Positions 1 to 45,940 of a DNA stretch of 45,940 nucleotides are shown here, piece by piece (the stretch's first letter is position 1; every line of letters begins with the position of its first letter). Location of the stretch: the NCBI GenBank assembly GCA_910592345.1, contig CAJVPI010000175.1, forward strand, positions 1 through 45,940, read 5' to 3'. This DNA is from Paraglomus brasilianum (lineage: Eukaryota). Below the pieces are notes generated by a model. It had not been told where the DNA came from. It searched no databases and saw only the letters and a list, made by a program, of their open reading frames with translations. The translations under genes were made by a program, and so were the position numbers.

Positions 1-85
1 ACTAAGTCCCATGCTTGGGATTGAACAAAGGTTGCATTTAGAGAGGGATTGCACTTATGGGGGTTGCATTTATGGAGTGTCACTG
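1..85. mobile_element. One end of a Tc1/mariner-pogo-like MITE (cut off by the window edge)
   Basis: Ends in ...GGAGTGTCACTG followed by TA (86-87). The reverse complement reads TA-CAGTGACACTCCATAAATGCAACC, with repeated AARTGCA subterminal motifs like the complete element at 12395-12532. Confidence 0.55.
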
Positions 86-1465
86 TAGTTCGTGATTATG
101 TAATAAATAGACAATTGTTACGTGACAATTCACATAATAATCATTTTGCATTGTTTTAAGGCGCGACCAAACATCTCGTGAATAAGAGCCCCCTTATATG
201 GGCCCTTATATACGGTAATTAAGGTATGGCGTTTCAATAGATAATATCATGCAATTTTATTGGTTAATAAATTCTATCAGGGACGTTTGATGTTTCGACC
301 TTTCTACTGATTCATCTAAGCGCAGAAGTTTATTGCGCATGTATCTAATATCATTTTCTGTTGCAAATTCTCTTTGTTCTAAAAATTCTTGACCGTAGCT
401 TCTCTTCCTACCTTTATGGATATCTCCTTCACTTAAATTTCATATCTGTTTGTGTCTGTTGTAAGACACCTTCAGTCGGAAGAATTTTTTCGATGAGTAA
501 TGGTTTAACACTAATGAGACTGACAATTGGTAATTTGATTTTTGAACTTGGAAATTGTTGTCTTTTATTTATTTTTTGACTTAATGTATGGCCTGATTTA
601 CGGCCTGATTTATGTCTCGACGTTGAATTTATGGCCTGACTTTTTACTGTATCGAGAATCGTGACTAACCAAATGAAACAAATAATCAACATATTCTATC
701 ACAAATATTCATATATAGAGATGACATGATTTATTGTGATACATATTATAGCACTTTTCAAAATAGTATGATCATCATCAAAAAAAAAATTGAAAACGAA
801 AACAATTTCAGCCAATAAAATCAGTTATAATCGCTTCATAATCAGTTATAATCGCTGGTGTAACAACCCAACAAACTTTCTTTTCTTGCCTTGCGCTAAG
901 TAAAGAGGTAAAGTTGTATTAAGTAGGCGTCTTCTACTCTTCAGAAAGGTTTAGTAATCACTGGCTCGCAGAAGTTTTCACGAAGTTTTCACCTGTTTTC
1001 ACGTTGTAATCGTTGTTTTCGCGAAAAAAGTTGTGACCAAATGTTGTGTGACTGCAGAATTTTGAAAAGAGCGATAATAATATATTAATATGGTTAATAA
1101 CCCCCCCCCGTGTATAGCACCCTGCAGTTTAGGCCGGAAAAAATGCAAATCAGATATTCTATTGAAATAAGAATATTATTTATTACTGTATTAATTAACA
1201 TCGATATTGATATATGGACAACACGTACGAGTTTATACACTCTCTCACTTGCTTTGGTTCAATATCGAGCCTTCTCTCAGTGTCGCAGATAGAATGATAA
1301 TGATAATAGTAATAAATGACAACAAGTTTTTCTCTTGCTGACCACGTCTCGTAGGTTTGTTAGCGCGAATCATAATGAGCTACAGCACGTGAATCCGTTA
1401 TGTATTACGCAGCTTTTATTATAGTATGTGTTACATAAACACTATGGGTGTACCATACCGAATAC

Positions 1466-1531
1466 CCACTGAGTAAAGTACCCCTCAAAAAAAAGTGAAA
1501 TATAAAATACCCGGGGTACTTTAGTCAGTGG
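1466..1531. repeat. Inverted repeat / miniature MITE-like hairpin
   Basis: CCACTGAGTAAAGTACCCC (1466-1484) pairs with GGGGTACTTTAGTCAGTGG (1513-1531), 18/19 complementary, across a 28-nt A-rich spacer. Confidence 0.7.
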
Positions 1532-1710
1532 TATATTATGGAAGTAGTCATGTTATTATTAGTATCTGATAACGGCGAGTCAACTAGTCTGTAACCAAGC
1601 GGTTTGATTTCAATTGTTTGGCTTCAGTAATTTTAAATTTTCCGCTTGTAATCTAATAGATGTCTTGCAAATTCATTCGACTGTGTTATAAAACCAGACG
1701 GACTATGTAT

Positions 1711-1876
1711 CTGAAGTCTAAGGACTGGGATGCTAAGGTCCTGAGATACCGAGGTACTGAGGTACGGAGATGCCGAGATGCTGAGGTGCTGAGATGTTGA
1801 GATGCCGAGATGCCGAGGTACTGAGATGCTGAAGTGCTGAGATGCTGCTGAGTGCTGAGGTGCCGAGATACTGAGA
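1711..1876. repeat. Degenerate 8-bp minisatellite (consensus CTGAGATG/CCGAGGTA)
   Basis: About 20 tandem 8-nt units, e.g. CTGAGATA CCGAGGTA CTGAGGTA CGGAGATG CCGAGATG CTGAGGTG CTGAGATG. Confidence 0.85.
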
Positions 1877-4082
1877 AAGTTTTGTTTTCCTTATATAGAT
1901 GTGATCGATATAATATACCATATATGGTAATCGATTCGTCTCAATTCAGGTACTCAGATTCGCAGGTTTGCAGATTTTGTCACTTTTACTTTTATACTGG
2001 GGTACACCGTAGTTTAGGTTCAAAGTGGCTTATCTTGTAAATTCTTACGATCAAGTACGATTTACAGTCTGGATTTGTTGCTTCCCACATTACGATTTGT
2101 AAGAATCGATAATTACCAAATTTCCCAATATTATGTGATGCAGAATCGTTGGTATTAGGTAATAGCAAGTACAAATATACTTTCATTAGGGTAATTAATT
2201 TAGGACAAGGAGAACAGATTCTAAATGTCGTGTCAATACTTCCGACTCGTGACATTGATTATGCGTAAACGTTTGCAATGATGTCCCACCATAAATAAAC
2301 CTGGCTATTCAATCACCAATTAATTAGGTCAATTATCTCTTAGTCGAATATCTTCTCTCTGCATACGACAGACGTGTTATTCGGGAAGTCCATACTCTAC
2401 ATTCATTTGATGACTAACAAAAAGAGAGCTTTAGTATATGAATTTGACCTGATTTTTTATACCACCATGTATAGTAATGTAAACACTGCAGATATGATGT
2501 CCGGTTTTGAATTATAAAATGCGTTAGTAATTTTAGCGAAGTAGTAGTTGTAACATAAATAAGCATTGTGATTTTTTTTTCAAAGCATTTAATTGTTTTG
2601 CGAGAATTATCCTTATAATATATTTATAAGAAATTAGACACACATGCTTTACTTATTTTTGCGAGAAAATCGCTTTGTAGACAATTTACAACAAAACTTT
2701 CGGTCAAATAACACAAAATTTTACAAATATGCTCCTCATATTGTAACAAGCGTCTTACTTATTGCTACTTACGAGCACATTCTATTGCCTTTATTATTGT
2801 CATTTTATTTGTTCGTATGTAAATCCCGTCACTGTGTAAATCCCGCTTGGGGTCCCTATATGTAAATCCGGAATTTACATACAACATATTCAATCTTGGC
2901 GGCATACTATAAATCAAATTAACACAATTATTTCACAAAAGACCTCTGATTAATTAAGACTGGCTATTTGACCAAGATAACTACGTTTATTAAAAAAGTT
3001 TGGGCTGATGTAGACATATTGAGTATCGTTCGCTCATAGTGGTTATAATTTTGCGATGTTGGTCAATCCAATGTTATTTTAGTAAAAGAAAAAAACAAAA
3101 GTGTAGACAAATAGAACTTAATCGCGCAAACTACAAAATAATGTGACCGAGTTTTTTTGTCGATACAAAGATAGAGTGTGCAAATTGTGTTATTTGATTA
3201 GACGCGTATTTTGCAAAAAAAAAAAATTAAAATAAAAATAGTGCTATTGATTTCAAACCATTTTTTCGCACACTATCCGTGTTACCATATTAGTTAATGT
3301 GTTGGCAAATTTTATAATAACCTTAAATGCACATATCTTATTGTTATTTAATTCAAAACGCGTCGAGCAAAAGTTTACGTTTGTAGCTTATTCGGCGGTT
3401 TACTTTTTATCTAAAGTAAAGCATTCACTCTGACGAGCGTTACATACATTATATTATTTCATAATATTATACTTTCTGAAAACACGTATTGCAGAGTGTT
3501 GTAAACGAGTTGTAGTGCAGAAACCAGCCATTAATACTATTTTCTTTACATATTACATCCTGGAAAAATAATGGCGGCATTGTAAGTAATGTTGTTTACG
3601 ATAACAAATTCTAAATTCACAAAAATTCTCAGTTTTTGCAATAGCTTGACACAAAAATCGGATAATACTAGTAGAGGTGATTCGCGAGTAGTTTTTAAGG
3701 GCCAAGTTAATAATACCGACTGTCGGATTCTAAGGCTACTTAATATAGAATCTCGTTTGACTTGTGTGATTTGTTGGTTTCGCATACCATTCACTCTATG
3801 TTACAGAATAGATTACGGGACGTGATTCCGTGTGAAATTTCAACTTCCAGAACACTTCCGCTTTCGTTAGGTGAAGGCGCATTCCATCATGTTACACCAT
3901 ATAGTAAACAACAACAATAATAATAAAAGAATGGGCGTATGATTTGTTTCACAAATCAAACCTACTTTTTGAGTGATTGGCCACTATCTCATCTACGCCC
4001 AACATACTTATGTCACCCCAACAATATAATCTTATCTCAACAGTCTCAACTATCCCTTTCATTTCCCCCAACCTTGTTCACC

Positions 4083-4723
4083 ATGACTGCCCTAAGGAGT
4101 ATCGTTTTCTTTCTCATACTGTCTTGCGCTTTGACTAATGCTAATGTCATAGACAAAAGTAAAGTATTCATCAACGAAGCTGTTTCGTATCTTGGTGAAG
4201 CTCTTTCACCCCCGGTAATTCAAACGGAAACAATCACCGACTGCGGAAGGTCGTCCGATATTCTCCAGATACACTATATAGACATACGACCAGATCCTCC
4301 GCAGAAGGGACAAGAGCTGACGATTGATGCGGCTGGATTTTTGACCGAAGTTGTGGACCAGGGGAGCTACGTTGACGTTATGGTGAAGCTTGGATTGATT
4401 AAGCTGTTGCAGAGACGATATGATTTGTGCGATGAGGTGACCAAAGTCGACAAGCAATGCCCTCTCGAAGGATATCAGACTTTACATCATTCGTTAGAGT
4501 TGCCTAAAGAGATTCCTCCTGTACGTATAAAATAAATTGGTATCGGTCGCGCGCACTGGGATCTAGGTTATCTTCATCACCTGTTTACGAGATCGATATT
4601 AATCGCTTGATATTTTATTATTCTGTGATGTAATAGGGTAGGTATATCGTCGACGTCAACGCATACACGCCCGATCACCGAAAAATTGGTTGCTTGAAAG
4701 TAATAGTTACTTTCCGTCCTTGA
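4083..4723 (+). CDS. NPC2: ML-domain (NPC2 / PG-PI transfer protein) secreted lipid-binding protein; 2 exons (4083-4520, 4637-4723)
   Basis: Signal peptide MTALRSIVFFLILSCALTNA. ML motifs DCG...IDIRPDPPQKGQELTI, VKLGLIKLL..YDLC and CPL...LPKEIPP|GRYIVDVNAYTPD..IGCL, joined in frame across a GT-AG intron. Confidence 0.92.
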
Positions 4724-5270
4724 TTTGGACGCTTATAAAGATGGGCTTATTATTGATGAGCATCTCTGTAATCGACTTTCGATAGTCACCAAATATGTTG
4801 TACTGTAATGTGGTACAAATGTTCCAATGACTTTGATGCGTTGGATTTATTACGTAATAAACTCAAGCATTCTACTAACCTTGTTAATTCTAATTCGTTC
4901 ATCATGCATGAATTCATAAAGTGTTTGCGTCATCTGGAAACGGACGTATTGGGGGTTTATACCGCATACATTCAGAGTAAGGATGTTTTTTAGAGTACTT
5001 TTGCTTTTGCAAATCATAAACGTTACGCAAGACTGAGCATCGCGACCTTAGTTACGAGACACGATTCTCGAAAAAAAAAAAGGGGTTTAAATTTATGCAC
5101 ATTGTCAGTGCTTACTTATTGTGCAGTACAAATACGGAAGCGGAGTAGAAATAAGAATGCGTCAATTCGGATTGAGAAAAGTCGCTTCTAGTGCATGGAA
5201 ATATAGCACGAAGGATTTTCATCATTTATTTTAATATATTCACTTAAAGTCATTCAGTCGATCCATGTAA

Positions 5271-6769
5271 CTAGAAATCAAGCAACCATTTACGATAATA
5301 AATACACTTTCGGGGAGTTATCAAACCCTCATCCGTGCAATCGTTAAACACCTAGATGGAAACAAATTTCAAGCGTTAGGATCCAGACTTGACAGAGTAT
5401 GATTCATCGAGCATGCTCACCGGACATTTTCCACATGGCGTATCAGTCCACGGATTACCACCACCTCGTCTATCCTTCACAGCCTTGTATACAATCTCGG
5501 GCTCATCATCGTCGACATCGTTCAAATCCATCGCGGCTGCTCCCGAGTCGGATATCCTTCGTTCAATCTTACCATCAAATATTAGTAGATCAAGGAGACT
5601 GTTGATATGATCGAGCGAGAGGTCAACTGTGGTCAGTTTGCTTTCTTCAATAAAGCGGTGAATTTGGACCGCACTTACAAAACCACCACGAGAAGCTGGA
5701 AAGACTGTGTAAGCATCTTTTCGAGGAAAGCTCTGCCAGGTTTTGGTAAATGAGGAAGAGATATCAATTAGGACAATTTAAATTGGCAGTCTACAAGTGG
5801 AAATATGTCATTGTGCATTACCTACCCTTGAATATATGAACTTGTGTATGGCTTTTGTGAGTGTCTCGACAAAGTCTGTATCCAACTCTTGATCAGTGAA
5901 CCAAGGACCACCAGATACCTCTGCTGAAGGTGTCAATTCATAGAGCATATATATCTTACGAGTTGGAGCCTATACAATAATCGAGCACGATAAATTCAGT
6001 TGTCAGATTGCCAAGGCTGCCGACAATTTGTTATTCATGTCCGATGTTCCTAATTTTTGTGCTTGGCTCACCTTGACTGATTTAATGGCTTTTATAAGCT
6101 GTTTCGATTCAAGATTCTTTAGACTTCGCGTTATGACTGTCTGATGAAGATTCGTCTTGGTCTTTAAATTGCGTGTCCATATTCCTAAACGTAATATAAA
6201 TGGTGATGAATATGTAACCAAACTTTTAGATGATATTAACAGTATATAGCCCTTAGATACCTTCATTCCCAGCAGCTTTGATTGTATTATATACTAACCT
6301 ATCATCTTCATCTAAGTCGTTTATCCTAAACTTTATTTATTAGTCAAACAATGACAGTCGGACAATATTTTACCGGACGTTCCGCGCTCTTACTTTTTTC
6401 TATCAGAAGCTGTCACCGCATTATACGTTAATTTGCCATCTTTATCTGAACGCATCTCAATGAGGCCCTGTAGACACAGCATATGGATTAGTCTTGTGTA
6501 TTCTATTTGGAAATCAATCGGTTACAAACTTGCTTGGGTACCTTTCGTGACAGGCTGTTGATAATTTTTGCCACATTTTCGACAGGAATTTCACAGTTCT
6601 TGGCAATTGACGAGCCTTCGCTGCCCTAAGAACGGTTGGTTACGGATTAGCTTGGTGCTCGATATACGGGCGAAACAAACAGAGCAATAGTCGAATACAC
6701 TAATAATACTTTGGGTTTTCCGTTAATGTATTGATATACTTTGAGCTCCAATTCAGACAATCCTCCCAT
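5271..6769 (-). CDS. RPC34: RNA polymerase III subunit C34 (RPC6/POLR3F), multi-exon
   Basis: Starts MGGLSELELKVYQYINGKPK. Contains GIWTRNLKTKTNLHQTVITRSLKNLESKQLIK and LTPSAEVSGGPWFTDQELD. The C-terminal Cys cluster TPCGKCP|VFNDC...ITPRKCIYYRKWL is the Fe-S-binding tail. Stop at 5271-5273. Confidence 0.93.
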
Positions 6770-7439
6770 ACTGGATACCGATCTTTGGTATTTGGACAAG
6801 TGTCATCCAGTTCGATGACGTTTGACTTGGTGGCTTTGACGTTGATAATCAGTGGAGAAAGCGCAGTATTTTCGGGCGAACATCGGTATTTCCTTTGTGT
6901 GGTAGGTGTTACAGAGGTTAAATTTGGTTTAGTTACGTAAGGATATTCAATCTTACTTCCATTTATGAAAAATTTATCAGGCTTTATTGACCGAATGCTG
7001 GTCGGGATATATTCCGATATGTCTCCCCCCTATTCGGGAAAACATGATCCCGAAAATCCCGATCCAATACTGTAGATATTTTGACTATGAATGGGAAATA
7101 AACAAACGCACATAATCGCATAAACTGAATATTTGATACAGCATATCTTGTAGGGATTTCCGACATTGTTAAAGTAATTTCTTTATTAGAGACATGTATT
7201 TTGTTTTCCATAATCAATTAATTTCAACCATGTGTTACACGATTAGGCTTTTGACAACTGATACGCGTATCGTTGAGCCGATGTTCCTGATATAACGAAT
7301 AAGTATAAAAGCAGCCGTGTTGTCACGACATTCACTGCAGTTGTAACGCAACTAAAAGTTCATTAGCGTCAAAAGAAAAGAAGAAAAAAAAGGAGAGGAA
7401 AAATAAATAAATTAATCTTAATTCAAATAGCATCATATC

Positions 7440-10400
7440 ATGGCGTCCTATAAACAAGAAATAGAAGAACCCAGCACAGCACACAGTTCAAACAGTTCCG
7501 AAACCACAACAATCGAATTATCAAATGATAATACAGGAAAACTTGATTTCGAAGCAGCCGACAAAATAATGACCCAATTACATGACGAAAAGGATCCCAA
7601 GAAAACACCCACCAGTGACTCTGTCGAAAGCCTGGCGATAACACAGTTGTTCCGTTTTGCTGATAAATATGACCTTATCCTAATAACTTTCGGCTCAATA
7701 GGTGCCGCCGCAAACGGTGCTGCTCTACCTCTCATGACTATCATATTTGGAAACATTATCAACGCATTCCTTACATTCGCATATACCGCCCAAAGCGATC
7801 GTGAACATCTCGAAAGTGCAAAGCAAACAATGACGCACGAAATAAACCGAAACCTTGTTCTCTTTTTAATTCTTGGTGCTTCGGTAGTGGTTCTGGCATA
7901 TTGTCAGATGGCGTTCTGGATGCTTTCTGGAGAAAGACAAGCAAAGCGTATTCGTAACCTATATTACGCCGCAATCATGAGACAAGATATTTCGTGGTTT
8001 GATAAAATCTCAACTGGTGATGTAACAAGCCGTATTTCTGGCGACGTTACAATTCTCCAAGAGGGTATTTCTGAGAAAGTGGGATCGATTATTCAGTATA
8101 CTTCTACGTTTATCTCTGGATTTATTATTGCATTTACAAAAGGTAAATAGTGTGTTTGTACTCAAAATTCAGGTGATCTGTCCACGTGAGACATACTAAC
8201 CAGTTAATTTTACGTGTTTTCCTTGTAGGATGGAAATTATCTCTAGTATTATGCAGTGTCTTCCCTCTTCTTGCCGTATCTGGTTTTGTCATGGCCAAAG
8301 CAATGGCACGCTCGACAGTGGCAGGACAAGGTATGTTGTATCCTAATTGTATTTTTGTATCTCGAATCAAATATCATATATATATATATATATATAGGGA
8401 TAAATTGTCTGATCACCCAAATTTTTGAAAAGTATTGCTAATAATAAATTTATTATCTAGACGCTTACGCGGCGGCCGGCGCAGTTGCAGAACAAGTTAT
8501 CTCTGGAATAAGAACTGTAACCGCATTTGGGGGACAACAACGTGAGCTAAATCGATATATCGCACGATTGAATGATGCGTACAAGGCCGGCAAGAAGAAG
8601 GCATTGGTCAGCGGTCTTGGTTTGGGTGCGATGATGGGTATAATCTTTGCAGCATACGCGCTTGGATTCTGGTATGGTGGTCGCTTGGTTGCGTCCTCTG
8701 AAGCAAATGGAGGAGAAGTACTGAATGTATTTTTCGCCATTATTATCGGTGCATTCTCACTTGGTAAGATCTAAATTAGGACTGGAAATGGAATTGGCTC
8801 ATTTTATTCTTCTTGTTTCTAAATATAATTTCTCTCTTTAACAGGTAACGCGTCTCCGAGCTTCTCTTCGGTCGGTAATGCTCTGGGTGCAGCAGCAAAT
8901 CTATTCGCTGTGATTGATCGCGTTCCTACAATAGACGTCACCAGCCCAAGTGGCAAGAAACTCGACAAAAGTTCTGTCAAAGGCAGCATTGAATTCAAGA
9001 ATGTCACATTTTATTATCCACAACGACCTGACGTACTAGTCCTAAAGGATTTCAGTTTGACCATTGAAGCCGGAGAAACAGTTGCCCTTGTCGGTAGTTC
9101 CGGGAGCGGTAAAAGTACAATTGTCGGTTTGTTGGAGCGATACTATGATCCGAACAACGGTACAGTGTATCTTGATGGGGAAGACTTGAAGAAAATTAAT
9201 CTGAAATCAATGAGAACACAAATCGGACTCGTCGGTCAAGAGCCCGTACTTTTCCCAGAGAGTATCGCTCAGAATGTCAAATGGGGTGCTGACCCAGACC
9301 ATACACCAACTATTGAAGAAGTCATTCAAGCATGCAAGAAAGCTAATGCTCACGAGTTCATTGATGAATTACCAAATCAATACGATACACTTGTTGGTGA
9401 GAAAGGCGCCTTATTGTCTGGCGGTCAAAAGCAAAGGTAAATGGCGGATAAACGATGATTGAAGAGAGTACTCTACATGGTGTAATAGCAATTTGCCATC
9501 ATGCATTTTTCAACTGCTAACAAGTATAATAATGTCTTTTTTAGAATCGCAATTGCGCGAGCTTTGATCAAAGATCCTAAAATCCTTCTTCTCGATGAAG
9601 CCACCTCAGCACTTGATACAGATTCTGAACGTCTCGTACAAGAAGCCCTCGATGCAGCCTCGCACAACAGAACCACCGTTGTCATTGCTCATCGTCTCTC
9701 CACAATCAAGAATGCAGACAAGATCGTTGTTATGTCCAAGGGTGAAATTCTCGAAATTGGCAAGCATGATGAACTCATTGCTCGTCAAGGTGCTTATTAC
9801 AGCCTAGTCAAAGCACAAGAATTGAAAACTAAAGGCACAACTGAGATTGATGGCGACGAGAAGGATGATGACAGCTCTTCTGCTACAGCTAGTCAATCTG
9901 AGGAAGCTATTACCATTTATGACGAAAAAAGACCCAAGGCTTTCATGCGTCGTATGTCTACCAAGGCATCCGTAACGAAATCGGTTAAAACAATTGACGA
10001 CATTAAAAAAGAAGAAGAAGCGGTTTTAAAAGACGAAAAAACTCCTTTGGCTCGCGTATTTAAGCTCAGTAGTCCGGAATGGCCTTACCTTGTTCTTGGC
10101 GCTTTAGGTTCTGCTGTCAACGGAGCTATTATGCCGCTTTTTGCATTGGTCTTCACCCAGATTCTTGATGTCTTCTCAAAAATTGGTGATCCCGATGGTA
10201 TTCGCAGGGATTCTGCGTTCTGGGCTGGCATGTTTGTTGTCTTATCTGCTGTCGCTTTTCTTGCTAATTGTGCACAAGCAGGCCTCTTCACATTTACCGG
10301 TGAACGTCTCACTAGAAGACTTCGTGCCATGACATTTGCTGCTCTTTTAAAACAAGAAATAGGATTCTTTGATGAAGAAGATAATAACACTGGTGCATTG

Positions 10401-11890
10401 ACGTCTAAACTCGCCACAGATGCGTCGAGAGTCGATGGTTTAGCTGGTAGCTTAATGGGTACTATTCTTCAAACAGTTTCAAACGTTCTTACTGGGTTGA
10501 TTATCGCGTTTGCAAACGGTTGGAAGATGACTTTGGTTGTGCTGGCTGGAAGTCCAATTATTGCTATTGGTGGTTTCTTGGAATTGAAAGCACTTGCTGG
10601 GTTCGGCGCTAAGACGCGTAAAGCATACGAACAGTCTGGACAGGTTGTGCAACAAAGTGTATCTAACATAAGAACCATTGCTGCCCTGTCTCGTGAGGAA
10701 ACCTTCAAGCAGCTGTATCATGAAGCCATTGTTAAACCTCATAAGATTGCTGTTAGGGGAGAATTAATTGCCGCTATTGGATTTGGTGCCTCTCAAGGAC
10801 TTGTATATTATGTTTGGTCACTTGCCTTCTGGTAAGTATTTGATTATTGGTAACATTAATATATAATTTCATAGATCAACGAACTGACAGATGTTTGACT
10901 ATTGATTTTCTTACCAGGTATGGATCACAATTAGTTAAAAACGAAGAATATACCGTTAAACAAATGAATATTGTGTTGTTCTCGGTCATCTTCATGGCTA
11001 TGGCTCTTGGGCAAATGAGTACATTTGCTCCAAATAGTGCCAAGGCTAAGCTCGCAGCCATATCGATTTTCCGACTCGTTGACCGTAAATCTGCAATTGA
11101 TCCTAGCCTTGTTGACGAGAATAGGATTCGTCCTGCTCCAGTGACCGGTGAAGCTCAAGTTCGCAACGCAGTTTTTAATTATCCAGCACGACCGGGAGTA
11201 CCCATCTTACGTGGATTGGATATGGTAGCGCATTCTGGAAAAACAGTTGCCCTGGTTGGTCCATCGGGATCCGGAAAGTCGTCTACTATTGCATTATTGT
11301 TAAGATTCTACGATGTAATATCTGGAGCTGTGAATATTGAACGACACGACGTGAAAGAATGGAATCTCGAATATTTGCGCTCTAATATGGCACTCGTTGG
11401 TCAGGAACCCGTACTTTTCGACTTGACTATTGGAGAGAATATAGCGTACGGCAAGGAAGGTTGTTCGCAGGAGGAAATTGAAACAGCAGCAAAAGGAGCC
11501 AATATCCACAACTTTATTACATCGTTGCCTGACGGATACGATACGAGCACAGGTGAACGCGGTACACAGCTTTCGGGCGGACAGAAGCAGCGTATTGCGA
11601 TTGCGCGTGCACTCATTCGAAATCCTAAAGTTCTTCTTCTTGATGAAGCCACATCAGCTCTAGATTCCGAGTCTGAAAGCGTAGTACAACATGCGCTTGA
11701 CGCTGCCTCTAAGGGACGCACTACAATTACAATTGCACATAGATTATCTACAATTCAGGGTGCTGATTTGATTCTTGTGATTAAGAAGGGCAAAGTAGTT
11801 GAACAAGGAAAGCATCTTGAACTAATAGAACAGAAAGGATTATATCACGATTTAGTAAATAAGCAAACGTTAATGAAAAAGCAAGGTTAA
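7440..11890 (+). CDS. Full-length ABCB (MDR/P-glycoprotein-type) ABC transporter, about 1319 aa; exons 7440-8142, 8229-8330, 8461-8763, 8845-9436, 9545-10831, 10918-11890
   Basis: TMD-NBD-TMD-NBD layout. Walker [10 protein letters not shown] and GPSGSGKSS; signature [15 protein letters not shown] twice; Walker [12 protein letters not shown] twice. Exon lengths sum to 3960 nt (in frame). Confidence 0.96.
8376..8396. repeat. (AT)n microsatellite in ABCB intron 2
   Basis: About 10 AT units. Confidence 0.8.
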
Positions 11891-12394
11891 ATGATTACGA
11901 CAATACTTTAAATTGAATAGACTTTCAAATATAGATAATGGTGTACACGAAAGGTAGAGTTTATACGGATGTTATATATTCCGTATTGTAATAAATAATT
12001 GGTAATTATTTAATACCAGACAAAAAAAAGCCTTACATACAGGAAATGTACCATACATTCAAATGAATATACTCAGAAATACTGTAGATAAATCCTTTAG
12101 CCCTCCCTCACGTCTGACTTGAAATGGACTAGATCATCGCACCTTGCCAAAAATCTTAAAATGACATATTTGAACTCAACTGATAATATTCCAAATATTA
12201 ATTCTACCTTTCCTGAGGGCACTAATCATATTTAAATTTTCGCCCGCATTAACACGATCTAGAAAAGAAAACAAGGGTTTGATAAATTTCGATAATAATA
12301 AGTAATAGATCTAAATAATTCTTCCTTTCAATAGGGTTCACGCACTCTGTGCAAGCAAAAAGTAAATTCACGTGGAATTGCCGTTTAGAATATA

Positions 12395-12532
12395 CAGTGG
12401 ACTCTAAGTGCAGCTTCTCTAAGTGCCTAAATGCAGGCTCTGGTTTGGTCCCGAGATTATAAGACCATTAAGTATTTCACTCTATAAATGCAGGTTGTGT
12501 CATATGGTCCCGTCGGTAGGGAGAGTCCACTG
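12395..12532. mobile_element. Tc1/mariner-pogo-like MITE (138 bp)
   Basis: Perfect 11-bp TIRs CAGTGGACTCT / AGAGTCCACTG, with TA on both sides (12393-4, 12533-4). Internal AARTGCAG and TGGTCCC repeats. Confidence 0.85.
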
Positions 12533-13854
12533 TAATCTGCTTTTTAATGAATTTTTATGACAAATAGCAGGCAAATTTCGCACGTTAACATTAAGGGATG
12601 AATGTAATACATTAATAATCTGTCCCCTACATATGCATGCGCGAAGGAATATTCCCGCGCGCCCCTGACCAGAGTCCGTGACACTATTGATGATCCGAGT
12701 GTTCGGTAATCATTCTACCAACCGGAAAAATACTATCAAAAAAAAAAAATTTGCTGCAACAAAAGCTGAAAGCAATTCCACTCCCTGTTTATATTGACCA
12801 TGGCATTACAGCTGCTTTCAGGTATTTGACAAGCTTTATGGAATCTTCGATCGTGCATCAAGATCTGTTTTGGTATCCAAGCAGGAAGATATCGACATTC
12901 TTTGGCGACAAGAATTTTTTGGTAAAAATACTCTCTCGCGGAGCGAACCACTCTGGGCTTTCAGCTACGAGAAAAGTAAGAAAGGTAATAAGAGGCAAAG
13001 TGGTTACACTTGATATTTTTCAAACGCTTGATTTTTTCTGCACTATATTTACCACACATTACAAGTATTATACATCTATCTTTATTAAGTTGGCTGGAAC
13101 CGTCATGATATCATTAACATACGGTGTAATCCATTCAACAAGTTGGCGAACAATTTAACAAGAACAACATCAAAATCCAACTTGCTTTCTGAGCTTGCAG
13201 AGACAATTGCAAATGATTATGACTCCCGGGATTAAAAAATAGCTCATCAAACCGATCGGCCATACCCCTCAGTCAATATATAAGTGCTCAGAATTATCCT
13301 CCTTTTACTTCTTCACCGAAGCCCTCATCCCTTGTAGCAACATACAATGTTTAGTGCATATTAAATTTATGATCACGTGTCTTACGTTATAAACTACTAG
13401 TGAGATGTAAGGTTATACTGTAATTATGCTTTATATATTGATATTATTTCGCCTGTCACTAAGGTAACTAGGCAATAAAAGGATATTAAACGAGCAATAT
13501 ATCTAACAAATAAAGAATGGCAGCAGTGTTGCCAGTCAACGATCGATCGCCTTTTCCTACTTCAATTAAGGAATTATATCGTTCATTGTTCGCTCCGTTG
13601 GGCTATTGCTAAAACAAATATCATCCGTATTATTCTTTTCTTGGCCAAAGCAATTACCAGCACTTACGATATGATAAGAAATACAATCAAATCTGGTTAT
13701 AGTACCTTTTTATCAATTATACTGATAACGGCAAATTCTATTTTATTATCATTAAATTAAAAGTGCATCTATTTGTCGAAGCTCACAGTTTAATCTACGG
13801 CGGTCTTGCAACTCGATGTGGGTGACGGCGGTCTTGCAAGTCACAGTATTCAAG

Positions 13855-14100
13855 ATGTAAACCTATGAGAAAGAATATACATAAAATAACGAAAAGATAT
13901 TGGTAGTAATATTCCTGACCAGCAGGGATAATACCGGTTAGCTGACAGAGTATTAAAAAAAAGCTTAATGCGACCAGCGCATAAAAACGTCGCTTCTATA
14001 GAAAAGCGAGAGAGTTCCGAAGCTGTTCTCCGTCCTTTGTTAGCTATGTTGCCACAACGAAGCTTGGGATAATAATAAGGATGAAGGGTTCGAAACCATG
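13855..14100 (-). pseudogene. Decayed membrane-protein ORF fragment of unknown family
   Basis: One frame reads GFEPFILIIIPSFVVAT*LTKDGEQLRNSLAFL*KRRFYALVALSFFLILCQLTGIIPAGQEYYYQYLFVILCIFFLIGLH: three hydrophobic segments and two TAG stops. Confidence 0.35.
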
Positions 14101-14245
14101 ACTATAACTCGCTTTTTTTTATTCTGCTTATTATTAGAACAACTACTACTGGCCGAGGTTCTTGCTATTCATATCCTTCCGCATCATCTCAATCGGCCAG
14201 TAAAACTTCGCCATATTTAATTTCTCCAGTTATTTTTACTTTCCC
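14095..14245 (-). pseudogene. mazF: MazF/PemK-family toxin, N-terminal fragment (bacterial type, decayed)
   Basis: Reads GKVKITGEIKYGEVLLAD[TGA]DDAEGYE[TAG]QEPRPVVVV, then a frameshift, then SNNKQNKKKRVIV. This matches the MazF/PemK pattern I.RGE...AD....G.EQ...RPV.V.SN...N....VIV. Confidence 0.72.
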
Positions 14246-14259
14246 GGGTTCCTTTTTTT

Positions 14260-14375
14260 TTATCAGTCTTCTCCACCATTTTTTTACTCGTCGGGTCATT
14301 AGCCCGCTTTTCATAAGCTTCGGCTAGTTATTTTCTTCCTCTTGCTCCCCCTACTTGGCTGATTTCCTAGGTTGA
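14260..14375 (-). pseudogene. Probable antitoxin fragment directly upstream of the mazF-like fragment
   Basis: Frameshifted pieces ..EISQV.. and LAEAYEKRANDP lie immediately 5' of, and co-oriented with, the toxin fragment, as in type II TA operons. The call rests mainly on position. Confidence 0.4.
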
Positions 14376-14412
14376 GGATAAGTCCGGTATTTCCAGAATT
14401 TTAACCGAGAAT

Positions 14413-14847
14413 ATGAAAAAAAAATTTATTTAACTGTATGTTGAAAATAATAAAAATATCTAACCAAGAAGAATCAAGCAAATTAGAAAAAATTAAAGTT
14501 GGCGGTTGAGTAAAATTAATCCGAGAAAGCCAAGAAAAGATTTTTATTACTTTGAATGATGGTTCAACCATCAGTCATCTTCAAATAATTACTTCACGGA
14601 AAATTTCCTGCACTTAGATTTATTGACGAAAATAAATTTCGGCAGCAGTTTATTAGCAAGTGGTAAATTTAATTCTTACCCCCCAACGCGAACAATCTTG
14701 TGAACTGGATATTTCTAAAATCGAGTTTGTTAACTCTGCGATTAGGAATTATTCTCTACCAAAAAATATATATTCCTCTCATAATTATTACCATTTACGG
14801 GCTAAACCCAATATAATTATTTTTGGGTGATTTTTCGCTTAAGACAC
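14413..14847 (+). pseudogene. asnS: Asparaginyl-tRNA synthetase N-terminal (OB-fold/hinge) fragment; bacterial type, intronless, TGA at the conserved Trp, several frameshifts
   Basis: Four blocks: 14462-14599 KIKVGG[TGA]VKLIRESQEKIFITLNDGSTISHLQII; 14614-14667 LDLLTKINFGSSLLASGK; 14669-14812 LILTPQREQSCEL...NYSLPK...HLRAKPN; 14815-14847 NYFWVIFRLRH. They are collinear with the AsnRS motifs V.GWV..R...FI.LNDGS...LQ, G.S....G.L...P...Q..EL, YPLQKK and HLR.RTN.F..IFR.R. Confidence 0.85.
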
Positions 14848-14985
14848 GGTAAGTCAATTGTGTAACATTATATATACGAATTTTTTATACAATTTAAAGT
14901 GTTTTAAAAGAATGTAAAAAATTTCATGTGACAATAATAAATATTTTTTCTCTCATTTTTACACATTCCTAGACACTTGTTACAG

Positions 14986-15545
14986 AATTATAAACGAAGA
15001 GATCCAGTTGATCACGCAAGTTTAGAACAAGCAATTTCGACAATCTTAGACAACAGAATGAAAATTTCAAATGCACGCTCCCAGAAGAAGCTTGTTGGAC
15101 CATGTGTTATTTGTGGAGCAGAAGGGTTGAGTAAGATTCCGAAGATTTACTGAAGACGCTTATCATAAAGCTATGCAGCATGGAACTTTAGCTTCTACAT
15201 GGGTATTAAACATTAGTTAGTTCTGTCAGTCATTGCATGAGTTACATTGTACGCGTTACTGCTAAAGGTTCTGAGACATCTGAGAATGTGGTTCCTTCAA
15301 AGCGATGATGGATACAAGGTGAAGCAGTGACAGAGCAAGTTGGTCGTTATGATGGTCAACAAGAGTTAATAATGGAGACATCAGAGGTAAGTGACGATGG
15401 GAGAATCAAAGAGATTAATTTTATTGATCGATGGCGCAAATTTTTATACAAGAAAAAGAAAGAAAGTACTAGTATAGCTGGAGTTGGAGTCAAAGAATAA
15501 TGGCCTCAAACCATTCCCCAACCTCCTTGAGAAGTTAATTAATCC
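14986..15545 (+). pseudogene. Decayed Cys-rich, probably transposon-related fungal ORF
   Basis: NYKRRDPVDHASLEQAISTILDNRMKISNAR...GPCVICG / FRRFTEDAYHKAMQHGTLASTWVLNIS*FCQ / ...KFLYKK / ELESKNNGLKPFPNLLEKLINP, with stops and frameshifts. Family not recognised. Confidence 0.4.
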
Positions 15546-17865
15546 GAGTGGTAGAGGTAAAAGTTGCCACCGATGGCCTTCACTAATTGAGTGACCTATC
15601 AATGAAAGATCGTTTAGTTTTGATAAAAGACTGCTTGAGCGCATAATTGCAATTAAAGAGTCAAATAATGTAAAAATAATTCAATTTCTTGTAAACATAA
15701 ATTTTATTATTTCGATTATAGAATGCGCGCTCTTGAAATACTCGGACCCAAAGCCATAACCTATTCTTTGGTCACTCTTACTCTGGTGCAAATTAAGTTT
15801 CATTATCTTTTTTACTATCACTATTATTATCACTGTTAATATTCCTATGTTGTGGAGTTGGCTATTATAAATTATGCCATTTAGCAACAGGCCGAGAACA
15901 AAGCCAATAAATACTCCAAAAAGAAATTCGCTTGTGAACGTAAGTATTTTTGTAGATGTTATTGGTGGAAGTTGACAGATTTGTTTTATTACTTTAAACG
16001 ATGTATTGATTTCTAAAAAGTGCTGTTTTATAATAAATTATCATCACTGCAGATAATCATTAAACGCGAATTTCTGCCACTGATCAGGGTTAGTATTAGT
16101 ATATTGGAACTAATTTTTTTTCGAACATGACAGAAGAGTTAATAACGCAAAGGCGCGGCAGCAAAAAGCAGAGGAGGAATGGGACAGTTTTAAGGACGAC
16201 ACGGACGGCGGGAAGTTGCTAAACACGTTAAGTGACAAGGAGATCCTTAGTGACCGGCTGATTTATATATATATAAGACTAAGACTGATCCCATGATCGA
16301 CAATTTAATTTGGTACGCGATCCAGCCAGCGCCACTAGTTAACTTGGTTCTTGGAAATTTTCTATGCTGATACCTTTTGTTTCAATTTTGGTACCGATAA
16401 AGGGTCTTTGCCGTTGATTGTGTTAACATTTTCCCATTTGTAATAATAGAGGTAAGCAGAACGTAATCGCTAGTTATATAAGCGGCCCTTATCCCATCGT
16501 CAAATTTTCATGTTGTATATGTTATATATGTTGTATATGTTATTTAGTTTGTTCATATTATTTTCCATTAAAATATCAAATAAACGATTCCCTTTGAAAT
16601 CAAAATTTTACTTTCTTTCATCGTTGCAATATTAATCACTCAAGCTGTAAAAACGGCTCACTTAAGCTGTATAAATTATCGTTGATCTAGTACTCTTAAT
16701 TGAGGAACGAGAGTTTTTAATTATTATTTAAACGAATATTGTTTAATTAGTTTGAGACAAGTGACAGAATTTGACTAGTCAAAATACCAAATCGAAGATA
16801 GCCCCGTTTAATATTAAATAGAATTTATTCCCCTTCGATTCCGCGATAAAAATAATTGTCGTTATTATTTTATTGTGGGTACCCTTATTTGGAATTACGA
16901 GTGATTTGAAGCTCGAATAGGGAGTTGAGAGGCGCGCATTTAATTTAATTGTATAAATAGGTCACTTGTAGATTAGAACTCAGTCTTAATTGAATAACTA
17001 CCGTAATAAGGGCGGAGCACGAAGCTAATCTGGTAATAACCCCCGGTCGGAAGAACACCCCTACGCGAAAGATTAATCGCTCTCCCAAACCCCAGACCAT
17101 CCGACCATAACAACTTTCAGGCACTGCACCAAAAGCTGTATCTGAGCAAAGGAGCCCTCTATGTACTCGTGGTGCTTTGTTGAGTACCCGTTATTATACT
17201 ATCAGTACATGCATGCATTGAAATTGTCAAGGATTTTGCAATCTGAAAATTTTATTTGTGGGTTTACAATTTAATTTGTTTTCTGCTGTCATCAATTTAA
17301 TATTAGGTCTAATCAGTTTATTCATTCAAAAAATATTGCTTAGCTTTTCTCGCTTTTTAATTTTTAAAGTTTTAAACAAAAAGAAGTATTAAAAAACAAC
17401 AACAACAACAATATGTATTTAAAAAAATAAATAAAATAAACAAAAAATATCCTAGAAATCCAAAAAGAAAGCAATAAAGCACTAATGAATGAATTAGAAT
17501 TAAAGAGAAAGATGCAAAAGCTGATTAAGGCATTGAGCGAAGTTGGCAATACTGACAATCCTGATCCTGGAAAAGATTGACCTGCGTTCTGTAAAAGTTT
17601 CCCTTTTAAGAATAATCGGCAAGGTCATATTGGATTACTTTGCAGTATTATAATATGTCATAATAAAACACGCCGCTTGTTATCTTGTAAGGATAAAGGC
17701 GTAAAGCGTTTACATGGAGTTTATATCGGATGTTTCTATCCGGATTTGGCGTGTACTACTGCATTACGGGGTAGAATGTGACCTGATTTTTGCAATTACA
17801 TTGGCCAAATTTGTATATCAGCCAATGAAATTGCTCTACCCCTCATTATAGTAATAGTAATAATC

Positions 17866-18110
17866 TAGTGCGTTCTCATCAGTTACCTCCCCTACCAGAT
17901 ATGGTAACGCTTCGAGTTACTAAATTTGGCTACTTCCCCTACTGCATTTGGGAAGTATCATTATTGACTAGTTCAAAATGTGGGTCAGGCCATAAGACGC
18001 AAGCCTATTATGATATAGGGTGCTCTAATCAGTACAATTTGGTAACGTTTCGTTTACTAAATTTGGTAGGGGAGATAGCACTCGGGGAGGTACTGATGAG
18101 AACGCGCCTA
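17866..18110. mobile_element. Non-autonomous TIR element (hAT-like ends)
   Basis: TAGTGCGTTCTCATCAGTTACCTCCCC at the left and GGGGAGGTACTGATGAGAACGCGCCTA at the right, with inner TGGTAACG..TTACTAAATTTGG repeats. No clean TSD. Confidence 0.75.
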
Positions 18111-18206
18111 GTAATATGCTAACTGCATCGGGTATATATTGATATTTACATATAGGTGACAGACTTTACAGATGCCCATATTCAGACATTTTAGCATCTA
18201 AAATCA

Positions 18207-18268
18207 CAGGGTGCTCTCATCAGCTACCTCTCCTATCAGATTTGGCAATCGAAATTGCTAAAATTCGC
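18207..18268 (+). mobile_element. Solo diverged left end of the same TIR family
   Basis: CAGGGTGCTCTCATCAGCTACCTCTCCTATCAGATTTGG aligns with 17866-17903. Confidence 0.6.
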
Positions 18269-20595
18269 GAAGACAGAGCAGATGGCTTTAATCGACAAGT
18301 CGGTCACACGTGATTTAATTGTCCCACGATTCAATTTACGGAACTTACTGGTGGACAATATCGAATGTATACAATTGAAATACTCTATAACATTAACCCA
18401 TATATCAACATCTCTCTATTATCAACGTTGGTTATAGAACGGATTTTCCCCGTTGGTTTCACTATCAACATACAGATTTTATTTTTACATCAATATAAAT
18501 CGTATTCTAAACGTCAAATTAACTTCAGCAGTTATAACACTTCTCTGCATAATACATGTAATTGAGACCGAAGAAGGTAATGAAGATACTGTAAATTTCC
18601 ATCGGTTTCAAATAAAACAGCGTTGAATTATGTACAGCAATCAAATGCTCCATATTGTCAGGAACATAAAATTAACGTCAAATAAGAAAAAAGAAATCAA
18701 TTCTCAAAGACAAGCGAGTTTGTCGATAAGTCGGCATGTACCGAGAGATCGTAATGCGTGCCATTAGGATGACAACAGCCTTTGGCATTGATGTTATTTG
18801 TTTCTCCAGTCAGACTCTCCCGTTGTGGTTTATTTCAATATCCCTAGCAACAGCTGTAAAAGTATTTGGGTTTCCGGTTTGCTCGGCTTGTTGCTGAGTT
18901 CGACTTTGTCCGGACTAATCATATTCTGCCCTAGATTTCTTCCTTTTTGGTAAATAAAATTTTGTGGGTGGGGATTTCTGCATCAGCTCCCACAATGATT
19001 ACTTCCTCTTCTTTTAATTTAGTGGATATTCACTTCTTCGACCACTAGATAAAGTAATTACATAATCACGAGCTTAAAAATAAATTTTAACTTTTCGGCT
19101 TATGAATACCAAACTTGGTTTTCGTGAGGTCACTTGGTTCATTTCTGTCAAACGGTGATCCCCCACGTGATAATGGTTAAGAATGTCATCATAATGATGA
19201 TAAAAACGATCTTTTATGTAACTCGTGTGAATTTCCAATTGGTGATTACTAATTCGGCTAGGTGTGGAGCACAAGACGATGAGAAGTACCATGGATTCAC
19301 ATTGAATGTAATACAAATAGTTACTTGACTTCTTTGGTGAGAAGTTGCATTAATTTACACTAATCTAAATTTTTATCAAAGCTTGGCGTATTCTTGGCTC
19401 TTTACTTTTCCTACTTGACTATATATCTTGTGTGACAACTATATACGAGACATGGTAAAATGTTTGTATGATTCTAGTACTCGTATAAAGTATATAAACG
19501 TTCGAGTGATTTATTCCTCAAAACATATAGTGATCGGATTAGTGCACACGTACAGTATTTACATTTCACATGTGCGAAATTATGGACTATTACCATTGTA
19601 GATGGAGCAATTTTGACTAAATATGACGCTCGATTAAAAATTTGATCAAATATGTTGTGTTTCGTCATATTGATATCTAATTGACTCGTTGCGCTTTAAC
19701 AACATGCCAATACTGGCAAGTATACAAACAGCTGCACGCCTAAAGGGCTACTACTCTCCTTGGTGATTTATAACTTGACAAATTTAAGAGAACCCTAGCC
19801 AATCAAATAGCATGGCGTTCCGTTTAGGGCTAATATTTGTAATTAATACTGAACGTAACTTTGGGTGAGGTTGGAAGCAATAGTAATAGTAAATAGAACA
19901 TAACAAATCCGTAACTAATACTAGTATTCACTTAGACAAAACATTTCTACGGCGCTATTATACATTTTCTATATGATCAAACATCTTTGACATCTTGGAA
20001 TCGATCACGCATCTCTCCGGACATATAATGCCAGTTATAGGAAGCTCACTGTACCTAATCTGCACGATAATTAACAAAATCTTATTTCGGGAATGATTAC
20101 ACTTTGAAAGACGAATCGAAATCACAAAGGAATCAGATGGTGGTGTTACAAAAATCGCAACTTTTTCCGTCTACGGCAATAACATTAATAAAGTTTTTAC
20201 TTCAAAGTCGTTCTTGCACATGTCGCTTTTCACGTGTCATTCATCTATCTACAAGGCAATTAACAAACAGTAAAGACCGATTGCGAAACGCAAACGATTC
20301 GTGGTTTTTATTATCATCAACTGAACCGAATACAGAAAGCCTGCTTACGAACATATAGTATCAAAGATGCAAATAACCCCCCTTTTTTTAGTCATTGCTA
20401 AAGCTATAAATGCAACTTATACTACAACGCATACACGCGATGGATCAATTTATATTCTTCGAATCATCGATTGTCAAAAGTCCTCCCTTCTGGTTTTGAC
20501 ATTATATACAAGACAATCCATCTGTCAAGCGCGTATAGCAAAAAAAAAAAAAAACAAAAAAACGGTAGATATCTGATAATCAACCATTTCCCTAA

Positions 20596-21393
20596 TCATG
20601 TATCCTCTTTCAATACAACGAGCACCTGACCAAGCTTCGACCATGTTTTGGGTTTGTAGCTATGACTACGACCGCGAACCTGTTTACATAAAGGGACGTG
20701 TTCTATCTCCACTTCTGGTAAGTCATCGCTTTCGTCACTATCCGACTCTTCTTCGTCAGTGAATTCTACACCGATCTTTGTAATCGTACTTGCACCATTA
20801 TACATCTTTCGCTTATAGTTAACAAGCTCTTCATGATACTTGAAGTATTCATAACTGGGAATACTCCCTAAATCAATACTTTTCCATCGACCAGTTTCGA
20901 GTCTTTCAAATAAAACATCTTGATAACAAACGAGATTCAGGTTGCTGTGTTCTCTATCCTGAATACGAGATATTAGGAATGGGAAGGGTGGCTTTGTTGT
21001 TATTGTTGGTGGTGTCGGTGTTGGTGTTGTCGTTGTTGTTGGTGTTGGTGTTGTTGGTGTTGTTGGTGTCGTCGGAGTCGCCGTCGTCGTTATTGTTGGT
21101 GTTGGTGTTGGTGTTGGTGTTGGTGTAGGTGTTGTTCTTGTTGTTTCTTTATCATTTATAATAGGGTTTAATATGACTTCCTTATCGTCTGTCCAGTTTC
21201 CTTCGTCAAAGTGGATCTTCTTGTTACAGTCAATATCGAAAAAGTCTTCTACAATTTCGTATTCAAAGCTTTCTTTAAATTTTCTCTTTTTTATGTCGTA
21301 AGATTTCTGCATCTCACACGCTGTTTGTTGAGTACTACTATTACGTAGAGTTGGATTGTCAAGCTGACAATGAGTAGTGCAACACCTAGCCAT
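20596..21393 (-). CDS. Hypothetical intronless protein (265 aa) with a Pro/Thr-rich linker and an acidic patch
   Basis: ATG-started ORF with a (PT)n/TTP tract from (ACACCA)n-type repeats at about 20990-21145. Divergent from TOE1. No family recognised. Confidence 0.65.
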   Translation of the reverse strand: MARCCTTHCQLDNPTLRNSSTQQTACEMQKSYDIKKRKFKESFEYEIVEDFFDIDCNKKIHFDEGNWTDDKEVILNPIINDKETTRTTPTPTPTPTPTPTITTTATPTTPTTPTTPTPTTTTTPTPTPPTITTKPPFPFLISRIQDREHSNLNLVCYQDVLFERLETGRWKSIDLGSIPSYEYFKYHEELVNYKRKMYNGASTITKIGVEFTDEEESDSDESDDLPEVEIEHVPLCKQVRGRSHSYKPKTWSKLGQVLVVLKEDT

Positions 21394-21718
21394 TGGAAGG
21401 CGATCTTAAATATAGATATGTATCAAAGTGGAGTGGATCTCGAAACACAAAAGTGACAAAGGTTGTCGTGGTCGGTGAACAAGTTAAAATCAAATGCGTG
21501 AAAATTAAAATATGGGGGGAACTAACCGGTGTCTGCTTATATGTGGGGGGATTTTTTCATGGTCACAAGACACACCGAAATAAATTCGTCGTGTTGGATC
21601 AACCAACGTCATTTTACACTCTACCGTTAACTATTAACTATACACTAATTGCTATTATTACCGGAAACTTTTTGAAAGCCGAAAATTATCCACCTCTTTA
21701 CTTCGTTTATATATTTTC

Positions 21719-23608
21719 ATGACTCGACGTGAGATCCCCGCTACTATCAATCTAAGTACGTTCAACGATGTCACTATAGAAAACCTTGTCTCTCTACAAA
21801 CGAAAATAAAGAATACCATAAGCCGCGCCAGTTTTATCGCCTTAGATGCTGAATTTACTGGGTTGGGTGGTCGACATGCTGATACAAAGGCATTGTAAGC
21901 AATAAGTTGTTTGAATGGCGATAAAAGTATCGTCTGTCTACCAGATATTGATATAATCCCATCATTCGTCGGTATAGTAATCTTGAGGACAGATATGAGA
22001 ACTTGTGCAAGGTTGCAAAGTCATATGCCATACTGTCCTTGGGGTTTACAACGTTCGAATTGCTATCGACGGAGGAAGGCGAAATACGATCAAACGAGCT
22101 GGAAAAGTCGTATGCTGTCCATAACTTTAGTTTTACTCTTTCTTGTCAGGTAGACAACAGAAATCGTCCGCCTTTTTATCGGTACTAATTGTAAGCTAAT
22201 TAGATCAATACATCCGTTCCAGAGCGAACATAAAGTCAGTCCCAATAGTTTAAAATTCTTGGCTGGGGTTGGCTTTGACTTTCACAAACAATTGATGCAC
22301 GGTATACCTTACGAACCTGGCCCCGATAAGGTGCTCTAGTGTTTGATGCAAGCATTGCTTACAAGAAATTCTTTCATTTGACTGATTCATAATGTTATTT
22401 GGTTCTTGTAGGCTTTTCATTATAAAAATCATCCAAATTCTATAATGAGATCGATATTCTCACATATTCTCGAACAAAAAATACCTCTAGTAGTGCATAA
22501 CGGATTTCTAGATCTCATATTCATATATTATGCATTTTATGCGGATTTACCATCAGATCTCCACTCATTCATAGCAGATCTCACCGAGATGTTTCCTGCG
22601 GGCATTATTGATACGAAGTATATATCGTCCTATGTGACGGACGAGAAAACAACGTTCTTGGCTTATTTGTACAGAAAGTAAGTAACGGAACTTGCTACCT
22701 CTTTTAATCAATGATAGGTACTTATATTAATAACTTGTAGATACGAGAGAGAGCAATTCGAGAGAAAGATGGCTGGTAAGAAAGAATACTTGGATATGAA
22801 GCTTCAAGACAGACTATCGTGTATACCAGCCAAGCGATCAAGAAACGAAGAGGATGAGTATGAGTCAATTTCTCATGGCCACAACGGGCGGACGCACAAA
22901 CCCCGCTATGGAAATGAAAAAAGTAGGATAAAGTATAATGACGATGATACTGATGATGATGACAAGTTACATTTTTGTCAGCAATATGCTGTAAGTGTTC
23001 CGATTACCTTATGAACGTTATAAACATCCGGATTACATTGCTGACTTTTTATTTCGTACTTGTAGTCATATGGATATTGCAGGATGAACATGAAATGTGG
23101 TAAATCGCATGATCTTGACTTGATACTTGATTATGAGGCTGAACAGGAAGATAGACGGAAGCACCACAAATTTGACTCAACTTTAAAGATTTCGATCAAA
23201 ACAAAAAAGGATGGTGATTCTTCGGCTGATGTATCCCCATCGTCATCATCGCCCACGCTGGAGACTGAACATTCATCATTACGATTTTCTGTAGATAATG
23301 TAAAGATAAGCGCCAAAGCGAAGACTGTTAATGACAGGAATCATCGTAGAGAAAATTCATTAAGCGTCACGCCTAGGACGAAAGAAAATATTGAAACATA
23401 TCACGCGGCACACTTTGATTCGTATATGACTGGATTTGTATTTGCAAGACAATTATTAATACTTTCGGAAGTAGAAGTGCTAAATGAACACAAGAACAAA
23501 CTGTATCTTATGAACAAGGATAGGCCATTGCTTGTACAGAAGAGCGAATTCGCTAACACTAGTGAAGGGCATAGAATGAAAGTAGAAGAAGCAAATAGAT
23601 CGAAATAG
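21719..23608 (+). CDS. TOE1: CAF1-family DEDD deadenylase, TOE1 (target of EGR1) type, multi-exon
   Basis: DVTIENL...ASFIALDAEFTGLG, AKSYAILSLG, GFDFHKQLMHGIPY, PLVVHNGFLDL, FPAGIIDTKY, CCCH finger FCQQYA|SYGYC...CGKSHDLDLILD, and HAAHFDSYMTGFVF. Confidence 0.9.
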
Positions 23609-23746
23609 ATATCATTGTAATTGTAACTTTTGTAATAATTGTAAATTTGATGTCATGTGACCACTGTCCTACCAAAAAAATTTTATTAAATTCAAAAGTA
23701 CATTCTCTTCTTGTTCTTTCTTCTTTCTGCATCTCTTTTTGTTGCG

Positions 23747-24683
23747 ATGGTGAGTGTGGGTGACAAGAAAGGGAAGCATTTATTAGGAATAGCTTTTGAT
23801 CTTACGATTAAGAGAGTAATAACTAGAAAAAAAAAAGCTTCAAGTCGGGTCTCGGTGACGCCACCAGTTACCATGATCAGTTTACTGCTACTGCAATCTG
23901 ACATGGAATTAATCAATCTAGTTGATGATAATACAACAACTCCATGCATTCCACCGTTGTTACCTCGTAACATACTCTCAAACACTCTTATTCTTGATGA
24001 TTTGTCTACCTGCTATTATCACTATGATAGACCAAAAAGAGAAGAAACAACGGCCGCAACAAGCACGGACGTGGCCACGTTAAGCCTGTTCGATGTTCGA
24101 ACTGTGCAAGATGTGTTCCAAAGGTAATTCTCATGTTTTGATAAAGCATTTTTTTAATCAACTAGAATAAGAATATCATGTGATTGCAACTCCACTGCAT
24201 ATTACTGATACATAAATGCTACTTTTCTAGGACAAGGCAATAAAACGCTTTACCATACGTAATATGGTGGAAAGTGCAGCGATCCGTGATATTACAGACG
24301 CATCTGTTTACCCTGGTTAGTTTGTCACTTCAAATAAGGGATGAACTTCAAATACTGGAATATTTGAGAATTTTGGCTTATAATTGTTCTTATTCATAGA
24401 ATACGCTCTGCCAAAGCTATACATCAAGCTTCATTACTGTGTATCATGTGCTATTCACTCACATGTGGTCAGAGTGAGATCACGAGAGGGACGCCGTAAG
24501 CGAGATCCACCACCACGAATTCGCTATAATAAGGTACAGTACATAAATCCAGCAAGTCAAGCTTTGTAAAAGAAAAGGAAACCGTATTTTTTCCCCCTTC
24601 CCTTGTTATAACAATACCATACCATATTTATATAGGATGGTAAAAAAATCAACCCGAACGTCACGCAAAAGTCAACATCATAA
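23747..24683 (+). CDS. RPS26: 40S ribosomal protein eS26; exons 23747-23749 (ATG only), 24031-24123, 24231-24315, 24400-24532, 24636-24683
   Basis: [46 protein letters not shown]...|[28 protein letters not shown]...|DGKKINP. Confidence 0.96.
23780..23906 (+). ncRNA. Candidate intronic H/ACA-like snoRNA or structured element in RPS26 intron 1
   Basis: Hairpin 1 (TTATTA/TAATAA plus CTTTTGATC-TTAC-GATTAAGAG), then an ANANNA box AGAAAA at 23825-30, then hairpin 2 (GTCGGGT/ATCTGAC, GGTGAC/GTTACC), then ACA at 23901-3. Confidence 0.35.
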
Positions 24684-24950
24684 CCTGGCTAGAAAGGTTC
24701 GCTCAGATCTTGTTAAAAAGCTTGCTAATGCAAGCATTCGAATACACAGAATTCGCTGGGTGCCGTCACCGTGCTCTAGTCTTTATTACGCATTGGCATC
24801 GCAATAAAATCATACTTGATCGCTGATCAAATGTATCTCTTTAGGGATTTGAATGCCTGCTTAGTCTAGCATATGAATTAAAATCTATATGATTCATAAA
24901 TTAAACCAAGTATTAAAAATACAGATAAATGATGAATAGATTACAACTGT

Positions 24951-29871
<4,921 letters not shown>

Positions 29872-31118
29872 GTTAAATGCTATGGGAGAAAGGAATGTAG
29901 GGTATTAATTGTTGTTATAAGATTTTGCCAAATGATAGAGAATGAATAATAATAATTATTATTTATATTATCAGTTGTAAATCAAACGCTTACTCGGGGA
30001 CACAACCTGAGCAGGACCGCAGCAGGTAAGTATGGTTGTCAATGCGCGGCCAGGAAATAGCGATGCTCTAAGGTTCATTCACTAAGGTTGGAAGAGTACA
30101 TACTGTATCTACGCTGACGGGTCGTTTTATTTATTCTTTTTGGTGTTGTGGGGACTGCTTACACCCGTATTACGATAACGCCGCCTAAGGAGGAAAAAGG
30201 TAATTAGCATAATTCGGCATATTAATATGATTACCATTTTGCATGCCAGCAGATACAAGGGCCCAAAAAGTATGAAAGCCATAACACATAAAGCGCGCAA
30301 CGAACCGTTTTTGTTAACATCAGTACTAGCATCTCAATTAACTTCATACCATTACAGTAAGTTTTATTTAATTACACGTTTTAATATTAAAGAAAGCAAT
30401 AATAATAACAAATTAGTGCACACAAAATCAATTAGTAAAGCATATTAATATGTAAACTATTCATTTCCGAATTCTCCTTGTATCCAGCAACTGTACTTCC
30501 AGAATAAACTATTAATAGTACAAATTACAAGTTTGCTCTGACATCGAGGAGCATCTCGAAATTGTTCACTCGTACGCTCATTCCCGAATTTTGTCAGTAG
30601 ATTGGGTTTCATCGTTAACACAGTCTAATCTGGTCATAATGACTCAATCGTATGGGTACCTGATACGTGTCTCGGTCATGAGTTATAGCCGGCAGTCCTA
30701 CAACTCTAATCTTAAATAATATTGTGAAAATAGCAAAAGAGTAGTTCTAATAACAATGTTCCCGTATTTATAGCAAGTGTAATTTAATTTATACAGTTCA
30801 AAAAAAATTAACATACGTATAAAGTGCATTAGACAATTTTGTCGCCTACTAACATTTCTAAGTAGAACTCATGTAAGCCTACACGAATTGATGGTTATAA
30901 CTATACATAATAAAATGCTGACTAGCTACATATTAACACCAGCCGTGAATGTCGAATAATTATTTCTATGCCTACAGATACAGAGTCCGATCGTATTAGA
31001 ATCAGCATTAATATTATGTCAAACGCTTATTATTATTCAGATTTTTGGTTGGTGACCGGAAGAACATCATTGCTCAAAATAGGACCTGATTATCATCCAG
31101 CTACCAACTATTTTGCAA

Positions 31119-32000
31119 ATGTCTCAAGCTATTGGCAAGGTAAAATGCGTTCAATATACTAACCGGCCTGTTGCTCTGTTTGTATCCATTGCTTATTTAT
31201 CTTTCATAAATTGATCTAAAAGACAGCACTAGCTTATGCGCGAGTATGGCATCTTGTAGATGCAAAGCAACGCATACTCGGTCGCTTAGCTACACAAATT
31301 GCAATAACACTCATGGGCAAACATAAACCAATATATGATCCAGCATGTACTTCTCATTAACGACCTATGCTTCGCATGCAGTTTACACAACTTTTAGCAA
31401 TGCTAACTGTGCTCTATATCATATAACTTTACAATGGACTTGGCATTGTAGCGGATTGTGGAGATTATGTGGTAGTCATAAATGCAAAAGAAATTGCAGT
31501 AACGGGTCGGAAAGCCGAACGAAAGTTATATAGACACCATACTGGATATCCCGGTGGGCTGAAAGAAATTAATTTCAATCAGTTGCAACAGAAGAAACCA
31601 GAAGAGGTTAGATATCTCCACTTGTTTTTGTTGTTTTTGTTTTTTTTTTCGTATATACCCAATCCACTCATTTTATTCTTTGCAGATAATTCGAAAAGCA
31701 GTTTCCGGCATGTTACCAAAAAATAAATTACGGAATGACAGACTGGCTAGGTTGCTCATATTCCCGGATGAGAAACATCCGTATGAGCATAATATCATGA
31801 AAATTCATGACCCCGAACTGGCAAGAATTCTCGCGCCAGAAGGGATTGATCACAAGGCAACGGAAAAGCCAAATATAGAGACGACATCTTCACCGGCGAG
31901 CAATATAGCAAAAGACAATTTGATAAGCGGAAATAACACGAAGATATCTCGGCCATACAGAACTTGGCCCAAGAATCCCAAGGCATATATTCCACAATGA
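31119..32000 (+). CDS. MRPL23: Mitochondrial ribosomal protein uL13m (yeast MRPL23), 4 exons
   Basis: [60 protein letters not shown]...[13 protein letters not shown]...[19 protein letters not shown]. Confidence 0.94.
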
Positions 32001-32128
32001 CAACATAATGCAATGATAAAATGAATTCATACGAGTTTTATCAATGCAAGGTTCTGGGGAGTGTTATTAAATGACAAGACGGCAGGCAGGTGATATCTGC
32101 AAGCCTTTTATAATGCATTTCCCTGATT

Positions 32129-33350
32129 TCAATATCTAGCCGCGTTCCTTATGTTATTCCAATACCGTAATTGAATAGTGAGTTTTTTGGCGAGAGGATA
32201 ATCTTTGTTTTTGAACGCTTTAGAAATGTCCTCGACCAAAGAATTCATTCGTGCTGCACAGTTCAAATTCGAAAAAAAAAAAAAAAATCAATATATGCCA
32301 GGCTTATCTCGTTTTTACTCTTTTTATTACCTTCGCTCCCATCTTGCACGACTTTTGCCTCGTCTTCATTACTGGCGCCCTCCAACTGTTCTCGTGCTTC
32401 TAAAACTTCCATAAGTAGCTCAGGATCGTCTACCGATTCAGCTTCATCAATCGTAACATTATTCAATTCTAGCTGATAATGTTATTATGAGTAAGGAAGT
32501 TTTCTTACAATGAACGGCAGCCCATGTCGCTGGGTTTGCCAGAACGAGCTTTGACACGGGAGTTGCTCATTCATTTACAATAAATGTACTCTCTTACCAT
32601 GTATAATGACCTTTCGATAGGATCTCGTAATGTTTGGTAGGCCTTGTTTATCATCGATGACTGCTGCTGTGCGTATGCGTACTCTTTCTGTGGAAACGCA
32701 ATATTACACAGTTGAATATTATTACTTGTTCGAACAATCGCCTTCAAAGCCTTCCCATTCGTTCACCTGGTCTTTCTGAGAATAACCGTCTGGATGTACG
32801 CGCTGTTGAAGTGTCAAGAAATTACGGCGTAATTCGCCCATATCAATGTCATATGTAGGTTGATTACTGCAACGAGTGTGCGATGAGTTTTACTTTCTAT
32901 ATCCAATGCTCCAACGCCCTAGCAATCTATTAATAAATCTGAAAGAGATCATTCCTGGACTGACCGTGTTCCATCATCCTCTCCAATTCCCATGAGTTCA
33001 AAATATGTCACATCTCCAGGGAATGCTTGAATTGCACCACAGTCTGCACGCTCACAATGCAGTGACAGGCGATCCATCTCTATATTACATTTCCAACAAT
33101 GTCGTTTGGCGTCTGTCGAGGAGGTAGGGATGTCTGTAATGGTGTGAGACTGCATTACATAGTTACGGAAAGGCGATATTGACCAGTATGATAGAACTGA
33201 CTTTGGCAGGACTACTGTATGAAGGATAGTAGTCGGATACAGTTTTACATTATTTGATCGTATTTGATGACGGTTGCGAGCGCTGAATGCTGAGGGTCGA
33301 AGGAAATATCGTAACACACGATATGCAACAAAGTTTGGGTGAAGCATCAT
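32129..33350 (-). CDS. JAC1: Mitochondrial Fe-S co-chaperone JAC1/HscB (HSC20) with an N-terminal tetra-Cys domain, 5 exons
   Basis: Presequence, CWKC...C...C..IQ, TYFELMG, J-domain LQQRVHPD, SSMINKAYQTLRDPIERSLYM, DPELLMEVLEARE and QLRYWNNI. First stop is TGA at 32129-32131. Confidence 0.93.
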
Positions 33351-33427
33351 CCTTCACTTGTTGATGATCACAAGCAACGCAAAAATTCATGTGTTGATCT
33401 TTTTACATCAATTTCTCCCTCACTACA

Positions 33428-33942
33428 ATGTCTACTCTTTCGTTATATAAGTTTGTCGCAAAACGCCCCTTTCTCACAAATCTGCTGAAGCCGGTCGCCA
33501 ATTCATATGCAAACCTCTCGGGTTATAGGAAGCTCGGTGTGTATTTCCTGACAAAGGCTTTTCTTCTTCTTTAACTAATTACTCACAGTGGTAAATTCAT
33601 CCTAAAGGCCTAAGGTATGATGACATTATAATGGAGGAGAACGAGACAGTTCAGAAGGCATTGAAACGCCTTACAGTTGAAGAAGAGAACAGTCGAGTTA
33701 TGCGTTATCGGATTGCTTTTCAACAGAGTCTACAGCAGACTATTTTACCAAAGGAACAATGGACAAAGCCCGAAGATGTATGTTACTATCGCGAATCTTT
33801 TTTTTTTCCTGGCGATCAAGCTAATGCTTGTTTATATCTACATTTATAGGATATCAGATACTTGACCCCACATATTAACGAGGTTGTTGCGGAAGAGAAG
33901 GAGCGGGAAGCGTTTGATGCTTTGAAGATTATAAAGAATTGA
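33428..33942 (+). CDS. QCR7: Cytochrome bc1 complex subunit 7 (UQCRB), 3 exons
   Basis: LKPVANSYANLSGYRKL|GLRYDDIIMEENETVQKALKRL...ILPKEQWTKPED|DIRYLTPHINEVVAEEKEREAFD. Confidence 0.95.
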
Positions 33943-34494
33943 CGATTCGAAAATAAAGATAACAGTCCGTTCTTTGATTATAATAACCCTTGGAATAAAT
34001 TAATAATTCAATAGTCTTGCGATAAAGACTTTCCCTATACATGTGAATTCCATGTACAATGTCTCTCAAGACATTGTCACATATATGGACTCGTATATCA
34101 TAGTTTCGCATAGCAATAACATATTCAATATGTGTTGTCTTTGTTACCATTGATGCTTCATTAAAAATATTTATTGAAGACGTGTTAGCGATAACGTTCT
34201 GGTCTCTGAACACAACGTGTATACAGTTTCGTAATAGGTATCTAAATATAACAATAATCCAAATAAGGCTTACCAACATCTCTGCGTCTCAACGACTCCA
34301 CAAGGCGTGACTTCAAAGTCATATTGCAGATCTCATATGTGAAGTAACTCACAATAGTGGTCGTAATTGTCATCTACATCATCGTTGGAACATAAGCTCT
34401 TTCCCTTACAACCTATCCATAACATTGGTGTTATCCTCTTTATTTCAAAATCGACGATATGCCCTGTAACCTATAAATAATGCAATACTACAAA

Positions 34495-35433
34495 TTACGT
34501 AGCCTTAGTGGGATCATAAGTTTTTCTATATTCGGCCTTCTCTACTTTTACTTCACCATCAATTAATTGATAGATATATGTTACTACGACTGATCCTTGG
34601 ATATCCATCAACACGAAAGAAGGCTTCACTTCCCTAAAGAACAAAGGGAATTGTTAGCGTAAAGTTGTTGTCTCCTTCTATTCGTATTTAGTAAACTTAC
34701 TCCGCACTAAATCCAGAATAAGCTCCAGTTGCACTCCCTGGATTGACAAAAAACTTCCCCTCGTATTCAAATGCCTCAAATCGATGAGTATGTCCTGTCA
34801 ATAAAATATCAACGTCCATTTGTCGAGCAACTGTTGAAAGAGACTCGGTGTCGCCTACTGGAATCACTTGGTGTCCATGCAGTACACCAATACGCAATGG
34901 GCCATGAGTTATGATTTTCGAAAGAGGCCAATTGGCGAACTAGACATTACAAAGAGGGTGAAAATTAGCGCTTACGAAAAGGCTTGCACCATAATTGAAG
35001 ATTTGAACCTGCGAATATTTACTTACCTCATCATAGTCACCTCGCACAATATGAATATCAGCCGCTACCGTTCTTAAATAGTCAAAGGTCTCCTTGTCAC
35101 AAACATTCCCTGTACAGATAATTTGTTGTATCTTCCCAGGAACCTGAATCGATTTCCACAGACATAATATAAATTACTTCCTTTTTTTCCATTAAACCGC
35201 AAGTATATCTTCGTCATACCAGATCATACAACCAATCATACCAATAACTTCTTAAATTTTAATGGTAGGTCATGAACACGGTAGGGAACATGAAGATCGC
35301 CTATGACCAAAACCAGCTGCTCATAAGGTATGATATATCAGTTAGTTGGGTTTGTAGAATCTGCATTTTAAATATTACCCATTTCAGAAGCAAAGATAGA
35401 AACTATGTACATTGCGGAAGAACTTACCACCAT
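34495..35433 (-). CDS. VPS29: Retromer subunit VPS29, multi-exon
   Basis: [45 protein letters not shown]...VRGDYDE|...[13 protein letters not shown]...[25 protein letters not shown]|...[10 protein letters not shown]. Confidence 0.96.
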
Positions 35434-35597
35434 GATTCCGAGTCGTTGAGAAGAAGAGGTATGTTGGAGGTATACGTACATTGTGATTGGATTATCATCG
35501 ATCCGTTTGTGTAATATCTTCGACCAATAAAATTCGATTTACAAAACTTTTATGTCTACTACCAGGTTAAAAACTCTCTCTTAGCTAAAGTAAGACG

Positions 35598-39300
<3,703 letters not shown>

Positions 39301-40006
39301 ATTGGTCAAATACTGAATAGAAATAAACACGTAGACTTACAGGTAATCTATTATTAAAAACTAGTAGTAAAAACTTTCTGAGAAGGGATGCATAATTTCT
39401 AAACTCCCATTACTCAGATGGTATGGCGTAGTCCCTTTTTATTTCAAACCGAGTGTAATGGACAGTACACAAATGCATTCCTACTTGATTGAATCAGACA
39501 TTTACACGGTGTTGGTATAGAAGTATCGGCATTACTGTTCCTTCCAAGGATAGCAAGCGAATGTCATGATCAGAAGGACTGTCTAGTTGTAATATAAGAC
39601 TTGCTCTTTAGCTATGAAAAGTGGTCCAAATTTTATCTTCTCTATTAGTACTCTTGTTCGAAACTTGGTGTACAAGAAATTTTGATTGCCTTCATGGCAT
39701 CTACATGACAAAATCAAATAGCCTGCTAGACGCGATTATTCCAGATTCCAACATGGCGTGCGGTGTGTTTCTTTTATCAAGAGCTTTGAAACTTCCAGCT
39801 CATCTACTAGTCTGTTAGACTCCCTTGACATGAAGAAAAGTACTGAAAGATATCGATGCCATTGGTTTCGATAATCAGGAAGATGAGTCTATTTCTTTAT
39901 AATGTAAAATACAAAATAGTAATCAAGGCATTCGATATGACTTCATAAAGTCCAAACCATCTCACGTACGCGAGAATAACTTTGGCGAGGGAGGCGTCTT
40001 TAATTA

Positions 40007-41290
40007 CTACAATCGTCCCTTGAACAAAGTCTTAAAGTTGTTGTTATGGAAGAACTTATCTACAATCATTGGTTCGACTATAGGCACCAAGCTTTTCCAT
40101 TTATTCTTCTTAGCACCTGCATAAATCTTAGCACCCCACCCTTTTATCGTCGCCAAATCTTGATCCGCTTCACTTTTTGAGTAGGAAGTGAACACGCAGG
40201 GAATATCCTTCTCGATTAAACAATGAACTGTCGGCATCCAGAGTTCCGTATCGTCTTCGTACAGACCAGAGTTAAAGCCGACTGCCAAATGAGGTGTTAG
40301 AAACTCTGATGATTGGACGTATTCATGGTATGCTCCCTTGAAAAACACAATATTGCGTGTCCTTTTAGCTTCTGTACACAGTGAGCAACAGTCTACGGAA
40401 ACATTCTTGCTATCTGGTATGTCAAACCCTATAAGCACCATTCGCAAGGTTTTGAAATCAGGCAAGACGTGCATCAGTTCTTCGTAAGCCATCAACGACA
40501 TTATCTCAAACTGTGCAGCGCCGAGTATGTGAATAACAAGTTCTTCCAACGAATGCAATGTGTTTTTTTTATAAAACCGCTCCAATGCTTCAAGAACGGT
40601 TAATGGTCCAGACAGAGAATGTGAAGCTACACGTGCGTATTTTGGGATAAAAGATGGTGCCTTACGCCAAGCAAAGTATGCATCCCAGTCTGCAGGCAAT
40701 GGTGGAAAAGATTTCGACTTGTCCCATGTCTCTGGAGCCCATAACACTCCCTCACCACCCCGTTCGTACTGTATCATATCGCACTCAACCACCTGTTCGT
40801 ACGTCTTACAAAGCGCTTGATGCTTGGAGCGATGAATGTCCCAATGTTCATTAGAGCAACATGCAACTACTCTGCAATTTGAGCAGGGGATAAACTTTTG
40901 CGGACTTGTCAATTCCAAGGGTGTCAGGAAACATACTTGACATTTAGGCTGAAAGAACAAGAAATTTTTTTCTGCAGCGGTAGCTGGCCTGTCTAGTAAA
41001 TCGTCTAATAGACGAATGTGTTGAACGATGCGTTTATTCCATTCAGACTCGCCTTCACAAGGCCACCATGACTCTTCCAAATTTGCAAGATCATACAGTG
41101 CTAAGCAAAAGTGCTTGTGATCAGGAAAATCTATTTTTTGACATTGTTTTGAGCAATAATATGACATACGGCATCTCGCGCAACGCAGAAGAGCTGGGAC
41201 GTTGGCTTCATGACTTGTCTTGCAACAACTAGAACAAGCTATTCCTTTAATTTGAAGTAGAGTTTTGCGCTTTCGCAGGTCTTGTTTCAT
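40007..41290 (-). CDS. MYND zinc-finger protein with an MSS51-like C-terminal domain (intronless, 427 aa)
   Basis: C..C...LLRCARCRMSYYCSKQCQKIDFPDHKHFC, a second MYND-like Cys/His cluster, LSGPLTVLEAL, LVIHILGAAQFE, PHLAVGFNSGL, W.PT...L....IPCVFTSY and NKWKSL. Confidence 0.85.
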   Translation of the reverse strand: MKQDLRKRKTLLQIKGIACSSCCKTSHEANVPALLRCARCRMSYYCSKQCQKIDFPDHKHFCLALYDLANLEESWWPCEGESEWNKRIVQHIRLLDDLLDRPATAAEKNFLFFQPKCQVCFLTPLELTSPQKFIPCSNCRVVACCSNEHWDIHRSKHQALCKTYEQVVECDMIQYERGGEGVLWAPETWDKSKSFPPLPADWDAYFAWRKAPSFIPKYARVASHSLSGPLTVLEALERFYKKNTLHSLEELVIHILGAAQFEIMSLMAYEELMHVLPDFKTLRMVLIGFDIPDSKNVSVDCCSLCTEAKRTRNIVFFKGAYHEYVQSSEFLTPHLAVGFNSGLYEDDTELWMPTVHCLIEKDIPCVFTSYSKSEADQDLATIKGWGAKIYAGAKKNKWKSLVPIVEPMIVDKFFHNNNFKTLFKGRL

Positions 41291-41346
41291 AGCAAAAAAG
41301 GTTTTACTGGTAGATCAAATAATTTGGGATCTTGTGACTTCAAATA

Positions 41347-41498
41347 CAAGTGAAACTCGATATAAGAAAGTTGATCTAAAAAATAGTCTATGAAACTATC
41401 TCTATATAAGAAAGTTACTAATAAACTCTCGGTATAAGAAAGATTCTAAGGTTTTTTACTATGGGTCCCGATCACTCTCTTATATCGCGAGCCACTTG
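41347..41498. mobile_element. Tc1/mariner-pogo-like MITE upstream of the MYND gene
   Basis: TA-CAAGTGAAACTCGATATAAG at the left and CTTATATCGCGAGCCACTTG-TA at the right (imperfect TIRs, TA both sides). Three CTC..TATAAGAAAG repeats and a GGTCCC motif inside. Confidence 0.7.
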
Positions 41499-42021
41499 TA
41501 TCTGCAATAGTTGGGTTATTATCATAATAATAAATAGACACGACGGTATAATCGTTAACAAGTTCAGACTTGACGGATAATTTTTGCGAAATGATAATTC
41601 TATTGATCTTGTGACATTTGGAGTGTGGTAACCCCTTCTCGTGAAACTTCTTTACAAAGCATGAATTCCATTGATACATCGTGCTGGATTCAAACTTCTA
41701 CAAGACTGACGTCCTCCCCGTCCATTATGACTCTTGTGTAATTTGCTAATAATTGCTAGATCATATTACTTAAATCTAAGCTATTATAATACTTACGACA
41801 GAGTCGTCAGCTTCTTGTTAGATGACATTTGGCCGCACGCTTTAAATTAATATAATAATAAATAAATGGCCTAACAGTAAGCTTAACGCGTGTTGTGACT
41901 ATTACAGGAGCTAAATGACAGAAGTTATATATGTGAATAAGTCTATTTTCTATTCGTTCTCGCCTTTTTATTTTACGTTTCTTGATTCAAGTCTTCTGTA
42001 AGCCATACCGGATTTGAGAAA

Positions 42022-45000
42022 TCAACCAATATCCTCTTCATCCCAAGCCCATTCTGACGTTTCATCTTTAACTTTTACATTCCCGGTTTTATTCCCCTTG
42101 TCCTGCTTCGTTTCAGTAATTCCTGTTTCATTCTGTTCTCCCTCTTCTTTCTCTTCCTCCCGTTTCACATCTTTATCAGTGTCTCTTTCTCCCTCAGTTA
42201 AATCTTTCTCTCCCTTTCTATCAACATCCTTTTCTTTTTGTGCTTGCATTTTCTCCTCTGCCTGCCCCCTTGTTTCTTCTATTTCTTTATCGACACCTTG
42301 CTTCTCCTCATTACACTCGCTATCGTCAGCAATTTCACCGTCTTCTGGTGACGATTCTGTAAGTTTGTCTTCGGTGATCGATTGCTGACTATTATTATTA
42401 TCGTTGATATGACTGGTAGATGATGTAAGTAAAGTGCCTGGGTTTACGTGGATGGTAGACATGTCATTTTCGTCCATGATTTCGATTAGTTCTATTGGTG
42501 GCGTAGAGGCAGTGTGGTCAGACGGATGTTTGCTCGGCAATGAAGAATTATTCTCATTATCGATAATTTCGTTTGCATCTGTCATCACGATATCAGTCGT
42601 CCCAGTAGGCGTAGTCAATTGGCTTCGTAACTTCGATTCTTGCTCTCTCGCGTTCTCAAAATCGTCTTCAGCCTCGTCTGCATCATCATCAGTGACTTTC
42701 CTCTCCTCTCCCACTTCCTCTCTTTCCTCTTCCCCCTCTTTTCCTCTTTCCTCTTCACGCTTCGAAGCAGTCCATGAATCCAATTGCTTAACAAAATTAT
42801 CGTCGTCTTCTTCTGGACCCAAGCCTTCTAATATCTCTAATAATAATTCGTACTCTTGACATGACTTCTCGTATAGCCGTATCTTTTCTTGAGTATGAGT
42901 CGTTAAATGTGAGGTTATTGCAGAAAGAGTAGAATGCAGACGGTGATGAAGAGGGCTTATGTTGACCGAGGAAACGGCAGAAGGTAAAGTTGTTGGAGGA
43001 AAATTGGAAGTTGGGGAAGAGGACGGAGAAAAAATGTAAGAGTGATCATAATGATGAGAATGAGGAATAGGATAAGTTGGTGGACTTGTGCGAGGGAAAG
43101 TTGTTGGTGAATAATAGGAGAAAAAAGATGACACGTGCGGCGAGAGATCGATGGGTGATATTTGTGACGTGTAAAGACTATAAAAATTAGTTGCGGAAGA
43201 AAAATAAATCAGTATCTGAACTTTCAGGGTGTTTAACACGTGATTCAATTTCTCTTTCCTACCTATGCTCTATAAAAGAATTATGTAAATATTCCGATCC
43301 TTGACCGGATATTATGGTTAGAGGAACAGGGATCACACAATCGCCATGATTTGTTCTGGCCTATATAACAAGATTAAAATTCAAACACGTGAGGATATTA
43401 TGAATATTCCCTGTTCATTATTCGCGCGTATCGATTACATGCTTACAGTTTGTACTAAAAATCTTCTTACCTTTTTACTGCTCCCAATATTATTATTGTC
43501 CTCTTTTTGCCTTTTCCCTTTACTGACACCTTCTCCTTTTCTTCCCCAGTCATTCTTTGACGATTTCATTCTGTCCATATCGGTCGTGCTCGCTCTTCTA
43601 CTTCTAGGCCTGCGACCCGTTGCGCTTGGGTTAAGATCGTAACCAATTGCTGTCGGCTGTGCGTCTAAATGCATATCAGAAGTACTCGTTGGTGATGACA
43701 AATAAGGATGAGGTTGAGGAGACGGCGTGTGAACGATTGGAGTTTGTTTTGAATGTGACGCAGTTGGATCATCAGAAGTAAATGGACTTGGATTAGGAAT
43801 TGGGGAGGCAAGTTCAGAGACAGTTGATTTATCATTGACGTTGCCATTATTATCACTAGAAACACCGTTATCTCCATTATCACCAGTAATAACACTACTG
43901 TTGTCATTGCCATTACTATTGCCATTACTACTTTCCGTTCGTTCCTCTTCAGTTTCCTCTCTTATCTGCCCTTCTATTTCTTCTGCTTCTTCTTCGTCCT
44001 CTTCCTTCTCTTCGTCGACTTCCAAAAATTCATCCAATTCTTTGTCGATTCCGACGTCCACTATGTCTTCCACATCATCGTCTAGTTTTCCCATCAATTC
44101 CAACACTTCCTCGTATGTTGGTGCTGATACAAATGCTTCGGCAGTGGCAGACGTTAACGGTTGGATCGCATGTATAGAGGAATTGAGTGCGGCGTGTGAA
44201 GATGTGTAGGGCGAGAGAGGAGACGACGGCGAGGCAAGATGAAATAAATGAGAAGAGCGATTATATGAGAGGATTGGACGGATTATTAAACCGATTAGGT
44301 GTTGAAAAAGCGAGGTACATTCTTGGGAAAGCTGGGTAGCAAATACTGGTACGTCGCAGTCTGTGAAAAAGAATATGGTATGGGGAAAATAAGAAAAGAG
44401 AAGAGAAAGAGAGGAGAAAAGGAAAAAGGAAGAAGGAAAAAAAAGCGAGAGGTTATGAACAAGTTTTGAGAGAGGGCGAAAATGTAAATGGAAAGAGAAA
44501 AAGAAATTATTCGGTAGCATTATTTTTGGATATTGGATACGTTATTACATATGTATCGTTAGTGAGTGTATAAAAACACCTCTCATGCACACATCCATGT
44601 ATTAACCTTGTCTTTACCGGTATGGTTTGGAATATAATTAGCAGTGATTACTTTCAACATTGCAGCATGGAAAGTGCGAAAATACGATGACGCTATGTGC
44701 GTTGGGTCATGACGGTCCACTATATCCGGAGTTGGCGCCTGAGAAAGGAAGATGGAGGACAAAAGAGAACAAAGATCCCAGTGGTCAATAGAATAGTAGT
44801 CGAAATAAAATTCCAAAGCATAGTCATGACTGACATCAAGTGTACCTTTGCCATAATGAATATAGTTTCGCGACATTCAATTAAGGTTCCTAGTTTACTC
44901 GCATACTCACCACATACCATCCAAGTACTGTGTTGCCTTTCCATCTTATAAACTTTGCTATTGTATTAACAAGATCGGAAGACGATCTATAGGGGAGGAA

Positions 45001-45281
45001 TCCCTGTGAGGTATAAACAATATTAACATCCATATTTTCCAACAGCTCTCCGCCTTGTTTCTTATATCGCTACCTTTACTTGTACGATCAGTCCTCGATC
45101 CAGACATTCTTCCCGTACACCAAAAAGTATTCCTTGACTGGCTGTTTCAATCTCTGGTTTGAGTCTTATGAAAACATCTGTACGCAAGGGGAAACGAAAG
45201 CGGCGAATTAGGCGTTGTCGGAGTAGGTAGGCGAGTAGCAGTATATTTGTATGTACCCTTGGGTATTTCGATCAGTGGCAT
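42022..45281 (-). CDS. Hypothetical multi-exon protein with long acidic / low-complexity regions
   Basis: Spliceable chain MPLIEIPK|DVFIRLKPEIETASQGILFGV...|GFLPY...VLG|..DYALEFYF...|DCDVPVF..., followed by two long ORFs (43435-44360, 42022-43200). Some exon junctions are uncertain. Confidence 0.6.
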
Positions 45282-45940
45282 GGCTGTTGTTGCCCGTTGT
45301 CAATTGAAGAATCGAGTTGTGATTTTGACGGGTTGTGACGCATAATAAACAATAAACGTCCGAGAAGTAAAGTGGTAACTCGGTATATTATGTAATTAGT
45401 AATCATATTAGGTAGGTATTTATTGCAAATTTATTACGTCAGACATAAGCATACAGAGTTACACTGTCTTTCAATGCTAGTTCTTCGCGGCTTTGTAACC
45501 ACTTAAGAGCGGAAACCACTTTCTTAGAGAGGATTATGGCAGGAGATTGATATCACTATACTAATACGAGTTTATTCTGCTTAAATACATAATTCGTGCT
45601 GTATTTTTCCATGCTCAAGCATTTTAGTAATTGCAATCAGAAAATACAATTGCAGGGATTCTTTTTCCTCAGACACATGAACTTTTTGAATAAAATGAAA
45701 TTTGATTATTTTACTTATTCTTAATAATTAAATGCTAATAATTATATTATCTTTAGTACTGAATGCTAAATAAAAAAAGCAGTACAAAGAATTAATACTG
45801 ATATTTGTTATTCTTGATACAACGGTAACTCGCATATGACTGGTTCTTTCCTGCACCTTCGTGTTTACAGTAACGTGCAAAAGTATCCTACCGGTTGTAT
45901 CATCTAAACGTACATAATAATAACTCCTTAAATTTTCCAG

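Follow-up and report, generated by a model that had tools for sequence, protein, structure and literature searches.

The 45,940-nt stretch analysed here (the window) raises the question of how pieces of bacterial genes, each with an in-frame TGA at a conserved Trp, came to lie in the contig of a fungus. The names Mollicutes-related endobacteria (MRE) and Candidatus Moeniiplasma are used for the same organisms throughout.

Host contig and sequence data

The window is a eukaryotic contig in which genes are densely packed. Intron-split eukaryotic genes occur throughout, including those for an ML domain protein, Rpc34, an ABCB transporter (ending at 11890), L13, an AAA ATPase and MSS51, so that the bacterial pieces do lie between intron-containing fungal genes as first proposed. 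The product of an intronless gene at 40010–41290 fell into the same 90% cluster as a protein of Paraglomus occultum, one of three proteins looked up being present in the collection. Judged by sequence, the host is a Paraglomus-related fungus. The bacterial pieces sit in a stretch of approximately 8.7 kb without recognisable genes. Six-frame searches of 1–3.9, 11.9–20.8 and 44.6–45.9 kb revealed no bacterial Pfam family worth note, an Rfam search of 11900–17400 gave no match at E≤0.1, and phage blastn returned only two 24-base matches, both chance. No second MRE fragment was found in the window: outside the insert, the 71 MRE-type ORFs matched only the host's ABC transporter and, weakly, one further stretch. 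Elsewhere, an intergenic degenerate 8-bp tandem array of about 18 units was present at 1709–1855. At 27037–29382 (− strand) lies a long exon that has a run of poly-Gln together with repeats rich in Gln and Gly; an SH3 exon at 29446–29904 apparently belongs to the same gene.

Part of the region 13000–15600 was contained in 20 sequencing runs, four from one sample and 16 from soil or rhizosphere metagenomes. Contigs, as distinct from raw or long reads, were compared from four of the 20 runs (X1, X2, X5 and X7). X1 and X2 are two libraries of one sample, probably that behind the assembly, X5 is a soil run (63% of it covered) from a separate study, and X7 is a further soil run. The run search was for DNA, and none of the runs containing the region is recorded as RNA.

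The asnS fragment

14438..14850, + strand: fragment of an asnS pseudogene covering the OB-fold anticodon-binding domain, approximately residues 1–143 of 454; catalytic domain absent

The fragment represents the 5′ third of the gene. It matched the NCBIfam asnS model at E=1.2e-8, and an nhmmer DNA profile built from 13 of 17 metagenomic MRE-type asnS loci aligned to 14466–14850 (envelope 14445–14870) at E=1.4e-69, with the next window match at E=1.7. Five frameshifting indels (−1, +1, +1, −10 and +5) were present. The TGA at 14507–14509, about codon 20, corresponds to the Trp of the AsnRS GGWV motif. The 17 metagenomic relatives (28–40% GC) were gathered with a degenerate window-derived motif allowing either TGG or TGA; their long ORFs run through TGA, and TGA occupies this same Trp position in nine of the 17, some loci being near-duplicates.

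Among 30 candidates from 5.8 billion proteins searched, six matched, and all six were MRE-type AsnRS (63–80% identity); one is named for GvMRE of Glomus versiforme and another derives from a Cetraspora assembly. With the frameshifted asnS piece as query, a representative search gave five matches (three AsnRS and two spurious), and the PDB yielded one AsnRS chain at E=0.003. When 301 Bacillota genomes were scanned for a code-4 asnS, 140 matched, none with internal stops. Some database entries were themselves irregular. P0001 is a truncated or fused AsnRS in GvMRE, while P0005 and P0008, also truncated or fused, are annotated as fungal (Cetraspora and Funneliformis) and are MRE-type in sequence; the latter two are probably MRE contigs within fungal assemblies.

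In an AsnRS tree of 58 rows, which included no AsnRS of mitochondrial or cytosolic type or from other Mollicutes and whose in-group was collected with the motif from the window, the window fell inside the MRE-type clade that includes the GvMRE protein (support 100/100) and, within that, inside an 11-row subclade (99/93). The rows comprised the window, 12 loci, five named or database proteins and 40 of 80 outgroups; L090 and L093 (near-duplicates), L094 and L096 (too short) and L095 (duplicate) were dropped. The outgroups came from a GTDB scan with MRE-type AsnRS that yielded at least 80 loci, those listed being non-MRE. Identity of the window AsnRS was 48–67% to MRE-type rows compared to at most 39% for the best-scoring of the 80 other bacteria. 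Invariant AsnRS residues were altered at eight of 44 positions in the window compared to 0–5 of 49–54 in leave-one-out controls, a count in which several changes adjoin indels and near-duplicates lower the controls.

The mazF fragment and its probable upstream partner

14075..14279, − strand: mazF (PemK/MazF) pseudogene fragment, about residues 1–73 of a 158-aa Moeniiplasma protein
14260..14385, − strand: probable 3′ remnant of the mazF upstream partner (antitoxin) gene, from position only and translation

By itself, the mazF fragment matched Pfam PF02452 at E=0.0038 (17.9 bits, under the 23.1 cut-off). A search among longer proteins gave one match in six candidates, P0013, with 93% identity over 41 residues; this protein carries PF02452, and its 90% cluster of 11 members includes the NCBI entry 'PemK/MazF toxin [Candidatus Moeniiplasma ...]'. 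In a frameshift-aware alignment, 65 of 72 codons were identical to intact P0013 (score 291), with one stop and three frameshifts. Alignment to P0014 scored 248 compared to at most 31 in 12 shuffles. The lesions are a premature TAG at 14167 and frameshifts near 14258, 14140 and 14092, the alignment resuming as a further piece to about 14075, and the C-terminal half is absent. The in-frame TGA (14191–14189) is located at a Trp that is kept in all eight cluster members covering the site. Each clear MazF change can be explained by a single G>A or C>T step; with only about nine changes, too few to judge, the idea of a RIP-like CpA bias was given up. The run MVEKTDK is the N-terminus of MazF itself. 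By tblastn, all ten matched plasmid records were annotated PemK/MazF (E 0.8–6). Homology to the PemK/MazF family was therefore evident, while an intact full-length coding sequence was not found. No close MazF was detected in the 301 Bacillota genomes at E≤1e-25, and neither a MazF relative nor an antitoxin motif was found in viral contigs.

The putative antitoxin remnant overlaps the start of mazF and ends in GAC TGA TAA, which is Asp-Trp-stop in code 4. The N-terminal extension of P0013, which is out of frame, also matches over this overlap. No antitoxin homologue was found in Pfam, NCBIfam, PHROGs or viral contigs; by its position, 14260–14385 is probably the end of an antitoxin-type partner gene.

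The original prediction had been of a bacterial asnS piece on the + strand and a mazF piece on the − strand, both frameshifted and each with an in-frame TGA, donated by a code-4, Mollicutes-type endosymbiont. Each element of this was borne out, the TGA codons falling on two of two conserved Trp positions and the donor being identified as Moeniiplasma by the best asnS matches, the AsnRS tree and the MazF cluster. Both fragments are of MRE origin and carry code-4 Trp codons. Between them, the stop and TGA codons, frameshifts and truncations leave no intact reading frame under the nuclear code.

Limits, composition and internal structure of the insert

14068..14860, no strand: whole MRE-derived insert, by homology limits (left end 14068–14075, right end 14850–14870)
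14386..14433, + strand: hsdR-like (type I restriction R subunit) 3′ end, last ~13 codons and stop, by alignment to locus L088

The left end had been placed at 14095 and is corrected to approximately 14070–14075. MazF homology begins where the left-flank repeat copy ceases to match: in X2 contigs, a paralogous copy of the left flank matches up to 14067 and is followed by 1,586 unlike bases. To the right of the insert, weak AT-rich similarity possibly extends to about 14906.

The insert had also been described as AT-rich, which held only marginally. Its GC content was 33.7%, compared to 36.0 and 35.9% for the flanks, so AT content does not mark it; the mazF half was at 39.3% and the asnS half at 29.9%. 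A 4-mer model distinguishing MRE from host was trained on MRE-type loci with the 5′ part of asnS taken out. The three best of 226 400-nt tiles covered the insert, and both flanks scored host-like.

The sequence at about 14386–14435 aligned to the region upstream of asnS in L088 with a score of 50, compared to a maximum of 25 in 300 shuffles; this match was found in one of 16 loci tested. The ORF upstream of asnS in L088 matches SWI2_SNF2, T1R_D3-like and ResIII and is hsdR-like. This 3′ end had not been noticed earlier. An hsdR-like end directly upstream of asnS is thus an arrangement that the insert has in common with an MRE-type locus. Among L081–L097 the gene upstream of asnS varies, being hsdR-like, a putative rpsL, a putative rplT or another gene. 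Such variation is in line with heavy shuffling of MRE genomes.

Since only the last 13 codons of the hsdR-like gene precede asnS, an internal break is placed near 14385, where hsdR is without all but these codons and the probable antitoxin is without its 5′ part. The insert is made up of two MRE segments head to head, with each outer end also cut mid-gene. The break may be explained by the joining of two fragments at insertion, by a later mid-insert deletion or by a rearrangement in the donor.

Linkage of the insert to its flanks

In X1, a single contig covered 12883–15017 over both junctions with no differences at a depth of 174, with other listed unique contigs at 176–250. In X2, a single contig covered 12464–15120, again over both junctions, with no substitutions and one gap at a depth of 29.5 (others 19–37), and entered repeats of far higher summed depth on either side. 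A comparison with nuclear coverage had been proposed as a check, and on these contig depths the insert is linked to its flanks at nuclear depth. It was single-copy except for a stretch of approximately 50 bases of asnS in X1.

X5 contigs matched the insert at 14121–14372 (one difference in 252) and 14719–14927 (one in 209). On the left side they covered 13941–14094 (three differences) and 13252–13665 (two), and all X5 contigs over the insert and flanks were at a depth of 3.0–3.8. The left-junction contig had only 20–27 bases inside the insert, below the 31-base rule. The right-junction contig ran 57–77 bases past 14850–14870, or only 21 if homology reaches about 14906, and it crosses the junction provided that this lies at or before 14896. 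A 918-bp JGI/IMG contig also encodes a protein (P0012) identical to the frameshifted mazF reading of the window. The decayed insert is common to at least two separately sampled strains.

X7 contained near-identical flank pieces and no contig of the decayed insert; at its depth of about 2 this absence proves nothing. Three short asnS contigs in X7 had intact-type bases at 14517 and 14531, so the window bases at these positions are derived. One X1 contig (depth 81; window region 14495–14545) likewise had the intact-type base at 14531, and a live MRE or a second asnS copy may therefore be present in the X1 sample. The listed contigs break at a repeat near 12455, and none of them carries the insert together with an intact gene that has introns; it is the window's assembly that connects the insert with the ABCB gene. 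No empty site was seen.

Two outcomes had been named as refuting the nuclear fossil: placement with fungal mitochondrial AsnRS together with the lack of a MazF match, and junctions left unspanned. Neither occurred, in the former case with a tree that was without fungal AsnRS. The contigs over both junctions at nuclear depth and the X5 right junction instead favoured nuclear insertion over contamination by a live symbiont, as had been claimed.

Flanking repeats and junction marks

13822..14067, no strand: left flank, decayed repeat of host-like composition, cut at the junction; copies 87–89% alike in X2 and X7
14861..15960, no strand: right flank, host repeats, high-copy from ~14990, by contig depth and host-like 4-mer score

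The 4-mer score of the left flank was −0.050 compared to the window median of −0.054. No match was found for its repeat family, and viral contigs gave one 14-residue match. Decayed frames at 13794–14069 and 12423–13158 (both + strand) were of host-like composition, had repeat copies and lacked any Pfam or PHROG match. In the right flank, summed contig depth in X1 was 1,150–12,000 compared to about 200 for unique DNA. Further right, a very high-copy dispersed repeat at 16350–17125 reached a summed contig depth of about 58,000 in X1 (near 16.9–17.1 kb) and about 33,000 in X2, summed depths of repeats not being equivalent to copy number; it was plentiful in both soil runs too. Between GTAAGT (14850) and CTAG (14971) the sequence resembles a spliceosomal intron, followed by a decayed frame bearing Cys-x-x-Cys.

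The surrounding repeats had been called fungal MITEs. They are indeed high-copy, and the MITE label was not supported: no convincing pair of terminal inverted repeats bounding the high-depth stretches was found among the longest 25 of 98 inverted pairs. No transposase or integrase family was detected in six frames of the flanks, and no target-site duplication or terminal repeat was seen at the insert. The left junction showed a 2–3 base GG microhomology and a (TAT) stutter, which are suggestive only.

Origin of the insert

The insert is best explained, at a probability of about 0.9, as a dead 0.8-kb fragment of a Moeniiplasma chromosome in repeat-rich, Paraglomus-related intergenic DNA, likely captured by end-joining. 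The earlier reading as an endobacterial fossil in the nucleus is thereby supported with high confidence. In this sequence of events, a cytoplasmic MRE would have lysed or broken, and the DNA released would have entered the fungal nucleus, where a fragment would have been patched into a chromosome break in repeat-rich DNA by end-joining and would then have drifted as neutral DNA. End-joining is the probable route, as both outer ends cut genes mid-frame and neither target-site duplication, terminal repeat nor transposase was seen. As contigs from two studies support the join, the symbiont DNA is likely lodged in fungal chromosomes. From sequence considerations, the insert is probably neutral and functionally dead, since TGA is a stop in the nucleus and both catalytic halves are missing; with TGA as a stop, translation of the genes would have failed from the outset. 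The available text of PMC10507103 describes MRE genomes as rich in pseudogenes and repeats (7.3–35.2%), and some lesions may therefore predate the transfer.

The same nuclear fossil could have been delivered by a mobile element, be it a cassette or plasmid of the MRE or a transposon of the fungus that had captured bacterial DNA. Toxin-antitoxin and restriction genes are often carried on mobile DNA, and the insert is placed among high-copy repeats. Against this, asnS is a core chromosomal gene, none of the hallmarks of an element (transposase or integrase, terminal repeats, target duplication) were found in the flanks and ends, and the depth of the insert, the short asnS stretch in X1 apart, is that of a single copy. 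Delivery by a mobile element is therefore considered unlikely. A nuclear location would itself be mistaken if a pseudogene of a live MRE had been mis-joined to fungal DNA during assembly or amplification. MRE contigs do occur in 19 of 389 Mucoromycota assemblies and Paraglomeraceae host MRE, according to the available text of PMC11423566, and the depth-81 contig of X1 possibly represents a live MRE. Such a chimera is nevertheless very improbable and largely refuted: in each of two separate libraries a single contig at nuclear depth contains both junctions, and the soil run of a separate study has the same decayed sequence over the right junction, with one difference in 209 bases.

The direction might also be reversed, with the 2–3 kb stretch being an MRE chromosome that acquired fungal repeats beside its own pseudogenes. 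Fungus-to-MRE transfer is documented in the available text of PMC10507103, no single listed contig joins the stretch to an intact fungal gene, and the left flank is without a family match. This too is very improbable, as in both libraries the depth equals that of the nuclear contigs nearby, the X2 contig enters far deeper repeats on both sides, the flanks are host-like by 4-mer and the window's assembly puts the stretch between intron-bearing genes. The remaining alternative is a mitochondrial origin, either as a NUMT or as a decayed copy of the gene that the fungus itself has for a mitochondrial-type AsnRS. TGA is Trp in fungal mitochondria as well, and the tree was without fungal AsnRS. The MazF and hsdR matches refute this origin, to which we attach a negligible probability: the neighbour of asnS is a Moeniiplasma MazF, the MRE-type hsdR-asnS junction is kept, asnS is nested in the MRE-type clade, and a nuclear-encoded AsnRS would use TGG.

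Relation to known transfers

Wolbachia-derived nuclear inserts ('nuwts') in animals and the NUMTs and NUPTs, including mosaic ones, are known kinds of insert. Like nuwts, the present insert is DNA from the chromosome of a bacterium living inside cells; it is cut mid-gene and decayed, occurs as a single copy amid host repeats and is common to individuals. Unlike nuwts, it has a code-4 Mollicute as donor and a coenocytic mycorrhizal fungus as host, and the difference in code would stop translation at the first TGA even before decay. With NUMTs and NUPTs it has in common the lack of element ends or target duplication, the internal breakpoint and neutral decay, but its source is a bacterial symbiont, the asnS, mazF and hsdR-like end all matching MRE.

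Gene transfer from fungus to MRE is the subject for which Naito 2015 and Torres-Cortes 2015 are cited. As given in the available text of PMC10507103, such transfer involves the same partners in the same intimate contact, but in the opposite direction and with intact annotated genes in the bacterium. Movement from an endohyphal bacterium to a fungal nucleus, as here, is described in the available text of PMC11291939, where NOD-like receptors passed from Mycoavidus to Mortierellomycota as intact genes; that donor is Burkholderia-related and uses the standard code, whereas the present case is a non-coding MRE fossil. 'Mollicutes' is mentioned zero times in that text, and a fossil of this kind is invisible to protein-based screens. 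The contamination screen in the available text of PMC11423566 likewise dealt with MRE sequence inside fungal assemblies, but took out whole MRE contigs, whereas here 0.8 kb lies in a 45.9-kb fungal contig with read-supported junctions. Bacterial gene donors in Rhizophagus are not known MRE in the available text of PMC5982333. In the text available from these sources and from bioRxiv 2021.09.13.460061, PMC13315312, PMC10386755, PMC12306442, PMC7732545 and PMC10463477, we found no mention of a fungal nucleus with decayed MRE DNA; subscription genome papers (Sun et al. 2019) and supplements may mention such inserts. The kind of event is known, while the donor–host pair and the MRE-to-fungus direction were not found reported.

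Significance

MRE cannot be cultured. The argument over whether they have resided in their hosts since ancient times or invaded them late has been based on mismatched trees (available text of PMC10507103 and PMC11423566). A nuclear insert places one particular MRE lineage in one particular host lineage at some moment in the past; it is evidence of DNA movement from MRE to fungus and a record of infection. Short MRE matches in fungal contigs are therefore not always contamination or live infection, and a dead insert is useful as a fossil marker. More tentatively, at somewhat short of even odds, the nuclei of arbuscular mycorrhizal fungi may routinely acquire Moeniiplasma DNA, giving a genome-wide, code-4-tagged record of past infections. 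If so, inserts at the same site across Paraglomus strains or species would date the entry of an MRE lineage into its host, inserts would reveal that lines without MRE today had once been infected, and together they would provide a direct test of the late-invasion and ancient-inheritance hypotheses.
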